From: Minisyncoccota bacterium
GTDB taxonomy: Bacteria; Patescibacteriota; Minisyncoccia; Phycocordibacterales; Phycocordibacteraceae
Length of the DNA stretch: 64,000 nt
Reading direction: 5' to 3'
NCBI GenBank assembly: GCA_017991635.1
Contig: JAGOQE010000001.1
Coordinates: forward strand, 131,965-195,964
Shown: positions 1-64,000 of the stretch, piece by piece
Layout of the letters: every line of letters starts with the position of its first letter
Position numbering within the stretch: position 1 is the stretch's first letter
Made by a program: the position numbers and the translations under genes
Notes under the pieces: generated by a model
What the model was told of the DNA's origin: nothing
Seen by the model: the letters and a program-made list of their open reading frames with translations, nothing else
The model's database searches: none

Positions 1-1042
1 CAAAAGGATTCCTTGCTCCACGCACCTCAAAATGCAAGTGATTTCCGGTTGAACGTCCTGTTGAGCCTACATAGCCAATAAGTTGACCCTTATCAACTCC
101 GCCAAGAGAAGCGGCGACGCTCGACATGTGGGCATAGAGTGTCTGTGTTCCGTTGCCATGATCAATTACCACGTAGCTTCCGTACCCGCCGTTATATCCT
201 GAACTCTTTGCAATGATAACGGTTCCGCCTGCAGCAGCATAGATAGGAGTTCCGGATGGAGCACCAATATCTACACCATTGTAACCATGGAGACCTTGTG
301 TGAGTCGTCCTCCAGGAAGAGGATTCCCGAAGAATCCTGAAATTGCAGGGAGGACCTTAGAAGCGACTGCTTTCTTGGCCGTCTTCTTAGTTGAGGCCAC
401 TGCGGTTTTTGGTACTTCACCGCCGGGGATAATAAGTGTCTCGCCCTGAGTAAGTCCAGCTCCAGCATCGATGCCATTGTAAATAGCAATATCTTCCGCA
501 TCACCGCCGTACTTCTTGGCTACTGAAGCCAACGTTTCACCTTTCTGAATCTTGTGTTGTACGCCAGAAACAGGGAGGATGAGGAGCGTCATGCCTGGCT
601 TTATGGTCTTTGCGTCCTTAATATCATTTGCCCACAAAATAGTGTTTGTAGAAACACCGAAGGTGGAAGCAATTTCTGATAGGGAGTCACCCTCCTCAAC
701 CGTGTAGGTAGTAATAGTTCCCTTGGCTGGTCGGCTTTCTATATCAGCAAGGGTACCTTCAGGACCACCGTTTGCGATAAGAGCACTGCCCTCAGTAATA
801 GCGATAGCAATAGTTCCTTTATTTGGGTTTGGGTCAGAGTGAAGTGCTGGCTCCAATAGGTCAATGCTTGGGTCGTGCACCACAGCGGTCTGAGGTTCTT
901 CAGCAGCAAAGGCGAATGTGAACGGCCAAAAACCCTTTACTTTTTCCGGAGAAAGTAAGAAAAATACGCCCAGGGTAAGCGTAGCGGTACACGTAATCGT
1001 GGTAAGTGTCTTGTATGTGCTCTTCTGGCGAGAAACTAACAT
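1..1042 (-). CDS. Secreted LysM (x2) + M23 family metallopeptidase, partial (C-terminus runs off window start)
   Basis: Hand translation of minus strand from ATG at 1042: N-terminal hydrophobic segment, two LysM-like blocks (YTVEEGDSLSEIASTFGVSTNTILWANDI; HKIQKGETLASVAKKYGG), then M23 signature (GVDIGAPSGTPIYAAAGG ... HGNGTQTLYAHMS ... GSTGRSTGNHLHFEV). Not in ORF track because no stop inside window. Confidence 0.75.
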   Translation of the reverse strand, partial: MLVSRQKSTYKTLTTITCTATLTLGVFFLLSPEKVKGFWPFTFAFAAEEPQTAVVHDPSIDLLEPALHSDPNPNKGTIAIAITEGSALIANGGPEGTLADIESRPAKGTITTYTVEEGDSLSEIASTFGVSTNTILWANDIKDAKTIKPGMTLLILPVSGVQHKIQKGETLASVAKKYGGDAEDIAIYNGIDAGAGLTQGETLIIPGGEVPKTAVASTKKTAKKAVASKVLPAISGFFGNPLPGGRLTQGLHGYNGVDIGAPSGTPIYAAAGGTVIIAKSSGYNGGYGSYVVIDHGNGTQTLYAHMSSVAASLGGVDKGQLIGYVGSTGRSTGNHLHFEVRGARNPF

Positions 1043-1196
1043 TCCAGAAGCGTTGTTTGGGTGGTCCAAAATAGTGTTGTAAAGGAAGGTCAGCGTGTCG
1101 GTCGTGTACAAAAATGGCTAAAATACGCCATTTCTTTCATTCATTCGTATCGAGGTAACAGAGAGAGTATACCTCTCGAAAAGAAGCGGTCAACGC

Positions 1197-3200
1197 TTGA
1201 CAAAGGCACCTGTTGAAAACCTAATATATGGGTTTTTTGATGTGCACATACCTTATATATATGGGGATAGTACCCAAAGCGGTATAGTAAGGGTCGTGCA
1301 TTACCTTGATGAACTCAACCCGGCCCAAAAAGAAGCGGTCCTTACAACACTCGGCCCAGTTTCTGTACTTGCGGGAGCAGGCTCGGGCAAGACCAAGGTG
1401 CTAACATCTCGTATCTACCACCTCATTCGTGAGGGTGTACTTCCCCAGAACATTCTGGCAGTTACCTTTACTAACAAGGCCGCACGAGAAATGCGGGAAC
1501 GCTTGCGGACACGTCTTGGAGACGAAGGACCGCTTCCTTTTGTAGCAACCTTTCATGGTCTTGGTCGTGAACTGCTTGAGGAACATGGTCGTGTACTTGA
1601 TGTGCCTCGCTATTTCACCATCTGGGACCGCGACGATAGCGAGCGCGCAGTTAAAGAAGCTTTGAAGACCTTGGATGTTGACCCGAAGGAAGTTCCGCCT
1701 CGAGGTATTCTTTCCCAAATCAGTAAGGCCAAAGGTGCTGGCATGACTCGAGGAGAGTACAAGCAACAGCACGCACATAAAAGTTTTAGAAACAGAATTA
1801 CGAGCGAAGCGTGGGGACACTACGAGAATTTACTTAAGAAGGAAAAGTCACTTGATTTTGATGACTTGATTATGTTGCCGGTGAAAATGCTTCGTGAACA
1901 TGCCGACATTAGAAATGCAGTACAAGAACGTTTTCACTACATTCATATTGACGAGTTTCAAGACACGAACGAACTACAAGGAGAACTTGCATCACTACTT
2001 TCTGGAAGCAAGAGAAACCTTTTTGTAGTGGGGGATATAGATCAAACTATTTATACCTGGCGTGGAGCAACTATTGATAACTTGCTCTCTTTTGAAAAAA
2101 CCTACCCTGATGCAAAGACTATTGTGCTCGGACACAACTACCGCTCAACTAAAACTATCGTCACCGCTTCAAACCAAATTATTGAGAAGAACAGCAACCG
2201 AAAAGAAAAGGTGGCAACAACAGACAATGCTGATGGGGAAGAGATTCTTGTGTTAATGGCACAGAATGCTGAAGGCGAGGCACGTCTTATTGCGAAAGAA
2301 ATAAAACAAGCACTACGGGGTGGAACTTCACCGGAAGAAATTGCAGTGCTCTTTCGTACAAACTTTCAATCACGTGTTTTAGAGGAGGCGTTCTTGCACG
2401 CAGGTGTGCCTTACAAACTCTTAGGTACTCGATTCTTTGACCGCAAGGAAGTGAAAGATGTTCTCGCATGGATTCGTCTTGCCCTTGATCCCACCCGCGA
2501 AGTTGACCGCGTGCGTGCGGTGCAGGCGCCACCCCGAGGCATCGGAAAAGTTACTCTAGGAAAACTTACGGCAGGGAAGCGGGAAGACCTTCGTCCGGGA
2601 GAAGTGAAGAAAGTACAGGCTTTTGAAGACACGGTGCATGCACTTAATGCCTTTCTTCCAGGCTGTTTACCGTCAGTGTTTGTTCAGAAAGTAGTGAAGG
2701 AAAGCGGACTTGAGACCACCCTCATGAAGGGTGGGGAAGACGACCACGAACGCTTGGAAAACATTAAGGAGCTTGCAACACTAGCGACACGCTACGACCA
2801 CTTGACTGGTGAAGAAGGTATATCACTCTTGCTTGCTGACGCATCTCTTGCAAGTGATCAGGACGAACTTGATCGTGGACAACAAGGCGTAACGTTGATG
2901 ACGGTGCACGCATCAAAAGGACTTGAGTTTGACATGGTGTGCATCACCGGACTTGAAGAAGGACTATTCCCACATGAGGGTATGGGTGGGGAAGAACGAG
3001 ACGAAGAAGAGGAGCGTCGTCTATTTTATGTTGCAGTCACACGAGCGAAGAAGAAGTTAGTTCTTTCTCTTGCGCGCGTGCGTAGAATTTTTGGTACTGA
3101 CTATCTACAAGAACCTTCGTCATTTCTACAAGACATTGATGCGAGTCTTCTTACCTATGCCGAGCATGATCCGTACGCAGGATTCATAATTGAAGCATGA
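1197..3200 (+). CDS. UvrD/PcrA-family ATP-dependent DNA helicase
   Basis: Walker A AGAGSGKTKVLTSRI, motifs FTNKAAREM, DEFQDTN, VGDIDQTIY, C-terminal VAVTRAKKKL. True start may be downstream of 1197 (extended N-terminus atypical). Confidence 0.85.
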   Translation: MTKAPVENLIYGFFDVHIPYIYGDSTQSGIVRVVHYLDELNPAQKEAVLTTLGPVSVLAGAGSGKTKVLTSRIYHLIREGVLPQNILAVTFTNKAAREMRERLRTRLGDEGPLPFVATFHGLGRELLEEHGRVLDVPRYFTIWDRDDSERAVKEALKTLDVDPKEVPPRGILSQISKAKGAGMTRGEYKQQHAHKSFRNRITSEAWGHYENLLKKEKSLDFDDLIMLPVKMLREHADIRNAVQERFHYIHIDEFQDTNELQGELASLLSGSKRNLFVVGDIDQTIYTWRGATIDNLLSFEKTYPDAKTIVLGHNYRSTKTIVTASNQIIEKNSNRKEKVATTDNADGEEILVLMAQNAEGEARLIAKEIKQALRGGTSPEEIAVLFRTNFQSRVLEEAFLHAGVPYKLLGTRFFDRKEVKDVLAWIRLALDPTREVDRVRAVQAPPRGIGKVTLGKLTAGKREDLRPGEVKKVQAFEDTVHALNAFLPGCLPSVFVQKVVKESGLETTLMKGGEDDHERLENIKELATLATRYDHLTGEEGISLLLADASLASDQDELDRGQQGVTLMTVHASKGLEFDMVCITGLEEGLFPHEGMGGEERDEEEERRLFYVAVTRAKKKLVLSLARVRRIFGTDYLQEPSSFLQDIDASLLTYAEHDPYAGFIIEA

Positions 3201-3221
3201 TACTCGACCCGTTAGAGAACC

Positions 3222-4061
3222 GTGTGTTCTACAAATTACTCTAAAATGCAAAGTAAAAAATATTTACAGAATATGTTCTCTAACGGGTTGAAGCCAAAGA
3301 AATCATTGGGTCAAAACTTTTTAATGCACGCACAGACGGCGTCTCGTATTGTTCATGTTGCAGAAATTTCAAGTGAGACAACGGTACTAGAAATTGGTCC
3401 AGGGACAGGAATGCTTACTCGCGAACTTTTAAAGTCTGCCGGGAAAGTAATAGCTGTTGAGGCTGATTTTTCTCTACGCGAAAAACTTGAAGAAACTTTC
3501 GCTGAAGATATTACCTCTGAAAGACTTTCCCTTTTCTTTCAAGACATACGTTCATTTGATACGGAGACTCTCCCAAAAGAGTATGTCTTGGTCGCAAATA
3601 TTCCATATTACATAACTGGCGAAATTATTCGCATGTTTCTAACCGCTCCAAACCCACCCAAAAGCATGACTCTGCTCGTGCAGAAGGAGGTAGCTGTCCG
3701 TATTGCTCGAAGTGAAAAGGAGAGCCTGCTTTCACTTTCCGTAAAAATATTTGGAACTCCACACTATCGCTTTACCGTTCCTTCAGGTGCCTTTATTCCA
3801 CGCCCTAAGGTTGATTCAGCAGTACTGTCTATTACAGATATCAGCAATCCATTTGAAAATAGGGAAGAGGAAGCGCTCTTCTTTGAGCTTCTCCGTGCTG
3901 GATTTGCGCATAAGCGAAAAATGCTTCGTTCTAACCTGGAAAGCCTGTATAAACGAGAGCTGATTCTTGATGCATTTACTTCAGAAAATCTCTCACCGCA
4001 AGTTCGACCAGAGGAACTGAGTCTTTCAGATTGGGTGAAACTCTTTAAGAAACTTTCCTAG
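3222..4061 (+). CDS. rsmA: 16S rRNA (adenine1518/1519-N6)-dimethyltransferase RsmA/KsgA
   Basis: LGQNFL motif, SAM site VLEIGPGTGMLT, VIAVEAD, ANIPYYITGEII. Confidence 0.85.
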   Translation: MCSTNYSKMQSKKYLQNMFSNGLKPKKSLGQNFLMHAQTASRIVHVAEISSETTVLEIGPGTGMLTRELLKSAGKVIAVEADFSLREKLEETFAEDITSERLSLFFQDIRSFDTETLPKEYVLVANIPYYITGEIIRMFLTAPNPPKSMTLLVQKEVAVRIARSEKESLLSLSVKIFGTPHYRFTVPSGAFIPRPKVDSAVLSITDISNPFENREEEALFFELLRAGFAHKRKMLRSNLESLYKRELILDAFTSENLSPQVRPEELSLSDWVKLFKKLS

Positions 4062-4086
4062 GTTTTTACTGTGTGTATGAGAGTAG

Positions 4087-5121
4087 TTGCGCATTTTTGC
4101 GTGCTACTATCATCTATATATGATGGCTATTGTCCCTCCGTCTATGCGCTCTCTAAGTATTATTGGCTCAACGTTTCTTGCATTGGTGCTTATAGGAAGT
4201 GCGTATGTGCTTTCTGGTCCAAATCCCTTCAAACTTTTCACCGCAAATGCTGGGGGCACTGAAGAGCTCCTTACCTCACTCGCTAAGAAAGATGCGGACG
4301 GCGACGGCCTGCCTGACTGGCAAGAATCTCTTTACGGTACAGACCCGCAAAACCCAAACTCTGTGAAGGCCGGAATGACTGATCTTCAGGCAGTTTCAGA
4401 AGGTCTCGTGAAGCCTCGCTTTGAATCAGAGGTTACTGTTGGTGAGAGCACGGTACCCGGAACTACTGCAGGACCAAAAACTATTACTGACGAATTTGCT
4501 CGTGCACTCTTTGGCACCTATCTTAAGAACCGTGGTGCTACACAGCCCACCCCTGAAGAAATCGCCACCTTTACGCAAAACGCGGTGACGGCTCTTGCAG
4601 AACGTGAGGCAAAAATGACCGCGTACACCGAAAAAGACCTAGTAACAGGGACTTCTGGATATGAAGGTTTTAGAGCATATGCTTCTGGAGTAGATATCGC
4701 GATGGCTAAAAATGCCGTAAAGATTGAGAAGAGTAACATCGAGTATTTTGCAGATGGCGCAAATAAAGATGATGCAACAGCTCTCAAAAAGGTGAGCGAA
4801 ATTGCTGTTGGATACACCAACACTGCAAAAGCACTTACAAAGGTTGCAGTTCCGCCTGAGGGGAAGGCAGCTCACCTGCGCCTAGTAAACGCCCTTCACC
4901 GCATGGGCCTCGTGTCTGAACACCTTGCCTCTCTTCAAACCGACCCTCTTCGCGCAATGCTTGGTGTTGCTGAGCACGAAGACGCATCGCGTGAAATTGT
5001 CTCGGCAATGGCCGGTCTTAACAGCTTATTTGTTGCGCAAGGCATTTCTTTTGCGCCTGAAGAATCTGGCTACTATATAGTTCGCGCGGCTGATTCAGCC
5101 TCTAAGGTAGAGCTTCGATAA
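4087..5121 (+). CDS. Hypothetical membrane-anchored protein (first gene of T4SS-like operon); thrombospondin type-3-like Ca-binding motif
   Basis: N-terminal TM (IIGSTFLALVLIGSAYVL). DADGDGLPDWQE motif. Tightly packed with downstream + strand genes. Likely start at internal M near 4120. Confidence 0.4.
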   Translation: MRIFACYYHLYMMAIVPPSMRSLSIIGSTFLALVLIGSAYVLSGPNPFKLFTANAGGTEELLTSLAKKDADGDGLPDWQESLYGTDPQNPNSVKAGMTDLQAVSEGLVKPRFESEVTVGESTVPGTTAGPKTITDEFARALFGTYLKNRGATQPTPEEIATFTQNAVTALAEREAKMTAYTEKDLVTGTSGYEGFRAYASGVDIAMAKNAVKIEKSNIEYFADGANKDDATALKKVSEIAVGYTNTAKALTKVAVPPEGKAAHLRLVNALHRMGLVSEHLASLQTDPLRAMLGVAEHEDASREIVSAMAGLNSLFVAQGISFAPEESGYYIVRAADSASKVELR

Positions 5122-5125
5122 CACT

Positions 5126-6661
5126 ATGCCTATGACTACAAAAAAAATCCTTGCCTCACTCGTCTTTGGAGCAATGCTCGTTGTGTCTGCAGGAACTCCA
5201 CAGAAAGCAGAGGCATTTCTTGGATTTGGTGACATCGTACTCGACCCTGCAAACCTAGTTCAGACAATTATCAATGTATATCAAGAAGGGGAGGGTATAT
5301 ACAAAGAGTTTGTCCTCGATCCACTTGCGTGGGTGGTTGGAAAACAGGCCGCACAATCAGTCGTCAAAAGTGTTATTACGTGGGCTGGAAATGGTTTTGA
5401 TGGAGAACCTTCATTCGTCACCGATCTCAATTCAAATATGCTTCGTGTCGGAGACACTGTAGCTGAAGATTTTCTAAAGCAGTACATGGAGAATAATGCT
5501 GTAAATTCCCCATACCGCGACAGTATTGCAAGCTCAATTAGAAGTGATTACTACCGCTCAACTGGACCAGGTGCGTTTTTTAACTCAAACAAATATGACT
5601 TGGACCAATACTCAGAAGATCCTGCAGCTTTCACAAGTGGAGATTTTACGAAGGGTGGATGGACAGCATGGTGGGCTATTAACTCTAACCCTCAAAACAA
5701 TCCGAGAGGAGCGTATATAACGGCGCAAGGTGCCCTTGATTCTTCAGTACAGAACGCTCAAAACAATCGCTCTGAAGAGCTTGATTGGGGAAGTGGCTTT
5801 CTTGCATATCGAGGAAACTGTAACTCGTCAGGCACAGGTGGCACAGCTTCAGCACCTGAAAAGAAGACCTTTGCTGACTTCTACGCAGCACTTGGGGACC
5901 AGTACCCAAATGAAGAAGCTGCACGAAATGCTTTTGAAAACCTTGCTGCATTAGGACCGTCGGATTCTTCTGGTAGTGGCAATGCGGTTTCTCTTTCCGG
6001 AAATTATGACTGTCTCTTGAACAGCACCATTCAAACTCAAGGAGCCACCATTAAGGCAAGTGTCGACAAGGCACTTGGAAGCGGGATTGACCAGCTCGTA
6101 AGTGCTGACGAGTTTAATGAAATTGTCGGTTCGCTCTTTTCTTCTCTCATTAGTAGCGTTATGGATGAGGGTCTTTCAAATGTAAGCAAGCCTTCTTCAA
6201 GTGGTAGAAGTACGCTTGGAGACGCAACTGACCCAGGCCAGCTATCAGGTTCAAGTCTTGGCACTAGTTTTGCTAAAACAATTGATAATCAGAAGAAGCA
6301 AGTTGAAGGATACAAGGAAGACTGGGAAGCAATTAATAAAGCAGCACTTGAAACAAAGGCGGCTTGCGGTAGCAGAAATACTGATGCTGATGCGATTATC
6401 CAACAGTCTACACAAGAAATTGCACGTGCAGTTGAAGCGCTCGCCGAGCTCGATAAACTTAAAGCCAAGACGAGCTCAACGTCATCATCTGATCTTACCA
6501 GTCTGGCAGGAGAGTTTGATGCTCTTCAGAAATCAGGAACACTTCCTTCTCCAGAGGAAATCGCTGAAGCACGCCTAAACGCAATGGATAATAGTGGTGG
6601 AGATTCTATGGTGTCACAAATGAAAGAAGCGAAAAATTCTTGCCTCGTGAGAGGTTTTTAG
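5126..6661 (+). CDS. Hypothetical secreted protein with C-terminal coiled-coil (T4SS-like operon member)
   Basis: Sec-type signal peptide (MPMTTKKILASLVFGAMLVVSAGTPQKAEA). Ser/Gly/Asn-rich middle. C-terminal heptad-like region. No recognisable catalytic motif. Confidence 0.4.
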   Translation: MPMTTKKILASLVFGAMLVVSAGTPQKAEAFLGFGDIVLDPANLVQTIINVYQEGEGIYKEFVLDPLAWVVGKQAAQSVVKSVITWAGNGFDGEPSFVTDLNSNMLRVGDTVAEDFLKQYMENNAVNSPYRDSIASSIRSDYYRSTGPGAFFNSNKYDLDQYSEDPAAFTSGDFTKGGWTAWWAINSNPQNNPRGAYITAQGALDSSVQNAQNNRSEELDWGSGFLAYRGNCNSSGTGGTASAPEKKTFADFYAALGDQYPNEEAARNAFENLAALGPSDSSGSGNAVSLSGNYDCLLNSTIQTQGATIKASVDKALGSGIDQLVSADEFNEIVGSLFSSLISSVMDEGLSNVSKPSSSGRSTLGDATDPGQLSGSSLGTSFAKTIDNQKKQVEGYKEDWEAINKAALETKAACGSRNTDADAIIQQSTQEIARAVEALAELDKLKAKTSSTSSSDLTSLAGEFDALQKSGTLPSPEEIAEARLNAMDNSGGDSMVSQMKEAKNSCLVRGF

Positions 6662-6664
6662 CGC

Positions 6665-8812
6665 ATGAGTCTATTCTTTAAAAGAGTTTTCAACAGCACT
6701 CAGGGGCAAGCTTCGCTTGTTTCCCGAGTTGCTATACGCAGTGCTTCCTTTGCCCCGACCCTGCTTTTACTCTTTGTTCTTTTTGGTCTAGCAGTTCCTC
6801 ATGAGGTTCATGCTGCTGCGACATGGAATCCTCTGACCTGGCCTGGCGCCATTTTGTCAGGAGTCGCTAAGGAGTTTGCTGAGGGGGCAGGGAAGCTGTT
6901 TGCGTCCTTTTTGTTTGTGCTTGTTCAACTTATGGCCGGACTCCTTTTTGTCGTTGGCATGGGACTTAACTGGGTGGTTTTAGTAACTGTTTTTCAGTTT
7001 TCAACGTACTTTGGAAATTCTTCAGGCATGCTTCTGGCATGGACAACGCTTCGTGACCTCGCAAACATTATTCTTCTTTTTGGTTTTGTATGGATTGGTT
7101 TGCAAACGATACTCAATGTCGGACACCACTTTAGTGTAGGAAAGGCGCTTCCTCGACTTCTTATCTTTGCAATTCTTATCAACTTTAGTCTTTTTATATC
7201 TGAAGCAATTGTTGATGTTGCGAATGTATTCACGGCGGTCATGTATGAACAGGCTGGAAGCATCGACTGCAAGCAGGCAGTTAATCAGGTTGATTGCGTA
7301 AATATAGGTATTTCTGGAAACGTTATTGGCGCAATTGGATTTGGAAGTCTCTTTGAGCCTGGCGCTTTTGACGCATATAAAGAGATCTGGAACAGCAGCA
7401 CTGACCCAGGACAGGCAATCTTGGCAGGGTTCCTCTCTCTAATATTCATGATTGTACTGGTAACTGTTTTTCTTGCGGCCTCCATTATGTTACTTATTCG
7501 TTCCATTGTGCTCATTTTTGTACTAGTGCTTTCGCCTTTAGGTTTTGTTGGGATGGCAGTGCCGCAGTTTGAAGAACAGGCACAAAAGTGGTGGAAGATG
7601 CTTATATCTAACGCTTTCTTTGCTCCAGTACTATTTCTTCTTTTGTTTATTTCACTAAAAATAATGGAGGGCGCTAAGGCTACTTTTGGACAAGGGGTTT
7701 CATTTGCTGCCGCAGTAATGTCACCCGGAGTAAATATGGGTGGAATTTTAATTCTTTTTGGATTAATGATTGGCTTTATTATCTTTTCACTTATTGCCGC
7801 GAAGAGTATGGGCGCGTTCGGAGCTGATTTTGCAACAAACACAGCAGGAAAAATGACTGGAGCAATGACTCTTGGAGCTGGCGGATTTGTGGCGAGGAGA
7901 ACTGTTGGTAGAGCTGCGAATTGGGCCGAACGTAAGGTTCGAGACTCACAATTCTCAGATACAGAGTGGGGTAGAAGAACAGCGAGTGTCCTTAACAAAG
8001 GAGCTACAGCAAGCTTCGATTTACGCGGTTCTAATATGGTCAAATCAGCAGCCAAGGCAGGGAACCTTGATTTTGGTGCCGTAAGCAAGGGCGGTTCTCA
8101 TGGGTATCACGGTATAGAAGAGGCTGGAGTTAAGGTGAGAACCGATTACGCAAAAACTCTAAAAGGAAGGACTGAGACTCAAGAAGAGTTTGAAACTCGC
8201 AAGAACAGCTTGAAGGAAACCGCTGACAAAGCAGAGGAGGCGCTCATTCCCGCTCAGGAGTTTGCCGCTAATGCTGAGCGTGATGTTGAAACAAAGCAGC
8301 AAGAACTTGCTGACCTTAGATCTCAAGTTGCACGAACACCCAATAATCCAGTTCTTCAGAATAAACTTATTCAAGTGGAGCAAGAACTGACTCAAAGACA
8401 AGCTGAGAATGTTAAAGCACAAAAGGGACTTTCTGACGCAACAACCGCTCTCACTGAGGCAAGGAAGGCCGAAACTGAGGCAACAAAAGGAAGGATCACA
8501 GCAAAGCAACAACAGGAAAAGTACGCGGACATGCTTCACGACAAAGCAACAGGGGCTCTTCCTGGTGGTGTCGTTCGCTACCCAGGAGGCAGACCAAGCA
8601 CAGGGAGAGGTGTTGGTGTCACGCTCGGGGAGCATGTTTTCCACAATGCGTCAGAAGCCATTAAAAAGGAGGCTAACAAGAGCGACAATGACCGCCTAAA
8701 GGACACGATTGACGCGCTCGCAAAGAAGACGGAAAAACTCGACACCTCAGTTAAGAGTGCGGGTTCTGGTGGTGGTGATTCACATGGTGGTGGCGGCGGT
8801 GACCATCATTAG
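6665..8812 (+). CDS. VirB6/TrbL-like polytopic inner-membrane protein with long C-terminal coiled-coil and Gly/His-rich tail
   Basis: At least 6 hydrophobic helices in residues 1-400, typical of VirB6/TrbL channel proteins. Located beside VirB3/VirB4 homologues. C-terminal 250 aa Lys/Glu/Gln-rich coiled-coil ending GSGGGDSHGGGGGDHH. Confidence 0.45.
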   Translation: MSLFFKRVFNSTQGQASLVSRVAIRSASFAPTLLLLFVLFGLAVPHEVHAAATWNPLTWPGAILSGVAKEFAEGAGKLFASFLFVLVQLMAGLLFVVGMGLNWVVLVTVFQFSTYFGNSSGMLLAWTTLRDLANIILLFGFVWIGLQTILNVGHHFSVGKALPRLLIFAILINFSLFISEAIVDVANVFTAVMYEQAGSIDCKQAVNQVDCVNIGISGNVIGAIGFGSLFEPGAFDAYKEIWNSSTDPGQAILAGFLSLIFMIVLVTVFLAASIMLLIRSIVLIFVLVLSPLGFVGMAVPQFEEQAQKWWKMLISNAFFAPVLFLLLFISLKIMEGAKATFGQGVSFAAAVMSPGVNMGGILILFGLMIGFIIFSLIAAKSMGAFGADFATNTAGKMTGAMTLGAGGFVARRTVGRAANWAERKVRDSQFSDTEWGRRTASVLNKGATASFDLRGSNMVKSAAKAGNLDFGAVSKGGSHGYHGIEEAGVKVRTDYAKTLKGRTETQEEFETRKNSLKETADKAEEALIPAQEFAANAERDVETKQQELADLRSQVARTPNNPVLQNKLIQVEQELTQRQAENVKAQKGLSDATTALTEARKAETEATKGRITAKQQQEKYADMLHDKATGALPGGVVRYPGGRPSTGRGVGVTLGEHVFHNASEAIKKEANKSDNDRLKDTIDALAKKTEKLDTSVKSAGSGGGDSHGGGGGDHH

Positions 8813-8827
8813 TAGTACACTGTATTC

Positions 8828-9643
8828 ATGGATGATGAGACTGAGCAAATGCCCTTAGAGGATGCTGTTGAAGTGCTCATGGAGAGACTTCCTGTCCCTG
8901 TACAGAACTTTCTCACAAGCGAGCGCAGGAATCAGGTTATATATGAAATAAGCCAGAAGTACCGTCTACACACAGACCAGGCAGGGGACTTTGAGCGCGC
9001 TGCGCTCTTTATGCTCCTTGGTATTTATTCTCCTGAAGAGTTCCTTACAAATCTTAAGGCAGCGGGCATTCCAGAGCAGGTGGCGCAAGGGCTTACCCGC
9101 GAAGTTAACGAGAAAATATTTATACCTCTTCGCGAAGAAGAGCGCGCACTCACCGATACGGAGTCCGCACCAAAACTCAAAGAAGAGACAACTCCTGCCT
9201 ACACAGCACCGGTGATCGCGACACCACCACAACCAGATAGGGCAACCACTTTAATGCCAGAACAGACGCCAGCATGGAGCCCTCAGCAATATCCAACATC
9301 TCCTCAGTTTCAACAGCCGTTCTACGGTGGACAGGCACAGACATACTGGATTCCTGTCTCCATTTCACCTATTCAACACCCCATGAGTCCATTTCCTCAG
9401 TATGGCGGGACTCCTTATACGCAAGCACCGCAGGCACCCGCTCAAGAGATGCAAGCACCACCTCCTCTATTTCCCGCAACACCTCAACCAGAGGCAATGC
9501 GATATACTGAACCTAGCCAACCTCAAACATTAGAACCTATGCAAGACGCTTCCTCTCGCCCCGAGTCTCCAGTCACCCAAACACCTCCGCCACCCATCAA
9601 GAGGGAATACAACGGCGACCCATATAGAGAAGTTCCGTTATAG
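8828..9643 (+). CDS. Hypothetical cytoplasmic protein with Pro/Gln-rich low-complexity C-terminal half
   Basis: No TM segment. C-terminal PQ-rich segment. In T4SS-like operon. Confidence 0.35.
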   Translation: MDDETEQMPLEDAVEVLMERLPVPVQNFLTSERRNQVIYEISQKYRLHTDQAGDFERAALFMLLGIYSPEEFLTNLKAAGIPEQVAQGLTREVNEKIFIPLREEERALTDTESAPKLKEETTPAYTAPVIATPPQPDRATTLMPEQTPAWSPQQYPTSPQFQQPFYGGQAQTYWIPVSISPIQHPMSPFPQYGGTPYTQAPQAPAQEMQAPPPLFPATPQPEAMRYTEPSQPQTLEPMQDASSRPESPVTQTPPPPIKREYNGDPYREVPL

Positions 9644-9698
9644 CTTTTAAACGTTTTTTGTACTCGTTTATTGTTGTTCGTTGCTATACTACTAAGTA

Positions 9699-10106
9699 AT
9701 GGAGTATCAAGTTCCTCAATTTATAGAAGTTGAAGACAAGGTCTTTGGACCGCTTTCAATTAAACAGTTCATTTACTTGGCTGGAGGAGCAGGCCTTTGT
9801 GTTGTGCTCGCGCTGTACGTACCTAAGGTTGGAATTATCTTAGCCATACCTGTCGGCTTATTTGCTGCAGGTCTAGCGTTTTACAGAATCAATAACAAGC
9901 CTTTGGTTGATATACTTGAGTCTGCATTTACATTCTTTCTAGGCGGAAGACTCTATTTGTGGAAAAAAGAAGACCATATAGCAAGTCCTGAGAAACCTAA
10001 GGCTGTTGCACCTACTCCAACTGAACGTGAGCAAATGGGTCTTACGCGAGGCAAATTACATGACTTGGCGTGGTCACTCGACATAAAGGACACTTCTTCG
10101 AAATAA
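9699..10106 (+). CDS. PrgI-family (VirB3-like) small membrane protein
   Basis: N-terminus MEYQVPQFIEVEDKVFGPLSIKQFIYLAGGAG matches characteristic PrgI family start (xxYxVPxxIxxEDKIxGxLTxRQFxYL). Two TM segments. Sits immediately upstream of VirB4 as in Gram-positive T4SS loci. Confidence 0.6.
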   Translation: MEYQVPQFIEVEDKVFGPLSIKQFIYLAGGAGLCVVLALYVPKVGIILAIPVGLFAAGLAFYRINNKPLVDILESAFTFFLGGRLYLWKKEDHIASPEKPKAVAPTPTEREQMGLTRGKLHDLAWSLDIKDTSSK

Positions 10107-10109
10107 CAT

Positions 10110-10751
10110 ATGGCGATACCTAAGGCGACACAATCGTTTGTACCAGTAAAAGAAATCCGAAACGGGGTAATTATCCTTAAAGATGGTGGCTATCGTGGAA
10201 TACTTATGTGTTCTTCGGTAAATTTCTCACTTAAGTCAGAGGATGAACAGCGGGGAATCATTGGAGGATTTCAGAATTTTCTCAATACACTTGATTTCTC
10301 TGTAGAGATTGTCATCCAGTCACGAAAGATGGATATTCGACCCTACCTAGCGCTCCTTGAAGAGCGTATGCAGGCACAGACAAGCGAGCTGATGCGAATT
10401 CAGTTGCGTGAATACATTGGCTTCATTAAAAGTTTTGTTGAGGGAACGGATATTATGACAAAGACATTCTATGTCGTGGTGCCGTTTGCACCAGCTCCTG
10501 TAAGCACTGTTTCCGGCGCCCTACCGTTCCTTCAGAAAAAAGACACGACCATCGCTGAAGCAGGGGAGTCCGATGAGGACAAATTGTTTACAGAGTTTCG
10601 AATTCAACTTGAGCAACGCATGGCCCTTGTTGGTTCGTCACTCGCTTCTTCTGGAGTGCGGGCGGTGCCTCTTGGAACTGAAGAGATTATTGAACTTTTG
10701 TATCGTTCATTTAATCCAGGAGAGAACGAGAACCCTATCCGACTTTCATAA
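10110..10751 (+). CDS. VirB4/TraE-family ATPase, N-terminal domain (separated from the ATPase domain by an in-frame TAA)
   Basis: VPVKEIRNGVIILKDGGYRGILMCSSVNFSLKSEDEQ ... FLNTLDFSVEIVIQSRKMDIRPYL resembles the conserved N-terminus of Gram-positive VirB4 homologues. Same reading frame as 10758-12572. Confidence 0.6.
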   Translation: MAIPKATQSFVPVKEIRNGVIILKDGGYRGILMCSSVNFSLKSEDEQRGIIGGFQNFLNTLDFSVEIVIQSRKMDIRPYLALLEERMQAQTSELMRIQLREYIGFIKSFVEGTDIMTKTFYVVVPFAPAPVSTVSGALPFLQKKDTTIAEAGESDEDKLFTEFRIQLEQRMALVGSSLASSGVRAVPLGTEEIIELLYRSFNPGENENPIRLS

Positions 10752-10757
10752 TTTACT

Positions 10758-12572
10758 ATGGCACTACTCGACTTTTTCGGAAAAAAGAATGACGCTCCTG
10801 AGGTGACTCCTGTCTTACCTAAAGACATTTACGCAGCTGGTGAACTTGATCTTGCAGATACTATTGCACCTGCTGCACTCAAGGTTAATTCAAAAGACAT
10901 TGAAATTGGTGAGCGCTTTGCTCGTACGCTCTACACAATTTCATATCCTCGCTTCCTTGTTGATAGTTGGTTCTCTCCGATTATTAATTTGGATAAACAG
11001 TTTGATATCGGCCTTTTCATCCACCCGCTTGAAACAGGGGCGGCTCTTAAAGGTTTTCAGAAAAAGGTTGCTGAAGTACAAAGCCAAATTGCTGAGCGAG
11101 AAGAGAAGGGGTTTGTCCGTGACCCAATGCTTGATACGGCATACCGTGACCTTGAGGACCTCCGTGATCAATTACAACAGGCGCAAGAACATCTTTTTGA
11201 AGTTGGACTATACACGACTATTTATGGAAACACTAAGGACGAACTCGATAAGGCTGAATCAAAGATACGTGGCATTCTTGATGCAAAGCTTGTGTATTCA
11301 AAACCAGCGCTTTACCGACAGGAGCAAGGTTTTCGCTCTACACTACCGCTCGCCCTTGATGAATTGAATGACCACACTAAACTAAATTCTTCTCCTCTCT
11401 CTTCACTCTTTCCGTTTGTCTCTTTCGACCTCACCAGTGATAGAGGGATTCTGTATGGCATCAATCGTCACAACGCCTCACTCATTCTTTTTGATAGATT
11501 CTCTCTAGAAAACTACAACTCTGTAGTATTCGCAAAATCAGGCTCCGGAAAATCATATGCGATTAAACTCGAGATTCTACGCTCATTGATGTTTGATACT
11601 GACGTCATTGTTATTGACCCTGAACGGGAGTACGAATACCTTGCTCAAGCAACTGGGGGTAGACTCTTTAACATCTCACTTTCTTCTGAGCACCACATTA
11701 ACCCCTTTGATTTGCCAGTAGTCAAAGATGACGAGGACCCTTCAGACATTCTTCGAAATAACATCATTACACTTGTTGGTCTCTTCCGTATCATGCTCGG
11801 AGGGCTTACGCCTGAAGAGGACGCAATTGTTGATCGCGCAATTACCGAGACTTACGCCCTCAAGGACATCACTGGCGACCGGGACTTTACCGGAATGGAA
11901 CCGCCTCTTCTTTCTGATTTTGAGAGTGTACTTTCTGGTATGGAGGGAAGTGAGTCGCTCGTACAACGTCTTTCCAAGTACACGCACGGCACCTGGTCAG
12001 GATTCATCAATCAGCCAACCAATATCGATATTAATAAACAGTTCATTGTGTTTTCAGTGCGAGACATGGAGGACGAGCTTAAACCTGTTGCTATGTACAT
12101 CGTCACGCATTACATATGGAATGCGGTTCGAAAAGAGCTCCGTAAGCGTCTTCTTATTATTGATGAGGCGTGGTGGATGATGAAGTCTGAAGATACTGCT
12201 TCATTCCTCTACTCTCTCGCAAAGCGTGGACGTAAATACTACTTAGGCGTCTCCACCATTACGCAGGACGTGGAAGATTTCTTGCGCTCTCCGTATGGCC
12301 GTCCAATTCTCACAAACTCATCAATGCAACTGCTTCTTAAACAGTCGCCAACAACTATCGACACACTGCAACAAACGTTCAACCTCACTGATGAGGAAAA
12401 ATATCTCTTGCTTGAGTCTGGAGTAGGGGAGGGGCTCTTTTTCGCGGGCCTAAAGCACGTAGCAATTAAAATTGTGGCCTCCTACACTGAGGATCAAATT
12501 ATTACCTCTGACCCTTCTCAACTTCTTGCCATTCAACAAGAGCGCTTGCGCCTCAATAGCGAAGGCGCGTAG
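10758..12572 (+). CDS. VirB4/TraC/TrbE-family T4SS ATPase, central + C-terminal ATPase domain
   Basis: Walker A VVFAKSGSGKSYAIK, Walker B LLIIDEAWWMM. Upstream VirB4 middle-domain similarity (FARTLYTISYPRF...). Combined with 10110-10751 gives an ~817 aa VirB4. Confidence 0.85.
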   Translation: MALLDFFGKKNDAPEVTPVLPKDIYAAGELDLADTIAPAALKVNSKDIEIGERFARTLYTISYPRFLVDSWFSPIINLDKQFDIGLFIHPLETGAALKGFQKKVAEVQSQIAEREEKGFVRDPMLDTAYRDLEDLRDQLQQAQEHLFEVGLYTTIYGNTKDELDKAESKIRGILDAKLVYSKPALYRQEQGFRSTLPLALDELNDHTKLNSSPLSSLFPFVSFDLTSDRGILYGINRHNASLILFDRFSLENYNSVVFAKSGSGKSYAIKLEILRSLMFDTDVIVIDPEREYEYLAQATGGRLFNISLSSEHHINPFDLPVVKDDEDPSDILRNNIITLVGLFRIMLGGLTPEEDAIVDRAITETYALKDITGDRDFTGMEPPLLSDFESVLSGMEGSESLVQRLSKYTHGTWSGFINQPTNIDINKQFIVFSVRDMEDELKPVAMYIVTHYIWNAVRKELRKRLLIIDEAWWMMKSEDTASFLYSLAKRGRKYYLGVSTITQDVEDFLRSPYGRPILTNSSMQLLLKQSPTTIDTLQQTFNLTDEEKYLLLESGVGEGLFFAGLKHVAIKIVASYTEDQIITSDPSQLLAIQQERLRLNSEGA

Positions 12573-12595
12573 AAGAATGAGGTACTATAGTACCA

Positions 12596-13261
12596 ATGCC
12601 TCCTCAAGAGACACCTGAAAAGAAACCACGTATAGGGTTATTGACTGCACTTGCTCTTGTGCTTGTAGCTTTAATTTTTGATGGCGGACAATTTCTTGTT
12701 GGTCTAATACCATTTCTTGATATTGTGCTTCTTCCTATTGTGGGAATAACGGCATCAATCGTTTTTTGGATTTGGTTTATGTTGATTGACCCAAGCCTTA
12801 TGTCTGGAGCAAAGGCATTTAAAAATCAGCTTGCTATGGCAGGGATGTCGATTGCGACAGTTATCCCTTTCCTTGATATGTTGCCTGAAATTACAGCGGG
12901 CGTGGTTGCGGTTATTCTCATATCTCGTGCCGAGGACATGGGTCTTTCGGTCAGTGACCTGATTAAAACCGGTTTAAATATCGCAAAGAATCCAGTACTT
13001 GGTACTGCTGAGGCAGTGGTGAGCGCCAAATCTAAAGAAAGAGAGAAAAAGGGTGGTGGAGGTGTTGGAAGTTTTATGGCAAACAGAGTAGGAGGAGACC
13101 GAAAGGCCGTTGGGAAACCTCTACCACAAGATGGAGTAAGAAGAGCCAAAGGATATGCCGGTCCAACTATTAATAAGGAGCCCACAACCTCAAAACAGAC
13201 TCCTTTGGTAAGTGGTGGAAAACCCTCACCGCTAGTATCAGAGGCTAATCGCTGGCGATAA
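12596..13261 (+). CDS. Hypothetical polytopic membrane protein with Gly-rich disordered C-terminal tail (T4SS-like operon)
   Basis: 3-4 hydrophobic helices in first 120 aa, then KEREKKGGGGVGS tail. Confidence 0.35.
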   Translation: MPPQETPEKKPRIGLLTALALVLVALIFDGGQFLVGLIPFLDIVLLPIVGITASIVFWIWFMLIDPSLMSGAKAFKNQLAMAGMSIATVIPFLDMLPEITAGVVAVILISRAEDMGLSVSDLIKTGLNIAKNPVLGTAEAVVSAKSKEREKKGGGGVGSFMANRVGGDRKAVGKPLPQDGVRRAKGYAGPTINKEPTTSKQTPLVSGGKPSPLVSEANRWR

Positions 13262-13287
13262 GTTAACCTCTGGATTTCAATAAAAAT

Positions 13288-14298
13288 GTGGCGAGAAGGG
13301 CGTATACTAAATGCATGATACGAGGTTTTTATACGTTGTTTTTTGTCGCATTGTTTTTCGTTCCGCTGACTACTTTTGCGCAGGGCTATAACCCTCAGGA
13401 TTCTCTTTCGGTAAGTATTGTTCCGGAACACCCAAAACCTTATGAGACTGTTTCTGTTACCCCAAGGAGTTCACTCCTTGACCTTATATCAAGTACGATA
13501 ACGATTTCAGCAAACGGGCAAAAGGTTGAGCAGGGGAGCGGTTTGGTTACTGGGTATGTTCGAGCAGGCGCTCCAGGAGAAAAAACCACCATTACTGTTT
13601 CAGTTGTATCGGGAGGAACTACGTACACAAAAACGGTAGTAATTCGGCCAGCAAGTGTGGCGCTCGTCGTAGAACCAACATCAACAACACATCCCTTTTA
13701 CCTTGGTGGAAGCCTGGTGGCATCTGAAGGGCCGGTTCGTCTTGTTGCTATTCCCGATTTCCAAAGTACGCCTGGTGTTTCCATAAAGAACGAGCAGCTC
13801 ACCTATACGTGGAGATTAGGCCAACAGGTCTTACAAACTGTTTCTGGAATTGGAAAGAGTTCAGTCACAGCAACAGCTCCAGTTCGTTACAGAGATGCAA
13901 CACTGTCAGTTACGGTGACAAATTCAGAAAACACCATGGTGGCCTATGCTTCAACAAGCATCGCTCCTACCGATCCATTAATAAAGGTGTACGCGAATGA
14001 TCCTCTCCTAGGCCCTCTTTTTGATCATGCACTTCCAAACTCACTCACCATGGAAACGACTGAGCAAACCTTCAGAATGGTTCCGTATTTCTTTGCCACG
14101 ACACCAAGCATGTCATGGAACGTGAACGGGAGTACAGGAGGAGTAGAGAGAGATGTCACAGTGCGAGCAACAGGGAATGGAAAAGGGTCTGCGGTTATAG
14201 AAGCTTCTGCCAAGCTCGCCGAAACATTCCAAAACGCGAAGACTTCATTGAGCGTATCATTTGGTGAACAGTCTGGTCTTGGTATATTTGGACTATAG
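13288..14298 (+). CDS. Hypothetical secreted beta-rich protein (T4SS-like operon)
   Basis: Signal peptide ...FFVPLTTFAQG. Thr/Ser/Val-rich repeats suggest Ig-like beta-sandwich domains. Confidence 0.35.
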   Translation: MARRAYTKCMIRGFYTLFFVALFFVPLTTFAQGYNPQDSLSVSIVPEHPKPYETVSVTPRSSLLDLISSTITISANGQKVEQGSGLVTGYVRAGAPGEKTTITVSVVSGGTTYTKTVVIRPASVALVVEPTSTTHPFYLGGSLVASEGPVRLVAIPDFQSTPGVSIKNEQLTYTWRLGQQVLQTVSGIGKSSVTATAPVRYRDATLSVTVTNSENTMVAYASTSIAPTDPLIKVYANDPLLGPLFDHALPNSLTMETTEQTFRMVPYFFATTPSMSWNVNGSTGGVERDVTVRATGNGKGSAVIEASAKLAETFQNAKTSLSVSFGEQSGLGIFGL

Positions 14299-14300
14299 CT

Positions 14301-15218
14301 ATGAAACGAACACTTTTCTTTATTGGAAGTCTCGCACTACTAACTCCGGCACTGGTCTTTGCACAAGACACCACCTTTGTTCCATTAACTAACCTTCCTG
14401 GAATTAGTGGTGTTTCCGGGTCTCCCGACCTGACCTCAATCCTTAACAATATCTACCGCATATGTATTGGTGCTGCTGCGGTTATCGCAGTCTTTCAAAT
14501 TATGCGTGCGGGTGTGCTGTTCATGTTCAACAAGGGCAGTATTTCTGAGAATCAAGAAGCTAAGCAGTTAGTACAGATGTCGATTTTAGGGCTTATTTTG
14601 GTACTTTCGCCAGTAATCATTTTTAGTATCATTAATCCTAAGATTCTTGAGTTGAATTTTGGTGTTGATCAACTTAAGACAAACTTTACTGGTGGTGTTT
14701 CTGGAACAGGGACAGCGCCAACCGCTCCTGGCACAGGCACTAATGATGGGGCAGTGGTTCCACCCCCTTCAATCATTCCAGCGACAGGAGCCACAAACAC
14801 AGGCTGCCCTGTAATTGCAGACAATCAAATTTTGACAGAGCCTGACCTGTACCAGAAACAGCAATGCTGCGCGAATCAGACAAATGACATGGTTACCTGT
14901 AGTGCGCAAGCTCAAACTCGCCAAGGTAATACGGTGGACTATTGCGGGTGTGCGATAAACGAAAAGACAATTACGTTCCATGATGCGTACGAGAATACAA
15001 ACGGCGCACGTAATAGAATTGGTTCTGTCCCCCCTGAGAAGGCAACTGTAGATGCATTTGTAGGGAAGTGTACTCAATATGGCGGGAGGATGGATTACAA
15101 GGATGTGTGGGAAGGATTTGGAGACAAATTTAGGGTCTGCCCCTCAACAATTGTTGTACCTGAAGGAAAAAATTATGACTGCGTTCTTGTAGAGGCAACC
15201 TGTAAGGATGACGACTAA
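14301..15218 (+). CDS. Candidate T4SS pilin-like (VirB2/TrbC-like topology) protein fused to a Cys-rich C-terminal domain
   Basis: Sec signal (ALVFA|QD), then two hydrophobic helices separated by a short polar loop (IYRICIGAAAVIAVFQIMRAGVLFMF / LVQMSILGLILVLSPVIIFSIINP), as in VirB2/TrbC pilins. Followed by ~170 aa with about 10 Cys. Confidence 0.3.
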   Translation: MKRTLFFIGSLALLTPALVFAQDTTFVPLTNLPGISGVSGSPDLTSILNNIYRICIGAAAVIAVFQIMRAGVLFMFNKGSISENQEAKQLVQMSILGLILVLSPVIIFSIINPKILELNFGVDQLKTNFTGGVSGTGTAPTAPGTGTNDGAVVPPPSIIPATGATNTGCPVIADNQILTEPDLYQKQQCCANQTNDMVTCSAQAQTRQGNTVDYCGCAINEKTITFHDAYENTNGARNRIGSVPPEKATVDAFVGKCTQYGGRMDYKDVWEGFGDKFRVCPSTIVVPEGKNYDCVLVEATCKDDD

Positions 15219-15221
15219 CCT

Positions 15222-16433
15222 ATGCAAAGAATATTCCTTATCGTAGCAAGTATTATTTTCGTCGCCGGTATTGGTATTGGTGTGTACTTCTTTTTTTTCC
15301 AAGACAAAGCAACACTCTCTGTTGATACAGGAAATACGTTCGGAACTTCTGGAGACACCACCACAACGACTGAAGAAGACGATACTGGACCTCTATTGGT
15401 TGGAGCTGGTGAAGAGGTGTTACCTCAACTTTTCAAGATTACTGATAAACCTATATCATCTGGCATTGTTGCTCTTTCCATCCCTCCAACGCTCACCGCA
15501 TCAAGTACCGGCGTAAATCGAGGAGATGTTGAGGTTCGCTACGTTGACAGAACAAGTGGAAATATCTATGCATATAGAGCGTACGAGCGAACTTTAACGC
15601 GCACCTCAAATAGGACCGTTCCAGGAATACAGGAGGTATCATGGCTTCCAAATGGCGAGACCGCTCTTGTTCGCTTTCTTTCAACAGATAGTTCCACGAA
15701 TACCGAAGCAGTCGAAACGTATGTACTACCTGCAACAGGGGAGGGTGGCTTCTTCCTTGAGCGAGGGCTTTCGCAAGTGCTTGGCGTTGGTTCTTCAACA
15801 CTCTTTACTCTCAAGACAAGCTCATTTGGCTCAACAGGCACTGTAGCGAATAGTAAAGGCGAAGTGGTGAGAACTGCGTTTACTTCAACACTCTCTTCAC
15901 TTCGTGTTTTTGCTACCTCAAAGGGGTATACAGCACAGACGAAAGCGTCGTCATCGCTTGATGGGTACGCGTTTTCTATTAGCACAACAGGAGCGCTCTC
16001 AAGAATACTTGGCCCACATAAAGGCTTGTCCATCCTACCGAACGCTGATGGTACGCTTGTGCTGTATTCATACCAGTCGGAAGGGTCCATGCGTATGGCG
16101 TTACTCAACCGAAATTCAGGCGATGTGACCGCCCTTCCGCTTTCTACACTTGCTGAGAAGTGCACATGGTCTGGAGACGAGAAATCAATCTATTGCGGAG
16201 TTCCTCAAAGCGCGAAAGGGAATCTTCCCGACGAATGGTATCAAGGTGCGCGTTTCTTTACCGATAGGATTTGGAAAATTGACCTCTCTGATCGTGTCGC
16301 GACACTACTCCTAGACCCTTCAAAAGCAGAGGGTGTGGCTATTGATATGGTAAGTGTGTCTATTGATAAGTCTTCTGACTTCCTCTTCTTCAAAAACAAG
16401 CAGGACGGCTCCCTCTGGGCGTACGATATTTAA
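15222..16433 (+). CDS. Hypothetical membrane-anchored beta-rich (possibly beta-propeller/TolB-like) protein; last gene of T4SS-like operon
   Basis: N-terminal TM (IFLIVASIIFVAGIGIGVYFFFF). Ser/Thr-rich beta strands. Motifs such as SLWAYDI, WSGDEKSIYCG. Confidence 0.3.
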   Translation: MQRIFLIVASIIFVAGIGIGVYFFFFQDKATLSVDTGNTFGTSGDTTTTTEEDDTGPLLVGAGEEVLPQLFKITDKPISSGIVALSIPPTLTASSTGVNRGDVEVRYVDRTSGNIYAYRAYERTLTRTSNRTVPGIQEVSWLPNGETALVRFLSTDSSTNTEAVETYVLPATGEGGFFLERGLSQVLGVGSSTLFTLKTSSFGSTGTVANSKGEVVRTAFTSTLSSLRVFATSKGYTAQTKASSSLDGYAFSISTTGALSRILGPHKGLSILPNADGTLVLYSYQSEGSMRMALLNRNSGDVTALPLSTLAEKCTWSGDEKSIYCGVPQSAKGNLPDEWYQGARFFTDRIWKIDLSDRVATLLLDPSKAEGVAIDMVSVSIDKSSDFLFFKNKQDGSLWAYDI

Positions 16434-17173
16434 ACTTTTACTGGCGTTCCGCGCAGGTTCTTTTTTCTAACGATAAATTCTTGAAGGATACCAACAAGGT
16501 TGCTGGTTATAAGATAAAGAGCAATTGCGCCTGAAGCATAAGCGACAACAGCAATCACAACAGGGAGGATGTACCGAGCCTGAATTGCGAGCGCTCTACC
16601 AAACTCTGCCTGCATTGATTCTGGTGTACTTGCGGTCTTTTCACTTTTAGGAGGAACGGGAATGGCGTAATGAGCCTGTATAAGTTGCGTTACGCCCGCA
16701 AGTAAGGCAAGTACTAGATGATGCCCTGAAATTAAAAATATACCGAACAATAGTGGTGAAAACGTGCCCGGGTCCTGAATAAATGAATACAAAATCTCTG
16801 GGTTTACCTTATCGAGGGGTTCCTTTTGAAATACAAGGAAGAGGGAGATGACAATAGGAATTTGTATGAACATCATTAAAATGCTCGAAAACGGCTTAAT
16901 TCCGTACTCTTTATATAGAGCGAACATTTCCTTGGCTTGTTTTTCCTTATCATCTTTGTACTTCTCCTTCAACTCTTTGAGGAGAGGTTCTATTTCCTTC
17001 ATCGCGCGCTGTGTTTTGAGTGCAGAAAATGAAAGAGGCATAGTTACTACCTTTACCACAAGGGTAACCATAATAACTGCAAGACCTACATCAGCGCCCG
17101 GAAGTACGCCCACTAAATAAATGAGAAAATTGTAAATCGGAACGTATAGATATTCGTGAAAGAAGGCGAGCAT
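16430..17173 (-). CDS. yidC: Membrane protein insertase YidC (short, Gram-positive/Oxa1-like form)
   Basis: Multi-TM. Conserved loop KTQRAMKEIEPLLKELKEKYKDDKEKQAKEMFALYKEYGIKPF. Classic position downstream of rnpA. Confidence 0.85.
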   Translation of the reverse strand: MLAFFHEYLYVPIYNFLIYLVGVLPGADVGLAVIMVTLVVKVVTMPLSFSALKTQRAMKEIEPLLKELKEKYKDDKEKQAKEMFALYKEYGIKPFSSILMMFIQIPIVISLFLVFQKEPLDKVNPEILYSFIQDPGTFSPLLFGIFLISGHHLVLALLAGVTQLIQAHYAIPVPPKSEKTASTPESMQAEFGRALAIQARYILPVVIAVVAYASGAIALYLITSNLVGILQEFIVRKKNLRGTPVKV

Positions 17174-17176
17174 GTC

Positions 17177-17518
17177 TTATACCTTACCAGAGAAAAGGCC
17201 TGTTTGGGTAATAAGTGATTTTAATTCCATAGATAATTCTTCATAAGAAAGAGTGGGGGAGTGTTGTCCTGCATACACAATGAGTGTTTTGTCCTCGGCG
17301 CAAAACTCTTTAAGCACGGTACGGACTCTTCGTTTGAGAAGATGTCTGCCTACTGAACTTTTTTCCACTTTCTTAGAAACTACGACGGCACACCCGCCAG
17401 AGCCTGGTGTTTGACCGAAGGTAAGAGAAAAATGCGGACTTGAAATCCGCTTTAAGTTTCTCTTGTCCGCCAAGTTCTCAAAATCGCTTCTAGAGAGCCT
17501 GAGGTGACGGGGAATCAT
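17177..17518 (-). CDS. rnpA: Ribonuclease P protein component
   Basis: 113 aa basic protein, LKRRVRTVLKE motif, between rpmH and yidC. Confidence 0.8.
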   Translation of the reverse strand: MIPRHLRLSRSDFENLADKRNLKRISSPHFSLTFGQTPGSGGCAVVVSKKVEKSSVGRHLLKRRVRTVLKEFCAEDKTLIVYAGQHSPTLSYEELSMELKSLITQTGLFSGKV

Positions 17519-17521
17519 GGC

Positions 17522-17665
17522 TTACACCGAGGTTGAAAGCTTTGCACGCCCTTTTCGTCTACGACGAGCAAGGACTCTCTTTCCTGAAGAGGTCGCGGTA
17601 CGAGCACGAAAACCGTGAGTCTTCGCGCGCTTTCGCTTTTTTGGTTGGTAGGTGCGCTTAGGCAT
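17522..17665 (-). CDS. rpmH: 50S ribosomal protein L34
   Basis: [50 protein letters not shown] track entry 17522-17758 is an artificial N-terminal extension; true ATG at 17665. Confidence 0.9.
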
Positions 17666-17756
17666 TTGTAGAGAGGATAGTATCAGGGTAGGGGACAAAA
17701 GGCAAGGAAATCCAAGGGTTTCCCTAAATGCCTTCTGGCGTATAAAATAGCGAGAC

Positions 17757-19106
17757 ATGAATCGCTTAGATCCGCATGAACTTTGGGAGTACGTGCTAAC
17801 GCAGGTCGAGCTTTCTATTTCTCCCGCAAACTTTAATACGTGGTTTAGGGATAGTCAGATAGTCAAAATTGAAGACGGTATCGTATACATTGGTGTGCCG
17901 AGCCAATTCTTCCGAGATTGGTACCTGAAGAAATTCCACACTCTTCTCCTTAAGATAATCCGAGGTGTTTCGTATGAGTATAGAAACATTGAGTACCAAA
18001 TAGTTAAAGATATTGCGCGTAAACCAAAAGATACCCGCCACAAGGTTCAGCCAACCGTGGAGATGCCCCTTGATGATTTCTATGTAAATAAGAGTGATGG
18101 CTTGAATCCTCGCTATACGTTCGATACCTTTGTGGTTGGTTCCTTTAATGAACTTGCCCACACCGCAGCTCAAGCAGCGCTCAAGAGGCCGGGAATTATG
18201 TACAATCCTCTCTTTATCTACGGAGACACAGGAAGAGGGAAGACACACCTTATCCAAGCTATTGGAAATCACTTTAAGAAACTCTATCCAACCAGAAAGG
18301 TGTATTACCTAACTGCTGAAACATTTGCTCAGGACTACACAAATTCTATTCAAAATGGCTCTACAAACCGTTTTAAGGAGAAATACCGTCAATACGATCT
18401 TGTAATCATGGATGATATTCAGTTTTTCTCTAAAAAGGAGAAAACTCAGGAAGAACTATTCCATCTTTTTAACGCGCTGTACGACAATAATAAGCAAATT
18501 ATCTTCTCATCTGATCGTTCTCCAAGCTCAATACCTGACATTGCTGATAGGTTGCGGGGTAGATTTGCGAGCGGTATGACTATTGATATCGGAGAACCTG
18601 ATACCGAATCCCGTATAGCAATTGTACGCAAAAAGGCTGCAAGTCATGGAGTAACACTCTCCGATGATGTTGCTGAATTCGTGGCGACGAATGTCACTGG
18701 CTCAATTAGAGAACTTGAGGGCGTTATCAACTCAATTGTGTGCCATACACAAGTAAAAGGGGTTCCGCCAGACATTGCTGAGGTGCGCCAATCTCTTCGT
18801 TCCTTCTCTAGACCAACAAAAACTGTGTCTGTTAAACACGTGGTGAGTAAAATCGCTGAATACTACGGAATTGATGAGGAAAGCATCTATGAAAAGACTC
18901 GTAGGAGGGAGGTGGTGCGCCCGCGTCAGGTCATTATGTATATTCTTCGAGAAGACTTTAGTGTTTCGTACCCAACAATAGGCACAAAACTAGGAGGGAG
19001 AGACCATACCACAGTAATTCACTCTTGTGAGAAGGTTAAACGAGAGGTTCAAACCGATACTGAACTCTCCAAAGAAATCCAAGAGATTCGCTCATTGTTG
19101 GTATAG
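17757..19106 (+). CDS. dnaA: Chromosomal replication initiator DnaA
   Basis: AAA+ Walker [17 protein letters not shown], Walker [11 protein letters not shown]-terminal DNA-binding helix ([36 protein letters not shown]). Confidence 0.9.
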
Positions 19107-19331
19107 GTGTGGATAAGTTGGGGAATAGTGTGGGTAAACTGCTGTATAACTTGAGAAAATTTACTTAGTTTATACACAGGTTATTAATGTGGTGATCTTT
19201 TTCTCTCTCCCATCCTCCTTATCCACATTGTTTCTTAGACTCCTGCGCACCGAGCAATTATCAAAAAACGGCGTATACTTAGGGTGTGAAAGGTTTTCCA
19301 CACAATACACAGGGGTAATAGGGCTAGGTAT
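19107..19331. other. Probable oriC: dnaA-dnaN intergenic region with clustered DnaA boxes
   Basis: Perfect TTATCCACA at 19219-19227 and its reverse complement TGTGGATAA at 19108-19116. One-mismatch boxes at 19129-19137, 19170-19178, 19294-19302. Two-mismatch box at 19188-19196. AT-rich. Confidence 0.65.
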
Positions 19332-20432
19332 ATGATTTTTACTGTAGATAAACAAGAATTTAAAGAAGGAGTTCACAATGCTTCTCGCTTCTCTCAGAAA
19401 TCCGCGGGCTCTCTTCCTGCGTTGTCTGGTGTAGCACTTATTGCAACAGACAGCACTATTGCTCTACGCGCCACAAACCTCGAAACAGGGGTAGATATAC
19501 GAGTTACGGGTGAAGTGAAGGCTCCTGGTATTGCCGTCGTGCCAGCGTCCGTTTTACGCGAAATAACCGCATCTCAGATTGGAACAGGACTCCTTACTAT
19601 CGAACATTCTGGAGATATTCTCACGCTAACTTCTTCGGCAGGAAAAAGCACTATCAAGACATTGTCCGCTGATGATTTTCCTTCTGTTCCAGTGCCAGAA
19701 GGGAAGGTCGCAACAATCACCCTTCCGGGCGCTATTATTTCAAATCTTATTTCAACAGTTGTCTCTTGTGCGTCTCCTTCAACCGTTCGTCCCGAACTTG
19801 GCAGTGTATTACTTACTTCAAAGGGAAGTGAATTAGTTTCCGTCGCCACAGATTCCTTTAGGTTGGCAGAAAAGAGGGTGGCACTCTCAGAATCACTTCC
19901 TGAGTTTTCTATACTAATTCCAGCCAAAAACGCAGTTGAAATAGTGCAGACTATACCTGATACAGAGATTGAGATACGTGTTGATGAACACCAGTGTGCT
20001 TTTTCTTGGGCACAAGGCGTGCTTTCAACCCGTCTTGTAACACTTCCATACCCAGACTACGCACAGATAATTCCAAAGAGTTTTATTGCGGAAGCGACGC
20101 TTCTTAAAAAAGACTTGGACGCTAGTTTAAAACGCTCTTCAATATTTTCTGACTCATTTCAAAAGATAAAACTTACCATTCAACCCAATGAAAGTGTTGT
20201 GAGGCTATCAGCAAAAAATAACGATGTGGGTGAGTCAGTTGAAACCATACCAAGCGCTGTTACTGGAGAGACAGTGGAACTTTCATTTAATCATCGGTAC
20301 GTAAGTGCTCCACTTTCTATGGTTTCTGGTGAGAATATCGTGCTACAAGCAAGTGGTATTGGGCGCCCAATGCTTATTCGAGGACAAGGTGATGCTTCAT
20401 TTCTATATTTAGTAATGCCGATGAATCAATAA
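19332..20432 (+). CDS. dnaN: DNA polymerase III beta sliding clamp
   Basis: 366 aa, position after dnaA, three-domain clamp-like periodicity, N-terminus MIFTVDKQEFKEGV. Confidence 0.8.
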   Translation: MIFTVDKQEFKEGVHNASRFSQKSAGSLPALSGVALIATDSTIALRATNLETGVDIRVTGEVKAPGIAVVPASVLREITASQIGTGLLTIEHSGDILTLTSSAGKSTIKTLSADDFPSVPVPEGKVATITLPGAIISNLISTVVSCASPSTVRPELGSVLLTSKGSELVSVATDSFRLAEKRVALSESLPEFSILIPAKNAVEIVQTIPDTEIEIRVDEHQCAFSWAQGVLSTRLVTLPYPDYAQIIPKSFIAEATLLKKDLDASLKRSSIFSDSFQKIKLTIQPNESVVRLSAKNNDVGESVETIPSAVTGETVELSFNHRYVSAPLSMVSGENIVLQASGIGRPMLIRGQGDASFLYLVMPMNQ

Positions 20433-20437
20433 GGTTC

Positions 20438-20689
20438 ATGAAATCAATTGCTGAACTCCTCCTTAATCACCCTATCCCCGGTTTAAAAGAGGCGTATGTT
20501 AGAGAAGAGATAGCGTTTGTGGTAAGTGAGACTCTTGGTATTTCGTGTGTACCGAAACAAATTCAAGTCAAACACAGCGCTATATATATAGCTCTTCCGC
20601 CAGTTGCAAAGTCTGCCCTGCTGTTAAAACACACACAATTTACAAGTGCACTTATTAAAAAAGGTATAGACGTGGCACGTGTCGTATAA
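20438..20689 (+). CDS. Small protein, possibly DUF721/DciA-like, downstream of dnaN
   Basis: 83 aa. Position immediately after dnaN where DUF721 genes often sit. Weak pattern match (PKQIQVKHSAIYIALPPVAKSALLLK). Not verifiable without HMM search. Confidence 0.3.
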   Translation: MKSIAELLLNHPIPGLKEAYVREEIAFVVSETLGISCVPKQIQVKHSAIYIALPPVAKSALLLKHTQFTSALIKKGIDVARVV

Positions 20690-22897
20690 CTACTCCTCAG
20701 TACCTCCTGTGTTTTCAAAACCAGGAAGCGTGCGCAATATCTCAGGAGGGATTATCTCGTTAAGTATCTCGTGCTGATCGGGAGTCACACCTCCGCCACC
20801 CCAAGAGGAAAGAGGGTATTCCCAATATGTTGACTGAGCGTCTCCTCTTGAGGATCCGCCGCCAAGCGGATTGTCCTTTTGTACCCAGTACAAAATGTCG
20901 TGCACGCCATCGTTGCCCTGATACACACCACGAAGAGCGGCAGGAGCTGTGTCAGGGATCGCTCTTGGTGCCTCAAACAATTCTTTGGGATACTTCTGGA
21001 GAGCCTCCTTCATGAAGGCGCCCCACATTGGTGCAATGACGTATCCAGCGGTCTTGTGAAGCATGGGGGTGTTGTCATTGTTTCCGGCCCAAACCCCAAC
21101 AGCGATGGTTGGTGTGTATCCGATAGTCCACACGTCTCGATATTCGTTTGTGGTACCTGTCTTTGCCGCAACATCAAATCCAGGGAAGTAGAATGGGTTA
21201 TTTGGATTCTCCCGCGCCTCGTTATTAGAGAGCATGTATGAAACATCGTGGGTTACACCAGGGTCAATCGCGTCTTTTGGTTCAGCTTTAAATTCCTCAA
21301 GAGTCTTACCGCTTTTGTCCTTAATTGAAAGGATGCCCACTGGTTTGTTGTACACGCCGTTGTTTGCAAACGTTGCGTATGCATTAGTGATTTCCAAGAG
21401 TTTTACCTCTCCTGCACCAAGAGCAAGAGAAAGTCCGTAGTCTTTTGCCTTGCCTAGTGTAGTGATACCCGCACGACTAGCCAAATCAATCACACGGTCA
21501 ATTCCTGCAAGGTACATAGTCTTAACTGCAGGAACGTTAATAGACTGTGCGAGTGCCGTAGTAAAGGTCATAGGACCTCTAAACTTATCGTCATAGTTTC
21601 CCGGAGCATAGCAAGGATATGTGCTGTTGTAGTTGTCGCTTGGTGAACAGGAGGTTGAAAACTGTGTAGGCAAATCAAAAATAATGGTTTGTGGAGTGTA
21701 CCCTTTCTCCAAAGCTGCCGCGTATACAAACGGTTTGAAAGAAGAACCAGGCTGACGAGATGCAAGAGCAATATTGTAGTTTCCGTCTATGGTTGTATCA
21801 AAATAGTCTCGAGAACCAACCATGGCGAGAATTTGCCCTGTCTTCGGGTCAATGGCCACAAGTGATGCATTAGACGCGTTATACGCTGCTTGATTCCTGA
21901 GGGCGTACTCTTTAACCAGGTTTTCAGCAGTGTTTTGAAGGTCTGCATCTAGTGTCGTGGTGATAGAAAGTCCCTGTGTTGCGACATCAGCGCCGTACGT
22001 GTCTTCAAGGTACTGTCTAATATAAAAGACAAAGTGGGGGGCAATAATAGAGCTGTTTTGTTGAGCATTAAATACTACCTTCTCATTCTTTGCGTCCTCA
22101 TACTGTTCCTTTGTGATGTATCCAAGCTCAAGCATGCGCCCAAGTACTCGATTTTTGCGGGCATCTAACTCCTCTCTATTGTTACCGTATGGGGAATAGA
22201 ATGTTGGTGCTTGCGGAAGACCTGCAAGGTAGGCTGCTTCAGCAAGCGAGACATCCTTTGCGCTTACTCCAAAAAAGGCACGCGCTGCCGCCTCAACACC
22301 GTACAAACTACCTCCATACGGCGCATCGTTCAGATACATTTCCAAAATCTCATCCTTTGAATAGGCACTTTCAAGTTTCCACGCAAGAAACCACTCATGA
22401 ATTTTACGGGGAATACTCTTTTCCCCTGTGAGCACCGTAAGTTTTACCACTTGTTGCGTAATTGTGGACCCTCCCTGGCTGTAAGATCCAGATTGTATGT
22501 TGGCTATAAGGGCACGCAAAAACGATATTGGACGCACACCACTGTGTGAGTAAAACTGGTCATCTTCAATTGCAATTGCAGCTTTTTGTACGTAAGGAGA
22601 AATGGATTCTAGTGGCACTTCAAGCCTACGAACGTCAGTATTTAAATCATAGAGCACTGTCTCTCCAGTACGATCATAGATCTTCGTTGAAACAGCAATT
22701 TTCCTGTTTAGAAATGATTGAAAGTCAGGGGCGGGGGAAAGAGCAATCCATAAAAGGGTGAGGCCTGCAAAGACAAGAGCACCGCCACCCATGATATACA
22801 CAAGCTTAAGCAGAGGATGAGGGTCCTTGAGCGTTGACTTAATAGCGCCTTTTTTATGTTTACGGCTCATGGAGATGTATGTAGAAAATCCTAACAC
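20690..22897 (-). CDS. Bifunctional penicillin-binding protein 1A (GT51 transglycosylase + transpeptidase)
   Basis: N-terminal TM. GT51 motifs AAIAIEDDQFYSHSGV, GGSTITQQVVK. TPase motifs SSFKPF (SxxK), SIN, KTGT. Confidence 0.9.
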   Translation of the reverse strand: MLGFSTYISMSRKHKKGAIKSTLKDPHPLLKLVYIMGGGALVFAGLTLLWIALSPAPDFQSFLNRKIAVSTKIYDRTGETVLYDLNTDVRRLEVPLESISPYVQKAAIAIEDDQFYSHSGVRPISFLRALIANIQSGSYSQGGSTITQQVVKLTVLTGEKSIPRKIHEWFLAWKLESAYSKDEILEMYLNDAPYGGSLYGVEAAARAFFGVSAKDVSLAEAAYLAGLPQAPTFYSPYGNNREELDARKNRVLGRMLELGYITKEQYEDAKNEKVVFNAQQNSSIIAPHFVFYIRQYLEDTYGADVATQGLSITTTLDADLQNTAENLVKEYALRNQAAYNASNASLVAIDPKTGQILAMVGSRDYFDTTIDGNYNIALASRQPGSSFKPFVYAAALEKGYTPQTIIFDLPTQFSTSCSPSDNYNSTYPCYAPGNYDDKFRGPMTFTTALAQSINVPAVKTMYLAGIDRVIDLASRAGITTLGKAKDYGLSLALGAGEVKLLEITNAYATFANNGVYNKPVGILSIKDKSGKTLEEFKAEPKDAIDPGVTHDVSYMLSNNEARENPNNPFYFPGFDVAAKTGTTNEYRDVWTIGYTPTIAVGVWAGNNDNTPMLHKTAGYVIAPMWGAFMKEALQKYPKELFEAPRAIPDTAPAALRGVYQGNDGVHDILYWVQKDNPLGGGSSRGDAQSTYWEYPLSSWGGGGVTPDQHEILNEIIPPEILRTLPGFENTGGTEE

Positions 22898-22898
22898 A

Positions 22899-22925
22899 AG
22901 AAAGGCCCCGTAGGGCCTTTCTTAA
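22899..22925. terminator. Stem-loop (AAAGGCCCCGTAGGGCCTTT) between ruvC-side and PBP1A genes; possible intrinsic terminator
   Basis: Perfect 8 bp GC-rich inverted repeat with 4 nt loop seen directly. Flanking T/A runs weak. Confidence 0.4.
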
Positions 22926-23132
22926 CTACATTGCTTCCTCGTCTGCGGACTCTTCTTCCTCTTCTTCCATGTCCTCGTCCATCTCTTCTTCGTCGAGTTC
23001 ATCATCTCCCATTGCACCGCCCATCATTTCATCGTCCATGATCATGGCTACGAAAACTAGGTTAATCATGCATACGGCAAAAACCGTAAGCCCCTCTATT
23101 TCATCAGACTTTGAAAGTATTACAAGTCTAGA

Positions 23133-23612
23133 CTACACACTCTGTGGATAGCGGTCAGCAAGTCCGCAAATACCAACAGCGATGGCATCCATCTCGTCAT
23201 CAAGACGCTTTTTAGTGGGGAGGGCAAGGAGCCGAGGAATCATGGCGATAACTGCATTCTTGTCAGCGCCACCATATCCTGTAACGGCGAGTTTCACCTG
23301 TTGTGGTGAATATTCCTTAACAGGAAGTGCATGAGCGCCTGCTTCAGCAAGTATGGCTCCTCGTGCCTCAGCGACTCCAAGAGCGGTTTTCTTATTTACA
23401 CTAAAGAACAGCGACTCAATAGACATTTTCTCTGGGGCGTATGTTTCAATCGCGTCTCTTACTGCCTTTTGGATTGTGTGTAGTCGAACAGAAGGTGCGC
23501 CTTTTTGGGGCTGTATACACTCACTCCACACTAACACTGGTTTACTAGGGTCGCCTTCAAGTACGGCAAGACCCATACGATCAAATCCCGGATCAATCGC
23601 CAGTATTCTCAT
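23133..23612 (-). CDS. ruvC: Crossover junction endodeoxyribonuclease RuvC
   Basis: MRILAIDPGFDRMGLAVLEG... catalytic D in IDPG, ...DAIAVGICGL. ORF-track N-terminal extension to 23705 overlaps yebC and is unlikely; alternative start 23624. Confidence 0.8.
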   Translation of the reverse strand: MRILAIDPGFDRMGLAVLEGDPSKPVLVWSECIQPQKGAPSVRLHTIQKAVRDAIETYAPEKMSIESLFFSVNKKTALGVAEARGAILAEAGAHALPVKEYSPQQVKLAVTGYGGADKNAVIAMIPRLLALPTKKRLDDEMDAIAVGICGLADRYPQSV

Positions 23613-24150
23613 AACCTCTCGCATTTGTGAACACCTCCTGCACATCATCATGCTCATCAAAAATATCAAGGAGTGTGTTAAGAGAGGTTTCGTCTTCTTC
23701 AGCAATATCCATCAAAGGTTCGTTTGGAGAGAATCGACCATCAGGAAATTTAGTGAAGGCCCATGAGGCAGAACCAGGGGTTCCAAGCTCGTAACCGTTC
23801 TTCGAGATGAGGTGCTTAATTTCAGCAGTGGTTCTGTTTTTGCTATCAGTGAGTGCAAGAACGATGAGGGCAACACCACCTGGACCATAAAATTCATACG
23901 CTACCTGCTCTAGCTCACCAGCTTCTTTTGAAGTGCCCTTTTGAACAGCGCGTTCAATATTATCTTTCGGCATATTCACTGCCTTTGCGCGTTCGATAAC
24001 ACTCATAAGTCCTGGAGAGGAGAGGTTACCTTGTGCCTTTTTCGATTCAATTGTAATGAGACGTGCAAATTTTGAGAAGGTACGACTCCGCGCCCCATCA
24101 GTTACCGCCTTTGCTCGTTTAATTTGTGCCCACTTACTATGTCCTGCCAT
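23593..24150 (-). CDS. yebC: YebC/PmpR-family probable transcriptional regulator (short form)
   Basis: MAGHSKWAQIKRAKAVTDGARSRTFSKFARLITI... conserved YebC N-terminus. Sits between ruvC and ruvB as in many bacteria. Confidence 0.8.
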   Translation of the reverse strand: MAGHSKWAQIKRAKAVTDGARSRTFSKFARLITIESKKAQGNLSSPGLMSVIERAKAVNMPKDNIERAVQKGTSKEAGELEQVAYEFYGPGGVALIVLALTDSKNRTTAEIKHLISKNGYELGTPGSASWAFTKFPDGRFSPNEPLMDIAEEDETSLNTLLDIFDEHDDVQEVFTNARGYENTGD

Positions 24151-24153
24151 ATG

Positions 24154-25131
24154 TTATGCAATATACTCTCTTCCTTTTTGTGTAAGCAAGCGACCGCGAG
24201 GAGAGCGTTCTATAAATCCAAGGCGAAGCAGGTAAGGTTCATATATATCTTCAACCGTATCTGGATCCTCGTGTAGTGCTGAGGCGAGCGCACGAATACC
24301 CGCAGGCCCTCCCTTAAATCCATCTCGGAGTGTCGTCAGATACCGCATGTCGTCCTTAGTGAGTCCAAGTTCATCAATACCAAAAAGTTTACATGCCTCG
24401 TCACACACCGCACCAGACAAAGGCTTCTCATGTACCTCAGAATAATCACGAACACGTTTGAGAAGGGCATTGGCAACGCGAGGTGTGGCACGGCTACGAG
24501 AGGCAACCTTTTCTATTACCTCGCTATCGGGTGAAAGCGAAAGAAGCTCTGCTGAACGCGCGATAATACGACGCAGGTCTTCGTCATTATAAAAATCAAG
24601 CTGGTACACACCACCACCAAAACGGGAACGTAGCGGACTTGAAAGCTGGGATACTTTTGTGGTGGCTCCTACAAGAACAAACGGAGGAAGAGCAAGCTCA
24701 ACTGTGCGTGCTGAAGGTCCCTTCCCGAGAATGATGTCGAGGGTGCCTGATTCAAGGGCGGGGTAGAGGAGCTCCTCAATCTTGCTTGAGAGTTGGTGTA
24801 TCTCATCAATGAACAATACTGAGCCTGGTTCAAGATTCGTAAGAATCGCTGCCAAATCTCCAGCCCGCTCAATGGCAACTCCCGATGTTGATTTGAAGGG
24901 AGCGTCTAGTGATTTTGCAATTAGGTGGGCGAGCGTAGTCTTACCGACACCAGGCGGGCCGTAAAAAAGAATGTGCTCAGGCATCGCGCCACGCTTTTTT
25001 GCGGCCTCCAAAACCACTTCAATATTTGCTTTAACGTGTCCTTGGCCCACATAGTGCTCCCACACAGAAGGACGCAGGGTTGCGTCAAGCATGCGCTCGC
25101 CATCATAGAGTGTCTTGGGGGTACTTGACAT
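24154..25131 (-). CDS. ruvB: Holliday junction branch-migration ATPase RuvB
   Basis: Walker A GPPGVGKTTLAHLIA, Walker B LFIDEIHQL, sensor/arginine finger region, C-terminal winged helix. Confidence 0.9.
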   Translation of the reverse strand: MSSTPKTLYDGERMLDATLRPSVWEHYVGQGHVKANIEVVLEAAKKRGAMPEHILFYGPPGVGKTTLAHLIAKSLDAPFKSTSGVAIERAGDLAAILTNLEPGSVLFIDEIHQLSSKIEELLYPALESGTLDIILGKGPSARTVELALPPFVLVGATTKVSQLSSPLRSRFGGGVYQLDFYNDEDLRRIIARSAELLSLSPDSEVIEKVASRSRATPRVANALLKRVRDYSEVHEKPLSGAVCDEACKLFGIDELGLTKDDMRYLTTLRDGFKGGPAGIRALASALHEDPDTVEDIYEPYLLRLGFIERSPRGRLLTQKGREYIA

Positions 25132-25375
25132 AAAATCAGGGTGTGCTAGGATTATATCATACCTGGAACGGCCAGGTGAGGACCTTCAGAAGGCCCTTTT
25201 TCTTTTACATAATTCCCGCATAGAACCCTCTAGGCAAGGCTTGACGGCTTAGGGCGTCTCCCCAAGGATTCATCTGGTACCACGCTTTGACGTGGAGCGC
25301 TGGAAGTACTCCTCAGGCGTTTCGTTCACCCATCATATTTCTGATGGGAGTGCCTGGAGGGTTTTGTGCAGGAAC

Positions 25376-25409
25376 CGTAAAAACACCCGAGACTGAGTCT
25401 CGGGTGTTT
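25376..25409 (-). terminator. Intrinsic terminator downstream of pilB/gspE
   Basis: AAAAACACCCGAGACTGAGTCTCGGGTGTTTTTA: 11 bp stem, 4 nt loop, T-run on minus strand immediately after stop at 25410. Confidence 0.7.
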
Positions 25410-27086
25410 TTACGTTAGAGGAACATCAACGACACTAAACACTTCTTCGAGCGAGGTGAGTCCGGCAAGCGCTTTGATGATACCGTCTTGCGCCATGGTG
25501 AGTTGTCCTTGTCGTCGTGTATCTTTCTCAATCTCTGCAGAGGAAGGTCCCATGCGAAGAAGGTCAGCAAGTTGCTGGTCCATGAAAATGGCTTCGTACA
25601 AACCTACTCGACCCTTGTACCCATCTTCCTCATTGCCTGGCACCCAAACCTCATCAAACGACACAGGACGAAGGGAGGAGTCAGTAAGTGTTTCAAATGC
25701 CTTCTCCATCATGCGTTTTTCGTCTGGTGTTGATGGTCTCTTAATTTTTGTCTCAGGATTAAGCGTGCGCACAAGTCGCTGTGCCATAGCAACCGTTACC
25801 GCGGAAGGAATGGTTTTAGGGTCAATACCAAGATCCATAAGGCGAGGGAAGGCCCCGGCAGCGTTGTTGGTGTGTAGTGTAGAAAATACGAAGTGTCCCG
25901 TGAGCGCGGCCTGAATTGCAGTCTCGGCAACTTCCATATCTCGAATCTCACCCACCATGATGACGTCAGGGTCTTGGCGAAGTACTGAACGGAGGCCAGA
26001 GGCAAATGTATATTCGTGACCATCAATTTGTGTCTGCACAATTCCTGGAAGATGATATTCGACCGGGTCTTCAATTGTCACAATCTTAATGTCTGGTGTG
26101 TGAATCTCTCGAAGGAAGGCGTAGAGCGTAGTGGTCTTACCAGAACCAGTAGGTCCTGTCGTGAGTAGAAGGCCGTTAGGGCGACGAATCTCCAAAAGCA
26201 AACGTTCAAGAAGCTTAGGGTGAATTCCCATTTCAGAGAGTCCACGTTCGATACCTGACGGGTCAAGAATACGGAGCACTGCAGACTCACCATAGTTTCC
26301 TGGAATAATGGATGTTCTTATTTCAATTTCCTTACCTGAAAGTTGTACGCTAAAGCGCCCATCTTGCGCTCTGTTGGCTACGTTTAACTTCAATCCCGAT
26401 AGAAGCTTTATGCGGGAGTTAATGAGTTGGTGTGAGTGTGGGTCAAGAAAGAAAATGTCAGTCAAGACTCCATCAAGACGTAGGCGAAGGCGCACGTTCT
26501 CCTCCTCTGGCTCAAAGTGAATATCAGATGCCCGCAAGGCAAAGGCACTCGCGAGAATTCCCTCAAGGACGAGTGAAATTTGAGCACGCTCCTTTCCTTG
26601 TAGTCTAGTGACTAAAAATTCTCTCAACGAGGAGACTGTTCCAAGGTCTTGGGTGAGTGTTTTAAAACGTTCAGGATCAATTGCAAACACACCTTCGGAA
26701 GATTTGCTCGCAAAAGAAAGTTCCTTGTATTGAGCTAGACCTTTGGCAAGGGAACGGTGTGACATGAGGTATTGCTCAATCAAGAACCCTTGTGTCTCAA
26801 GATCGTGAAGTACACGAGTCACATTTTCGTTAACTGGGTTTCTAAGTGCTAGAGAAAGGTGCTTTCCATTCTTTTCAAAGGCAATTGCCTCACTTTGTTC
26901 GGCATCTGTTTCAGTAATAAGACGCAGAGCCTCCATATCAATAGGCACAACCGTGAGATCGGTGTAGTGAATACCATATTTTTCGGAAAGGATTCGTGTA
27001 ACGTCTTCTTCTTCTCGCTCGTGTATATCAGCAAGCTTCTTATCTTCAGCGTCAGTATCAAAACCGTGTTGCATGTTCTCTATCAT
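25410..27086 (-). CDS. pilB: Type II/IV secretion system ATPase (GspE/PilB family), probable type IV pilus assembly ATPase
   Basis: Walker A LLTTGPTGSGKTTTLYA, Asp box, Walker B IMVGEIRD, His box. N-terminal T2SSE_N-like domain. Start chosen at MIENMQHG (27086); ORF-track extension to 27341 is Cys/His-rich junk. Confidence 0.85.
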   Translation of the reverse strand: MIENMQHGFDTDAEDKKLADIHEREEEDVTRILSEKYGIHYTDLTVVPIDMEALRLITETDAEQSEAIAFEKNGKHLSLALRNPVNENVTRVLHDLETQGFLIEQYLMSHRSLAKGLAQYKELSFASKSSEGVFAIDPERFKTLTQDLGTVSSLREFLVTRLQGKERAQISLVLEGILASAFALRASDIHFEPEEENVRLRLRLDGVLTDIFFLDPHSHQLINSRIKLLSGLKLNVANRAQDGRFSVQLSGKEIEIRTSIIPGNYGESAVLRILDPSGIERGLSEMGIHPKLLERLLLEIRRPNGLLLTTGPTGSGKTTTLYAFLREIHTPDIKIVTIEDPVEYHLPGIVQTQIDGHEYTFASGLRSVLRQDPDVIMVGEIRDMEVAETAIQAALTGHFVFSTLHTNNAAGAFPRLMDLGIDPKTIPSAVTVAMAQRLVRTLNPETKIKRPSTPDEKRMMEKAFETLTDSSLRPVSFDEVWVPGNEEDGYKGRVGLYEAIFMDQQLADLLRMGPSSAEIEKDTRRQGQLTMAQDGIIKALAGLTSLEEVFSVVDVPLT

Positions 27087-27140
27087 AACGCATGAAAACG
27101 CTAATCGCAGGGGCAAAGGAACCTTGGTACAATGAGGTAA

Positions 27141-27578
27141 ATGGAATATACAGCGCACACTCGCGACGAACTCTTTGTGGTGGCAGGAACTATTTTGAAA
27201 GAACTTACTCCTGTACAGAAACGAGCAACACTTGTGACGCTTTCTGGCGAACTTGGTGCAGGTAAAACTGCCCTTACCCAAGAAATTGCAAAACAACTTG
27301 GTGTATACACAGCAGTGCAAAGCCCAACTTTTGTAATCCAAAAGTCATATCGAGTTGATGATGATCACTTTAAAACCCTCGTGCATATTGACGCGTACCG
27401 ACTGACTTCGTTTAAGGATCTTGAAGACATCCATATAAAGGAGACACTCAGTGAACCGACCAACCTCGTAATCATCGAGTGGCCGGAATGTGTTCCGGGC
27501 TTACCTCAGGCAGATGTAGCCCTTCGCGTTACTCCACAAGAGGACGGAGAACGTACTATTTCCTATGAAGCAGAATAA
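27141..27578 (+). CDS. tsaE: tRNA threonylcarbamoyladenosine biosynthesis protein TsaE (YjeE)
   Basis: P-loop LSGELGAGKTALTQEIAKQLGV, 145 aa, typical TsaE size. Confidence 0.75.
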   Translation: MEYTAHTRDELFVVAGTILKELTPVQKRATLVTLSGELGAGKTALTQEIAKQLGVYTAVQSPTFVIQKSYRVDDDHFKTLVHIDAYRLTSFKDLEDIHIKETLSEPTNLVIIEWPECVPGLPQADVALRVTPQEDGERTISYEAE

Positions 27579-29949
27579 ACATCAAAAGCGAATAGTGCTT
27601 CTTGATGCTCATGCCATCATCCATCGCGCATATCACGCCCTCCCTGACTTCACTGGTCCAGAGGGACAGCCCACCGGAGCTTTGTACGGGCTCACCTCAA
27701 TGTTGATGCGCATCATTACTGACCTTAAGCCAGACTATATTGCTGCGTGCTATGACCTTCCTAAACCGACCGTGCGTCATGAGGCTTATGAAAACTATAA
27801 AGGGACTCGCAGCAAAACTGACGACGCCTTGAAGACACAGCTACAGTCGTCTCGTGATGTCTTTGAAGCGTTTTCAATTCCTATTTACGAACGTGAGGGA
27901 TTTGAAGCGGACGACTTGCTTGGCACCATTGTTGAGATGACGAAAGATATGCCTGAGCTAGAAGTGGTGATTGCTTCAGGCGATATGGACACCCTTCAAC
28001 TTGTTGAAGGGGAGCGAGTTAAGGTATACACCCTCAAGAAGGGAATTAATGACACTATTTTATATAGTGAAAAGGACGTTAAAGAGCGTTTTGGTTTTGA
28101 TCCGGAGCTCATTCCTGATTTTAAGGGGCTTCGCGGAGACCCGTCAGACAATATCATCGGTGTTCCTGGCATCGGTGAGAAAACTGCAACTGAACTCATC
28201 GTTAATTTTGGTTCGTTGGAGAAGCTATTCAAAACGCTCCACAAGGACGAAAACCTACTTCTTGAAAAGGGAATAAAACCTCGCATCGTTAATCTCCTTA
28301 AGGAACACGAAGAAGACGCGCTGTTTTCAAAGATGATTGCGACAATTCGACTCGATGCGCCAATAGCATTTCGAGTGCCTGAAACAACGTACCTTGAACA
28401 CGTACGTGCTGACACGGTTGTTGCCTTGTGCGACACGCTCGGATTCCGTTCTCTTCGTCCGCGCGTAAGACAGGTTCTTGGTGGAGTGGAAGTTGATGAA
28501 GAGCAGCTCGATGCTGAACCTGATGTTGTAGAAGATATTAGTAAGGAACGTATGTCTGAAGCGCAAGCCATGCTGTGGTTGCTCTCTTCTGAGTTCACTA
28601 ATCCAAAACTTGAGGACATCATGGCCTACACAAAAGCAAAAACGTTTAGTGAGGCGCACGACACTCTTTACAAGAGCATTACTTCTACCGGATCACTTAA
28701 ACGGGTCTACGAAGAAATCGAAGCACCGTTGATTCCTGTCGTACTAAAGATGGAACAACATGGCGTGCTCGTTGACACTAAGACACTCGAAGGACTCAAG
28801 GAGAAGTATCGAGCAGAATTGGAAGGGGTTGAGAAGACTATCTACAGGGCGGCAGGGCACGAGTTCAATATCAGCTCACCCAAACAGCTCGGCACCGTTC
28901 TGTTTGAAGAACTCGGCCTTATGGCCAAGGGTCAAAAAAAGACAGCGGGAGGACAACTTTCCACTCGAGAAAGCGAGCTTGAAAAGATACGCGACTTACA
29001 CCCAGTGATAGAAGCTATTTTGGAGTACCGACAGATTCAGAAACTTCTTTCTACCTATATCGAAAGCATGCCACCACTACTGGATGAGCACTCAAGGCTT
29101 CATGCAGATTTTCTTGCAACAGGAACGACTACGGGAAGAATGGCCAGCCAAAACCCAAACCTGCAGAATATTCCGATACGTACTGAGCGGGGTAGAGCCA
29201 TTCGTCATGCCTTTGTGGCCCCCAAAGGGTACACGCTCCTCGGTCTTGATTACTCGCAGGTTGAACTTCGCATCGCTGCCATTTTGTCTGGAGACGAAAA
29301 ACTCAAGGAAATATTTATGAGTGGCCGAGATGTACACCAGGAAGTTGCCGCAGCGGTGTTTAATGTGCCGTCGGATGCTGTTGATAGGGAGATGAGAAGG
29401 CGGGCAAAAATAATAAACTTCGGCATCTTGTACGGTATGGGAGTTAATGCTCTTAAGACACAGCTTGGAACAACGACAGCAGAAGCTCACGCTTTCTACG
29501 ATGACTACTTTAGAACGTTTAATACACTCGCTGAGTATCTGGAAACTACTAAGGGGTTTGCACGGAAGCACGGTTACACCGAAACACTGTACGGGCGTCA
29601 GCGTCAATTTCCGGAAATGAAATCAAGTTTGCCCTATGTGAGGGCTCAGGCAGAACGCATGGCAATAAACGCGCCAATTCAAGGCACTCAAGCGGACATT
29701 ATCAAAAAGGCCATGGTTGCTATTGATGCGTACCTTGAGGAGAAGAATCTTGCTGAAGAAGTACATCTTATTCTTCAGGTTCATGACGAACTAGTGTTTG
29801 AGGTGAACGATCGAATTCTCGCTGTAGTTGCTCACGAAATACAGCGCTGTATGGAAACTGTCCTTACAGAAGAAGAGTCAAACGGAGTACCTATCCGTGC
29901 TGAAGCAAAGATAGGTAAAGACTGGGGAAGTATGGAGTCATACGTATGA
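27565..29949 (+). CDS. polA: DNA polymerase I (5'-3' exonuclease + family A polymerase; reduced/absent 3'-5' exo domain)
   Basis: N-terminal 5' nuclease (RIVLLDAHAIIHRAYHA..., GIGEKTA). Pol motif A LLGLDYSQVELRIAA, motif B RRRAKIINFGILYGMG, motif C LQVHDELVFE. 794 aa. Confidence 0.9.
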   Translation: MKQNKHQKRIVLLDAHAIIHRAYHALPDFTGPEGQPTGALYGLTSMLMRIITDLKPDYIAACYDLPKPTVRHEAYENYKGTRSKTDDALKTQLQSSRDVFEAFSIPIYEREGFEADDLLGTIVEMTKDMPELEVVIASGDMDTLQLVEGERVKVYTLKKGINDTILYSEKDVKERFGFDPELIPDFKGLRGDPSDNIIGVPGIGEKTATELIVNFGSLEKLFKTLHKDENLLLEKGIKPRIVNLLKEHEEDALFSKMIATIRLDAPIAFRVPETTYLEHVRADTVVALCDTLGFRSLRPRVRQVLGGVEVDEEQLDAEPDVVEDISKERMSEAQAMLWLLSSEFTNPKLEDIMAYTKAKTFSEAHDTLYKSITSTGSLKRVYEEIEAPLIPVVLKMEQHGVLVDTKTLEGLKEKYRAELEGVEKTIYRAAGHEFNISSPKQLGTVLFEELGLMAKGQKKTAGGQLSTRESELEKIRDLHPVIEAILEYRQIQKLLSTYIESMPPLLDEHSRLHADFLATGTTTGRMASQNPNLQNIPIRTERGRAIRHAFVAPKGYTLLGLDYSQVELRIAAILSGDEKLKEIFMSGRDVHQEVAAAVFNVPSDAVDREMRRRAKIINFGILYGMGVNALKTQLGTTTAEAHAFYDDYFRTFNTLAEYLETTKGFARKHGYTETLYGRQRQFPEMKSSLPYVRAQAERMAINAPIQGTQADIIKKAMVAIDAYLEEKNLAEEVHLILQVHDELVFEVNDRILAVVAHEIQRCMETVLTEEESNGVPIRAEAKIGKDWGSMESYV

Positions 29950-30602
29950 TGTACCTTTTTACAGGAACTGATAGTGACAAGGTGCGTAAGCAAGCATTTG
30001 CACTCGTTGATGCTTCACGAAAGAAAGCGCCTATGGCGCCGTATATTCGTTTGGCTCCAGAAGAGGTGTCACCAGAGTCGCTTGAAGGAGCACTGCACAC
30101 ACAAGGATTATTTTATGACCGTTCACTCGTTGTCCTCGATGACCCATTTCAAATTACAGAATCATCAGATGTTCTACTTGAGCACTTGGACTTACTCCAG
30201 AAATCAGAAAATCCAGTATTTATTATTGCGCCAAAGTTACTTCCCGCACGAAGAAAGAAAATTGAATCAAAGGCCACCAAGGTGTTTGTATACGACGTAA
30301 AGGAAAAGGCCGAAGCGCGAGGATTTAATAGTGGGCTTGTTAATGCGCTAGGTGCAAAGGACGGAAAAGCATTGTGGTTGGAACTTATGAAGGCCTCGAG
30401 TGCCGGAGACCCTGCTGAGCTCGTGCACGGACTTCTTCATTGGAAGGCGCGAGATCTTATGGAGAAGGGGAGTCGGGTATGGAGTGCCCGAGATGCGCGC
30501 GCACTTTCAATCTCACTCATACTTCTTGTAAGTGAAGCGGGGAGAAGCGAACTGCCGCTTCAGGATGCGCTTGAGCGTTTTGCGCTCTCACTTACAAAAT
30601 AG
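29946..30602 (+). CDS. Possible DNA polymerase III delta subunit (HolA)-like protein
   Basis: Translationally coupled to polA (ATGA overlap). Weak resemblance to HolA N-terminal domain. Low confidence. Confidence 0.3.
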   Translation: MMYLFTGTDSDKVRKQAFALVDASRKKAPMAPYIRLAPEEVSPESLEGALHTQGLFYDRSLVVLDDPFQITESSDVLLEHLDLLQKSENPVFIIAPKLLPARRKKIESKATKVFVYDVKEKAEARGFNSGLVNALGAKDGKALWLELMKASSAGDPAELVHGLLHWKARDLMEKGSRVWSARDARALSISLILLVSEAGRSELPLQDALERFALSLTK

Positions 30603-30675
30603 TCCGCCCACTTGGATTCGAACCAAGGACCGTCTCCTTAAAAGGGAGCTGCTCTACCGACTGAGCTATGGGCGG
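30603..30675 (-). tRNA. tRNA-Lys (anticodon TTT)
   Basis: Hand-folded cloverleaf: acceptor CCGCCCA/TGGGCGG, D-arm GCTCAGTCGGTAGAGC, anticodon loop CTTTTAA, T-arm CTTGGTTCGAATCCAAG. Confidence 0.8.
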
Positions 30676-30719
30676 TGTGTCGCACGTGTTCCTAAACTAC
30701 CACTTGAGACGAGGTTTTT

Positions 30720-31736
30720 CTAGTAGGTGTAGACATCTACTGTTTTGCCCTCAGCATCAAGAAGTTTAAGTGTGTCATTTTCTCCTTCCCACAAGTCCTG
30801 TGGTTCGTTCTTATTTTTCTCATAATGTCCGAGGTAGATTCTCCAGGTCTTACCCCAGAAATTCCTATCGTTTGCATGTGTTGCTACACAGCCATTGTAG
30901 TTTAGGTAGGTGTCCACAAAGGCGTAACACGCGCTCGGGAGGTTGCTTGGAGTGTCAGGAATTTCACAACGAGAAATGTTCTCAACAAGGTCCTTGCAGG
31001 TAAATTCACTCTTCTCATTTCCTTTATAAAAGCGCTCATAATCATCAAGTGCGCGTGGGCAAGAAGAACTTAGACTCGGTACAAAATTCTGATATGACGC
31101 CAGATATCCAGAACACGCATTTTCTCTAAAGGAGACGCCAACAGGGGAGCGACCCGAAGCTATGATTGCCCGCTCACCAGGTTGTAGAGTTATGGGTGCC
31201 GTTTCGTTTACACGCCCTGATTTCATAATTGCCGTGCCTTCAGGAATATAACCGTATGCATTTGTGCGCACGCTCACAATGCGCCACCCAGAAATAGTCA
31301 CCGGTTCAGATCCTGAAGAGAGTGCAATAGTTACATACTCAGTGTCTACCGTGTCACCCCGTAGTCCTGAGGTTCCGTGCTGGATAGTCACTTTCCCAGA
31401 ATAGGGAGAAGGGTCTCCATATAGTTTAGTTTGGCGTGCGTCTCGCTGTAGTTTTGCAAGCGTGCTCCCTAGACTCCAGAGTTCTCTACTGGTGCTCTGC
31501 GAAGATTGGTAGGACTTCTCTGTCGTACCGTTGTCGTTGTATGAAGGAGCGCCGACATCAAGTACACTTCCAAAATTTATAAAGGAACCATAACCCTCTT
31601 GCTCGTCGCCCACAGTCTTCACTGGAGTGATAAACGGTCCAGCCCAGGAAATGGGTCGCTCAGGTCCCCCCGTCGCAGTCCATGCGATAAAAATGAAAAC
31701 AAAAACTGCGATTACAAAAAAGACATCTGCGCGCAT
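30720..31736 (-). CDS. Secreted protein with probable lamin-tail-like (LTD) beta domain and Cys-containing C-terminal domain
   Basis: N-terminal TM/signal (VFFVIAVFVFIFIAWTA). Segment EYVTIALSSGSEPVTISGWRIVS resembles the LTD motif (EyVel.N.s...vdLsGW.l). Confidence 0.35.
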   Translation of the reverse strand: MRADVFFVIAVFVFIFIAWTATGGPERPISWAGPFITPVKTVGDEQEGYGSFINFGSVLDVGAPSYNDNGTTEKSYQSSQSTSRELWSLGSTLAKLQRDARQTKLYGDPSPYSGKVTIQHGTSGLRGDTVDTEYVTIALSSGSEPVTISGWRIVSVRTNAYGYIPEGTAIMKSGRVNETAPITLQPGERAIIASGRSPVGVSFRENACSGYLASYQNFVPSLSSSCPRALDDYERFYKGNEKSEFTCKDLVENISRCEIPDTPSNLPSACYAFVDTYLNYNGCVATHANDRNFWGKTWRIYLGHYEKNKNEPQDLWEGENDTLKLLDAEGKTVDVYTY

Positions 31737-31755
31737 ACAGACATTCTACCAGTCT

Positions 31756-33003
31756 CTATTGCATTTCTTTGAGTAATTCCCGCACCACTTCTGAATCGCT
31801 CCACACCTCTTTCTCGCCATTCGCTCTCATGATGTAGGGGTCAGTCCCTTTTCCGGTGATAAGCACCGTGTCTCCAGGGTGTGCGCGAAGGAGCGCTTCT
31901 TTAATAGCTTCTTTTCTTTCCATGATTATTGTCGGTGTTCTTTTCATGTCAGTGGTCATGCTCTCCACGATACTCAAAGGATCTTCGTCGTACGGATCTT
32001 CGTCCGTGAGGATAACGTCACTACAATATTCGTCAGCAAGTGCACCCATTAATGGACGCTTCCACGTATCTCGTCCGCCACCGGTGTTTCCAAGCACACA
32101 AATCTTTCGACCAGGGTACGCTTCATAGAGTGCCTTGAGTGAGTCGGGCGTGTGTGCGTAGTCAACGATTGCAGTAAACGGCTGTTGTTCATCTATTTTT
32201 TCGGCTCTTCCTGGAATACGTGCGAGGGAGGCAAGAGCGTCGCGAGATGTTTCAAGTGGAATGCCAAGGAACCGCGCAGTCTTAATTACTGCAAGCGCAT
32301 TCATGATAGAAAAATTACCAGGGTGGGGAAGAGTAAAGCGAATATGCTCAAACGTAAACATAGACGTGCCGTCTTGAAAGACAATGTCTGAAGCGTCTTC
32401 AATAGAGAACGCAATACGCTCCTCAACAGGAAGGGCGAGGTAGGGTGCGCTTAGTGGATTGTCTCTATTTGCAATAATTGCGCGCGGCCGTTTGTTTGAG
32501 TGTGCGAGAACCTTTCCGATTTTAAATTTTGCGCGAATATACGCCTCCATCGAACCGTGTGATTCGATGTGTTCCTTTTCTTGATTGGTAAAAATTAGTG
32601 CGTTTAGAGCGAGGAATCGATGGCGGTGCTGTACCGCACCTTCCGAAGTAAGTTCAAGGACTGCGTACTTCGCACCTTTTGAAACCGCTTCCTTTAGAAA
32701 TTCATGGAGAAAGCCATGGCCGGGCATAGTCATCTTAAATTTATTCGGCTTCACCTCGTCATTAATAGCAAAGCGAATAGTTCCGGAGACGGCTGCACTT
32801 TTTTCTGCAACACGAAGTACGTGAAAGAGCATTTCGGAAACAGAAGATTTACCTTTGGTGCCGGTCACACCGATGACGGTAAGTTTTCTTCCAGGGAAAC
32901 CAGACAAAAATGCAACAACAAAATTGAAAGCAAGATGGTATGGAGACAGCAACTTCACATAGAGTGGCCGAGGGAGAAGTGTTGTGAGTACGTGTTTCAA
33001 CAT
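31756..33003 (-). CDS. Mur ligase family protein (MurE/MurF/MurT-like)
   Basis: P-loop VIGVTGTKGKSSVSEM, Mur ligase central and C-terminal domain layout. 415 aa is short for canonical MurE. Confidence 0.6.
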   Translation of the reverse strand: MLKHVLTTLLPRPLYVKLLSPYHLAFNFVVAFLSGFPGRKLTVIGVTGTKGKSSVSEMLFHVLRVAEKSAAVSGTIRFAINDEVKPNKFKMTMPGHGFLHEFLKEAVSKGAKYAVLELTSEGAVQHRHRFLALNALIFTNQEKEHIESHGSMEAYIRAKFKIGKVLAHSNKRPRAIIANRDNPLSAPYLALPVEERIAFSIEDASDIVFQDGTSMFTFEHIRFTLPHPGNFSIMNALAVIKTARFLGIPLETSRDALASLARIPGRAEKIDEQQPFTAIVDYAHTPDSLKALYEAYPGRKICVLGNTGGGRDTWKRPLMGALADEYCSDVILTDEDPYDEDPLSIVESMTTDMKRTPTIIMERKEAIKEALLRAHPGDTVLITGKGTDPYIMRANGEKEVWSDSEVVRELLKEMQ

Positions 33004-33008
33004 AGTGA

Positions 33009-33557
33009 TTATTTTGCACCAAGAGCAGCTTTAAGTCGGGCGTCGCGGCCCTCAATACTTAGCGGAATGTTCGCAAGTGCTTTGCGTGCCTCACGTTCAG
33101 TGTAGCCAAGGGCAACTAATGTATCGAACACTTCAGCATCGTCACCCTTTGGAGAGTCAGTGCTCGGTGTAACTTTCTCAGAAAGCTCAACAAGTATTTT
33201 CTCCGCAGACTTCTTTCCAAGACCGACAACGCGAGTGAGGTAGGAAAGATCGCGAATAGATATAGCCCGTTCAAGACTCTCTCTGCTTGCTTTTTGGAGT
33301 AGGGAGAGGGCAGTCTTAGGTCCAATGCCTGGAACGAGAAGGATTAACTCAAAAAAAGCGCGGTCTTCCTTGCTCTCAAAACCATAGAGATCGAATCCGT
33401 CTTGTTTAACAACGAGGTAGGTAAAAATAGTGACTTTCTGACCAAGCACGAAAGTGGCAGGAGTGCTCATGCGCACCAGGGCACCCCAACCAGAGACATC
33501 AACAAGTACACCACCTGCTTCCTCGCCAAGAAATACTCCCGAAATCTGCCGAATCAT
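33009..33557 (-). CDS. ruvA: Holliday junction DNA helicase RuvA
   Basis: MIRQISGVFL... OB fold, two HhH motifs (LLVPGIGPKTALSLL; VGLGKKSAEKIL), C-terminal domain III. Confidence 0.85.
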   Translation of the reverse strand: MIRQISGVFLGEEAGGVLVDVSGWGALVRMSTPATFVLGQKVTIFTYLVVKQDGFDLYGFESKEDRAFFELILLVPGIGPKTALSLLQKASRESLERAISIRDLSYLTRVVGLGKKSAEKILVELSEKVTPSTDSPKGDDAEVFDTLVALGYTEREARKALANIPLSIEGRDARLKAALGAK

Positions 33558-33645
33558 GGCTTCATAGTAGCATTGTGGTGACGAAGTAGGCTGAAAATCC
33601 TTGGCCTACTTGTGTTTTATCCTATTAAAAGGTAGGATTTCGCAC

Positions 33646-33912
33646 ATGGCCATTACGAAGTCTGCAAAAAAGGCGCACCGAGCTTCTCTCAAGAAACACG
33701 TATTTAACGTGCGTAGGAAGCGTGCCCTTACAAAAACCACGAAAGAGGTGAATAAGCTCGTCCTTGAAAAGGATCTCAAGGGGGCAGAAACCTCACTTTC
33801 AGCTGCATACAAGGCAATTGATAAGGCGGCAAAGAAGGGTGTTATTAAGAAAAACACAGCTTCCCGCAAGAAATCACGCCTAGCAGCATCAATCGCTCGA
33901 GCAGCAAAATAG
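33646..33912 (+). CDS. rpsT: 30S ribosomal protein S20
   Basis: MAITKSAKKAHRASLKKHVFNVRRKRALTKT... Lys/Ala-rich 88 aa. ORF-track start 33601 is an upstream extension. Confidence 0.85.
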   Translation: MAITKSAKKAHRASLKKHVFNVRRKRALTKTTKEVNKLVLEKDLKGAETSLSAAYKAIDKAAKKGVIKKNTASRKKSRLAASIARAAK

Positions 33913-33915
33913 CAA

Positions 33916-33945
33916 AAACCGCCTGAGAGGGCGGTTTTTTGTTTG
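33916..33945 (+). terminator. Intrinsic terminator after rpsT
   Basis: AAAAACCGCCTGAGAGGGCGGTTTTTTGTTTG: GC stem + T-run. Confidence 0.75.
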
Positions 33946-33946
33946 A

Positions 33947-34144
33947 CGCGTTTCGGGTAGGAACCGTGATTACACGTTCGGTCACGGTTCACTAGTTCGC
34001 TTCGCTCTCAAGTGTCCGCGACCCCGCCTCACTGTCCTCGAGGACTCAGACATGTTCCGGCTTTCGATTCCTAACGAGAAGCGCGAAGGCGCTTCTCTCC
34101 GAGAGCACCATATGAAAAAACGCCCGTGTGGGCGTTTTTTCATA
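33947..34144 (-). repeat. tRNA-linked structured repeat, copy A (minus orientation, downstream of tRNA-Arg-GCG); includes 70 nt perfect palindrome 34088-34157
   Basis: Reverse complement of 34006-34061 equals core GGAATCGAAAGCCGGAACATGTCTGAGTCCTCGAGGACAGTGAGGCGGGGTCGCG shared with copies at 38493 and 43987. Preceded by CTTC-loop hairpin. The palindrome CCGAGAGCACCATATGAAAAAACGCCC/GGGCGTTTTTTCATATGGTGCTCTCGG embeds an inverted copy of the tRNA 3' end. Confidence 0.7.
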
Positions 34145-34219
34145 TGGTGCTCTCGGTAGGAATCGAACCTACATTACCAGCTCCGCAAGCTAGCGTCCTA
34201 TCCATTGAACGACGAGAGC
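34145..34219 (-). tRNA. tRNA-Arg (anticodon GCG), CCA encoded
   Basis: Hand fold: acceptor GCTCTCG/CGAGAGC, D-arm GTTCAATGGATAGGAC, anticodon loop TTGCGGA, T-arm GTAGGTTCGATTCCTAC, 3' ACCA. Confidence 0.7.
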
Positions 34220-34265
34220 AATAAAAATGACTCTACCGTTTAAGAGGCACTTTCGCAAGAGAAGA

Positions 34266-34757
34266 CTAAATCTTCATTAAGGCAACAATTCTATCAATCA
34301 CTGAATTCTCGTGTTCTCCTTCAGGTACGTGTTCAAGCACATACTCATAGAGCTCCATGGGGTCATGCTCAGTGAGAGGAATGAGGAGGTGTGGCGCAAG
34401 AAAATATCGAGTCTTGATTGAGAGGGCAGGGGGAAGGGTCGGGTCAATGTATTCAAGAATGGAGAAGTGGAGCATCTTTTCGTAGTCGTAGTATGTGTTG
34501 TCTACATAGAGTCCTTCGGGTCGAAGCACAAATCGATGCACGCGAGGATGCTTGGCCGCGTAGAGTGCTATAGAAATTGCCGCTGCAATAATTACAAAGC
34601 CAAGAAGAATATTTCCAAACAACACGCAGGCAACAACGCCAGCGATGGAAAGAATACCAAGAGCCCAGTACCAGTCGGCACCTTTTTGTTCAAAAGAATA
34701 TTCCTTCCCGTGCCACACATAATCGGCACTTTGTTCCATATGTGCACATGATAGCAC
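34266..34757 (-). CDS. Hypothetical membrane protein
   Basis: Two adjacent hydrophobic helices (WYWALGILSIAGVVACVLFGNILLGFVIIAAAISIALYAA), otherwise no recognisable motif. Confidence 0.4.
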   Translation of the reverse strand: MLSCAHMEQSADYVWHGKEYSFEQKGADWYWALGILSIAGVVACVLFGNILLGFVIIAAAISIALYAAKHPRVHRFVLRPEGLYVDNTYYDYEKMLHFSILEYIDPTLPPALSIKTRYFLAPHLLIPLTEHDPMELYEYVLEHVPEGEHENSVIDRIVALMKI

Positions 34758-34848
34758 TGTGTATAGTGAAAAAAGTATTCATGCACAAATAATAAAACCC
34801 GCGGTGCGGGTTTTAACTTAACATCGTTTCCGTTTTCCCCGGTACACT

Positions 34849-34939
34849 GCGGAGGAGGTGAGATTCGAACTCACGGTCCCGTTTCCGAGACTCCTGTTTT
34901 CAAGACAGGTGCAATCGACCACTCTGCCACTCCTCCGCA
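34849..34939 (-). tRNA. tRNA-Ser (anticodon TGA), long variable arm
   Basis: Hand fold: acceptor GCGGAGG/CCTCCGC, anticodon stem-loop CCTGTCTTGAAAACAGG, long variable arm, T-arm GTGAGTTCGAATCTCAC. Confidence 0.7.
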
Positions 34940-35081
34940 CTATACCCGGGATTAGTTCAACATCGTCGCGGTGCTCCGTGTTTCACTTAACAATACAAGC
35001 GCAACCACAACTCTGCCACTCCTCCGTATCATAGAGTGATACACGAAAAACGGAATTTACACAATCTGGTACCATGGGGGT

Positions 35082-35492
35082 ATGCGGTATCTCGCCATAG
35101 ATTTTGGAACGAAAAAGCTCGGACTCGCCCTTTCTGACGAGGCAGGTGTTATGGGTTTCCCTCATAGTATTATCCCCAACACTGGTCATCTGGTGGAAGA
35201 GCTCTCAGCACTTATTGCGAAGGAAGGGGTAGAAGAAGTGGTAATTGGCGAATCAAAAATGCTCTCAGGAGCAGAGAATCCAATAGCACAAAAGGCTAGG
35301 GATTTAGCAAAGGAACTTACACAGTTTTCCGGAGTCCCTGTTTCTTTTGAGCCAGAGATGTTTACGACACAGGAGGCTCGCCGTGATATGGAAGGTCTCC
35401 GAACTATTAAGGGTGATGTGGATGCAAGCGCAGCCGCCCTCATCCTCACCAGTTTTCTTGATAAGAAAAATTCAGCAAAACACCATGATTGA
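35082..35492 (+). CDS. ruvX: Putative pre-16S rRNA nuclease / Holliday junction resolvase-like YqgF (RuvX)
   Basis: MRYLAIDFGTKKLGLALSD... RNase H-fold YqgF signature, 136 aa. Confidence 0.8.
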   Translation: MRYLAIDFGTKKLGLALSDEAGVMGFPHSIIPNTGHLVEELSALIAKEGVEEVVIGESKMLSGAENPIAQKARDLAKELTQFSGVPVSFEPEMFTTQEARRDMEGLRTIKGDVDASAAALILTSFLDKKNSAKHHD

Positions 35493-35811
35493 TATAGAAG
35501 ATTTCGCAAAAGTAGAAGTGAGTATCGGTACGGTAGTTCTTGCCGAACGAGTTCCAGAGACGGATAAACTTCTTCGGTTACTTATTGATGTTGGGGAAGA
35601 AGAGCCGCGACAGATTGTCTCGGGTATTGCCGCGTATGTAGAGAACCCAGAACAGCTAGTCGGGAAACAGCTTGCCTTCGTGACTAATTTAAAACCACGA
35701 CGCCTTAAAGGACTTGAGAGTAACGGCATGCTTTTTGCAGTTGGAGAAGGAGATACATTTGCTTTTGTGACTCCAGATAGGCCTGTGCCACCCGGAACAA
35801 AAGCGCACTAG
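35485..35811 (+). CDS. tRNA-binding domain protein (CsaA/Trbp111/MetG C-terminal-like OB fold)
   Basis: MIDIEDFAKVEVSIGTVVLAERVPETDKLLRLLIDVGEE-PRQIVSGIAAYV...KQLAFVTNLKPRRLKGLESNGMLFA is a typical tRNA_bind domain. True start is the internal ATG at 35485 of the 35347 ORF. Confidence 0.7.
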   Translation: MIDIEDFAKVEVSIGTVVLAERVPETDKLLRLLIDVGEEEPRQIVSGIAAYVENPEQLVGKQLAFVTNLKPRRLKGLESNGMLFAVGEGDTFAFVTPDRPVPPGTKAH

Positions 35812-35855
35812 GAAAACATTCCGTAATGGAATTGTGAGCACGGTATACTACGTGT

Positions 35856-36941
35856 ATGCGCAAAGGTTCCTTTTCTCAATTTTTACGAGCAGAGCTTCCG
35901 CCTCCTCGATACCTTGCTCTTCCGACTGCTGGTATCGATATCTCCTCAAGCGGTATTAAAATCGCCATGCTTACCGAAAGTGTGCAAGGATTGAAGCTTA
36001 CTGAATTTACTGAAGAGCGTCTCCCACAGGGAATTGTTAACGGTGGTGAAATAGCTGACAAGGAGATGGTCGTTGAGCGTTTGCAGGCACTTAAGAAGAA
36101 GCATCGATTTGAGTGTGCAAACATCGCTCTCTCAGAATCGAGAGGCTACCTCTTTGACGCTACGGTGTCTGGAACATCCATGGATCAGCTTCGTGTGAGC
36201 ACGGAACAGCACATTGATGAGTACATACCTTTGCCCCCGCAAGAAGTTATGTTTGACGTAGCTCCGCTCTCTACTCTTGGTGAAGCCACACATGTGGTTG
36301 GTGTGGGGTACGCGCGTAGAGTAGTGGAAGAGACCATTGAGCTTATCGATGCTGCAGGAATCACCGTACGTGCTCTTGAAGGGGAAACGTTTGCTCTTGC
36401 GCGCGCCCTCCTTCCTCATGGAGACACAAGTACTGTTCTCATCATTGATATAGGACGTACCACCACAAAGCTAATGGTGGTGAGTCATCGTATGCCTCGC
36501 TTCACCACGACGCTTGATATTGGTGGCCACGCACTCACCCTTGCTGTGCAAAAACACTTTGGTGTTACCGAAGAGGAAGCAAAAAAAGTAAAAGCAGAGA
36601 AGGGTCTTGTTGGGGGAGAGGGCAATGAAGAATACATTGCTGCACTTATCTCAACTATCTCAGCAGTGCGCGAGGAAATTGCACACCGACTAGAGTACTG
36701 GCAGTCACACGCTAAGGACGAGGGACATGAGCCCGTCTCTCAGGCAATTCTTGTGGGCGGTAATGCAACCATACGTGGTCTTCCTGAATATCTTGAAGCA
36801 ACACTAAAGATCCCTGTTGGTCTTGGAGATGTCTTTACTAATCTCGCCTCAAGAGACGAGTGGCTTCCACCGCTTGATTACATGGAGTCACTTGCCTACG
36901 GTACCGCCATTGGGCTAGCACTTCGTGAATACGTACCATGA
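35856..36941 (+). CDS. pilM: Type IV pilus assembly protein PilM (actin-like ATPase fold)
   Basis: N-terminus ...GIDISSSGIKIAMLT. Actin/HSP70-like subdomain pattern. Followed by pilN/pilO-like genes with overlapping stop/starts. Confidence 0.75.
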   Translation: MRKGSFSQFLRAELPPPRYLALPTAGIDISSSGIKIAMLTESVQGLKLTEFTEERLPQGIVNGGEIADKEMVVERLQALKKKHRFECANIALSESRGYLFDATVSGTSMDQLRVSTEQHIDEYIPLPPQEVMFDVAPLSTLGEATHVVGVGYARRVVEETIELIDAAGITVRALEGETFALARALLPHGDTSTVLIIDIGRTTTKLMVVSHRMPRFTTTLDIGGHALTLAVQKHFGVTEEEAKKVKAEKGLVGGEGNEEYIAALISTISAVREEIAHRLEYWQSHAKDEGHEPVSQAILVGGNATIRGLPEYLEATLKIPVGLGDVFTNLASRDEWLPPLDYMESLAYGTAIGLALREYVP

Positions 36942-37501
36942 AGCACGAACTTACCAATCTACTTCCACGAGAACGAACGCGCGCCTTTAGACAGGTGTAC
37001 TTCATGCGTCTCCTCACTCTTGCTGCCGTTCTTGCCACGGTATTGGTCGTCGTTCACGGATTACTGCTCATGCCTACCTATCTCCTTCTTTCGGCAGAGG
37101 CATCCGAGGCCAAGAAGACACTTGATACGCTCACGCAATCACAAGCTCAAAACGGACCCAAGGATGAGGCAGGACAAAAACTTGAAGCGCTTAATTCAGA
37201 CGCGCTACGACTACAAGAAGTGGGTGGCTACATAAGTGCGACTGAGACTATTTCTTCAGTCCTAGAGACTTTGCGTACCGGGATCGCTATTACTCGATTC
37301 ACCTATGCTCCTCCAAGTGCGAGTGGGGAAGGGAGACTTTCGCTAACTGGAAGAGCAGAGTCCCGGACAGCGCTTGATTCATTTGTTAAAGAATTAAGAA
37401 AAAATACACGGTTTAGTGTTATTGATTTGCCGATAAGTGCATATGCAAAGGAGACAAATCTCGAGTTCACCATTTCTATCTCAGGAGACTTTACGCCATG
37501 A
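36938..37501 (+). CDS. pilN: Type IV pilus assembly protein PilN-like
   Basis: NLLPRERTRAFRQVYFMRLLTLAAVLATVLVVVHG: conserved PilN N-terminus + single TM. ATGA overlap with pilM. Confidence 0.7.
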   Translation: MKHELTNLLPRERTRAFRQVYFMRLLTLAAVLATVLVVVHGLLLMPTYLLLSAEASEAKKTLDTLTQSQAQNGPKDEAGQKLEALNSDALRLQEVGGYISATETISSVLETLRTGIAITRFTYAPPSASGEGRLSLTGRAESRTALDSFVKELRKNTRFSVIDLPISAYAKETNLEFTISISGDFTP

Positions 37502-38025
37502 ACAAGAACAGCATTCCATTACTTACGGCACTCGTCATACTCATACTCACACTCGTGTTGTATGTGGCGTGGCTCTATAGCGTAAGTCAGGTAAGTGCAT
37601 CAATACGAATGACGCAAGAAGAGATCGCAACAGCGCGTCAGGAATCTCTGCAGAATACAAAAACAAAGGAAGCGCTTCTTGCCCTCAGTTCAAATGCAGA
37701 GGTCATTAGAGGTTTCTTTGTGGAGAAAGAAAGCCTTGTTTCATTTCTCGAGACATTAAGCAAAACAGGAACAGCGCTAGGTTCCACCCTTGAAATCATG
37801 TCAGTGTCTGACTCTAAAGACGCGCAAGGCAATCCACGAATTCTGGTCGCTCTCAAAATTCAAGGTTCCTTTGACACTGTTGTGCGAACCGTGGGGGCGC
37901 TTGAGCAAGGACCTTACGATAGTAAGGTGGAAAACCTTCACCTAGAAGCAAGACAGCTTGATACTGTTGGTGCGCCTTGGACAGCTTCAGTTACATTGTC
38001 AGTAGGAGCACATGCTACCGAATAA
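37498..38025 (+). CDS. pilO: Type IV pilus assembly protein PilO-like
   Basis: Single N-terminal TM, coiled-coil, then periplasmic domain. Operon position after pilN. Confidence 0.55.
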   Translation: MNKNSIPLLTALVILILTLVLYVAWLYSVSQVSASIRMTQEEIATARQESLQNTKTKEALLALSSNAEVIRGFFVEKESLVSFLETLSKTGTALGSTLEIMSVSDSKDAQGNPRILVALKIQGSFDTVVRTVGALEQGPYDSKVENLHLEARQLDTVGAPWTASVTLSVGAHATE

Positions 38026-38335
38026 TCGTATGAAACTTCCAACACTCAATATTGCAGGAATACAAAGTCACTTCTCGTACGGTAAACGAGTGATGCCCGT
38101 GCGCGACTGGTTTGTGTTGATTGGTCTTGTCTGTGTCCTGCTTGTCGTGAGCGCACTGTGGAATGGATTCATTTTTTACAAAACAGCACAAGGAGAGCCG
38201 CTCACGCTTTCAACCACTCCTGTTGAAAAGGTGGATGTGCACGAAACTGCACCAGTGACCTCTATTATTGAGAAGAGAGAGCAGAAGCGACGCATATACG
38301 AAGCTGGACCTCTCTTCGTTGACCCGGGCATATAA
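38012..38335 (+). CDS. Small single-TM protein, possible PilP-like pilus assembly component
   Basis: TM VLIGLVCVLLVVSALW. Operon position after pilMNO. No motif verification possible. Confidence 0.35.
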   Translation: MLPNNRMKLPTLNIAGIQSHFSYGKRVMPVRDWFVLIGLVCVLLVVSALWNGFIFYKTAQGEPLTLSTTPVEKVDVHETAPVTSIIEKREQKRRIYEAGPLFVDPGI

Positions 38336-38361
38336 GACGCGCTAGTGTAAGGGAATCCAAA

Positions 38362-38433
38362 GCCCCCATAGCTTAATGGATAAAGCAGGAGACTTCTAAG
38401 CTCTTGATCTTGGTTCGATTCCAGGTGGGGGCA
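38362..38433 (+). tRNA. tRNA-Arg (anticodon TCT)
   Basis: Hand fold: acceptor GCCCCCA/TGGGGGC, D-arm GCTTAATGGATAAAGC, anticodon loop CTTCTAA, T-arm CTTGGTTCGATTCCAGG. Confidence 0.7.
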
Positions 38434-38690
38434 CAGCGTGAACGAAGTGAATAGCGTGCTCCCACAGAACTGTGCCTTCGCACAGTTCGTCTGGAATCGA
38501 AAGCCGGAACATGTCTGAGTCCTCGAGGACAGTGAGGCGGGGTCGCGTACCTTGGTCTTCTGCGAATACTTGGAGCAGAATACCTAGCGATACGTGACCG
38601 ATGCGAGAGCGCGACCACAATTTCTTGAGCGCAGCGATTAGAAATTTGAAGTACCCTTGTGGTGAAGCGAACTTCCAGGTGGGGGCACAA
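38434..38690 (+). repeat. tRNA-linked structured repeat, copy B (downstream of tRNA-Arg-TCT), flanked by 17 nt direct repeat of the tRNA 3' end
   Basis: CTTC-loop hairpin 38464-38492, then core GGAATCGAAAGCCGGAACATGTCTGAGTCCTCGAGGACAGTGAGGCGGGGTCGCGTACCTTGGTCTTCTGCGAATACTTGGAGCAGAATACCTAGCGATACGTGACCGATGCG (38493-38605). TTCCAGGTGGGGGCACA occurs at 38419-38435 (in tRNA) and 38673-38689. Confidence 0.75.
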
Positions 38691-38725
38691 ATACAAAAAG
38701 AGCGCCTTGGCGCTCTTTTTGTGTA
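38691..38725. terminator. Bidirectional intrinsic terminator between repeat copy B and tRNA-Val
   Basis: AAAAAGAGCGCCTTGGCGCTCTTTTT perfect palindrome with A/T runs on both sides. Confidence 0.7.
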
Positions 38726-38801
38726 TGTGGTGGGCGATAGAGGACTCGAACCTCTGACCATCCCGGTGTAAACGGGGTGCTCTACCAACTGAGCTAATCG
38801 C
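38726..38801 (-). tRNA. tRNA-Val (anticodon TAC), CCA encoded
   Basis: Hand fold: acceptor GGGCGAT/ATCGCCC, D-arm GCTCAGTTGGTAGAGC, anticodon loop TTTACAC, T-arm AGAGGTTCGAGTCCTCT, 3' ACCA. Confidence 0.7.
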
Positions 38802-38857
38802 CCTACAGGTGATACCTTAGCGCATTTCATATTTTTTTCCAAGCAACCTGAAGGGCT

Positions 38858-39154
38858 GTGATAGTGTTTACAGATTATATGGAACGGCTTGAGGCAATTG
38901 TGTATGGAAGGGTACAGATGGTGATGTATAGAGATTTTGCTACCAGAAAGGCAAAAGGTCTTTCTTTGGTTGGAGAAGTAAGGAATCTACCTGACGGTAC
39001 GGTACATGTCATTGCTGAAGGGTCACGAGAGGTTCTCAACGAATATGTGGGGAAGTTGAAGAAGGGCTCACTACTCTCAGAAGTAGAGCGAGTTGAACCT
39101 GTGTTTACACCGGCTACCCATACCTACTCCTCATTTTCAATCACGTATGCCTAA
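38858..39154 (+). CDS. Acylphosphatase
   Basis: VYGRVQMVMYRDFATRKAKGLSLVGEVRNLPDGTVHVIAEG: acylphosphatase signatures (V.G.VQGV.FR; G.V.N..DG.V). Probable start at internal ATG 38879. Confidence 0.7.
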   Translation: MIVFTDYMERLEAIVYGRVQMVMYRDFATRKAKGLSLVGEVRNLPDGTVHVIAEGSREVLNEYVGKLKKGSLLSEVERVEPVFTPATHTYSSFSITYA

Positions 39155-39818
39155 AGCAATAGGCATCATTATGGATGGGAATAGGCGGTGGGCACGAAGT
39201 CGCAACCTGCCACTTCTTGAAGGGCACAGACAGGGTGCTGAGAAACTTAAAGACGTTGCGCGTTGGTCGCGTGACGCAGGGGTACAAGAGCTCACCGTCT
39301 ATGCATTCTCTACAGAGAACTGGAAGAGAAGTGAGGAAGAGGTTTCGTACCTTATGAAGCTTCTCGGACAGATGCTGTCTAAGGATTTACAAGAACTGCA
39401 CAAAGAACACATACAGCTTCGTTTTGTTGGTGAGAGAGACCGGTTTCAACCGACGCTCATTGAGAAGATGAATGAACTTGAACGAGTAGTTCCTCTTGAA
39501 ACAAAACTCACACTCGTCATCGCACTTTCATATGGAGGAAGAGCAGAACTTACCTCAGCGGTAAACACGCTCATAGAGCGTGGGGTGGAGAATGTTTCGG
39601 AAGAAGATATTAATCGTGCGCTGTGGACCAATGGCCTCATGGATCCTGACATGGTTATTCGTACTGGAGGAGAGAAGCGACTATCAAACTTCTTGCCGTG
39701 GCAGAGCGTGTACAGCGAACTATTCTTTAGTGAAACCATGTGGCCTGAATTTTCGTTTGAAGAATTTCTTTCTTGTATAGAGGCGTTTCGTTCACGCGAA
39801 CGAAGACGGGGTGCATAG
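39147..39818 (+). CDS. uppS: Undecaprenyl diphosphate synthase (cis-prenyltransferase)
   Basis: MPKAIGIIMDGNRRWARSRNLPLLEGHRQGAEKL..., ...YAFSTENWKR..., ...RTGGEKRLSNFLPWQSVYSELFF. ORF-track start 39093 is an extension. Confidence 0.9.
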   Translation: MPKAIGIIMDGNRRWARSRNLPLLEGHRQGAEKLKDVARWSRDAGVQELTVYAFSTENWKRSEEEVSYLMKLLGQMLSKDLQELHKEHIQLRFVGERDRFQPTLIEKMNELERVVPLETKLTLVIALSYGGRAELTSAVNTLIERGVENVSEEDINRALWTNGLMDPDMVIRTGGEKRLSNFLPWQSVYSELFFSETMWPEFSFEEFLSCIEAFRSRERRRGA

Positions 39819-39844
39819 CTCTTATGGGGATTTTAGGCTAAGGT

Positions 39845-40594
39845 GTGCTTATGAAACTCTCCATACTCTACGAAGACAATGATATTGTCGCCGTGTTCAA
39901 GCCTGCCGGCATACTCACGCACCCTGATGGTGTCTTAGAAGAAGAGACCGTCAGTGACTGGTTTGCTAAGACGTATCCAAATTCTAAGAACGTCGGAGAG
40001 GAGCAGGTACTCAAAGACGGGACCAGTATTCTTCGCTCTGGCATTATGCATCGCTTGGATAGAGATACGAGTGGCGTTCTTGTCCTTGCCAAAACACCCG
40101 AAGCTCACGCCTTTCTTAAAAAGGCATTTCAAGAGCATGAGGTGCAGAAGACGTACATTGCTCTTACATATGGTGTTCCACCAAAGAAGGAAGGTGTTAT
40201 AGATTTTCCTATTGGAAGAAGTCGAAAAGATTTCAGACTTCGTTCGGCACAGCCAAAGGCAAAAGGACTTTTGCGTCCTGCCATCACGAAATACAAAGTA
40301 CTTGGCGTATTTGGAGAATATGGGCTTATTGAACTTCAACCAAAGACTGGAAGAACACATCAAATCCGAGTACACCTTAAGGCAGTCCACCATCCTATCG
40401 TGTGTGACCCCTACTATGCACCAAGTTATAAGCCAGGGCTCGGCATGGAGCGTCTCGCTCTTCATGCCTTCCAAATTACTATTCCACTCCCTCAAGGTGG
40501 GACGACAACCATAATCTCTCCACTTCCTGAAGATATGAGGACAGCGGTTGCTCATTTTCCCGAAGGAGCGTATCTTCTCGAAGGAACAACATAA
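39845..40594 (+). CDS. RluA-family 23S rRNA/tRNA pseudouridine synthase
   Basis: Catalytic motif HRLDRDTSGVLVLAKT, 249 aa, no N-terminal S4 domain. Confidence 0.8.
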   Translation: MLMKLSILYEDNDIVAVFKPAGILTHPDGVLEEETVSDWFAKTYPNSKNVGEEQVLKDGTSILRSGIMHRLDRDTSGVLVLAKTPEAHAFLKKAFQEHEVQKTYIALTYGVPPKKEGVIDFPIGRSRKDFRLRSAQPKAKGLLRPAITKYKVLGVFGEYGLIELQPKTGRTHQIRVHLKAVHHPIVCDPYYAPSYKPGLGMERLALHAFQITIPLPQGGTTTIISPLPEDMRTAVAHFPEGAYLLEGTT

Positions 40595-40608
40595 AACAGG
40601 AGGTCGCC

Positions 40609-41187
40609 GTGAAGGGTAATCTAATACTCGCCCGCGTCTCGCATACATGGAATTTCGGGGAAGATTCGTATCCTGCCCTTGAAACGCTTCAAGATGAGCA
40701 GGCGTTAGTCTTCTCGCTCACCCATATACTCAAACATCAATCAAAAGGTGCTTCGTGGTGTACTGCGGTGCGCAAGGGGCGCATTCTGCCGCAACTCACC
40801 GAAATTCGTGAACGACTGTTGAAGATGATGGTGAACGCTCTTCGTTTCCACACTCTCATTCAAGGGGGTGAGGAGAAGGTGAACGCCGTCTTTGACTGGT
40901 GGGGCTGTGCTCTTCCGTCTGTGTGTGATGCAGAAACGCTGAGTAAAATTAGGTTTGGTGCGGGCTTCAAGGCCGCACTCTCTAGTTTTGTGGAGACAAC
41001 GCTCTACGCCAACGGACTATTGGAAAAGCCTGATCATGGAGCTCCGCTCCCGTACTCGGCACTACGTGAAGCATCAGAAGAGCTCCTTACAGAAACTGCA
41101 CACATGCTCCATATGTTCGGTGTTACCCGAAAAGCCTTTGAAGACTGGCTTTCAAGTCCGGGAACGCTTGTCCGACTCGCTCACTAA
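40609..41187 (+). CDS. Hypothetical protein (GTG start)
   Basis: 192 aa, no recognisable motif. Slightly higher GC than neighbours. Confidence 0.35.
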   Translation: MKGNLILARVSHTWNFGEDSYPALETLQDEQALVFSLTHILKHQSKGASWCTAVRKGRILPQLTEIRERLLKMMVNALRFHTLIQGGEEKVNAVFDWWGCALPSVCDAETLSKIRFGAGFKAALSSFVETTLYANGLLEKPDHGAPLPYSALREASEELLTETAHMLHMFGVTRKAFEDWLSSPGTLVRLAH

Positions 41188-41278
41188 GTGAGGCGGGGAC
41201 TCAAATAGCGGTATCGCGCCTCAGGCACGGTACCGCTATTTTGCTTTTACCAAGCTGTCATGGTAGAGTTTCGCCACT

Positions 41279-41797
41279 ATGCAGAACGTTATTACTCCGG
41301 TTAAAACCGAAGAGCGCACCAAGCTTGGGATTCGCCCAGGTGATACGGTTCGCGTACACCAGAAGATTGTAGAAAAGGGAAAGACCCGAATCCAGATGTT
41401 TGAAGGATTGGTTATCGCTACCAAGCACGGAAGCGAGCCGGGTGCTTCATTTACTGTACGTGCAACACTCTCAGGCGTGGGTGTAGAGAAGATTTTCCCC
41501 CTTTTCGCTCCTTTTATCGATAAGATTGAAATCGTACGTCGCTCTAAGGTTCGTCGTGCCAAGCTCTACTTCATCCGTGAGAAGGTTGCTCGTGAGGTAC
41601 GTCGCCAGCTTCGCAATATGCGCATGGTAAACCTTTCAACAGAAGACTTTAAGGAAGAGGAAGCTCCTGAAGTTGTTGCTGAGGAAACTACAGAGGGAGT
41701 AACGGAAACAGCACCAGAAGTAGCAGAAGCTTCTGAGAGCACCGAAGAGGAGACAACAGAAGCTGAATCAGAAGAGGACAAGAAGGAGACGGCCTAA
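41279..41797 (+). CDS. rplS: 50S ribosomal protein L19 with ~55 aa acidic C-terminal extension
   Basis: [39 protein letters not shown]... L19 core to about residue 117, then [47 protein letters not shown]. Confidence 0.85.
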
Positions 41798-41849
41798 GCC
41801 GTCTTTTTCATTTGTCTAAATGGAAGAGAGTCGGTATAGTAGCCATCAC

Positions 41850-41931
41850 AGGCCCAGGTGGTGAAATTGGTATACACGCATCCTTGAGGTGGATGTCCTT
41901 TCGGGGGTGGAGGTTCAAGTCCTCTCCTGGG
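41850..41931 (+). tRNA. tRNA-Leu (anticodon GAG), long variable arm
   Basis: Hand fold: acceptor GCCCAGG/CCTGGGC, anticodon stem-loop CATCCTTGAGGTGGATG, variable arm CCTTTCGGGGGTGG, T-arm GAGGTTCAAGTCCTC. Confidence 0.7.
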
Positions 41932-42167
41932 CACAAAGACGAAGGAGTCCTATGCGTAAGCATGGGACTCCTGTCGTTTTGTAGCTCAGGAGAGGACTTG
42001 GATGACGGAGGTCGCGAAGCCGCGCGAAGCGCGTGACCGAGTCGGGGTCGCGTCACTTATGAGTCTGTCAGCAGACGAATTAGTGAAACGTGACCAAAAG
42101 TGTAATCACGTGTCCTCTCCTGGGCACATATGAAAGAACGCCTTCGGGCGTTTTTTCATATGTGCCC
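41932..42167 (+). repeat. tRNA-linked repeat, degenerate copy D (downstream of tRNA-Leu) ending in direct repeat of tRNA 3' end and a 55 nt perfect palindrome/terminator
   Basis: Hairpin 41936-41975. Segment 42030-42106 similar to the 3' part of copy A (TCGGGGTCGCG..CACTT...TAGTGAA.CGTGACC...GTGTAATCACG). GTCCTCTCCTGGGCACA repeated at 41917-41933 and 42107-42123. Palindrome TCCTGGGCACATATGAAAGAACGCC-TTCG-GGCGTTTTTTCATATGTGCCCAGGA 42113-42167. Confidence 0.6.
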
Positions 42168-42268
42168 AGGAATCAATGTGTCGGTACACATTGCGTGAGG
42201 GTTTGAATGACGGAAGTTACAAGGCAGCGCAGTAAGTTGGCAGTGACAGAAATTTGTTATGCTAAATA

Positions 42269-42760
42269 ATGCGTATGAAGTACAACAAGGGTTTTACACT
42301 AGTGGAACTACTTATCGTAATTGCGATTATCGGTATCTTGTCGAGTGTTGTACTGTCGAGCCTAAATACAGCGAGGCTAAAAGCTAGAGACGCAAGGAGA
42401 GTCGCTGACTTTAAGAGTGTCAGTTTGGCCATGGAGCTTTATAAGGATTCATTTGGAGCTTATCCTGGAAGTAATGCGTTGTATCCAGATTCAAAAGCTC
42501 AATTTGACCAAATGGCCCAGCAACTTGTTACGGCTGGTTTTCTGAGTAGTGTACCGAAGGATCCAGTCGATAATTCAACATACAAGTATCAATTTTATTA
42601 CTATGGCCCCGGTGGGGCTCCCGGTGCCATCATTGTTTCCTATCTTGAGTCGGTAAGCGCAACAACAGTTGGACCTCTAAACTCTTGTAGACCCTTTACC
42701 ACTAACTGGTGTAGCTACACACAGCCAAGTAGTGCCTATTGTTTATGTCATCCGTATTGA
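42269..42760 (+). CDS. Type IV pilin (prepilin-type N-terminal cleavage/methylation domain)
   Basis: KGFTLVELLIVIAIIGILSSVVLSSL: class III signal peptide with G|FTLVE and conserved Glu+5. C-terminal Cys pair (CSYTQPSSAYCLC). Confidence 0.85.
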   Translation: MRMKYNKGFTLVELLIVIAIIGILSSVVLSSLNTARLKARDARRVADFKSVSLAMELYKDSFGAYPGSNALYPDSKAQFDQMAQQLVTAGFLSSVPKDPVDNSTYKYQFYYYGPGGAPGAIIVSYLESVSATTVGPLNSCRPFTTNWCSYTQPSSAYCLCHPY

Positions 42761-42841
42761 GTAAGTGCAGTGTGTAGTTTCGGGCATTATACAGAGCACT
42801 CGTGTTGATGTGATTCTATGCCTTATTGATATACTCGTCTC

Positions 42842-43252
42842 ATGGAGCTCGTAATTGACTACTCAAACATACTAATTGCCACCGTAGGTATGGCTCTTGT
42901 TGGACTCTTGTGGCGATTCGGTCTTTTTGGAAAGGAGTGGATGAAAGAAACAGGATATTCTTTGAGCGTGCTTAAGGAGCATAAGGTTGAGGTAGTACGT
43001 ACACTTTTATTTCATGTACTCCTCATCTTCATTATGGCCCTCGTTATTGCACTTCTTATTGGGCTTACGCATCCTCAAGGACTGTCAGGGGTCTTCGTGC
43101 TCGTGCTCATGATTGTGGGTGGGTTTGTTATCCTTCCACAGCTCGAGCGAGTGTTGTTTGAGAAGCGTTCATGGAAGAACTGCATAATCTCTCTTGGTGA
43201 ATACGCTCTCATGATTATTACAGGCGCATATGTCATAACGTACTTAGGATAG
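42842..43252 (+). CDS. Hypothetical small polytopic membrane protein
   Basis: Four hydrophobic helices in 136 aa. Confidence 0.4.
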   Translation: MELVIDYSNILIATVGMALVGLLWRFGLFGKEWMKETGYSLSVLKEHKVEVVRTLLFHVLLIFIMALVIALLIGLTHPQGLSGVFVLVLMIVGGFVILPQLERVLFEKRSWKNCIISLGEYALMIITGAYVITYLG

Positions 43253-43254
43253 CT

Positions 43255-43824
43255 ATGTTGTATACCGGAAAGGGGGATGGAGGAACCACAAAAACATTTG
43301 GACCAAATCAAGAACGAATTTCAAAGGCGTCAGAGCTTCCTGAGGCGCTTGGAACTCTGGACGAATTGAATTCATTTATAGGACTTTCAAAAGTGTGGGC
43401 GAGGAGTGTGCAGGATACTGGAGTACTTGTTGGTAAGAAACGCTACGCAACGTCGGCTATTTTGAGAGACATTCAAGAAAATTTGTTCATTGTGCAGGCT
43501 GAAGTTGCTGGGGCTCCAAAAAAGATAGGGAAGCGCAAGGTTACTCAGGCAGAGACAATTATTAATACTATTGAGTCAGAGCTTCCTCCTATTACTTCTT
43601 TCTCAATTGCAGGCGGAACGGAATTGTCAGCCGTACTTGATGTTGCGCGTACGCTTTCTCGTAGGGCGGAAAGAAGAGTAGTTGGCGTGCATGAACAAGG
43701 GCTGCGAAAAATATCTCCATTCACGCTTGCCTATCTCAACCGACTCTCCTCGCTTTTGTTTGCCCTTGCTCGTCTTACGAATAAGCAATCAGGGGTCCTA
43801 GAAGAGGCACCAACCTACCGCTAG
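43255..43824 (+). CDS. ATP:cob(I)alamin adenosyltransferase, PduO/MMAB type
   Basis: MLYTGKGDGGTTKTFGPNQERISKASELPEALGTLDELNSFIGL: diagnostic PduO-type N-terminus (KGDxGxT motif), 189 aa. Confidence 0.8.
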   Translation: MLYTGKGDGGTTKTFGPNQERISKASELPEALGTLDELNSFIGLSKVWARSVQDTGVLVGKKRYATSAILRDIQENLFIVQAEVAGAPKKIGKRKVTQAETIINTIESELPPITSFSIAGGTELSAVLDVARTLSRRAERRVVGVHEQGLRKISPFTLAYLNRLSSLLFALARLTNKQSGVLEEAPTYR

Positions 43825-43847
43825 AGCCGTTCGCGTGGTATAAGAAC

Positions 43848-43920
43848 TAAACCACATGGCGGCTATGGTGTAACGGTTAACACTACAGGTTGTGGCTCTG
43901 TCGATCCGGGTTCGATTCCC
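43848..43920 (+). tRNA. tRNA-His (anticodon GTG) with G-1
   Basis: Hand fold: G-1 paired to discriminator C, acceptor GCGGCTA/TAGTCGC, anticodon stem-loop ACAGGTTGTGGCTCTGT, T-arm ATCCGGGTTCGATTCCCGG. Confidence 0.7.
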
Positions 43921-44127
43921 GGTAGTCGCCCAAAAAGCACAAGACTAACGTGTATACGTTAGTCTTGTTGCGTTTGCAGGCTACCAGGAATCGAAAGCCG
44001 GAACATGTCTGAGTCTTCGAAGATAGTGAGGCGGGGTCGCGTATCTTAGTATTCTGCGAATACTTGAAGCAGAATACTTAGCAATACGTGACCGATGCGC
44101 GAAGCTTCCCGGTAGTCGCCCCAAAAG
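43921..44127 (+). repeat. tRNA-linked structured repeat, copy C (downstream of tRNA-His), flanked by ~21 nt direct repeat of tRNA 3' end
   Basis: Hairpin/terminator 43928-43962, then core 43987-44099 (GGAATCGAAAGCCGGAACATGTCTGAGTCTTCGAAGATAGTGAGGCGGGGTCGCGTATCTTAGTATTCTGCGAATACTTGAAGCAGAATACTTAGCAATACGTGACCGATGCG), about 90% identical to copy B. TTCCCGGTAGTCGCC at 43908-43922 and 44106-44120. Confidence 0.75.
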
Positions 44128-44182
44128 TAGCTTGTTTATGAATGCTACAATAAAAACTTAGAACAGCTCCTAGGAGGTCCTT

Positions 44183-44434
44183 ATGGACAGCTTCGCCTCG
44201 CTTGGTCTTACGATACGCGCTGCAAAGGGCAGTACGCCCGAAGAGAAACGAATTGAAGTTCGCTTCACCGAAGGCGACTCATTCATCGCTTGGTTTCAGA
44301 AGACCTCGCGCAAGAGTAACGGTGAAGATATCACCAGTATCTCTACACAGTTCGTGCGTCGTAGAGAACTCACAAAAGCTCAAATTGGTGCGATTGAGGC
44401 ATGGCTTCTCGAGCGTACTCGTGAACACATATAA
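44183..44434 (+). CDS. Hypothetical small protein
   Basis: 83 aa ORF with ordinary composition, immediately after repeat copy C and before mscL in a different frame from the spurious 44202 ORF. No motif recognised. Confidence 0.3.
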   Translation: MDSFASLGLTIRAAKGSTPEEKRIEVRFTEGDSFIAWFQKTSRKSNGEDITSISTQFVRRRELTKAQIGAIEAWLLERTREHI

Positions 44435-44513
44435 GGTGAGAGGCGATCCTTCGGGGTCGTCTCATCATTTCTCCAGAGTTGTCCTCTCACTTCCTCTATT
44501 GCATACTTCTCCT

Positions 44514-44951
44514 ATGAAATCCTTTTTTGAAGAATTTAAGAAGTTTGCCCTTCGCGGAAATGCTATTGATTTGGCAGTGGGTGTGGTGATTGGAGCTGCG
44601 TTTAATAGCGTCACTAACTCACTCGTCACTAACATTCTCACTCCACCTATTGGACTTATGATGGGTGGTATTGATTTTGCGAGCCTGTCGATTGTACTCA
44701 TGGATAACGCAGTACTCCACTACGGCCTCTTCCTTCAGGCGCTGGTGAACTTCATCATTACAGCGTTCGCGCTCTTCCTCCTCGTTCGTTTCATCAATAA
44801 ACTTGTTCGCCTTGCTCGTGAAGACGCTCAGAAGGAAGGACAGCCTGTTGAAAACAAAACTCCCGAGCTTATGGTGCTTGAAGAAATTCGGGACTCGCTT
44901 CGTGGCGTTGAAGCTAAACCTGCTCCAGTTAGTGAGACTATTTCTGCCTAA
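44514..44951 (+). CDS. mscL: Large-conductance mechanosensitive channel MscL
   Basis: MKSFFEEFKKFALRGNAIDLAVGVVIGAAFNSVTNSLVTNILTPPIG...: conserved MscL TM1 and following region. 145 aa. 5' part of ORF 44202 is a spurious extension. Confidence 0.85.
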   Translation: MKSFFEEFKKFALRGNAIDLAVGVVIGAAFNSVTNSLVTNILTPPIGLMMGGIDFASLSIVLMDNAVLHYGLFLQALVNFIITAFALFLLVRFINKLVRLAREDAQKEGQPVENKTPELMVLEEIRDSLRGVEAKPAPVSETISA

Positions 44952-44954
44952 CGT

Positions 44955-45620
44955 ATGAAAGAACTAATTGCAGGAGTTGTCCTTATCCTCGTCGTTGGTA
45001 TCGCGGGATTTTTCTACAGGAACATTTTAGAACAGCCAGCACGAAAGCCAGTACAAACTGCGTGTACCGAAGAAGCGAGAGTGTGTCCAAATGGGCAGAC
45101 GGTGATGCGTGCAGGAGAGGCGTGTGCCTTTGCTCCATGTCCTGCCCCAAATATTGAGTTTTCAAACGTGGGACTTGCTCTAGTGCCTCCAGTAGGGTAT
45201 GTCGCAAACCCAAACGCACCTGGACCTGACACGACACTTCTTTTGGCTCTTGAGAAGCCGTCACACTCAGAAAGCGTTGCCCATGCTTTGGTGGTGCGCA
45301 CGCTTCCTATTCCTGAAGGTAAAACCGCTGAGTCAGTGATTATAGAAAATTCAATGAAGGAACCCTCAGGCATGCTTCCTGAGTCTATGGATGAGTTCTC
45401 ATCCCGTATTGCAGGCAACACGACATTTCGTTTTATAGTGCTCGAACGCTTTGAAGGCATTGTTCATAGTGCCTACTACGTAGTGCATAAGAATGCCGTG
45501 CTTAAGTTTGAAGTGCTTGAACATGATGTGGCTAACTGGACCGATCCAAGTCTTGTGGTTGAGTCTCTGCCAGAACACCAGGCACTCCTTGAAATGCTCT
45601 CTACGCTTTCTCTGTATTAG
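44955..45620 (+). CDS. Hypothetical membrane-anchored protein with Cys-rich segment
   Basis: N-terminal TM (LIAGVVLILVVGIAGFF). CTEEARVCPNGQTVMRAGEACAFAPCP. No known motif. Confidence 0.35.
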   Translation: MKELIAGVVLILVVGIAGFFYRNILEQPARKPVQTACTEEARVCPNGQTVMRAGEACAFAPCPAPNIEFSNVGLALVPPVGYVANPNAPGPDTTLLLALEKPSHSESVAHALVVRTLPIPEGKTAESVIIENSMKEPSGMLPESMDEFSSRIAGNTTFRFIVLERFEGIVHSAYYVVHKNAVLKFEVLEHDVANWTDPSLVVESLPEHQALLEMLSTLSLY

Positions 45621-46224
45621 TTTCCTTAAGGACCTGCACCATACGGTCGGTGAGCGCATCAAAAAGTTCCATCACCTCTGGAAGGTCTTTTGCGTACGTG
45701 GCCTTAAGTGTCTCTGATTGTTTTCGCTTGAATGGCTCAAAGGTAGAGGAGTCCGCGAAAGATGCGCCTCCATTCAAAATGTGCGCAATCGTAGGCATAC
45801 ACTTATCAAGTGCCTTAACGAACCGTGCTTCAGCACAGGATAAACTTTCGTATTCATGAATCATACGCGGAATGTACGGGAGCTCTTCACCAAGCTCGCG
45901 TTCTATTTGAAGAAGTGCCTCTTTTTCGCGTCGCGCCTTGTCTTCAAGAAGGGAATCACCTGCATGAAGACCAAACGTAGGAGTGTCTCCAGCATATGCT
46001 TCTACAAGGTCATGAATTAGAGCAAACTCGGCAACCTTGCCAACATCAAGGTGTGGGGCCATGCGTGACGCGTACGCAGTTGCTACAAGTCCAAGCATGA
46101 CAGTGTGGTCAGTGTCTGTCTCAACGGTTTTCTTGTCTGGGTAGAGAATAGCGCGCTCTACTTTTCCAAATAGGAATGAAAGTTTTCCGAGAGAAACTAC
46201 CGTATCAATAAGCTTCGGATTCAT
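45601..46224 (-). CDS. HD-domain phosphohydrolase (YfbR-like 5'-deoxynucleotidase family)
   Basis: HD motif region TDTDHTVMLGLVA...LIHDLVEAYAGDTP. About 200 aa, typical of YfbR-like HD hydrolases. Confidence 0.65.
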   Translation of the reverse strand: MNPKLIDTVVSLGKLSFLFGKVERAILYPDKKTVETDTDHTVMLGLVATAYASRMAPHLDVGKVAEFALIHDLVEAYAGDTPTFGLHAGDSLLEDKARREKEALLQIERELGEELPYIPRMIHEYESLSCAEARFVKALDKCMPTIAHILNGGASFADSSTFEPFKRKQSETLKATYAKDLPEVMELFDALTDRMVQVLKETNTEKA

Positions 46225-46262
46225 ACCCGAAGCTTAAGTCTATTAGTACTGGGCGTCTAGAC

Positions 46263-47075
46263 CTATCCTTCTTCGTGTAGATGGGTCTCAGCTTCGTGGG
46301 CACCCTCATCGTCATGATGTTCTCCTTCAATAAGAAGAAGTGAAGCCATGGCAAGAAGACCTACAAGGACAGAAACAATCTGAATGATGCTGTTCCGTAC
46401 CGCTTTCTGCTTGTGGAGTTCTGGTATGAGGTCAGTCATTGCGATGTAGATGAATCCACCCGCAGCAAAGGGAAGAAGAAATTCACTGATACTCTCGCTT
46501 TGTGATCCAAGCATAAGGGCAAGGCCCGCACCCACAAATGCTGCAAGAGCAGAGATGAAGTTGTAAAAGAGCGCTTTAGCCTTTGTGTAGCCGGCATGAA
46601 TAAGTACACCGTAGTCACCAATTTCTTGGGGAATCTCATGGAGAATGACAGCAAGTGTAGTGGCCACACCAATTTCAGGTGAAACCAAGAAGCTGGCACC
46701 GATAATAAGTCCGTCAATGAAATTGTGTACACCGTCTGAAATGAGTACCATTTTACCGACCGGGTGTGTCTCAGGTTCTATTCCTTCAAGACCGTGATGG
46801 TGGTGCCAGTGGAGAAACTTCTCAATAATAAGGAAGAGAAGAATTCCTACAATAATAAACGCTGAAGTCTGAAGAGGGTTTACGGATGTTTCATACGCCT
46901 CGGGAATAAGGTGCAGGAACGCATCACCAATGAGCGCACCCACAGCAAGTGAGACGAGGGCAAAGACAGAGACCTTTACCAAGGAGTCCTTCAAAGAGAG
47001 TGTCATGATACCCACGAGAGAGACTGCGCTTACAGCAAGAATACTCAAAAAGACAAATATATACGTCGAAATCAT
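46263..47075 (-). CDS. ZIP-family divalent metal (zinc) transporter
   Basis: Multi-TM. ZIP signature HEIPQEIGDYGVLIHAG, His-rich loop HWHHHHGLEGIEPETH. Start taken at internal Met (MISTYIF...). Confidence 0.75.
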   Translation of the reverse strand: MISTYIFVFLSILAVSAVSLVGIMTLSLKDSLVKVSVFALVSLAVGALIGDAFLHLIPEAYETSVNPLQTSAFIIVGILLFLIIEKFLHWHHHHGLEGIEPETHPVGKMVLISDGVHNFIDGLIIGASFLVSPEIGVATTLAVILHEIPQEIGDYGVLIHAGYTKAKALFYNFISALAAFVGAGLALMLGSQSESISEFLLPFAAGGFIYIAMTDLIPELHKQKAVRNSIIQIVSVLVGLLAMASLLLIEGEHHDDEGAHEAETHLHEEG

Positions 47076-47122
47076 AATTGGGTTGTTAGTGTTCACACAG
47101 CATACACCTAAATGCAAATTAT

Positions 47123-48289
47123 TTGCAAATGCATTTTGCGGGGTGCCTTGCGAGAGGGTATAGTGCTGTAATGATTCGCGGGCTTACTCTATCCCTTTTA
47201 TGTCTCTTGTGGATGCCGTCGGTAACGCATGGAGCGTTTGATGAATTACCTTTTTCAGAGACTGTGTTTAAAGCAAAAGTTCTTGCTGTGGGACAGGAAG
47301 GTACTCGAGAGATTCCACAAACAGGACTTACAGAGTCATATCAAGAATTAACGGTAGTCATCATTGAGGGGGATAGGGCAGGCGAAACAATTACCCTGGA
47401 AAATGATTCCCCAGTATCTCTCAAAGAAGGGTCACGGTTCTATCTTCACAGACTGCCCCCGATTGAAGACTCTCCAGAACTGTGGTCAGTGGGAGAACCA
47501 GATCGTTCAGGTGTGCTCACCATCTTGTTAGCACTGTTTGTGTTCACTGCTCTGGTGACTGCGGGTAGGGCAGGAGTGCGCGCCCTACTTGCGCTTGCTG
47601 TTAGTTTCGCGGGAATTATTTGGGGCCTTCTTCCGCTTCTGTACGCTGGGTGGTCTCCTGCAATTACAGCGCTCTTGATTGGAACACTAATTTTGGCGGT
47701 GAGTATGTTTATCACTCACGGCATAAATAAGGGTACCGTGGTTGCTCTTGTGGGGAGTGTGGCGGCGCTTATGGTTTCAGCACTCATAGCTCACCTTGCC
47801 GTATTGGCCGCAAATCTGTCTGGCTTTGTTTCTGATGAGACTGTGTTTTTGAACTTCGCAACTGATGGAGCCCTTAATCTACAGGGACTTCTACTTGGTG
47901 GAATTCTCGTGGGTATTATCGGTGTACTAAATGATGTAAGTGTCTCGCAGGTGCACACGGTCATTCAGCTACGGGAAGCAAATCCTTCAATATCAAGAAC
48001 GCAACTTTGGCAGACTTCTATGAAGGTCGGTCAAGAACACTTGGGCGCAGTTATTAATACGCTTCCACTTGCGTATGCGGGTGCTTCGCTTCCGCTCTTG
48101 CTTCTCTTTTCTACAAGTCCGGCCCCGTTCTCTTTCATAGTTAACCGAGAGATTTTTTCCGCTGAGGTGATACGGGCGCTTGCAGGAAGTATTGGTCTCA
48201 TGCTTTCCGGTGTAATTGCGACTGGGATTGCTGTCTTGGTGCTGTCAGAAAAGGGTCGTGGTACGATTACAAGACCAGTAAATAATTAG
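47123..48289 (+). CDS. YibE/F-family membrane protein
   Basis: N-terminal extracytoplasmic domain followed by 6+ TM helices with Gly-rich packing motifs, typical YibE/F architecture. Start may be the internal M at 47171. Confidence 0.5.
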   Translation: MQMHFAGCLARGYSAVMIRGLTLSLLCLLWMPSVTHGAFDELPFSETVFKAKVLAVGQEGTREIPQTGLTESYQELTVVIIEGDRAGETITLENDSPVSLKEGSRFYLHRLPPIEDSPELWSVGEPDRSGVLTILLALFVFTALVTAGRAGVRALLALAVSFAGIIWGLLPLLYAGWSPAITALLIGTLILAVSMFITHGINKGTVVALVGSVAALMVSALIAHLAVLAANLSGFVSDETVFLNFATDGALNLQGLLLGGILVGIIGVLNDVSVSQVHTVIQLREANPSISRTQLWQTSMKVGQEHLGAVINTLPLAYAGASLPLLLLFSTSPAPFSFIVNREIFSAEVIRALAGSIGLMLSGVIATGIAVLVLSEKGRGTITRPVNN

Positions 48290-48294
48290 AATGT

Positions 48295-49089
48295 ATGAAT
48301 GATTCCTTTGTAGATAAACTTATACAGGCAACAAAGCCCATGCGCTTTGCTGCGACCGGTGCCCTTATGGTTTTGGCACTCTTTCTCGCAGTTAAGGCCA
48401 TAGACGCCTTCGGCGAAATCGGCCGTCCTGACACTCCTGCGATGAATACCATCACTGTTTCTGGAGAAGGGAAGTCAACTGCAACACCTGATATTGCTAA
48501 GTTCACCTTCACTGTATTCGAGACCGCGCCTGTGATTAGTGATGCGCAGGCGAAAGCAACTGAGAAGACTAACGGAGCCCTTTCAGCGCTTACAGAGCTT
48601 GGAGTTAAGGAAGAAGACGTAAAGACCACTTCATCAAGTATCTCTCCTCAGTATGACTATGGTCAGCCTTGTTACCCAGGCATGGCGTGTCCAAACCAAA
48701 CACCAAAGATTTCTGGATACCAAGTTTCACACACGGTAGAAGTGACTGTGCGTGACATTACTAAGGCCGGCGAGGTGCTTTCAAAGCTCGGAGCTCTTGG
48801 AGTACAGAATGTGTACGGACCAGAGTTTACTCTTGATGACCCTGAAAAGGTTAAGGCTGAGGCACGTGCTGAGGCAATTGAGAAAGCACAGGCTCAGGCA
48901 AAGACCCTCGCCAAGGACCTCGGTGTTCGTCTTGGAAAGGTGGTGAGCTATTACGACAACTCAGCATACGGTCCTTACTACGGTATGGGTGGTATGGAGT
49001 ATGACAGCGTAAAGGCGAGTGCGCCTCAGCTTCCTCCTGGTGTGAGTGAATATAGTGCAAATATCTCAATTACGTACGAGATTCGTTAA
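48295..49089 (+). CDS. SIMPL-domain (DUF541) periplasmic protein
   Basis: N-terminal TM/signal. ITVSGEGKSTATPDIAKFTFTV... typical SIMPL/26 kDa periplasmic immunogenic protein start. C-terminal ...ANISITYEI. Confidence 0.6.
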   Translation: MNDSFVDKLIQATKPMRFAATGALMVLALFLAVKAIDAFGEIGRPDTPAMNTITVSGEGKSTATPDIAKFTFTVFETAPVISDAQAKATEKTNGALSALTELGVKEEDVKTTSSSISPQYDYGQPCYPGMACPNQTPKISGYQVSHTVEVTVRDITKAGEVLSKLGALGVQNVYGPEFTLDDPEKVKAEARAEAIEKAQAQAKTLAKDLGVRLGKVVSYYDNSAYGPYYGMGGMEYDSVKASAPQLPPGVSEYSANISITYEIR

Positions 49090-49108
49090 ATCACCAACAG
49101 ACAACGAA

Positions 49109-49200
49109 AAACCACAGCTCTCAGGCTGTGGTTTTTCGTTTGACAGTGTCTAGGCTGGGTAGTACAATACACAGGTACTAAAGGCCCGTAGGGCTTTTTT
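49109..49200 (+). terminator. Two tandem intrinsic terminators after SIMPL gene
   Basis: AAAAACCACAGCTCTCAGGCTGTGGTTTTTCGTTT (49109-49140) and AAAGGCCCGTAGGGCTTTTTTATTT (49175-49200). Confidence 0.75.
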
Positions 49201-49215
49201 ATTTAAACAAGCACT

Positions 49216-49401
49216 ATGCGAAACTTCATTTCCTATCTCAAGAATGTGCGCCAAGAGCTCAAGCACGTAGTATGGCCAAACAACAAGCAGGCACTGATGC
49301 ATGTGGCAATGATCGTACTCATTTCAGCATTTACGGCGCTCTTTATTGCCTTTCTTGATTACGGTCTTACGCAGGGTGTGAACTACCTCATTACTCGTTA
49401 A
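49216..49401 (+). CDS. secE: Preprotein translocase subunit SecE
   Basis: 61 aa. VRQELKHVVWPNNKQALMHVAMIVLISAFTALFIAFLDYGL: SecE signature + single TM. Followed by nusG. Confidence 0.85.
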   Translation: MRNFISYLKNVRQELKHVVWPNNKQALMHVAMIVLISAFTALFIAFLDYGLTQGVNYLITR

Positions 49402-49413
49402 CGAGCACTCTTT

Positions 49414-49983
49414 ATGGAAATGCGACAAGCACCAGAATTTTCACCAGATGCGGCTAATCAGGAACCACGCTGGTACACCATTCACACCTATGCAGGATAC
49501 GAGAATGCTGTTGAGCGTAACCTCAAACAGCGTATTGAGTCTCTTGGTATGGAGCACAAGATTTTCAGTGTCATCGTGCCAACCGAAAAGAAGATTCGCG
49601 TGAAAGGAGGTAAGCGTGTCGTAGAAGAAGAGAAAATCTACCCAGGATACATTCTTGTGAAGATGATTGTAGATGAGGATTCGTGGTTTGTGGTGCGTAA
49701 CACGCCCCGTGTTACCGGCTTTGTAGGTTCAGGAACTACACCTGTACCCATGGAAGAAAATGAGGTTGCAACCTTGATGAAGCGCATGGACCAGGAGGCT
49801 CCTAAGCACCGCATTGACCTTATGAAGGACGACCCTGTGGTGATCGCAGACGGCCCATTTAAGGACCTTGAGGGTAAAGTAGGGGATATTGATGAGGAAC
49901 GCGGCAAGGTAAAGGTCATGGTCGCCATGTTCGGCCGAGAGACTCCGGTGGAGCTCGACTTCTTGCAGGTAAGGAAACTCTAG
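49414..49983 (+). CDS. nusG: Transcription termination/antitermination factor NusG
   Basis: NGN domain (WYTIHTYAGYENAV...). KOW motif GPFKDLEGKVGDIDEERGKVKVMVAMFGRETPVELDF. Confidence 0.9.
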   Translation: MEMRQAPEFSPDAANQEPRWYTIHTYAGYENAVERNLKQRIESLGMEHKIFSVIVPTEKKIRVKGGKRVVEEEKIYPGYILVKMIVDEDSWFVVRNTPRVTGFVGSGTTPVPMEENEVATLMKRMDQEAPKHRIDLMKDDPVVIADGPFKDLEGKVGDIDEERGKVKVMVAMFGRETPVELDFLQVRKL

Positions 49984-50006
49984 CGTAGAGTCTTAAATAC
50001 ATTCAT

Positions 50007-50429
50007 ATGGCAAAGGCAGTAAAGAAAATTAAACTTCAGATTCCAGCAGGAAAGGCAACTCCGGCACCTCCAGTAGGTACCGTGCTTGGTCCTGCCGGCG
50101 TCAACATTGGTGATTTTGTTAATAAGTTCAACGAGGCAACCAAGGACCGTATGGGACAGATCGTTCCTGTAGACATGACTGTCTACGACGATCGTACCTT
50201 CACCTTCGTTCTTAAGGTTTCTCCTATGTCACGCCTTATTCTTAAGGAGGCAGGGGTAGAGAAGGGTTCAGGAAAGGCTCCGCTTAAGAAAGCTGGAACT
50301 CTTACTGATGCTCAGGTAGCAACCATTGCAGAAACTAAGATGCCTGACCTAAACGCAGGAAGCTTAGAAGCAGCAAAGCAGATGGTTCGCGGAACAGCTC
50401 GTTCCATGGGTATCGAGATTCGCGGATAG
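50007..50429 (+). CDS. rplK: 50S ribosomal protein L11
   Basis: [42 protein letters not shown]...: canonical L11. Confidence 0.9.
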
Positions 50430-50439
50430 TATCCAAACA

Positions 50440-50478
50440 AACGAAAAACCTCCCAAAATGGATTTTGGGAGGTTTTTC
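50440..50478 (+). terminator. Intrinsic terminator after rplK (no rplA follows)
   Basis: AAAAACCTCCCAAAATGGATTTTGGGAGGTTTTTCGTTT: 11 bp stem + T-run. Confidence 0.75.
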
Positions 50479-50493
50479 GTTTAGAGTCATCAG

Positions 50494-51249
50494 ATGCGCG
50501 TGACCCCCATAAAGGTTGAGGTACGTAAGGCGCCCAAAGATTCACTCTTTGAGGCAATGCGTACCTCATCACTCAAACTTAAAGACGGAGATATAGTATG
50601 CGTTTCTTCAAAGGTTGTTTCTATTGATGAGGGGGCTTCTATTCCGTTTACACGGTCTGATAGAAACCGTCTTATAGAAGAAGAGAGTGATTGGTACTAC
50701 CAGGCACCAAAGACGTCTCGTTGGCGCACACTGTTTACCATCTCACGAGGCGTTATGGTCGGAGGAGCTGGTATAGATGAAAGTAATGGTAATGGACACT
50801 ATATCGTGTACCCGAAGCATCCTTTTAAGAGTGCCAAGCGGATTCGTCAGTGGTGTATGAAAGAGTACGGACTTACGACGCTTGCAGTTATTATCACAGA
50901 CTCTACTTCGACTCTACTTCGGCGTGGTGCCGTGGGGTTTGCGCTTGCGTGGGATGGAATGGATCCACTCCGTGACTATCGCGGAACACAAGATTTATTT
51001 GGAAGAAATTTTGTGATTGAACTTGCAAATCTCGTCGATGCCCTCGCTGCTTCAGCAGTGTTTGTTATGGGGGAGGGGAAGGAGCAGACGCCCATCGCAG
51101 TAATTGAAGGCGCGAAGGGTGTTGTGTTTAAAAATCGGTCACATAGAGTTGACCAACTTATGGTCGCTCCAGAAGACGATATTTTTGCGCCTTTATTCTG
51201 GAACAAAAAATGGAAACGAGGTGGCCGTTCTACGGGCGCTCAACAGTAA
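50494..51249 (+). CDS. CofE-family (F420-0:gamma-glutamyl ligase-like) protein
   Basis: Pattern ...GGAGIDESNGNG..., ...AVIITDSTSTLLRRGAVGFALAWDG..., ...RDYRGTQDLFGRNF...ALAASAVFVMGEGKEQTPIAVIEG matches the CofE/FbiB N-terminal domain family. Confidence 0.55.
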   Translation: MRVTPIKVEVRKAPKDSLFEAMRTSSLKLKDGDIVCVSSKVVSIDEGASIPFTRSDRNRLIEEESDWYYQAPKTSRWRTLFTISRGVMVGGAGIDESNGNGHYIVYPKHPFKSAKRIRQWCMKEYGLTTLAVIITDSTSTLLRRGAVGFALAWDGMDPLRDYRGTQDLFGRNFVIELANLVDALAASAVFVMGEGKEQTPIAVIEGAKGVVFKNRSHRVDQLMVAPEDDIFAPLFWNKKWKRGGRSTGAQQ

Positions 51250-51745
51250 TCCACCGATACGTGAGATCTTCAAACGAGTGGTGTTCATCTGATACTACGT
51301 GGGTGAACTCTTCTTCATACGCTGGGAAATACGCGTCACCGTCCTTCTCGTCATCAATCAAGGTGAGGTAGAGACGAGACACAAACGGCAGGGAGGCTTG
51401 ATAGAGTTCGGTACCTCCTCCAATAAATATTTCCTCAGAACCAGGAGCGTTCTTGGCATATGAAAGCGCTTCAGGAAATGAGTGAGCGATTTGCGCACCA
51501 GGTGCCTCGTATGTGGAGTCTCGTGTCACTACAATGTTTGTTCTTCCTGGAAGGGGACGGACTTTCTCCGGGAGGGACTCCCACGTCTTTCGTCCCATAA
51601 TAATTGGGTGACCTAGGGTGATTGCTTTGAAACGTTTAAGGTCTTCGGGTATGTGCCAGAGTAGCTCATTTTTACACCCAATAACGCGATTGTGTTGGTG
51701 ATCGCGCCCAATCGCTACGACAATACTAATTCTTGATTCCTTCAT
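51230..51745 (-). CDS. folA: Dihydrofolate reductase
   Basis: ISIVVAIGRDHQHNRVIGCKNELLWHIPEDLKRFKAITLGHPIIMGRKTWESLP...RPLPGRTNIVVTRD: canonical DHFR. Confidence 0.85.
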   Translation of the reverse strand: MKESRISIVVAIGRDHQHNRVIGCKNELLWHIPEDLKRFKAITLGHPIIMGRKTWESLPEKVRPLPGRTNIVVTRDSTYEAPGAQIAHSFPEALSYAKNAPGSEEIFIGGGTELYQASLPFVSRLYLTLIDDEKDGDAYFPAYEEEFTHVVSDEHHSFEDLTYRWITVERP

Positions 51746-51747
51746 TC

Positions 51748-52203
51748 CTATAGCTTACCAGAGCGAGCGTTCGTTACGTAAAATTCAAATTCTTTGTGTT
51801 CTTGGATATACACCCCAACAATATCTACAGGTTGGTCGTGAGGTAGGCGCGTTAAGGCTTCTGTGGAAAAGCGCTCACTGGTGCAGAGTCCGACACGAAG
51901 CCAATTAGAGGGAACTCTTGCAAGGTAGCGATCATACCAACCACCACCCTGACCGTGTCGCGTCCCTAAGGCGTCAAATTTTCGTCCAGGTAAGAATATG
52001 ACCACCTTCGATTCCTTCATGACTGTTAGAGAGCGTAGCGCCTCTTCTACAGGAGAGAGGGAAGGTCTGGGCGGGATGGTGTGCGTCTTTTTAAAAACGG
52101 CAGGAAAGAGGAGTGTCGGGTCAACTTCCGTACGCAGAGGGACGTACGTAATCAAGCCGTCATAGTGACGAAGAACACTTCCTATTTCTTTTTGCCGTGC
52201 CAC
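51748..52203 (-). CDS. 5-formyltetrahydrofolate cyclo-ligase family protein (short)
   Basis: VVIFLPGRKFDALGTRHGQGGGWYDRYLA...HDQPVDIVGVYIQ: MTHFS family signature (G.GGGYYDR.L; hD..vD.ivte). Confidence 0.65.
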   Translation of the reverse strand: MARQKEIGSVLRHYDGLITYVPLRTEVDPTLLFPAVFKKTHTIPPRPSLSPVEEALRSLTVMKESKVVIFLPGRKFDALGTRHGQGGGWYDRYLARVPSNWLRVGLCTSERFSTEALTRLPHDQPVDIVGVYIQEHKEFEFYVTNARSGKL

Positions 52204-52883
52204 GGCTGTACTTTCTTAATGTCTTTGTCTGCCCATAGGCGGGGAAGCATCATTTCAGGTTTCCAATCTTTCTTGAGATCCTTAAGGTTCGTTGAGGTTT
52301 GATATTTGCCTGTTGATGCGTAGTCAGTTGCGCGAATTGGTCCTGTCTCAAAAAAGACAATCTGGGCAATGCGACGACCGACAACGAGGGGAATAATGTA
52401 GTTCTTTGAGTTGTTGGTGATTTCCATCGTCCAACGATTAATGTAGCCAACATCACCCCAGCCAGCACACTTACACACTTCAATAAAATTGCGACCCATA
52501 GAGGAGCGTGCCTTCATCATGGTGGTGATGTGATCCTTGCCTCCAATAAATTCTTGTGTGTGTGCGAGAATTGTCTCGCCAGGTCGAAGCACAATTACCT
52601 TATCGTCAGGGTGAATACCGTTCCACTCAAAATTGTATTTTGAAAAAGCCTCTTTTGCTTTTACTGCGCGCTCTACTTTATCAGCGCCCCAGACGTGCTC
52701 CATGTGGTCTTTGTCCCAGATGTTGTAGAGACTGTGGTTTGCCTTTGTTGGCTGTTCCCTGAAAAACCATTCACCCAAGGTCACGTCGTAGCTGCTTGTT
52801 GCGAGCTGCTCTTCGCTAAATGGGTAAATAACCACAGAGCCCGCCTTCATCTCTTCAAGAATTCGTTTGTCAGATAGTGCCAT
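52182..52883 (-). CDS. dCTP deaminase-family protein (dUTPase superfamily)
   Basis: MALSDKRILEEMKAGSVVIYPFSEEQLATSSYDVTLG; ...KARSSMGRNF...; ...GWGDVGYINRWTMEITNNS: Dcd-like motifs. Adjacent to thyA. Confidence 0.65.
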   Translation of the reverse strand: MALSDKRILEEMKAGSVVIYPFSEEQLATSSYDVTLGEWFFREQPTKANHSLYNIWDKDHMEHVWGADKVERAVKAKEAFSKYNFEWNGIHPDDKVIVLRPGETILAHTQEFIGGKDHITTMMKARSSMGRNFIEVCKCAGWGDVGYINRWTMEITNNSKNYIIPLVVGRRIAQIVFFETGPIRATDYASTGKYQTSTNLKDLKKDWKPEMMLPRLWADKDIKKVQPWHGKKK

Positions 52884-52893
52884 AGTCCCCGGA

Positions 52894-53724
52894 TTATACC
52901 CCCATTGGTGCCTTTATTGCAGGGTGCGACTCATACGCTTCAAGCTTGATGTCATTCATGGTGAATGAATCTATATCTTTCACTTCTGGATTCAACCAAA
53001 GTTTAGCGAGAGGAAGGGGAGTGCGTGCTAATTGCTCGTTTACAGCATCAACGTGGTCGTCACAAATGTGTGCGTCATTGAGGGTAAGGATGAGTTCTTT
53101 CGGTTTCTTACCAGTAACTTGAGCTACCATCGATAGCAAGAGCGCATATGAGGCAATGTTGAATGGAACGCCGAGGAACATATCAGCACTACGCTGGACC
53201 ATGTGAAGTGAGAGGTTGTCACCCGCAACAAAGAATTGAAATAGCATGTGACATGGAGGGAGTGCCATCTGGTCTAGTTCGCCTGGATTCCAGGCTGTCA
53301 CAATGAGACGACGATCAGCAGGGTCGTTCTTGATTTTATCAATCACACGAGCGATTTGGTCCACAACAAGTCCGTCGGGTCCTTGCCACTTCCTCCACTG
53401 CACGCCATATATGCGTCCGAGGTCGCCAGGAAACTTTGCCTTTGGAAGCCAGTAGTCAGCCTCTGAGTTCGCGGTCCAGATAGTCTTGTCTGTTCCGTTA
53501 AGTTCCTTCAGACGGTTGTTATCACTTGAGCCTTCAAGAAACCAAAGGAGCTCACTTTTGACCGCCTTGAAAGCAAGTTTCTTTGTAGTGAGGGCAGGGA
53601 AGCCATCGTTAAGATCGCAACGCAATTGAACGGCAAATAGTGCCCGAGTGCCACCGTATCGTCCTTGTCTGTGGTCACCATGTTCCATAATGTTTTTAAG
53701 GGCGTCGAGGTAGGCTTGTTCCAT
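52894..53724 (-). CDS. thyA: Thymidylate synthase (ThyA, folate-dependent)
   Basis: MEQAYLDALKNIMEHGDHRQ...YGVQWRKW..., ...PPCHMLFQFFV (catalytic Cys). ORF-track start 53829 is an upstream extension overlapping tmk. Confidence 0.9.
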   Translation of the reverse strand: MEQAYLDALKNIMEHGDHRQGRYGGTRALFAVQLRCDLNDGFPALTTKKLAFKAVKSELLWFLEGSSDNNRLKELNGTDKTIWTANSEADYWLPKAKFPGDLGRIYGVQWRKWQGPDGLVVDQIARVIDKIKNDPADRRLIVTAWNPGELDQMALPPCHMLFQFFVAGDNLSLHMVQRSADMFLGVPFNIASYALLLSMVAQVTGKKPKELILTLNDAHICDDHVDAVNEQLARTPLPLAKLWLNPEVKDIDSFTMNDIKLEAYESHPAIKAPMGV

Positions 53725-53813
53725 AAGGTGAAGTATACCAAGGGCTAAAATCTCCGTCCCCAGGTAGATTTTCGGCCTAAGGGCTAAGTGGGGTAGAGTC
53801 AGAAAGGAAATAC

Positions 53814-54467
53814 ATGGAGCAAAAAACAATGACAGGGCATAAAGGCGTGTTCATAACTCTTGATGGGGGTGAAGGTGTCGGGAAAACTCGACAAAAGAAC
53901 CTCCTTATGGAGAAACTGCCCGCATTATATCCGGGCAGAGAGTTTGTTTTCTCTCGTGAGCCGGGGGGAACTCCGTACGCAGAAGAAATTCGAAATGTCA
54001 TTTTTTCCGAGAGTGCCAGAACGGCTGACGGAAAAACCATGTTTGGACTTTTTACTGCTGCCCGCATGGATCACGTGCGCAATCTCATCAAACCTTCTCT
54101 TGATGCGGGTAAAGTTGTGGTGTGTGATCGTTTCATGGCAGCGACCTATGCGTACCAAGTCTACGCGATGGAAAATCCGGCAACTGTCGCCGCGTTTCAG
54201 GTGCACGTTGCGGAACTTGCTGTTCGTCCGGATCTCACGCTCATTCTCAATATGGATCCTGAAGAAGCACTGCTTCGAGTGAAGCGTCGCGCAGGTGAGA
54301 TCACCCATTTCGATGAGCGTGAACTTGTCTTCCATCAGGGGCTTTGCAAAGGTTACGGTGCCTACGCAAAACTCTTTCCTGATACGACTGCGCTTGTTGA
54401 TGCGAGCCGTTCTGTCGAAGAAGTGGAGGCGGATATACACGCCCACATTAAGAAACTTTTGGGTTAA
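53814..54467 (+). CDS. tmk: Thymidylate kinase
   Basis: P-loop VFITLDGGEGVGKT, ...SREPGGTPYAEEIR..., DRF/LID region. 217 aa. Confidence 0.85.
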   Translation: MEQKTMTGHKGVFITLDGGEGVGKTRQKNLLMEKLPALYPGREFVFSREPGGTPYAEEIRNVIFSESARTADGKTMFGLFTAARMDHVRNLIKPSLDAGKVVVCDRFMAATYAYQVYAMENPATVAAFQVHVAELAVRPDLTLILNMDPEEALLRVKRRAGEITHFDERELVFHQGLCKGYGAYAKLFPDTTALVDASRSVEEVEADIHAHIKKLLG

Positions 54468-54610
54468 TTACCCAAAAACCCCAAGCGTTCTACAGCTACG
54501 CTTGGGGTTTTTGTCATATGAGAGGGAAGCGGTACTATAGAGATACTAAGGTACTACCATGAGACGCTGACCAACATCGCCCCCTATTTTATTTCGTAAG
54601 CAATTTCTCC

Positions 54611-55870
54611 ATGTACGACCACATCAAAAAAGAAGACGACGCAGTATACAAAGCCATTGTTGGTGAAGACCATCGCCAGGTAGAAGGACTGGAACTCATT
54701 CCGTCAGAGAACTATGTTTCCATGGCTGTGCGTGAAGCAATGTCTTCAACACTCACGAACAAATACTCAGAAGGGTACCCGGGTAAGCGCTACTACGGAG
54801 GACAAGAGTTTACTGATCAGGTTGAACGTATCGCCATTGAACGAGCTAAAAAACTTTTTGGCGCGAGCTATGCAAACGTACAGCCTCTTGGGGGTGCGAA
54901 CGCGAACATTGCCATGTACATGGCCCTACTTGAACCAGGAGACACTATTTTGGGCATGGATCTTTCTCATGGTGGACACCTTACGCACGGTCACCCCGTG
55001 ACGTATCTTTCAAAAATCTTTCGCTTTATTCGATACAAGATGAAGGATGTTGAGACAGGTGAAATTGATTACGTCGCCCTTCGCGAAACAGCACTTACCG
55101 AAAAGCCAAAGATGATTCTTGCCGGATTCTCCGCATATCCCCGTGAACTTGAGTGGCAGAAAATTTCAGATATTGCAAAAGAGGTGGGCGCCTATGCTGT
55201 CGCTGACGTTGCGCACATTGCAGGCCTTATTGCAGGAGGTGCCCAAAAGAATCCATTTGACTATGGATTTGACGTTATGACGACAACGACACATAAAACA
55301 CTTCGTGGGCCACGAGGAGGAATGATTTTGACTCGTGAGAGTGAAGACATCGCAAAGAAGATTGATAAGTCAGTCTTCCCAGGTCTTCAAGGTGGACCGC
55401 ATATGCACCAAATTGCAGCTAAGGCGATTTCATTTAACGAAGCCCTACATCCTTCCTTTAGTACGTATGCATACCAGGTAGTAAAAAATGCGAGCGCTAT
55501 GGCACGTGTTTTTAAGGAGAGTGGCGCGCGCATGATTACAGGAGGTACGTCAAATCACCTCATTCTTCTTGATGCAGAGACCTCATTTGGACTTTCTGGC
55601 GGGGAAGCAGAGACGCTTCTGGATAGAGCAGGCATGACCCTCAACAAGAACTCAATCCCAGACGACACGCGCAAGCCACTTGATCCTTCAGGTATTCGCT
55701 TCGGCACGCCTGCGATGACGACTCGTGGACTAGGAGAAGAAGAGTCACAGGATATTGCGCACCTAATGGTAGAAGTACTGACTCAAAAAGATGACGTAAC
55801 GGTTGAGAGCGCTCGTCTTCGTGTCGTCGAGATAGCAACCTCGCATCCTGTACCTGAGTCGTTTATATAA
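54611..55870 (+). CDS. glyA: Serine hydroxymethyltransferase
   Basis: IPSENYVSMAVREAMSS..., PLP-lysine region TTTTHKTLRGPRGGMIL. 419 aa. Confidence 0.9.
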   Translation: MYDHIKKEDDAVYKAIVGEDHRQVEGLELIPSENYVSMAVREAMSSTLTNKYSEGYPGKRYYGGQEFTDQVERIAIERAKKLFGASYANVQPLGGANANIAMYMALLEPGDTILGMDLSHGGHLTHGHPVTYLSKIFRFIRYKMKDVETGEIDYVALRETALTEKPKMILAGFSAYPRELEWQKISDIAKEVGAYAVADVAHIAGLIAGGAQKNPFDYGFDVMTTTTHKTLRGPRGGMILTRESEDIAKKIDKSVFPGLQGGPHMHQIAAKAISFNEALHPSFSTYAYQVVKNASAMARVFKESGARMITGGTSNHLILLDAETSFGLSGGEAETLLDRAGMTLNKNSIPDDTRKPLDPSGIRFGTPAMTTRGLGEEESQDIAHLMVEVLTQKDDVTVESARLRVVEIATSHPVPESFI

Positions 55871-55897
55871 GGCCTCGCCTCTGCTATAGTCGGAGGT

Positions 55898-57583
55898 ATG
55901 GAAGAGCGCATTAGAAGCGTTATACAGGAGACACTCACTTCGCTTACCGCGGAGCCTATCTCTTTTGTCGTTGAGTGGCCTGCAGAGCTTTCTCATGGTG
56001 ACATCTCTACCAATGTCGCCTTGGCTTCCGCTAAAGCAATCGGTAAATCACCTCGTGATATTGCTGAGTTAATGCGAGAGGCACTCACAACATCGCTTCG
56101 AGATGATGTGAGTGATATCTCTGTTGCGGGTCCTGGTTTCGTAAACATACGACTCTCAAAGAAGACGATTGATACAGAGGTCGCTCAAGCACGTATACAG
56201 CCAAGCGAGTGGGGCAAGGGAAGTGCACGGAGAGGACAAAAAATAATCTTTGAATATTCTTGCCCAAATCCGTTTAAGGAAATGCATATCGGGCATCTTA
56301 TGAGTACGGTGATTGGTGAAGCAAGCAGTCGACTTATTGAATCCCAAGGCGCACACGTTATCCGTGATTCATATGGGGGTGATGTTGGTCCACATGTGGC
56401 CAAGGCGCTGTGGGCAATACGTAAAAAGGGAGAGGGGATGCCTTCTTCAGCTCGAGAAGTTGGCGAAGCGTACGCATTTGGTTCTCGTCAGTACGACGAG
56501 CATGAAGATGCGAAAGCGGAGATTGATGCGCTCAATACAAAACTCTATGAAGTTGTAGGTAAGGCAGAGGGTGAGCGAGACGAAGAAGAGCGCGAGCTCT
56601 TTACCTTGTGGCGAGAGGGACGGGATTTATCTTTTGATTCTCACAAGGCTGTGTGGAGCGCACTTGGTACACACTTTGACTACCTCATTCACGAAAGCGA
56701 GACCACACCTATTGGTATGGAGGTGGTTAAGGACGCTCTGTCCAAGGGTGTGTTCGAAGAAAGTCAGGGTGCAGTAATTTATTCGGGGGAAAAGAAGGGA
56801 CTCCACACTCTTGTATTTATTACGAGTAGAGGGACACCTACCTATGAGACCAAGGACGTTGGGCTCGCCTTTCTTAAAGAGGAACGTCTCGCCCCATTTG
56901 ATTTCTCATACATCATGACGGCTAATGAGCAGTCAGGGCACTTTGCCGTGTTTCTTGGGGCTCTCGAAGATATTGCACCCATGCTCGCCAAGAAGACCTC
57001 ACACGTGCCGCATGGTTTTCTCCGACTTACTGAAGGGAAGATGGGTTCACGCACAGGAAATGTAATTACGGCAGTCAGTCTACTTGAGGACATTGAGGTA
57101 AAAGCAAGTGAAAAAAACGAAGACCCACTTATCGCGCACCAGGTCGCAGTTGGTGCGGTGAAGTACATGATTCTTCGTTCTGCTCCCGGAAGCGACATCA
57201 TTTTTGACCCAGAGAAATCGCTTTCTCTTGAGGGTGACTCAGGTCCCTACCTTCAATACGCGCTCGTGCGTGCCCGCTCAATCATTAAGGATAAAGACAT
57301 CTCAACAGAGGCACCATCTGAAGGGCCTAGAGAAGCGTTCACGCTCGCCCGTCTCATCCGCCGTTTCCCTAGAGTTGTTGAGGAAGCTGAAAGCAATCTT
57401 GCTCCGCACACGCTCACGCATTACCTCACCGAACTTGCCTCAGAATGGAATTCATTTTATGCACAAGAGAGAATTATTGGAGGAGAGCACGAGGCATACA
57501 AGCTTTGGCTTGCGAGTTCATTTGTACACACACTTGAAAACGGACTGACACTCCTTGGAATTCCTGCTCCAGAGAAGATGTAG
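55898..57583 (+). CDS. argS: Arginyl-tRNA synthetase
   Basis: Class I HIGH (PNPFKEMHIGHLMSTVIGE), catalytic core, C-terminal DALR anticodon-binding domain. 561 aa. Confidence 0.85.
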   Translation: MEERIRSVIQETLTSLTAEPISFVVEWPAELSHGDISTNVALASAKAIGKSPRDIAELMREALTTSLRDDVSDISVAGPGFVNIRLSKKTIDTEVAQARIQPSEWGKGSARRGQKIIFEYSCPNPFKEMHIGHLMSTVIGEASSRLIESQGAHVIRDSYGGDVGPHVAKALWAIRKKGEGMPSSAREVGEAYAFGSRQYDEHEDAKAEIDALNTKLYEVVGKAEGERDEEERELFTLWREGRDLSFDSHKAVWSALGTHFDYLIHESETTPIGMEVVKDALSKGVFEESQGAVIYSGEKKGLHTLVFITSRGTPTYETKDVGLAFLKEERLAPFDFSYIMTANEQSGHFAVFLGALEDIAPMLAKKTSHVPHGFLRLTEGKMGSRTGNVITAVSLLEDIEVKASEKNEDPLIAHQVAVGAVKYMILRSAPGSDIIFDPEKSLSLEGDSGPYLQYALVRARSIIKDKDISTEAPSEGPREAFTLARLIRRFPRVVEEAESNLAPHTLTHYLTELASEWNSFYAQERIIGGEHEAYKLWLASSFVHTLENGLTLLGIPAPEKM

Positions 57584-57669
57584 ATAACGTCTTGCGCATC
57601 TCAGTCAATAGCGCTAAGGTACCAAACGACTCTCTATTCGGGGGAGTTTGAATCTTTCGGGAGGAAAGC

Positions 57670-57903
57670 TTGAAAAAGCGTAAGTCTGGTTGGAAGAAAC
57701 ATCGGGACGCCGTCGTCCACGCGTGCCACGAGTTCGGCATGCGACCGAAACAACTGTTCTGCCTGGCCTACAGTGCCTGGCGCAGGAAGTTCGACGGGAG
57801 GGTGGTCTCCCATGCTTTCAACACCTGGCTGAAGAAGCAGCGTGTCCCGTACTGGGTTCGCGACTTCATCCGGATGCGCCGCCGTGAGCTGGCGTTCGCC
57901 TAA
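57670..57903 (+). CDS. Small basic protein encoded in a high-GC (about 62%), high-GC3 island; probable foreign-derived gene or gene fragment (TTG start; internal ATG possible)
   Basis: From about 57700 the frame shows about 85% G/C at codon third positions (GAC GCC GTC GTC CAC GCG TGC CAC GAG TTC GGC ...), unlike every other gene in the window. Ends TAA at 57901-57903, followed by a strong terminator. Confidence 0.45.
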   Translation: MKKRKSGWKKHRDAVVHACHEFGMRPKQLFCLAYSAWRRKFDGRVVSHAFNTWLKKQRVPYWVRDFIRMRRRELAFA

Positions 57904-57920
57904 GTACTAGGCGACTTACG

Positions 57921-57966
57921 AATTCAGCCGGGAGAAGAATTTCTTCTCCCGGCTGTTTCCTTTTTT
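57921..57966 (+). terminator. Intrinsic terminator after GC-rich ORF, upstream of ileS
   Basis: AGCCGGGAGAAGAATTTCTTCTCCCGGCT + TTTCCTTTTTTAT. Confidence 0.75.
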
Positions 57967-57994
57967 ATCCAGTAAACGCTAGGATAGGACTATT

Positions 57995-60900
57995 ATGGAA
58001 GGCAAAGAACCATCAGAGGTCGAGCGTAGTGAAGAGGCAATACTCTCATTTTGGGAAGCGCACGACATATTTCACAAGACTCTCGCCAAGCCTTCACCAA
58101 AGGGAACCTTTGTGTTTTATGAAGGACCTCCAACAGCAAACGGTCGCCCTGGAGTGCATCACCTTGAATCACGTTCATTTAAAGATGCGGTTCCACGTTA
58201 CAAGACGATGCGGGGATACCATGTGCCTCGCCGCGCAGGCTGGGATACACACGGATTGCCGGTCGAGCTTGAAGTAGAGAAGGAGCTCGGCTTCAAGGGA
58301 AAAAAGGATATCGAAGTTTACGGTGTCGCCGAATTTAATAAGAAGTGCCGAGAGAGTGTGATGAAGTACATACATGAGTGGGAAAAGTTTTCTCGTCGTA
58401 TGGCGTATGGTGTGGATCAAGAAAAGGCGTACTTCACCTTCAACGCTCCCTTCATGGAGACTGCGTGGTGGGTCCTGAAGCAAACCGCAGAGCAGGGAAG
58501 ACTCTACAAGGACTACAAGGTGGTGCCATGGTGCGCACGATGCGGTACCGGACTTTCTTCCCATGAACTTGCTCAAGGATATGCTGATGTTAAAGACCTT
58601 TCTATCACAGCGAAGTTTGAGTTAGTCGATGAACCCGGAACCTTCGTTCTTGCCTGGACTACCACACCATGGACCCTGCCCGGAAACGTTGCGCTTGCCG
58701 TGGGGAAGGATATTGCATACGGGCTCTATGAAAAAGACGGCGAAAAGGTAATCGTGGCCGTTGCTCGCGCAGAGAAGGTTCTACCCGACTGGTCTCTTTT
58801 GAAAGAGATGCAGGGACACGAACTTATTGGGAAGACGTACAAACCGCTTTATCCATTTGCTAAAGATATTGCAAAGGGTGAGGAGCTTACGAAATTTGAA
58901 AAGGCATACCAGATTTATCATGCAGATTTTGTAACGACTGAAGATGGTACGGGGGTCGTTCACACTGCCGTTATGTATGGTCAGGATGACTTTGTTCTCG
59001 GCTCGTCCCTTGGTTTGCCCAAGGTGCATCTCGTTGGGGCTGATGGCCGATTCGTTCCTGGTACTGATTTTCTTGAAGGTAGGTTTGTAAAAGAGGAAGA
59101 TGAAAACGGAAAGCCAACGCTTGCCGTTGATATTGTGGATGATTTAACTCGTCGCGGACTTTTCTTTGCGAAGGAGAATTACGCTCACTCGTATCCGTTT
59201 TGTTGGCGTTGTAAAACTCCACTTATCTACTACGCGCGCGATTCATGGTACGTCCGCATGCAAGATTTGCAGGATGCGATGGTTGCTGAGAATAAACGGG
59301 TTAATTGGGAGCCTTCTCATATCAAAGACGGTCGTATGGGCGAGTGGCTTAAGGGCGCAAAAGACTGGGCAATTTCTCGCGAACGGTATTGGGGTACACC
59401 ACTTCCTGTGTGGGAGAGCATTGATGGGGAAGAGCGTGTGGTGATTGGTTCTATCGAGGAGCTTAAAAGTAAGGTCAAGAAAAGTGGCAACACCTACATC
59501 ATGATGCGTCATGGTGAGGCAACTCATAACCTAGAAAAGCGACTCGACTCTTCACTCGCAGGCTCTCATCTTACTGAGAAGGGAAGGCAAGAGGTACTTG
59601 CACGTATCCCTGAACTTAAGGCTAAGAAGATTTCTCGAGTATATGTATCGCCCCTTGCGCGTGCGAGGGAGACCGCAGACTTACTTACAAAGGAGCTTGG
59701 CCTTGCCGAAGAAGTCATAATCGTTGATGAGAGACTTCGCGAATTTACCTTTGGTGAGTTAGAAGGAAAGACAAGTGCTGATTTTGCAGAAGTTCGTGAG
59801 AATCTTCCGTACGATGGTGTCATTACTGAAGGAGAGAGTTATCAGGACGCAAAGAACCGTTTCGGAGATTTTCTCTATGAGGTAGAGCGCACACATAAGA
59901 ACGAAACAATACTTATAGTCACGCACGGTATTGGTTTTGAAGCGTTGGGTGCGGTAGCACAAGCTTCAGACAAAGAGACTTCAAAGAAGCTCATCAATGA
60001 ACTATTTGCACGACCAGCCGAAGTGCGTGCTCTTAACTTCATCCCACTTCCACACAACGAAGACTTTGAGCTTGATTTGCATCGTCCTTACATAGACGAG
60101 ATTGTCTTGATTGGTGCGGGCGGACAAGAACTTACACGCGTGAAAGATGTTATGGACGTGTGGTTTGATTCGGGTGTCGTGCCGTTTGCACAAGACCACT
60201 ATCCGTTTGAAAACAAGAAAGCGTTTGATAAGCAGGCATATCCAGCAGACTATATTTCAGAAGCAATAGACCAGACGAGAGGTTGGTTTTACACCTTGAT
60301 GGCTGTTGGCACACTCTTGAAGCGCGGACGACCATATAAGAATGTAATTTGTCTCGGGCACCTTCTTGATGGGGAGGGACAGAAAATGAGTAAGTCAAAG
60401 GGAAACATTATTAATCCGTGGGAGGCAATGGATGAGTGGGGTGCCGACACGCTTCGCTTGTGGATGTATAGCGTAAATCAGCCGGGAGATTCAAAGAGCT
60501 TTTCAGAAAAGACCGTAAAGGAAACTGCACGTAGTTTGTCTTGGTTTGAGAACAGCCTCAAGTTCTATGAACTCTTTAAAGATGTGCCTCATACCGGGGG
60601 AACGCTCCAGGCAGTAGATGTGTGGATGTCAGCGCGTACCAGACAGACCGTCTGTCGTATGACTGAATACATGGACGACTACAAACTCTATGACGCCACA
60701 CGAGAGCTGCAGGGATATTTTGAGGACGTATCTCAATGGTATGTGCGCCGTATACGCGACCGTGCACGAGCGGGGGATAGGGCAGCGCTCCAGACATTGC
60801 GTCACGTACTTCATACAGGGGCTCGATTGCTCGCGCCGTTTTCACCATTCTTGGCTGAGCGCGTGTATCAAGTAGTGAAGTATCACCATGACCCTGAGAG

Positions 60901-61456
60901 CGTTCACTTAAGCGAGTGGCCAGAGCACTTCTCATCAATCTTGAGTCGCTTGCTTGGAGACGATGCTAAGGACAAAAACGTTATTGCCTCAATGGCGCGT
61001 GTGCGTGCTATTGCTTCACAAGGGCTCATGGAGCGCCAAAAGGTAGGCATAAAGGTACGTCAGCCTCTTGAACGACTTACGGTTTCTGGAGTGCCGCTGG
61101 CTCAGGCATATGTCGCACTCATTCGCGAAGAAGTGAATGTCGAAGAGGTGGAATTTGATGAGAAGCTCGAGGAAGGTACCATCATTCTCGACAGCACACT
61201 CACGCCCGCTTTGATTAAGAAAGGTGACGTGCGTGAATTTCTTCGAGCACTCGCTGATGCGCGAAAGCAGATGGAGCTTGAGCCAACAGACATGGTGTTG
61301 GTGTCTGTAGATGGAACACTGGAGGCACTACTCCTTGGAGAGGAGATACCTGGTGTAGAGCGTCTTTCATCACAAGAGGTGCGCGGCACACATACAGTAC
61401 TGTTATCAACGGGAGAGGCGACATTTAGTGTCTCTGTACGTACACATGCGACATAA
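57995..61456 (+). CDS. ileS: Isoleucyl-tRNA synthetase carrying an inserted histidine-phosphatase (phosphoglycerate-mutase-like) domain
   Basis: HIGH region PPTANGRPGVHHL, editing-domain signature TTPWTLPGN, WAISRERYWGTPLPVW, KMSKS (GQKMSKSKGN). Between PVW and DLHRPYID lies about 180 aa with RHG-phosphatase motifs (MMRHGEATHN; SPLARARETA; ILIVTHGIG). Confidence 0.85.
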   Translation: MEGKEPSEVERSEEAILSFWEAHDIFHKTLAKPSPKGTFVFYEGPPTANGRPGVHHLESRSFKDAVPRYKTMRGYHVPRRAGWDTHGLPVELEVEKELGFKGKKDIEVYGVAEFNKKCRESVMKYIHEWEKFSRRMAYGVDQEKAYFTFNAPFMETAWWVLKQTAEQGRLYKDYKVVPWCARCGTGLSSHELAQGYADVKDLSITAKFELVDEPGTFVLAWTTTPWTLPGNVALAVGKDIAYGLYEKDGEKVIVAVARAEKVLPDWSLLKEMQGHELIGKTYKPLYPFAKDIAKGEELTKFEKAYQIYHADFVTTEDGTGVVHTAVMYGQDDFVLGSSLGLPKVHLVGADGRFVPGTDFLEGRFVKEEDENGKPTLAVDIVDDLTRRGLFFAKENYAHSYPFCWRCKTPLIYYARDSWYVRMQDLQDAMVAENKRVNWEPSHIKDGRMGEWLKGAKDWAISRERYWGTPLPVWESIDGEERVVIGSIEELKSKVKKSGNTYIMMRHGEATHNLEKRLDSSLAGSHLTEKGRQEVLARIPELKAKKISRVYVSPLARARETADLLTKELGLAEEVIIVDERLREFTFGELEGKTSADFAEVRENLPYDGVITEGESYQDAKNRFGDFLYEVERTHKNETILIVTHGIGFEALGAVAQASDKETSKKLINELFARPAEVRALNFIPLPHNEDFELDLHRPYIDEIVLIGAGGQELTRVKDVMDVWFDSGVVPFAQDHYPFENKKAFDKQAYPADYISEAIDQTRGWFYTLMAVGTLLKRGRPYKNVICLGHLLDGEGQKMSKSKGNIINPWEAMDEWGADTLRLWMYSVNQPGDSKSFSEKTVKETARSLSWFENSLKFYELFKDVPHTGGTLQAVDVWMSARTRQTVCRMTEYMDDYKLYDATRELQGYFEDVSQWYVRRIRDRARAGDRAALQTLRHVLHTGARLLAPFSPFLAERVYQVVKYHHDPESVHLSEWPEHFSSILSRLLGDDAKDKNVIASMARVRAIASQGLMERQKVGIKVRQPLERLTVSGVPLAQAYVALIREEVNVEEVEFDEKLEEGTIILDSTLTPALIKKGDVREFLRALADARKQMELEPTDMVLVSVDGTLEALLLGEEIPGVERLSSQEVRGTHTVLLSTGEATFSVSVRTHAT

Positions 61457-62012
61457 GTATCAAACGCTCGGTGTTATCTTGTCGCGCAAAGATCATGGAG
61501 AGGCAAATGTCCTAGTTAGTATTTTGACGCCTGAGCTCGGGCTTGTGCGTGCACGGGTGCAGGGTGTTAGAAAATCCGGAGCCAAATTAGCCACAGGAAT
61601 TACCACGCTTGCTATTTCGTCGTGTACGCTCGTGCGCGGGAAAGAAGGGTGGCGCCTTGTAGGTGCTCTTAATGAGCGAAACGATGTAAGAGCACTTTCT
61701 TTTGAAGGTCGAGAAGTCCTCGGGAGAGTGGCATTTTTGATTGATCGCTTGGTTAAGGGTGAGTCACGCGATGCTCGATTGTTTACGGTTTTCTATACGC
61801 TTCTCAATACGTTGTGTGCGTACACTGGAAGCGAATACGAGCCGTACGAGTACCTTGCGGTCCTCTATATTCTTTCACTTCAAGGTGTTGAAGGTGGGGA
61901 AGGGCTTGGAAATACCTACGCGTTTACTGAAGATGATTTGAAATATGTCAGGGAGCACTCAAGGGAGGTGATTTCCCGGATAAATACTGGTATACACGCC
62001 TCGGGTCTCTAA
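61428..62012 (+). CDS. DNA repair protein RecO-like (short)
   Basis: N-terminal OB-fold pattern (YQTLGVILSRKDHGEANVLVSILTPELGLVRARVQGVRKSGAKL) then helical domain. 194 aa, shorter than canonical RecO. Confidence 0.45.
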   Translation: MSLYVHMRHKYQTLGVILSRKDHGEANVLVSILTPELGLVRARVQGVRKSGAKLATGITTLAISSCTLVRGKEGWRLVGALNERNDVRALSFEGREVLGRVAFLIDRLVKGESRDARLFTVFYTLLNTLCAYTGSEYEPYEYLAVLYILSLQGVEGGEGLGNTYAFTEDDLKYVREHSREVISRINTGIHASGL

Positions 62013-62033
62013 CTGCGCGGTATACTAAAACGC

Positions 62034-63914
62034 ATGCAAGAACCTGAAGATAGTCCACTTAAGGATCTCCAAGACAAGCTATACAGCACCACTCCGACGC
62101 CCCGAATGAGTGCTCCCGAGCTTCCTCGCACGCATGTCGTCCACGAAGACACGACATGGGCTCCCGAAGCGCCCGTGCCTCACAAACAACGGATGTCTCT
62201 TGCAACGTGGTTTCTTATTGGCGCCGTCGCTTTTTTTGTAGTTGCGCTTGGAACGGCACTCGGTTTTTTATATTTTGGAACACGTACGGTATCAGTTGAA
62301 AATGTTGACGTGTACGTGACCGCGTCCTCACCATCAATAGCGAGCGGTGACACGATGGAGCTCACCATCACTGTCGAAAATAGAAATCCAGCAAGTATTT
62401 CAGATACTACTCTTAAGGTAGATTTTCCAGAAGGCACACGCTCATCAGAAGGGGATGGCGAACCATTTCCACGATATACCGATACGTTAGGTACTGTGCC
62501 TCCAGGTGAAAAAGTAACTCGTACGGTCCGTGCTGTTATCTCTGGTGAGGCAAATACAAAAGTGGAACTGCCAGTTACATTCACCTACAAAACAGAAGGC
62601 TCAAATGCGGAATTTGAGGTACAGGAGACAGAAGTGATTACTATAACGAGCTCTCCAGTCTCAGTCTCAGTGAGTGCTCTTTCAGAAACGGCCTCAGGGC
62701 AACCTCTTTCATTCTCTATTCGTGTTCGTGCAAATGGCACAGAAGCCGTACCAAACGTTTCCTTGGTCGCTGAGTATCCTTTCGGATTTTCGTTAACGGA
62801 GGCAAACCCAAAACCTTCGACAGGTAACTTGTTTGTTCTCGGCACAATTAATCCAGGTGAGACTAAAACAATCACACTCTCTGGAACACTCACTGGCCAG
62901 CAGGGAGATGAGCGGGTGTTTAAATTTAGTGCGGGGACACAGGCAGGAACTACGCAGGCATTAGGTGTGAAGTACACCACTCAAGAGACTCGACTTCGGG
63001 TTACAAGACCATTCCTTTCAGTTGGTCTTTCTCTAAACCGCGACGAGAACGATCCTGTGATAATTCGTTCAGGAGCTTCAATTGACGGTGTCGTCTCGTG
63101 GACAAACACACTTGCGACGTCTATTACTGACGGCGTTGTCTCTATTGCGCTTTCAGGTGAAGGCTTAGATGCCTCTCAGGTGCGAAGCGGTAGCGGATAT
63201 TACCGTTCTTCAGACAGAACGATTGTATTCAATCGAGACACCTCATCCTCTCTCCAACTCCTTGGGCCTCAAGACACAGGAAATGGCTCGTTCTCAATTG
63301 GTACTAAAAAAGGCACTGCGCTTGAAGCGCTTCGTAATCCAACAGTAAACCTTACCGTGTCAGTTTCAGGAAAGCGTATTGGTGAATCGGGCGTGCTTGA
63401 AAACGTGTCTTCGACACTTACCAAGACCGTCAAAATTGCGACCGACCTCTCCGTGTCTACTCGAGCTGTTCGTTCGGTAGGCCCATTCACTAACTCAGGC
63501 GCATGGCCTTTGAAGGTCGACCAGGCAACGACCTTTACCATCATGATGACTGCCAAAAATACTGTGAACCCTGTTGCAGGCGCTAAGACAGTCATGGTCC
63601 TTCCTCAGAACGTAACGTTTACTGGAAGCGTAAGTCCAAGTGATGGTAGCTTGGTATACAATGCGTCAACCCGAGAAGTGACGTGGACGGTAGGGGACAT
63701 GGGTGCAGGAAGCCAAAAGCAGATGAACTTCCAGGTCTCGCTCTTGCCAAGCCTTTCTGAAAAGGGTACAAGTCCTCTACTTGTTGGCGAGCAAAGCATT
63801 ACGGGAACTGATAGATTTATAGAGGCTCAAGTCAAAATGATTAACCCAGGCGTCACCACAAGAATTGACTCTGATCCTTCGTATGTTTCCTCGTACAGCG
63901 TAGTTTCCCAATAA
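62034..63914 (+). CDS. Large membrane-anchored surface protein with repeated DUF11/CARDB-like beta-sandwich domains
   Basis: Cytoplasmic N-tail, one TM (LATWFLIGAVAFFVVALGTALGFLYF), then at least 4 repeats of pattern ...G(D/E)T..LT(I/L)T(V/L).N.G... Confidence 0.45.
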   Translation: MQEPEDSPLKDLQDKLYSTTPTPRMSAPELPRTHVVHEDTTWAPEAPVPHKQRMSLATWFLIGAVAFFVVALGTALGFLYFGTRTVSVENVDVYVTASSPSIASGDTMELTITVENRNPASISDTTLKVDFPEGTRSSEGDGEPFPRYTDTLGTVPPGEKVTRTVRAVISGEANTKVELPVTFTYKTEGSNAEFEVQETEVITITSSPVSVSVSALSETASGQPLSFSIRVRANGTEAVPNVSLVAEYPFGFSLTEANPKPSTGNLFVLGTINPGETKTITLSGTLTGQQGDERVFKFSAGTQAGTTQALGVKYTTQETRLRVTRPFLSVGLSLNRDENDPVIIRSGASIDGVVSWTNTLATSITDGVVSIALSGEGLDASQVRSGSGYYRSSDRTIVFNRDTSSSLQLLGPQDTGNGSFSIGTKKGTALEALRNPTVNLTVSVSGKRIGESGVLENVSSTLTKTVKIATDLSVSTRAVRSVGPFTNSGAWPLKVDQATTFTIMMTAKNTVNPVAGAKTVMVLPQNVTFTGSVSPSDGSLVYNASTREVTWTVGDMGAGSQKQMNFQVSLLPSLSEKGTSPLLVGEQSITGTDRFIEAQVKMINPGVTTRIDSDPSYVSSYSVVSQ

Positions 63915-63920
63915 CCCTTT

Positions 63921-64000
63921 CATGAAAAAAGATCTCACTCTAGACACCATCGTTTCTCTCGCTAAGCGTAGAGGTTTTGTATTTCCTGGTTCTGAAATAT
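63921..64000 (+). CDS. Glycyl-tRNA synthetase (GlyQS dimeric type), N-terminal fragment (continues beyond window)
   Basis: MKKDLTLDTIVSLAKRRGFVFPGSEI: conserved GlyQS N-terminus (IVSLAKRRGF.F.SSEIYGG). Confidence 0.6.

Follow-up and report, generated by a model that had tools for sequence, protein, structure and literature searches.

Small ORF-less elements that carry direct and inverted copies of tRNA gene ends: a probable family of site-specific insertion elements in Patescibacteria

Introduction

Direct repeats that run from the T loop onward through the end of a tRNA gene, combined with restoration of the interrupted gene end, are the signature of elements moved by tyrosine integrases, and sublocation classes of integration in tRNA genes were reportedly distinguished by Williams in 2002. 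Integrase-mobilised elements of this kind and CIMEs insert into tRNA and tmRNA genes, either in the T loop or at the 3' end, carry a replacement 3' end, are flanked by direct repeats of the target and accrete in tandem. At CTXphi attP(+), a substrate of XerCD, and at integron attC sites, a folded single strand gives a duplex copy of the target: two inverted copies pair as a hairpin that mimics the duplex, the fold is strand-specific, and in the integrated product the hairpin loop and the inverted copy, followed by the cargo, lie between two target halves. MITEs and palindromic repeats (Correia, RPE, ERIC, REP/BIME and the IS200/IS605-derived PATEs) are short, non-coding, multi-copy, hairpin-rich and non-autonomous, and they break assemblies. 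Patescibacteria also harbor group I introns in their tRNA genes (PMC13011429), which are ORF-less structured elements with a guide-like segment that pairs across the insertion junction.

Traits of each of these systems recur in the element described here, a non-coding unit of about 190-255 bp found directly 3' of tRNA genes. Its outcome resembles that of integrase-type tRNA-targeting elements and its layout that of folded single-strand sites, and it falls short of the definition of each known family that could be tested here.

Results

Palindromes at tRNA Ends

The window, meaning the whole 64,000-nucleotide stretch that was analysed, contains two long palindromes. A first-pass annotation made from the letters alone had described 27-nt arms mirrored around a GTGT loop beside tRNA-Arg(GCG), and both arms are present and perfect within 34099-34156 (34099-34125 and 34130-34156). 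The left arm of this palindrome 1 is CCGAGAGCACCATATGAAAAAACGCCC and the other arm is its exact complement; its DNA fold has an energy of -35.7 kcal/mol, compared to -5.9 +/- 2.1 in shuffles. The right arm overlaps the 3' end, with encoded CCA, of tRNA-Arg(GCG) (34145-34219, minus strand), and the outer 12 nt of the left arm (34099-34110) are an exact inverted copy of that end, as the annotation had stated. The inner part, a G+C stem between A6 and T6, is shaped like an intrinsic terminator on either strand. The proposal of a bidirectional terminator is thus upheld as far as sequence form goes, but palindrome 1 is absent from the list given by a terminator consensus scan, which includes the minus-strand version of the palindrome 2 hairpin.

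Palindrome 2 has 25-nt arms (42118-42142 and 42147-42171) that form 25 pairs, one of them a G.T on the plus strand that becomes an A.C mismatch on the minus strand. The DNA folds of the two palindromes lie 10 to 16 standard deviations below shuffled sequence. As the annotation had it, they share an inner motif, CATATGAAARAACGCC, whose four exact matches in 64 kb all fall at the two palindromes; with up to three mismatches there are six matches vs. 1.07 expected, and none of 100 shuffles reaches six, in agreement with its claim of a non-chance origin. Its account of palindrome 2 as an equivalent structure at tRNA-Leu(GAG) needs amending: the palindrome is real, but in the window it adjoins a direct copy (17 nt, 42112-42128) of the 3' end of the gene, 193 bp downstream, and not the gene itself, which it does adjoin in allele L123 (see below).

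Element Layout and Copies in the Window

Both palindromes physically belong to a repeat family that had been mentioned separately in the annotation. Palindrome 1 is the T-H-T'a module of a complete copy (E1), and palindrome 2 is the same module of a decayed one (E2'). Four complete copies are present in the window, at tRNA-Arg(GCG) (E1), tRNA-Arg(TCT) (E3), tRNA-Leu(GAG) (E2) and tRNA-His (E4), plus the one decayed copy; by repeat search, each complete copy lies directly 3' of a tRNA gene and is oriented as that tRNA. Read along the tRNA strand, the order of parts is T-H-T'-B-T in all four complete copies. The proximal T is a replacement copy of the tRNA 3' end borne by the element, and H is a hairpin, often intrinsic-terminator-like, that normally differs from copy to copy. 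T' is an inverted copy of the host tRNA's own 3' end that reaches from the T loop past the acceptor end, and in E1 and E3 it is split exactly at the acceptor/T-stem boundary by a small hairpin, P0. The conserved body, B, spans about 100 nt (GAAAGCCGGAAC ... GAGGCGGGGTCGCG ... TAGYGAWMCGTGACC) and is followed in some copies by a small linker hairpin. The distal T is the displaced original tRNA end, which makes a direct repeat of 16-21 nt (16-17 nt in the window). The insertion junction lies between the body end, ...CGTGACC, and this direct repeat, at the opposite end from the palindrome. Every member of the family has the outer target copies, irrespective of which H it contains. The features are as follows.

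34145-34219, minus strand: tRNA-Arg(GCG), host of E1 (ARAGORN, Rfam); the last ~23 nt, including CCA, are the element-borne T
34099-34156: T-H-T'a of E1 (palindrome 1), with the tRNA 3' end at 34145-34156 and T'a at 34099-34110
34109-34146: H of E1, inside CATATG...CATATG, terminator-like by its letters; on the tRNA strand AAAAAACGCCC-ACAC-GGGCGTTTTTT
34076-34097, minus strand: P0 of E1, GAGAAGCGC-CUUC-GCGCUUCUC on the tRNA strand
34063-34075, minus strand: T'b of E1, inverted copy of the tRNA-Arg T loop and T-stem 3' strand, 94% complementary
33980-34062, minus strand: body of E1, GAAAGCCGGAAC ... GAGGCGGGGTCGCG ... CGTGACC
33947-33979, minus strand: linker hairpin and decayed distal T of E1
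33965-33979: E1 linker hairpin, CGUG-UAAU-CACG
33947-33964: decayed direct copy of the tRNA-Arg 3' end in E1, GTTCCTACCCGAAACGCG
38362-38434, plus strand: tRNA-Arg(TCT), host of E3 (ARAGORN, Rfam)
38436-38689, plus strand: E3, a 254-bp insertion with an empty site in L137
38419-38435 and 38673-38689: 17-nt direct repeat of E3, TTCCAGGTGGGGGCACA
38456-38465, 38467-38488, 38491-38501, 38502-38599 and 38600-38672: T'a, P0, T'b, body and linker of E3
E3 sequence pieces: linker end ...GAAGCGAAC, then T TTCCAGGTGGGGGCACA; start of H, GCGTGAACG
41852-41934, plus strand: tRNA-Leu(GAG), host of E2 (ARAGORN, Rfam)
41936-42128, plus strand: E2, a 193-bp insertion precisely absent from allele L123
41919-41935 and 42112-42128: 17-nt direct repeat of E2, GTCCTCTCCTGGGCACA
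41943-41972, 41974-42000, to 42095, and 42096-42111: H1, T', body and linker hairpin of E2
42112-42250, plus strand: E2', older decayed element, 3' limit approximate
42118-42142 and 42147-42171: palindrome 2 arms of E2', with H2 inside 42127-42162 and T'a at 42161-42171
42174-42193 and 42197-42207: P0-like hairpin and T'b-like GAGGGTTTGAA of E2', followed by the body remnant TGACGGAAGTT...
43859-43931, plus strand: tRNA-His(GTG), host of E4 (ARAGORN, Rfam)
43932-44121, plus strand: E4 (covariance model, 85 bits)
43939-43968, 43979-43995, 43996-44093 and 44094-44105: H, T', body and linker of E4
43916-43931 and 44106-44121: direct repeat of E4, TTCCCGGTAGTCGCCC

A covariance model of the body has exactly four matches in the window, including E1 at 33966-34075 (82 bits, E = 5e-21), and leaves E2' undetected. 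Palindrome 2 stands apart from the tRNA-Leu gene because E2 inserted later. The E3 hairpin equivalent to P0 of E1 has a different stem and an identical loop, and the E1 linker hairpin covaries in E2, L025, L029, L051 and L067. Between E3 and E4 the bodies share 91% identity, and their T and T' match Arg and His, respectively, which indicates that the target-specific parts are renewed when a body moves or recombines. Inner hairpins such as that of E1 have the predicted form of an intrinsic terminator, in which a G+C-rich stem-loop leads directly into a T run on the transcribed strand, and the terminator scan lists E2 H1, E4 H and H2 (minus strand). A promoter scan found no more sites than in shuffled sequence. 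The convergent tRNA ends at 38686-38729 have one terminator in common.

Occupied and Empty Alleles

Alleles were taken from contigs whose neighboring proteins are identical to those of the window, representing strains 94-100% identical to it. This comparison of orthologous loci, which had been suggested along with the first description of the palindromes, yielded clean empty sites for two window copies, as well as swapped modules. In L137 the tRNA-Arg(TCT) gene runs directly into its native terminator with near-identical flanks, and a 254-bp insertion with TTCCAGGTGGGGGCACA at its bounds distinguishes the window from it. Three alleles exist at the tRNA-Leu site: in L123 the gene is followed directly by palindrome 2, which makes it a clean empty site for E2; in L121 and L122, H1 and T' lead straight to the body remnant; and the window has E2 plus E2'. 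L130 is empty for E1 at tRNA-Arg(GCG), where ...GAGAGCAC is followed directly by AAATGG, and its native gene has no CCA, which is present in the element-borne tRNA end of E1 and in the inverted copy of that end. L130 also has an RNase T-family gene that is absent from the window. At the orthologous tRNA-His of L067, a species-level relative, the element is missing. Precise deletion between the 16-17-nt direct repeats would account for the "empty" alleles equally well.

Copies exchange modules among strains. The element of L124 at tRNA-His is a mosaic, in which H and the first hairpin differ from those of E4, the second hairpin matches that of E2, and the linker and direct repeat are those of E4. 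The occurrence of the same H at the Arg and Leu loci fits such exchange between copies. At tRNA-Leu(GAG), an element is kept in an orthologue at ~75% nucleotide identity.

Spread across Genomes and Targets

The body motif was searched for in one genome per species and found at a minimum of 118 loci, nearly all in metagenome-assembled genomes of Patescibacteria (Paceibacteria/Parcubacteria group); the matches L015, L036 and L065 were discarded as chance matches in GC-rich coding DNA. That CGGGGTCGCG and CGTGACC do not vary follows in part from the search pattern itself. Same-strand tRNA ends lie ~75-145 nt upstream in 82 of the 121 motif matches listed, among which the host tRNAs have at least 28 anticodons, and in the tRNA-linked copies listed, exact inverted copies span 12-20 nt and exact direct copies reach 21 nt, the latter mostly beginning at T-loop position 56/57. 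We distinguish class 1 insertions, in the T loop after C56, from class 2 insertions, beside the discriminator base; at the latter, the extreme 3' end of the tRNA, the junction is GGGC/ACAAG and a short T' accompanies a hairpin with a CUGC loop. CCA does not follow the proximal tRNA end in most copies.

Not all targets are tRNA genes. Three loci (L028, L061 and L096) have tmRNA hosts, identified with Rfam as ARAGORN missed these tmRNAs, and in three others (L005, L058 and L064) the host is the 3' end of ftsZ, where the proximal and displaced copies differ synonymously and both encode ...VPAFLRRSKLK*. The earlier suggestion of a mobile palindromic unit that targets tRNA ends can accordingly be kept in part: the unit is mobile and tied to tRNA 3' ends, but what moves is the larger T-H-T'-B-T element, and tmRNA and the ftsZ end serve as its targets too.

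The body motif accompanies 86 of the 205 tRNAs in the loci listed, and 55 of those 86 have a T' of at least 9 nt, compared to none in the control. Inverted copies of at least 9 nt also lie downstream of 37 of the 119 tRNAs that lack the motif (control, 0). Variant body types have the same overall layout, e.g., GAAGCCCGATTGAGC...GGGGTAC...CUGUAAGGUUC/, and the family is therefore larger than the search pattern covers. A covariance model built from 122 copies gave at least 137 matches in at least 100 loci. Tandem copies and arrays occur among the loci, as do solo T-H-T' palindromes without a body (L044 tRNA-Lys, L072 tRNA-Pro).

Body Fold and Strand

On the tRNA-sense strand, the body consists of two covarying hairpins. 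Hairpin A has the form GNC-GGAG-[variable hairpin]-CGA-GN'C, with C-G, G-C, A-U or U-A as the middle pair. Hairpin B has the form GGUCGCGAG.AC-UUAG-[variable hairpin]-CUUAG-U-A-ACUCGUGACC, with a bulged A and a G.U pair that is invariant in this sample. In an alignment of 122 sequences, 96.8% of cells at paired positions are paired vs. 26-38% when the partners are slid, and both sides have changed in 175 cells vs. 54 +/- 13 in shuffles; the outer seven body pairs are fixed by the search pattern and are uninformative on covariation. Hairpin B is more stable on the sense than on the antisense strand in 117 of 120 copies, and so is hairpin A in 93 of 120. The G.U pair and the GNRA/UUCG-type loops have an RNA-like appearance.

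Two pairings of T' can be drawn. With the proximal T it forms the long palindrome, and with the distal T it is predicted to close hairpins A and B into a three-way junction. In the lowest-energy model of the full co-transcript, it is the tRNA's own 3' half that would pair with T'. T' is ~97% exact, and its few mismatches have no G.U bias (7 vs. 6), which gives no sign of selection for one-strand pairing in T' itself.

Linked Genes and Known Families

No ORF fits inside the element. A scan of 50 window ORFs showed them to be housekeeping genes of the chromosome (dnaA-dnaN, ruvABC, polA, and genes for pili and secretion), with no transposase, integrase or reverse transcriptase among them. The ORFs within 2.5 kb of the 118 elements listed cluster as syntenic housekeeping genes, with no recurrent mobility gene. 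When Rfam 15 was run on the window and on single elements, at gathering thresholds and at E <= 5-10, only tRNAs passed the threshold; the body gave only chance-level matches to microRNA-like hairpins, and no match to the tRNA model even at E <= 10. The body motif had no matches in a viral collection, and the literature searched, including for the core sequence itself, contains no description of the element family. Hammerhead, HDV-like, group II domain V, box C/D, retron and DGR affiliations were rejected, their defining motifs being absent from the conserved positions. TIGR-Tas systems are unrelated to the element.

Discussion

Proposed Mechanism

We put at roughly 0.6 the probability that T-H-T'-B-T is a non-autonomous, ORF-less, site-specific insertion element that restores the end of the gene into which it inserts, and whose moving form is probably a folded single strand with the body as platform or catalyst. 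That the copies constitute a family of insertion elements at all is likely; the single-strand mechanism, taken by itself, is offered tentatively. An element would enter the 3' part of a tRNA gene, at the T loop in class 1 and at the discriminator base in class 2. It brings its own copy of the displaced gene end, so the gene stays intact. The inverted target copy is always present and would be useless to a double-strand recombinase, and the fold is strand-specific, both of which point to a folded single strand.

The layout, the insertion polymorphism, the spread over genomes and targets, the covariation, the strand bias and the lack of a linked ORF are observed; a single-stranded intermediate, an enzyme and the way in which T' is fitted to a new target are what we infer. 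T' would complete a duplex copy of the target beside the body by providing its second strand, and the body may be a platform for a putative trans-acting recombinase or may itself be catalytic. Strand exchange would take place at the junction of the body end (...CGTGACC) with T and at the matching position of the target, so that T-H-T'-B is joined between the left part of the target and T. The resulting order, T-H-T'-B-T, would be the same for a unit of double-stranded DNA, single-stranded DNA or RNA. Once inserted, copies recombine and so exchange modules, and intrastrand templating probably turns long imperfect palindromes into perfect ones. Less likely than not, yet with a substantial chance, the family represents a new class of mobile element: a tRNA-shaped ORF-less nucleic acid with T' as built-in guide and a three-way junction as ribozyme or as handle for a host-encoded, structure-guided recombinase or nuclease, which would move as a folded strand of RNA or DNA and would have colonised many tRNA genes across a major lineage of Patescibacteria.

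Patescibacteria have tiny genomes with little room for junk, yet the element occupies a large share of their tRNA genes, and the family is unmatched in Rfam and unmentioned in the literature searched. If movement does depend on structure or a guide without a protein of the element's own, it would be a new way to make site-specific insertions, maybe a reprogrammable one.

Comparison with Known Systems

Unlike integrase-mobilised elements and CIMEs, the present element is ~200 bp long with no integrase found nearby, has an inverted copy of its target, counts ftsZ among its targets, and has a covarying fold for an interior instead of arm-type protein sites. Of the features that define tyrosine-integrase elements, the repeats of the tRNA 3' part and the restored gene end are found, and an integrase in the element by the att site is not. 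Compared to CTXphi and attC, the target is a tRNA end and not dif or attI, the stem sequence differs from target to target, and the "cargo" is a structured body of 100 nt. Those sites are imperfect palindromes that function on one strand only; here the fold is more stable on the sense strand, but the few mismatches in T' have no strand bias, and RNA and single-stranded DNA forms would fit alike.

MITEs and palindromic repeats differ in that the present element is strictly specific for gene 3' ends and repairs the gene, that its 16-21 nt repeats are target copies and not fixed terminal repeats, and that the family is conserved across a whole bacterial lineage. Assignment to MITEs proper, with fixed terminal inverted repeats and duplications of 2-10 bp, was rejected, as the repeats differ among Arg, Leu and His and are 16-21 nt long. 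PATEs make no target duplication, insert 3' of a fixed motif of 4-5 nt and have subterminal hairpins set back from both ends, and were likewise rejected: repeats of 16-21 nt are present, the sequence left of the junction varies (GGTTC, GGGC, GCC), and the 3' hairpin ends exactly at the junction. An IS110/IS1111 bridge-RNA element would have an ORF for a DEDD recombinase alongside its guide RNA, and the present element has no ORF. Group I introns are far longer than the present body, and no Rfam match to them was obtained at the gathering threshold or at E <= 5-10. They also sit in the anticodon loop, in contrast to the T loop or 3' end here, and since the present element duplicates the gene end, no splicing is needed.

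Alternative Explanations

Several features invite the reading, in our view an unlikely one, that T'-B-T is read through from the tRNA promoter as a tRNA-mimicking RNA, either a host small RNA or an intermediate in RNA mobility. T'a and the distal T would form the acceptor stem with P0 in place of the D and anticodon arms, and T'b with T would form the T stem with the body replacing the T loop; RNase P and the 3' processing and CCA enzymes would trim the product, and retro- or reverse-splicing-like mobility would be possible. The placement of P0 exactly at the acceptor/T-stem boundary agrees with this, as do the sense-strand-specific fold with its conserved G.U pair, the CCA of E1's element-borne copy that the native gene lacks, and what we take to be a resemblance of the body core CGGGGTCGCGAG...CTCGT to the variable loop and T stem of E. 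coli tRNA-Gly(GCC). In E3 the tRNA and T' are not separated by a terminator, so E3 must be co-transcribed. In many copies, however, the terminator-like H precedes T', and where H is a strong terminator it would halt transcription before T' and the body, which argues against an RNA form there. The proximal tRNA end is without a following CCA in most copies, the Rfam tRNA model misses the body even at E <= 10, and the lowest-energy co-transcript fold, with T' on the tRNA 3' half, would misfold the tRNA. No reverse transcriptase is linked to the element among the window ORFs scanned or at the loci listed, and group II introns have been reported absent from Patescibacteria (PMC13011429).

It is quite improbable that the element is a tRNA trailer that benefits the host in termination, processing or regulation, spread by duplication and kept by selection. 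Its occupancy is indeed very high (86 of 205 tRNAs with the motif, and at least 37 more with an inverted copy and a variant body), it is retained at tRNA-Leu(GAG) in the ~75% identical orthologue, and H supplies a terminator; but presence varies at three sites among strains 96-100% identical, one target lies inside ftsZ, copies decay (E2', the distal T of E1), and tandem arrays occur. We consider it very improbable that template switching during replication lengthened the stems of ordinary bidirectional terminators into the tRNA end, beside an unrelated repeat. The arms are perfect, as templated correction predicts, and the solo T-H-T' palindromes at tRNA-Lys and tRNA-Pro and the terminator shared by convergent tRNA ends at 38686-38729 would also be accommodated. 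As a full explanation, this is largely refuted by the systematic presence of T' (55 of 86 at >=9 nt vs. 0 in the control), by its frequent splitting by P0 and its reach to the body edge, which simple stem growth could not produce, and by the same H at two different tRNAs; template-switching correction may still account for the perfection of the arms. An origin as attL/attR scars left behind by integrase-type prophages or genomic islands would explain why the tRNA 3' end is directly repeated from the T loop onward and why the gene end is restored, but it has a very slim chance indeed: the size is uniform at ~200 bp, the body is conserved and covarying, no integrase was found in the 118 loci listed or the window ORFs scanned, the viral collection gave 0 matches, and such scars have no inverted target copy.

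Genome Annotation

The element explains assembly breaks beside tRNA genes in Patescibacteria genomes. It also affects the annotation of tRNA 3' ends, both in whether CCA is encoded and in where the terminator lies, and it is a ready-made strain marker.

Tandem Copies and Assembly Breaks

At least two elements, the short ORF-less insertions at tRNA 3' ends, stand in tandem behind a single tRNA or tmRNA at four loci beyond the window (L116, L027, L030, and L028). Because the repeats of the L116 array are 100% identical, unequal crossing-over or repeated insertion into a regenerated target is suggested. Short-read contigs of this species (L119–L127 and L128–L141) frequently end inside or beside elements, for example at window positions 42040, 43884, 34071, and 34046; the elements therefore break assemblies. 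Another locus with an element, the Patescibacteria locus L056, also has a LOOT RNA (Rfam RF03000, 850–971).

E1, the element at tRNA-Arg(GCG), is associated with the loss of a gene: it occupies the place of an RNase T-family exonuclease gene missing from the window. In close strains this gene lies between tRNA-Arg(GCG) and rpsT (116–652 of L130, the empty site for E1), and the corresponding place in the window, 33947–34144, is taken by E1.

Body Core and tRNA Flanks

Features of the window discussed in this section.
44032–44043: example of the body core, CGGGGTCGCGAG ... CTCGT
38686–38729: bidirectional terminator common to the E3 direct repeat and the convergent tRNA-Val
34849–34936, minus strand: tRNA-Ser(TGA)
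30527–30598: inverted repeat TTGTAAGTGA...TCACTTACAA flanking a GAAGCG..CGCTTC hairpin, downstream of tRNA-Lys(TTT)

The core of the conserved element body resembles E. coli tRNA-Gly(GCC) in its variable loop and T stem, with the G.U pair included, and the body may have descended from a tRNA; the Rfam tRNA model did not detect it.

At the far end of E3, the element at tRNA-Arg(TCT), the direct repeat is the tRNA-Arg(TCT) end in its native state, and the arms of the shared terminator, which are 90% complementary, extend 2–3 nt into each tRNA end. The acceptor stem of tRNA-Ser(TGA) is lengthened by its leader and trailer, which are complementary (22 nt, 34836–34857 and 34930–34951). A second copy of the 5' end of this tRNA, 27 nt at 85% identity, lies 89 bp upstream (35007–35033) and may represent a different, 5'-side duplication. 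The inverted repeat near tRNA-Lys(TTT) is contained in the 3' end of an ORF at 29946–30602 that has no Pfam match; the repeat could be another decayed element, or the ORF could be over-extended.

Other Genes in the Window

In a cluster at 10758–16433, one product is a TraG-like P-loop ATPase and another resembles a type IV secretion pilin; the remaining ORFs there have no Pfam match. Elsewhere, at 57995–61456, the window encodes a class I aminoacyl-tRNA synthetase of 1153 aa, the catalytic domain of which is interrupted by a histidine-phosphatase domain (His_Phos_1, residues 502–655).

Follow-up and report, generated by a model that had tools for sequence, protein, structure and literature searches.

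The window, the 64-kb stretch of DNA analysed here as a whole, carries a small gene (57670..57903, + strand) between argS and ileS. The gene starts with TTG, encodes 77 amino acids and ends with TAA at 57901-57903. It was defined from its open reading frame, GC3 (G+C content of third codon positions), dN/dS, orthologues, an AlphaFold2 model and remote homology, and its GC3-rich core extends from 57706 to 57900 (codons 13-77). Downstream of the argS stop codon (57581-57583) the pattern of conservation marks a promoter-like element (57592..57620, + strand), in which TTGCGC (57592-57597) and TAAGGT (57615-57620) are separated by a 17-nt spacer. TTGC and TA(A/G)GGT are invariant in seven lineages while the intervening 17-18 nt are fully diverged, and the same layout is present in L087. 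A strict sigma-70 consensus scan did not call the TTGCGC-17-TAAGGT element; judged by its conservation, it probably acts as the promoter of the small gene.

The minimum-free-energy fold of the transcript contains a 5′ stem-loop at 57628..57648 (+ strand), formed by GACUCUCU / AUUCG / GGGGAGUU. An equivalent hairpin occupies the same place in L001, L005, L083, L009, L008 and L087; the stem sequences differ, and within the L005 cluster the stems stay paired despite the changes. Sequence reading identified a Shine-Dalgarno sequence, GGGAGGA (57659..57665, + strand), 5 nt upstream of the TTG start. All orthologues start with TTG or GTG, and GGAGG is kept upstream of these starts. A short hairpin spanning the stop codon (TCGCCTA / AGTAC / TAGGCGA, 57896..57914, + strand; sequence reading) is kept in L001/L002 and is not evident in the L005 group.

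The terminator scan located an intrinsic terminator (57925..57965, + strand), whose 14-bp stem (57925-57955, nine GC pairs) is followed by the T-tract TTTCCTTTTT. The stem varies in sequence between species yet stays paired, and GTTTYCnTTTT is conserved. Neither sequence reading nor the terminator scan found a hairpin from the argS stop to the small gene; the terminator at 57925..57965 ends the small-gene transcript and probably also read-through from argS. It is followed by the ileS upstream region (57974..57997, + strand; defined by conservation), comprising the motif AAACGCTAGGATA (57974-57986), which includes a -10-like TAGGAT (57980-57985), and the ileS ATG (57995-57997). The motif is invariant across 13 species-level sequences, lies 3′ of the terminator whether or not a species has the small gene, and is likely to belong to the ileS promoter. 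The segment 57904-57994 is 97% identical to L001, as against 83% for the coding flanks. We found no mobility genes or integrase, tRNA or repeats at the borders of the small gene, the closest tRNA gene being at a distance of over 13 kb. The segment 57670-57903 is thus a genuine protein-coding gene equipped with its own promoter-like, Shine-Dalgarno and terminator signals. The initial annotation had rightly seen a separate small gene ended by a terminator of its own; its other suggestion, a gene fragment, does not hold.

The composition of the gene sets it apart from the rest of the window. The segment 57700-57903 has a GC content of 62.7%, the maximum among all 204-bp windows of the 64-kb stretch (mean GC 0.470, sd 0.037). 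In the small ORF GC1 is 0.55, GC2 0.44 and GC3 about 0.80 (0.79-0.80); GC3 rises to 0.84 if counted from 57700 and to 0.86 over codons 13-77. The remaining ORFs of at least 100 aa in the window have a GC3 of 0.42 ± 0.04, with a maximum of 0.54. When codons for the same protein were redrawn from the usage of the window, GC3 was 0.46 ± 0.054, so that the observed value corresponds to z = 6.3, and none of 20,000 random codon draws attained 0.80. The gene uses codons that are rare in the genome: CTG for all four Leu (6% of Leu codons genome-wide), TTC for all six Phe (29%), and also GTC and GCC. Exact calculation therefore upholds the earlier description of a GC-rich island of about 200 bp with elevated GC3 and a codon usage unlike that of the other genes in the window. 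GC1 and GC2 lie within what is usual for the genome; the composition follows a period-3 pattern, with the shift limited to the synonymous positions. Both G and C are enriched, and every codon family is shifted to the same extent without a codon-specific preference. The rise in GC3 stops at the edges of the coding sequence; in the 100 codons of argS and of ileS that lie closest to the gene, values stay at 0.37-0.58. These flanks show no GC3 gradient, which excludes a regional mutational gradient or a regional gradient of GC-biased gene conversion (gBGC). Expression-linked codon bias was rejected as the cause because the genes of ribosomal proteins L11 and L19 have ordinary GC3 values (0.42 and 0.45). 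Another GC3 outlier of the window is the ORF 271-504(-), with a GC3 of 0.64; on sequence reading this ORF looks spurious, as it lies inside a longer gene running off the start of the window.

Within one Paceibacteria clade, several lineages have recognisable orthologues in the argS-X-ileS slot. The insert looked for in related genomes was found, flanked by argS and ileS, in five or more further lineages (L001/L002, L005/L083/L084, L009, L008 and L087), within a common SHMT-argS-X-ileS synteny, and the sequence clusters of the small gene agree with those of the flanks. Many other Paceibacteria lack the insertion and have an argS-ileS gap of just 4-60 nt. The relatives carry no low-GC orthologue at this place; all verified orthologues have a GC3 of 0.75-0.83 next to flanks with 0.44-0.47. 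Their hosts all have 47-50% GC; independence from host GC was seen only in positional analogues, whose homology is unproven. These analogues were kept out of the family: L016, L067 and L019 were recovered only marginally by iterative HMM search, the L012/L011 group gave an hhalign E of 0.0037 with 9% probability, and the match of the L061 group to the small-protein family was not significant.

The only sign that might point to a chimeric assembly, or to contaminating read-through in this metagenome-assembled genome, is the step in composition. Both are excluded, since the same argS-X-ileS junctions recur in assemblies made independently from different samples (DRR685413, DRR685430, GCA_018826945.1, GCA_018826405.1, GTDB representatives and JGI contigs); moreover, both junction regions consist of conserved functional sequence.

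The orthologues also bear on the claim of horizontal acquisition. The initial annotation had proposed a horizontally acquired gene from an Actinobacteria-like donor, possibly the host of an epibiont, and an un-ameliorated import of this kind could account for the foreign codon usage, for the insertion relative to many Paceibacteria and for the fact that relatives outside the clade occur only in a 66% GC genome, to which a GC3 of 0.84 is native. That the gene is an insertion stands, and an old transfer in which a high-GC lineage took part is possible. The high GC3 does not come from a recent transfer, because the GC-rich third positions are conserved across the clade: in five or more lineages the orthologue at this site has the same GC3, and synonymous sites in the flanks are saturated (dS 1 to >2 within clusters, even between the closest lineages). 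The small protein shares only about 31% of 62 aligned residues with the outside family, GC1 is host-like (0.55) and not donor-like (0.73), and flanking integrase, tRNA or repeats are lacking. Searches of 5.8 billion protein clusters and of 1.84 billion representatives gave no actinobacterial homologue, and the distant relatives are gammaproteobacterial. We therefore regard a recent import as very improbable.

The substitution patterns are those of a coding sequence whose third positions turn over without losing their composition. The dN/dS ratio is 0.20 between the window and L001, 0.22 between L005 and L083, and 0.52 between L005 and L009. There are 18-24 exchanges between G and C per distant pair at third positions, and GC3 is retained. 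Polarised third-position changes in L005/L083 comprise five from S to W and three from W to S, where neutral decay predicts about 6:1 (eight informative changes, p ~0.09); this ratio implies an equilibrium GC3 of about 0.75. Since the synonymous sites of the flanks have been saturated many times over, yet the small gene has GC1 and GC2 values like those of the host genome, we infer that GC3 in the gene is stationary and actively maintained and would not be the decaying signature of a horizontal transfer.

The GC-rich block might instead be primarily an RNA, either a leader, an attenuator or an sRNA for ileS, of T-box-like or leader-peptide type, or an antisense gene overlapping it might constrain its synonymous sites. 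The coding sequence gave no signal of a specific structure: its minimum free energy compared with synonymous-codon permutations had z values of -0.4 to -1.0 in five of six orthologues (-2.7 in the remaining one), RNAalifold compared with codon-column shuffles had z values of -0.9 to -2.3, and the alignment fold, with a covariation term of +1.7, contained no conserved structure beyond the 5′ hairpin and the terminator. A specific RNA structure within the coding sequence is thus unsupported, and any mRNA-level argument concerns bulk GC only. As in T-box and leader-peptide attenuators, a terminator hairpin lies immediately upstream of ileS. Here, however, Rfam matched neither a T-box nor another family over 57400-58200 at E up to 10 (at gathering thresholds over the whole window it returned only seven tRNAs), the small ORF has one Ile codon in 77 and no Ile run, ileS has its own conserved promoter-like motif 3′ of the terminator, and the upstream element encodes a conserved folded protein, homologous to a protein family outside the clade (see below). 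The in-register antisense frame is open over its full length in all orthologues, and synonymous divergence is lowered, as an overlapping gene would also produce; the openness is automatic because TTA, CTA and TCA codons are absent, and the antisense ORFs have no conserved start or length. Between the window and L001, substitutions are most frequent at third positions of the sense frame and least frequent at second positions. An RNA or antisense function as the primary role of the block thus appears highly unlikely.

The argS-ileS junction of Paceibacteria is a variable cassette site and looks recombination-prone. L001 and L002 differ by 0.4% in the coding sequence of the small gene and by 11% in ileS; L006 and L007 share ileS (85-93% at the nucleotide level) and share neither argS (55-74%) nor the spacer; and the small genes of L005 and L083 are five-fold closer to each other than either is to L009, whereas the flanks are equidistant. 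Such signs suggest that gene exchange or biased gene conversion could contribute to the composition. In its full form this explanation holds that the gene is a cassette at a recombination hotspot, exchanged between related lineages by homologous recombination with anchors in the conserved 3′ end of argS and the invariant ileS promoter region, and that its GC3 derives from gBGC in a repeatedly converted tract or from a pool of higher-GC Paceibacteria donors, selection on the transcript playing no part. It is in keeping with mosaic patterns whose breakpoints fall at the junction, with the branch lengths of L005-L083 relative to L009, which disagree with those of the flanks, and with the unrelated or unalignable ORFs that close relatives carry in the slot. 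It would also agree with the enrichment of both G and C without codon-specific preference, and with the GC3 of the small ORFs in positional analogues (0.6-0.85), which is less variable than that of their flanks (0.44-0.87). The synonymous divergence of the small gene is two to three times lower than that of the flanks (NG86 pS 0.23-0.42 vs 0.54-0.74), another feature expected of an exchanged cassette; because synonymous divergence is also somewhat reduced in the adjacent ends of argS and ileS, and because the locus recombines, we did not take the lower pS as proof of a constraint specific to the coding sequence. What this explanation does not readily accommodate is that the GC3 step is limited to the coding sequence within about 30 nt in five lineages, with no gradient into argS or ileS, and that GC1 and GC2 are host-like although the protein evolves fast. 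To our knowledge, the gBGC effects reported in bacteria amount to a few percent and not to +0.35. A search of 5.8 billion protein clusters turned up no verified family member in a high-GC Paceibacterium, and some of the mosaics could be artefacts of metagenome assembly. On balance, exchange of a cassette as the source of the GC3 is rather unlikely.

A control acting at the level of translation deserves mention as well. Host-rare codons and a non-ATG start could keep the synthesis of a potentially harmful regulator low, as in the rare-codon control of regulatory genes. The gene uses CTG, CGG, AGG, GTC, GCC and TTC, each accounting for 6-29% of its codon family in the genome, and the TTG or GTG start is general among the orthologues. 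The uniform shift across codon families, however, indicates an effect at the nucleotide level rather than a tRNA-specific one, and the strong Shine-Dalgarno sequence argues against minimal expression. Positional analogues in hosts with a GC3 of 0.70, where these codons are common, still have values of 0.77-0.85, although their homology is unproven. We consider such a brake on translation to be quite unlikely.

The product is a very basic protein (pI 11.4; 12 Arg, 9 Lys and 4 Trp), in keeping with the Arg/Trp-rich basic peptide noticed at the outset. It is predicted to have a four-helix core preceded by a disordered N-terminal tail rich in Lys and Arg; the AlphaFold2 model, built on an alignment of only seven sequences, has a pLDDT of 85.5 and a pTM of 0.71. 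Searches of Pfam, PHROG, NCBIfam, PADLOC and PDB sequences with the single protein and with alignments gave no match, and fold searches returned only weak HTH-like or ANTAR-like similarity. Among known folds, Xre, lambda-repressor-like and POU-specific HTH domains were compared, and no HTH family gave a profile match (Pfam HTH_3, HTH_31 and others, with NCBIfam, PHROG and PDB also empty); for an ANTAR RNA-binding domain there was neither a Pfam PF03861 match nor a strong structural match. A phmmer search against the 1.84 billion representatives yielded one true homologue, P0004; the matches P0003 and P0005 are spurious repeat proteins. The small-protein family is previously undescribed and unnamed, and a full-text literature search found no report of the gene, nor of GC3 outliers in Patescibacteria.

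Outside the clade, the family has relatives only in the N-terminal domains of 129-aa membrane-anchored proteins from high-GC Gammaproteobacteria metagenome-assembled genomes (family B; P0009-P0021, e.g. NCBI OEN20_08600). Alignment of the small protein with family B by hhalign (96.4% probability, E 1.3e-9, 62 columns, ~31% identity) and the reciprocal search with the family-B HMM, in which the small ORFs were the top four matches among 8,337 six-frame ORFs (E 7e-5 to 1e-3), establish at the sequence level that the N-terminal four-helix domain of family B is homologous to the small protein. Both have the motifs LFRxAY...W and VPxWVRDY/F, their AlphaFold2 helix patterns match, and family B likewise lacks Pfam domains. 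The two differ in architecture and context: family B carries a C-terminal transmembrane helix and a CLLPPCY tail, whereas the window protein ends after helix 4; the small protein has a basic N-terminal arm that family B lacks; and the family-B gene directly follows rsd/algQ (PF04353), whereas the small gene has argS and ileS as its neighbours. The GC3 of family B, 0.84, is simply that of its own genome (66% GC). As the only outside relatives are in 66% GC bacteria, a high-GC lineage may have taken part in an old transfer: the family could have been received from, or passed to, a gammaproteobacterial lineage of high GC before the clade diversified. Because of the basic arm and helical core, the weak HTH-like and ANTAR-like fold matches and the membrane-tethered, rsd/algQ-adjacent homologues, our best guess is that the product is most likely a low-abundance regulator binding nucleic acid or RNA polymerase.

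Taken together, we consider the best explanation to be a genuine conserved gene with a maintained GC3, with selection at the transcript level as the preferred cause, and assign to this reading a probability of about 0.5. In the mechanism that we propose, the mRNA would be short and weakly initiated from its TTG or GTG start, and would be made stable and compact by the 5′ stem-loop, the GC-rich body and the strong terminator. The first ~12 codons would be kept A-rich, so that the start site stays open. The whole transcript has a calculated folding energy of -146.9 kcal/mol (z = -5.9), and its 5′ hairpin and terminator are kept across species, which fits this proposal. In more general terms, a force particular to this gene would keep GC3 high, whether through selection acting on the mRNA or on codons, or through biased gene conversion at the cassette site. 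Taken alone, selection on the transcript is a tentative proposal, well short of an even chance. The broader view, that synonymous sites have remained at ~80% G+C throughout the history of this Paceibacteria clade while other genes stayed at ~45% and the protein diverged almost beyond recognition, through a non-mutational force that might be mRNA selection or extreme local gBGC at the cassette slot, has in our estimate a little less than even odds; if it holds, the locus would be an exceptionally clear example, within a single gene, of such a force acting on base composition in bacteria.

Compositional outliers are routinely read as recent transfers, and here the relatives contradict that reading. 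If the GC3 set-point is selective, the locus would be a natural experiment on synonymous G+C in bacterial transcripts; if it is driven by conversion, it would be an extreme bacterial example of gBGC. The small-protein family is common to CPR bacteria and Gammaproteobacteria, where its gene adjoins rsd, the gene of an anti-sigma-70 factor. No major open question is changed by the findings on the small gene.

Two known systems invite comparison. In the model of Lawrence and Ochman, compositionally atypical genes are reportedly recent transfers that ameliorate toward the composition of the host. The small gene resembles such genes in its sharp GC and GC3 anomaly, its host-rare codons, its restriction to one lineage and its insertion between conserved genes; it differs from them in that the anomaly is common to orthologues with saturated flanks and appears to be at equilibrium, that GC1 and GC2 are host-like, and that signatures of mobility are lacking. 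According to the gBGC hypothesis, biased conversion favours G+C at bacterial synonymous sites. With this process, and with selection on synonymous G+C, as treated in work on genic base composition and growth rate in bacteria (PMC4478552) and on RNA-level fitness effects of synonymous changes (PMC6112741), the small gene would share a non-mutational push to G/C that is independent of translation optimisation. The known effects, however, are genome-wide and small, whereas the shift described here is about +0.35 in GC3, is confined to one gene of 230-270 bp, and is conserved.

The 204-bp stretch with the highest GC content in the window (62.7% at 57700-57903; window average 46.9%, sd 3.7%) lies within a small gene between argS and ileS (ORF 57670-57903, + strand), which starts with TTG and codes for 77 amino acids. 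GC1, GC2 and GC3 of this gene are 0.55, 0.44 and 0.79, respectively, and GC3 is 0.84 from 57700 onward and 0.86 over codons 13-77. All other ORFs of at least 100 aa in the window have a GC3 of 0.42 ± 0.04 (maximum 0.54). Because GC1 and GC2 are ordinary, the shift is limited to synonymous sites. The expected GC3 was estimated by redrawing the same protein from the window's own codon usage. The 20,000 draws gave 0.46 ± 0.054, and none reached the observed 0.80, which is 6.3 sd off. Leu is always encoded by CTG (4/4) and Phe by TTC (6/6), though these make up 6% and 29% of the respective codons here; the host-rare codons GTC, GCC, CGG and AGG are likewise preferred. The GC-rich island with high GC3 described in the initial annotation was thus borne out, and so were the preceding argS stop codon (57581-57583), the terminator after the gene (14-bp stem at 57925-57955, T-tract) and the basic nature of the peptide (pI 11.4; 12 R, 9 K, 4 W).

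Comparison of the window with its relatives revealed the layout of the expression signals. Upstream of the small gene, TTGC(nn) and TA(A/G)GGT are separated by a spacer of 17-18 nt; as the hexamers are invariant while the spacer has fully diverged, we read them as a promoter-like element. The stem sequence of the 5′ stem-loop varies among lineages, and the changes in the cluster around locus L005 preserve pairing. A Shine-Dalgarno-type GGAGG is kept about 5 nt ahead of the start codon, which is TTG or GTG in the relatives compared and ATG in no lineage. The stem of the terminator is species-specific in sequence but retains pairing. There is no hairpin between argS and the small gene, which therefore precedes a terminator presumably serving argS as well. 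A 7-bp perfect inverted repeat, TCGCCTA/TAGGCGA (57896-57914), encloses the stop codon; it is retained in the related loci L001 and L002, and none is obvious in the L005 group. An invariant GTTTYCnTTTT...AAACGCTAGGATA stands directly 5′ of the ileS ATG. AAACGCTAGGATA itself (57974-57986) is invariant, lies 9 nt 5′ of the ileS start, has equivalents in L003-L012, L061 and L085-L090, and is similar to GCTAAGGTA, which precedes the small gene (57615-57620). The likeness of the two sequences suggests a clade-specific -10-like element, TA(A/G)G(G/A)T, and with this putative element so near its ATG, ileS may give a nearly leaderless mRNA. A standard sigma-70 scan called no promoter at either position.

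Several lines of evidence indicate protein coding: period-3 composition, dN/dS values of 0.20 (window-L001), 0.22 (L005-L083) and 0.52 (L005-L009), and profile-level homology to a second protein family. AlphaFold2, supplied with seven sequences only, produced a confident model (pLDDT 85.5, pTM 0.71) in which a disordered basic tail precedes helices at 6-22, 26-37, 43-56 and 61-76. Rfam, T-box included, had no match at the locus. The small gene is a real gene with expression signals of its own.

Among 5.8 billion protein clusters and 1.84 billion representatives, sequence searches found only a handful of relatives: the protein itself (annotated as hypothetical, from a 'Candidatus Pacebacteria' MAG), P0002 (83% identical), P0004, P0006, P0007 and P0008. 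The product belongs to an undescribed small-protein family. Every relative with DNA available has the arrangement SHMT-argS-small gene-ileS. The carriers L005, L008, L009 and L087 came from two further scans, in which the IleRS N-terminus was run against one genome for each GTDB species and the conserved ileS-promoter motif against metagenomes. In most of the ~80 loci from the IleRS scan argS and ileS are adjacent. They lie 4-60 nt apart or, where the locus belongs to the clade closest to the window, 340-560 nt apart with a small ORF filling the gap; the small gene is therefore an insertion, and one older than the diversification of that clade. Since the orthologous loci with the same junctions come from different samples and assemblies, an assembly chimera was ruled out. 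The recent import proposed initially was not borne out, as orthologues occupy the same slot with a GC3 of 0.75-0.83; their flanking genes have 0.44-0.47.

Midway in the class I catalytic core of IleRS (57995-61456, 1153 aa), a histidine-phosphatase domain is inserted (PF00300 His_Phos_1, E 2.5e-31, RHGE motif; 59498-59959, residues 502-655). By tblastn the same insert was found at the same place in ~78 related Paceibacteria loci (30-52% identity), which makes it a class-wide feature. Elsewhere in the window, ARAGORN detected a tRNA-Arg with anticodon GCG (34145-34219, - strand). Decoding of CGU/CGC/CGA in bacteria usually relies on an ACG (inosine) tRNA, and the GCG tRNA may point to a decoding set that is reduced or altered in this lineage. 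A gene matching F420-0:gamma-glutamyl ligase (50494-51249, + strand; PF01996, E 1e-34), unexpected for a small-genome Paceibacterium, lies just 3′ of the secE-nusG-rplK cluster.

Is the high GC3 a decaying trace of transfer? Flank dS is 0.97-2.2 between the window and L001 and 1.4 to >3 inside the L005/L083/L009 cluster, that is, synonymous sites of the flanks have reached saturation even for the nearest lineages. The window lineage is far more distant still (IleRS N-terminus 74-79% identical), and the small proteins of distant orthologues are 21-40% identical. Third positions of each distant orthologue pair show 18-24 G<->C swaps along with 20-30 S<->W changes, with the same GC3 in every lineage. 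Third-position changes assigned to the branches of L005 and L083, polarised with L009 as outgroup, were few (S->W 5, W->S 3, S->S 2) and imply that GC3 would settle near 0.75 at equilibrium; under neutral decay to 0.45 a ratio of ~6:1 would be predicted (p ~0.09 on these few changes). GC1 of the orthologues is host-like (0.52-0.67; 0.73 in the high-GC relatives). The saturated flanks, the third-position turnover at constant GC3 and the host-like GC1 make a still ameliorating relic very unlikely. A gene-specific force therefore appears to keep the synonymous sites G/C-rich: the gene is an unusual compositional outlier that is apparently maintained, not decaying.

Several candidate causes were rejected. 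Expression-linked codon bias was ruled out by the GC3 of the L11 and L19 ribosomal protein genes (0.42 and 0.45). Specific RNA structure in the CDS was supported neither by comparison of MFE with synonymous-codon permutations (z between -0.4 and -1.0 for five of six orthologues) nor by RNAalifold against codon-column shuffles (z = -0.9 to -2.3). The whole transcript folds with z = -5.9, a signal without counterpart in the CDS alone, to which the 5′ hairpin and terminator probably contribute much. An overlapping antisense gene was discarded, its start and length not being conserved; the in-register antisense frame is open everywhere because TTA, CTA and TCA codons are absent. No GC3 gradient was seen in the argS and ileS flanks, which speaks against a regional mutational or conversion gradient; the rise stops at the CDS (0.37-0.58 in the last 100 argS and first 100 ileS codons of five lineages).

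Two options remain. One is selection acting on bulk properties of this mRNA or on its codons; the other is GC-biased gene conversion, or exchange, within the cassette only. The latter has real support because the argS-ileS locus shows recombination. Divergence between L001 and L002 is 0.4% for the CDS and 0% for the spacer after it, but 11% for ileS; L006 and L007 have ileS in common (85-93% nt), unlike argS (55-74%) and the spacer; the small genes of L005 and L083 are 5-fold closer to each other than either is to L009, with equidistant flanks; and the slot in close relatives holds ORFs that cannot be aligned. However, the high-GC3 borders coincide precisely with the CDS, GC1 and GC2 are host-like although the protein evolves rapidly, the effect is very large (+0.35 in GC3), and no high-GC Paceibacterial carrier of the verified family turned up among the 5.8 billion clusters. 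We infer, rather than demonstrate, that selection on the transcript is the better of the two. It would act on a short mRNA started at TTG or GTG and protected by the 5′ stem-loop, with the A-rich first ~12 codons, GC-rich body and strong terminator as further features.

The junction itself (window 57584-57994) behaves as a variable cassette slot and recombination breakpoint, single-contig assembly artefacts being possible. L001 and L002 diverge by 0-2% up to the ileS start and by 11% beyond it. In L006/L007 the argS stop is at 3486/3648 and the ileS start at 4001; their spacers are unalignable, and close relatives carry unrelated small ORFs or none.

Distant relatives, a family of 129-aa proteins encoded in Gammaproteobacteria MAGs, came to light through one marginal match (P0009, E 0.04). 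Alignment of the two families by hhalign gave 96.4% probability (E 1.3e-9, 62 columns), with LFRxAY..W and VPxWVRDY/F as common motifs. When the gammaproteobacterial HMM was run in the reciprocal test against 8,337 six-frame ORFs of all retrieved loci, its best four matches (E 7e-5 to 1e-3) were small ORFs, those of L001, L002, the window and L008; the fifth had E >1. In the carrier genomes (66% GC) this gene has a GC3 of 0.84, which is the native level. These genomes are the sole support for the high-GC donor of the initial annotation, and nothing from them points to Actinobacteria. What stands of the import reading is a foreign-looking, inserted gene with high-GC distant relatives; it is, on the other hand, old, conserved in position and apparently stationary in composition. 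An ancient transfer, in either direction, may have taken place between a high-GC lineage and the small-gene clade.

For the gammaproteobacterial family AlphaFold2 predicts the four-helix pattern again; a transmembrane helix (89-116) comes next, and then a Cys-containing CLLPPCY tail. An Rsd/AlgQ-family (anti-sigma-70) gene lies just upstream in five contigs, L091 (5361-6390) and L092-L095, always at a distance of 160-270 nt, and in L091 a DsbH-type thioredoxin gene adjoins. The 129-aa homologue may be a redox-sensing membrane-tethered regulator. Given its highly basic disordered arm and compact helical core, both predicted, and these membrane-tethered distant relatives beside an anti-sigma-70 gene, the most reasonable guess for the small-gene product is a putative nucleic-acid- or RNA-polymerase-binding small regulator.

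Follow-up and report, generated by a model that had tools for sequence, protein, structure and literature searches.

A histidine-phosphatase domain nested in the catalytic region of type-2 isoleucyl-tRNA synthetase in the Parcubacteria group

Few enzymes have been studied as thoroughly as the aminoacyl-tRNA synthetases, and the parts added to them are usually terminal and non-catalytic. In the ileS gene of an uncultivated Parcubacteria-type bacterium, a first-pass annotation made from the sequence alone had reported a branch-1 histidine-phosphatase domain lying in frame within an otherwise intact isoleucyl-tRNA synthetase (IleRS). This raises the questions of whether the inserted domain is a complete enzyme, how widely it occurs, and what a phosphatase might do inside an essential synthetase.

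Architecture of the ileS gene and its insert

The gene lies in a 64,000-nucleotide stretch of DNA, analysed whole and referred to below as the window. It forms a single open reading frame (57995..61456, + strand) that contains neither an internal stop codon nor a frameshift. Its main features are (positions in the window):

57995..61456, + strand: ileS, encoding a type-2 IleRS with a nested His_Phos_1 domain (single ORF, 1153 aa plus stop)
57995..59470, + strand: IleRS N-terminal part, aa 1-492 (residues 11-492 align with residues 12-476 of 8C8W)
58151..58162, + strand: GVHH, aa 53-56, a non-canonical HIGH-type motif
58661..58687, + strand: TTPWTLPGN, aa 223-231, threonine-rich motif of the editing domain, intact and invariant in 59 homologues
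59366..59413, + strand: WAISRERYWGTPLPVW, aa 458-473, IleRS motif shortly before the insertion
59471..60052, + strand: insert, aa 493-686 (194 aa), a complete histidine-phosphatase domain with short linkers (KVKKSGN ... FIPLP)
59498..59959, + strand: Pfam His_Phos_1 (PF00300), aa 502-655 (E 2.5e-31, 109.3 bits, gathering score 21.7)
60053..61453, + strand: IleRS C-terminal part, aa 687-1153 (residues 687-1090 align with residues 480-890 of 8C8W)
60383-60397, + strand: KMSKS, aa 797-801, class I signature

The host protein scored 818.5 bits against the NCBIfam model TIGR00392 (ileS), above the equivalog threshold of 621.4, and the match fell into two stretches around the insert with a break at profile position ~503/508. 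Pfam matches were found to PF00133 (tRNA-synt_1, aa 16-500 and further stretches), PF00300, PF08264 (Anticodon_1) and PF19302 (DUF5915). The C-terminal organisation is therefore that of type 2, with Anticodon_1 and DUF5915 rather than the zinc-binding C-terminus of IleRS1. The top matches in both sequence and fold searches were IleRS2 enzymes (8C8W, 1ILE and yeast 8WND), ahead of IleRS1 (1FFY and 8C9E); 8C8W matched with 716 bits by sequence and with a TMt of 0.81 to the AF2 model.

The N-terminal part contains the first HUP/Rossmann half, connective peptide CP1 with the editing domain, and CP2 up to and including the first half of what was once a zinc knuckle. The C-terminal part supplies the remainder of CP2 with the DLHRPYID hairpin (aa 694-701, downstream of the insert), the second HUP half (DVWFDSG ... 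KMSKS), and the anticodon-binding and C-terminal domains. For comparison, the HUP core of Priestia megaterium IleRS2 (PmIleRS2) comprises residues 40-168 and 513-632 (PMC10485003). The flanking motifs had all been described as intact, which holds for TTPWTLPGN and KMSKS, but the HIGH motif is actually GVHH. This is a recognised HXGH variant among IleRS2 enzymes (PMC10485003), in which [A/G]XHH has been tied to mupirocin hyper-resistance (PMC10485003; bioRxiv 10.64898/2026.02.03.703510). The CP1 editing-domain motif GTGVVH is found at aa 318-323. With GVHH, KMSKS and the editing motifs kept and a model that fits IleRS2 structures, the IleRS portion looks functional. No T-box or other Rfam element was found upstream of ileS at gathering thresholds.

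Alignment with 8C8W shows that the insert takes the place of only ~3 residues of P. megaterium IleRS2 (chain 476-480), and that the insertion site is CP2, between the two halves of the zinc knuckle. Measured in this way the insert spans 194 aa rather than the ~180 aa first estimated, and the start originally assigned to it, 59497, misses the reading frame by one base; read in frame, 59498-60040 encodes aa 502-682. Its length is 194-201 aa in all 59 close homologues, and conservation is strong at K495, G498 and N499 in the linker. The PF00300 match, proposed in the first-pass annotation as a check on the domain, was readily recovered, and the excised segment gave an E-value of 8.2e-33. The AF2 model of the insert alone (pLDDT 95.4, pTM 0.91) predicts a discrete folding unit; whether the domain forms a separate lobe was one of the checks proposed in the first-pass annotation. 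Foldseek aligned this model with 4IJ6, 6S2Q and 1EBB (TM 0.79-0.82, rmsd 2.0-2.8 Å, 188-195 columns), and it superposes over its full length on PspA 4IJ6 (TM 0.82), GpgP 6S2Q/4PZ9, the riboflavin-pathway HFP 9MMH and PhoE 1H2E. By both AF2 and Foldseek, the insert has the complete alpha/beta histidine-phosphatase fold. It has a pI of 6.0, and the median net charge across the family is -2, without a consistent positive charge; judged by charge, there is no sign of RNA binding by the phosphatase domain.

Catalytic residues and family assignment

The three sequence strings on which the phosphatase assignment had been based are all present (IMMRHGEATHN, aa 502-512; VSPLARARETA, aa 551-561; ILIVTHGIGFE, aa 639-649). 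Together they bear out a complete catalytic signature, whose residues are:

59507..59515, + strand: R505-H506-G507, RHG motif, with H506 the predicted phospho-accepting histidine
59660..59662, + strand: R556, second phosphate-binding arginine, in the SPLxR motif
59741..59743, + strand: E583, predicted general acid/base
59924..59929, + strand: H644-G645, with the second catalytic histidine

R505, H506, R556 and H644 are each found in 59 of 59 close homologues, and in 89, 90, 89 and 90, respectively, of 91 distant copies of the domain. Position 583 is glutamate in 58 of the close homologues and aspartate in one, and among the 91 distant copies it is glutamate in 88 and aspartate in two. All five residues are kept in 58/59 close homologues, the sole exception being the E583 to aspartate change, and in 85/91 distant copies (clusters down to 37% identity). 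The catalytic residues are thus nearly fixed, despite the domain as a whole being only ~46% identical across the 59 close homologues. On this pattern of conservation, the embedded histidine phosphatase is apparently active.

Among solved structures, PhoE, a phosphatase of broad specificity, is closest to the insert in sequence (E 1.5e-16). Several more specific identities were considered and rejected. The scores fell short of those for a cofactor-dependent type of phosphoglycerate mutase, dPGM (archaeal model NF038349, 77 bits against a cut-off of 225; TIGR01258, 29 against 82; PRK14115, 29 against 305), for CobC (TIGR03162, 78 bits against 163) and for PspA (NF045917, 59 bits against 350), to which the structural likeness is at the level of the fold only. 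The insert lies far below every NCBIfam equivalog cut-off, and therefore no known specific substrate can be assigned to it.

Distribution of the insert and its free-standing homologues

The insert was present in 120/120 IleRS proteins among the matches listed and in 88 of the best 150 clusters formed at 50% identity. A scan of genome contigs with a hand-designed degenerate DNA pattern placed insert-bearing ileS genes in at least 118 species genomes, mostly of Parcubacteria/Paceibacterota. As to how far the insertion extends among orthologues, a point raised in the first-pass annotation, it is not universal, since insert-free IleRS enzymes exist; nor is it peculiar to one genome. Insert-free and insert-bearing IleRS are interleaved whatever the level of core identity. 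P0125, which ranks third in closeness among 133 cluster representatives, lacks the insert, and its gene shares the thyA-glyA-argS-ileS-recO synteny seen in the window. Insert-free relatives in the same synteny indicate that IleRS can do without the insert.

When parsimony was applied to a neighbour-joining tree, the insert was gained or lost at least 23 times, a figure obtained without bootstrap and taken only as a measure of patchiness. Divergence of the insert was weakly correlated with that of the IleRS core (r 0.15; observed value reached by 1/999 permutations), which is consistent with co-divergence and uninformative at such depth. As judged from these sequences, the insert is a widespread, old yet patchy trait of Parcubacteria-group IleRS. 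Public databases already annotate it at the level of the Pfam domain, but their protein names go no further than 'isoleucyl-tRNA synthetase' or 'class I tRNA ligase family protein'. Our literature search found no paper describing a phosphatase within IleRS, in keeping with the earlier impression that an aminoacyl-tRNA synthetase with an embedded PGM-family phosphatase had not been described.

Three free-standing homologues of the embedded phosphatase were identified (P0278, P0279 and P0280; 192-203 aa). They score 138 bits against an HMM of the embedded copies, compared with 76-104 for generic PhoE-like proteins, and share with the embedded copies the N-terminal pattern KK..N.YF.(M/L)RHG. The same catalytic residues are retained in the free-standing form. 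The P0278 and P0279 genes, which belong to a small clade, lie between argS and recO, the exact position of ileS in the window, and the P0280 gene is the one immediately upstream of recO. A free-standing gene at this site could be a remnant left when ileS was lost, or it could be the ancestral source from which the insert came. There are no other histidine phosphatases within the 64-kb window, and no free-standing copy adjoins ileS in ~0.94 Mb from 126 loci; within these sampled loci, capture of a neighbouring gene into ileS is therefore unsupported.

In other lineages, the same domain family also occurs at three or more further sites in IleRS (P0216, second copy; P0211, second copy, together with P0160; L033, second copy). 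A word-indexed search that took the domain of P0160 as query returned no matches. In P0248, a P-loop kinase-like domain occupies a neighbouring loop, with weak matches at or below Pfam cut-offs.

Proposed role and comparison with known systems

We consider it somewhat better than an even chance that the insert is an independent phosphomonoesterase acting on a small-molecule substrate and carried by a housekeeping IleRS. One polypeptide would then serve two functions, that of a type-2 IleRS with intact synthetic and editing sites and that of a PhoE/CobC/PspA-like phosphatase looped out of CP2 between the halves of the ancestral zinc knuckle. In the proposed mechanism, R505, R556 and N512 would hold the terminal phosphate of the substrate, the phosphoryl group would move to H506 with E583 as acid and with the help of H644, and hydrolysis of the phospho-histidine intermediate would follow. 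The likeliest substrate would be a small phosphorylated metabolite or a nucleotide. Phosphatase catalysis would probably be independent of aminoacylation, with IleRS mainly a constitutively expressed carrier in reduced genomes. The insert-free IleRS in the same synteny and the free-standing homologue at the ileS position argue for an autonomous phosphatase that does not serve IleRS catalysis.

If IleRS were only a passive carrier, repeated insertion of the same family at further IleRS sites would be an unexpected coincidence; the repetition hints at a genuine functional link. The phosphatase might instead work in cis with IleRS, its substrate being an RNA or a nucleotide. It would then either remove 2'- or 3'-phosphates from damaged tRNA(Ile) 3' ends and so make them chargeable (end healing), or hydrolyse a nucleotide product next to the synthetic site. 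CP2 lies near the route of the tRNA 3' end between the synthetic and editing sites, which makes such action geometrically conceivable. Insertion within CP2 of the catalytic region, the use of at least four different IleRS sites by the same family, the strongly conserved linker residues and the kinase-like domain in the adjacent loop of the P0248 lineage would all fit; a kinase and a phosphatase are the pairing seen in RNA end-healing enzymes. Action in cis is nevertheless unlikely in our view, as many close relatives have an insert-free IleRS, a free-standing version exists apart from IleRS, the surface has no consistent basic charge, the nearest characterised relatives all use small molecules, and the kinase-like matches are weak. 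It is doubtful that repeated recruitment reflects coupled activities, in which the phosphatase would strip a blocking 2'/3'-phosphate from the IleRS-bound acceptor end as a built-in tRNA repair step, or else attack a nucleotide or an inhibitor in the synthetic site. On that reading, an embedded kinase-like domain may be its partner in some lineages.

A mainly structural or regulatory role, with hydrolysis secondary, was also weighed. The domain could be a CP2 scaffold that makes up for a lost zinc knuckle, a dimerisation module (many members of the histidine-phosphatase family are dimeric) or a sensor of a phospho-metabolite that tunes charging. All four zinc-ligand cysteines flanking the insert are lost in the window protein and in 120/120 homologues listed, and in lineages with two copies these could pair within one molecule. 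However, both Cys pairs are retained in 33/75 insert-bearing cluster representatives. Ligand loss therefore does not track the presence of the insert, and we reject the insert as a simple replacement for the zinc knuckle. Catalysis would be expected to keep the nucleophilic histidine and the general-acid Glu/Asp nearly invariant over deep divergence, as they are, and mere folding or ligand binding would not demand it; the free-standing homologue has the same residues. These observations make a chiefly structural or regulatory role improbable.

Self-protection is a distinctly weaker candidate. Here the domain would destroy a phosphorylated natural inhibitor of IleRS, for example an aminoacyl-adenylate mimic bearing a phosphate or phosphoramidate. 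The GVHH motif, associated with mupirocin hyper-resistance, suggests selection by IleRS inhibitors, and a possible analogue is the IleRS family NF040702, which has another small-molecule-modifying domain built in. The chemistry of the fold is mismatched to the known compounds: histidine phosphatases transfer terminal phosphoryl groups, whereas the groups borne by known adenylate mimics are substituted phosphates or sulfamoyls and mupirocin is phosphate-free. To our knowledge, there is no phosphorylated natural IleRS inhibitor of this kind, and neither the patchy presence of the insert nor its free-standing form requires one. For the same reasons, the adenylate hydrolysis and mupirocin detoxification suggested in the first-pass annotation are chemically unlikely, an aminoacyl-adenylate being a substituted phosphate and not a monoester. 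Finally, a chimeric assembly or two adjacent genes fused by a sequencing error can safely be rejected given the uninterrupted frame, the IleRS sequence that continues on both sides of the insert, a 99%-identical protein encoded among the same neighbours on a separate, independent contig, hundreds of homologues with the same architecture, and 118/120 pattern-matched loci (116 by tblastn and two by direct translation) at which the IleRS N-part, insert and IleRS C-part are contiguous on one strand.

At this locus a complete, unrelated and apparently active enzyme is nested within the catalytic part of a synthetase that is essential, and it has been kept across much of the CPR (Candidate Phyla Radiation). 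If the two activities are independent, it would be a natural example of reduced genomes packing enzymes by domain nesting, and the zinc-knuckle loop of IleRS CP2 would tolerate insertions of ~200 residues, which is useful for engineering. If they are coupled, phosphate chemistry would be tied in a new way to the charging or the quality control of tRNA in organisms with minimal genomes, and the proteins would form a new class of aminoacyl-tRNA synthetase that has phosphoryl transfer built in. The proteins are annotated only as IleRS, and the predicted phosphatase activity is consequently missing from CPR metabolic reconstructions. The insert is also a convenient lineage marker.

Among known phosphatases, the insert is 29-31% identical to the branch-1 enzyme PhoE/YhfR of Geobacillus stearothermophilus (1EBB, 1H2E). 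The whole insert has its fold in common with PhoE, PspA (4IJ5), GpgP Rv2419c (4PZ9) and CobC (TM 0.75-0.82), and it resembles them in the RHG...R...E...H(G) set and in size (~190-200 aa). These relatives are free-standing, whereas the phosphatase described here is nested within another enzyme. Outside the insert, the protein is homologous over its full length to P. megaterium IleRS2 (8C8U/V/W) and Thermus thermophilus IleRS (1ILE), with 716 and 689 bits, respectively, and the ileS model has the same fold (TMt 0.81-0.88). It shares with type-2 IleRS the Anticodon_1 and DUF5915 C-terminal domains and intact editing motifs, and its natural GVHH is the motif of an engineered hyper-resistant PmIleRS2 variant. 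PmIleRS2 and many relatives have CxxC...CxC zinc ligands around the CP2 loop, which the window protein lacks. The fold search returned no solved IleRS structure containing such a phosphatase domain.

The GNAT-bearing IleRS of NF040702 (ileS_w_GNAT), on which our literature search found no paper, is a precedent for an unrelated small-molecule-modifying domain embedded in IleRS, although the domain family differs. The window protein matches this model solely in the IleRS regions common to both (293 bits, cut-off 1999) and has no GNAT Pfam match, and membership was rejected. His_Phos_1 also forms half of other bifunctional proteins, namely the RNase H/acid phosphatase of the Rv2228c type (NF005567; insert match 70 bits) and 6-phosphofructo-2-kinase/fructose-2,6-bisphosphatase (PFKFB), the latter found by both sequence and fold searches. 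These two are end-to-end fusions, whereas here the domain is nested in a catalytic region and its partner is an aminoacyl-tRNA synthetase.

A phosphatase domain nested in isoleucyl-tRNA synthetase

The ileS gene of the window is a single open reading frame of 1153 codons without stop or frameshift. NCBIfam TIGR00392 identified its product as isoleucyl-tRNA synthetase (IleRS) with 818 bits, above the cut-off of 621, in a match broken at about profile position 503/508.

57995-61456, forward strand: ileS open reading frame (1153 aa)
58151-58162 (aa 53-56), forward strand: GVHH, the class I 'HIGH' signature in a non-canonical form
59414-59470 and 60098-60154: flanks of the insert, former zinc knuckle region (junction alignment)
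59471-60052 (aa 493-686), forward strand: insert, 194 residues in place of about 3 (8C8W alignment)
aa 502-655, forward strand: His_Phos_1 (PF00300; Pfam, E 2.5e-31, 109 bits, gathering score 21.7)
Both sides of the insert, forward strand: tRNA-synt_1 (Pfam)
Window IleRS, forward strand: Anticodon_1 and DUF5915 (Pfam)

The nearest solved structure is Priestia megaterium IleRS2 (PmIleRS2, PDB 8C8W), whose chain positions 12-476 and 480-890 align with residues 11-492 and 687-1090 of the window protein; because the alignment breaks at residues 492/687, the insert was defined as residues 493-686. In PmIleRS2 the HUP catalytic core is made up of residues 40-168 and 513-632, with connective peptide CP1, the editing domain and CP2 between them (PMC10485003). 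Since chain positions 476-480 lie between these core stretches, the insertion point falls in CP2, shortly before the second core half. The first-pass annotation had proposed a histidine phosphatase at 59497-60040 within an insertion of about 180 residues. The region was correct and the insertion is present, but the start was off frame by one base (in frame, 59498-60040, aa 502-682) and the length is 194 residues by the 8C8W alignment. Every motif string it quoted was found in the protein, although the 'HIGH' element is GVHH. The IleRS motifs are intact, and among 59 aligned homologues the GVHH site keeps H56 without exception and H55 in at least 90%.

A junction alignment with insert-free relatives, which took in the homologous proteins P0125, P0133, P0137, P0163 and P0210, revealed that the insertion site is flanked by two cysteine pairs, CxxC and CxC, forming a zinc knuckle, also present around the insertion point in the insert-free relatives. 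Both cysteine pairs are kept in 33 of 75 insert-bearing cluster representatives, while all four cysteines are gone from the window protein and from all 120 homologues among the matches listed by the first protein search.

The expected PF00300 match was recovered, and modelling of the insert supported the idea of a discrete domain: folded alone it reached pLDDT 95.4 and pTM 0.91 (24-sequence alignment), and the full-length model (pLDDT 87.4, pTM 0.78) gives the insert's residues scores of 89-97. Using Foldseek against the PDB, the whole modelled insert aligned with small-molecule phosphatases (188-195 columns, TM 0.79-0.82), establishing a predicted fold shared with PspA phosphoserine phosphatase (4IJ5/6), glucosyl-3-phosphoglycerate phosphatase (4PZ9, 6S2Q) and PhoE/YhfR (1EBB). 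PhoE is also the solved protein nearest by sequence (E 1.5e-16). No NCBIfam equivalog came near its cut-off, all falling far below (CobC, 78 bits against 163; the archaeal dPGM mutase, 77 against 225; PspA, 59 against 350). Judged by sequence, the insert is a generic branch-1 histidine phosphatase and cannot be recognised as a mutase, CobC or PspA.

Distribution and conservation of the insert

PF00300 was found in all 120 homologues among the matches listed by the first protein search, with source names including Parcubacteria group, Paceibacterota, Pacebacteria and Patescibacteria group. When cluster representatives were searched exhaustively, 88 of the best 150 IleRS had the domain at the same site and 62 did not. 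Species-representative genomes were also scanned with a degenerate DNA pattern covering an IleRS motif and the RHG motif, which matched at least 120 contigs. The N-terminal IleRS part, insert and C-terminal IleRS part were contiguous by tblastn in 116 of 120 matched loci; L047 and L075, missed by tblastn, also have the insert domain, and the last two were archaeal chance matches without it. The orthologue survey suggested by the first-pass annotation thus returned the same-site insertion in many other IleRS, the named taxa being nearly all of the NCBI Parcubacteria group (Nomura-, Yanofsky-, Jorgensen-, Giovannoni-, Zambryski-, Lipton-, Colwell-, Falkow- and Magasanik-bacteria, Sungiibacteriota, Paceibacteria). 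One insert-bearing locus is labelled Peregrinibacteria, and a few taxon labels are doubtful. MAGs labelled Gammaproteobacteria or Spirochaetia (loci L010, L020, L021) contain a typical Parcubacteria-type insert-bearing IleRS (N-terminal flank identity 48-64%), and these contigs have probably been binned wrongly or given a wrong label; the label 'uncultured Candidatus Saccharibacteria' on many TPA assemblies seems just as doubtful.

The insert is 194-201 residues long in all 59 full-length homologues, in which R505, H506, R556, H644 and G645 are invariant and residue 583 is glutamate in 58 and aspartate in one. Mean identity is about 45% for the insert versus 72% for the N-terminal IleRS part. 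Among 91 domain copies taken from representatives of 50%-identity clusters, with host IleRS down to 37% identical to that of the window, 85 keep the R-H-R-E-H set. Retention of active-site residues while the domain diverges is what one would expect if the active site works.

Forms with and without the insert were interleaved from 0.54 to 0.37 in a ranking of representatives by IleRS-core identity to the window protein. The third-closest, P0125 (995 aa), is without the insert and its gene shares the thyA-glyA-argS-ileS-recO neighbourhood of the window ileS; P0133 and P0137 are similar cases. A crude neighbour-joining tree gave at least 23 changes of insert state and, having no support values, was taken for patchiness only. 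IleRS evidently works without the insert, to judge from these relatives.

Copies at other sites and free-standing homologues

The phosphatase was also found at other positions within some CPR IleRS.

P0216, aa 538-698 and 756-940: two copies, the additional one at the second knuckle hairpin's tip
Locus L033, about 2629-1837, reverse strand: second copy after the HYPFEN loop
P0211, aa 495-653 and 868-1053: two copies, the additional one between the KMSKS region and the anticodon-binding domain
P0160, aa 733-899: one copy only, at the site of P0211's additional copy

Catalytic residues are kept in the extra copies, as established by domain-copy comparison for the P-series and by direct sequence reading for L033. 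That the domain recurs at several sites is the chief reason to see more than chance in its association with IleRS. In P0248 (1395 aa, one IleRS lineage) a P-loop kinase-like domain accompanies the phosphatase, placed in the HYPFEN loop (aa 737-869), with weak matches to AAA_18, AAA_33 and Zeta_toxin (Pfam) and, distantly, APS kinase, shikimate kinase and Pnkp1.

A word search with the insert alone yielded short free-standing candidates. P0275 and P0276 proved to be IleRS fragments. P0278, P0279 and P0280, by contrast, are whole proteins, 192-203 aa long, whose ends match the insert boundaries; they begin KKLRNSYFMLRHG (embedded copies, KKSGNxYFxMRHG) and reach 138 bits with the HMM of the embedded family, versus 76-104 for generic PhoE-like proteins.

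L127, 630-1241: P0278, between argS and recO, directly upstream of recO
L128: free-standing homologue, between argS and recO, directly upstream of recO
L131, 292-873: P0279, between argS and recO, directly upstream of recO
L132, 527-1105: P0280, directly upstream of recO, preceded by a small membrane protein gene, not argS

The P0278 and P0279 genes have the argS 3' end on one side and recO on the other, and on L127, the longest contig, recO is followed by a homologue of the window's downstream 626-aa protein. Together with the window and L122, these loci indicate that the argS-recO slot holds ileS with the phosphatase (window), ileS without it (L122) or the phosphatase alone (L127, L131). No free-standing copy adjoins an ileS gene in the approximately 0.94 Mb of examined loci. 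As to its origin, the free-standing form more resembles what is left of a lost ileS than a donor of the insert; whichever the direction of evolution, these sequences indicate that the phosphatase is kept by itself and that the domain is autonomous.

The gene order thyA-tmk-glyA (SHMT)-argS-ileS-recO-626-aa protein (window, about 52894-63914) is common to relatives (L001, L122) and looks like a conserved cluster of thymidylate and one-carbon genes beside two aminoacyl-tRNA synthetase (aaRS) genes. L122 has dcd/dUTPase, folA and a CYTH gene upstream, and the 626-aa protein shows faint CLIPPER matches. In another insert-free relative an IS200-type Y1 transposase gene lies between ileS and recO (L123, 3899-4447). 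The argS-ileS spacer (about 410 nt, 57584-57994) contains only short unsupported ORFs and no Rfam element, such as a T-box, at gathering thresholds.

Candidate roles and relation to known IleRS

We lean towards a model in which a housekeeping IleRS bears a self-contained phosphatase. The insert would be an active phosphomonoesterase operating via a phospho-H506 intermediate, with a small metabolite or nucleotide as its probable substrate. That it acts in cis on nucleotides or the ends of tRNA is unlikely; the insert has a pI of 6.0, the family a median net charge of -2 and no consistently basic surface, a weak argument against an RNA substrate. A structural or regulatory role of the domain appears slightly less likely again, and inhibitor detoxification by it is improbable. 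An artefact can be dismissed, since a 99%-identical protein with the same neighbours is encoded on a second, independent contig; together with the frameshift-free reading frame, this upholds the earlier proposal of an in-frame acquisition over a fusion artefact.

The architecture had also been thought undescribed, and a full-text literature search for IleRS or other aaRS with a histidine phosphatase or phosphoglycerate mutase, including in CPR, Patescibacteria and Parcubacteria, returned no description; a 2026 preprint on IleRS domain evolution (bioRxiv 10.64898/2026.02.03.703510) does not mention a phosphatase insert. Public names of insert-bearing proteins are only IleRS or 'class I tRNA ligase family protein', and NCBIfam has a dedicated model for IleRS with a GNAT domain and none for IleRS with a phosphatase. 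The IleRS-phosphatase architecture is real and widespread and, by this literature search, undescribed. Hyper-resistance to mupirocin has been reported for IleRS2 with the [A/G]XHH variant, of which the GVHH of the window IleRS is a natural instance (PMC10485003).
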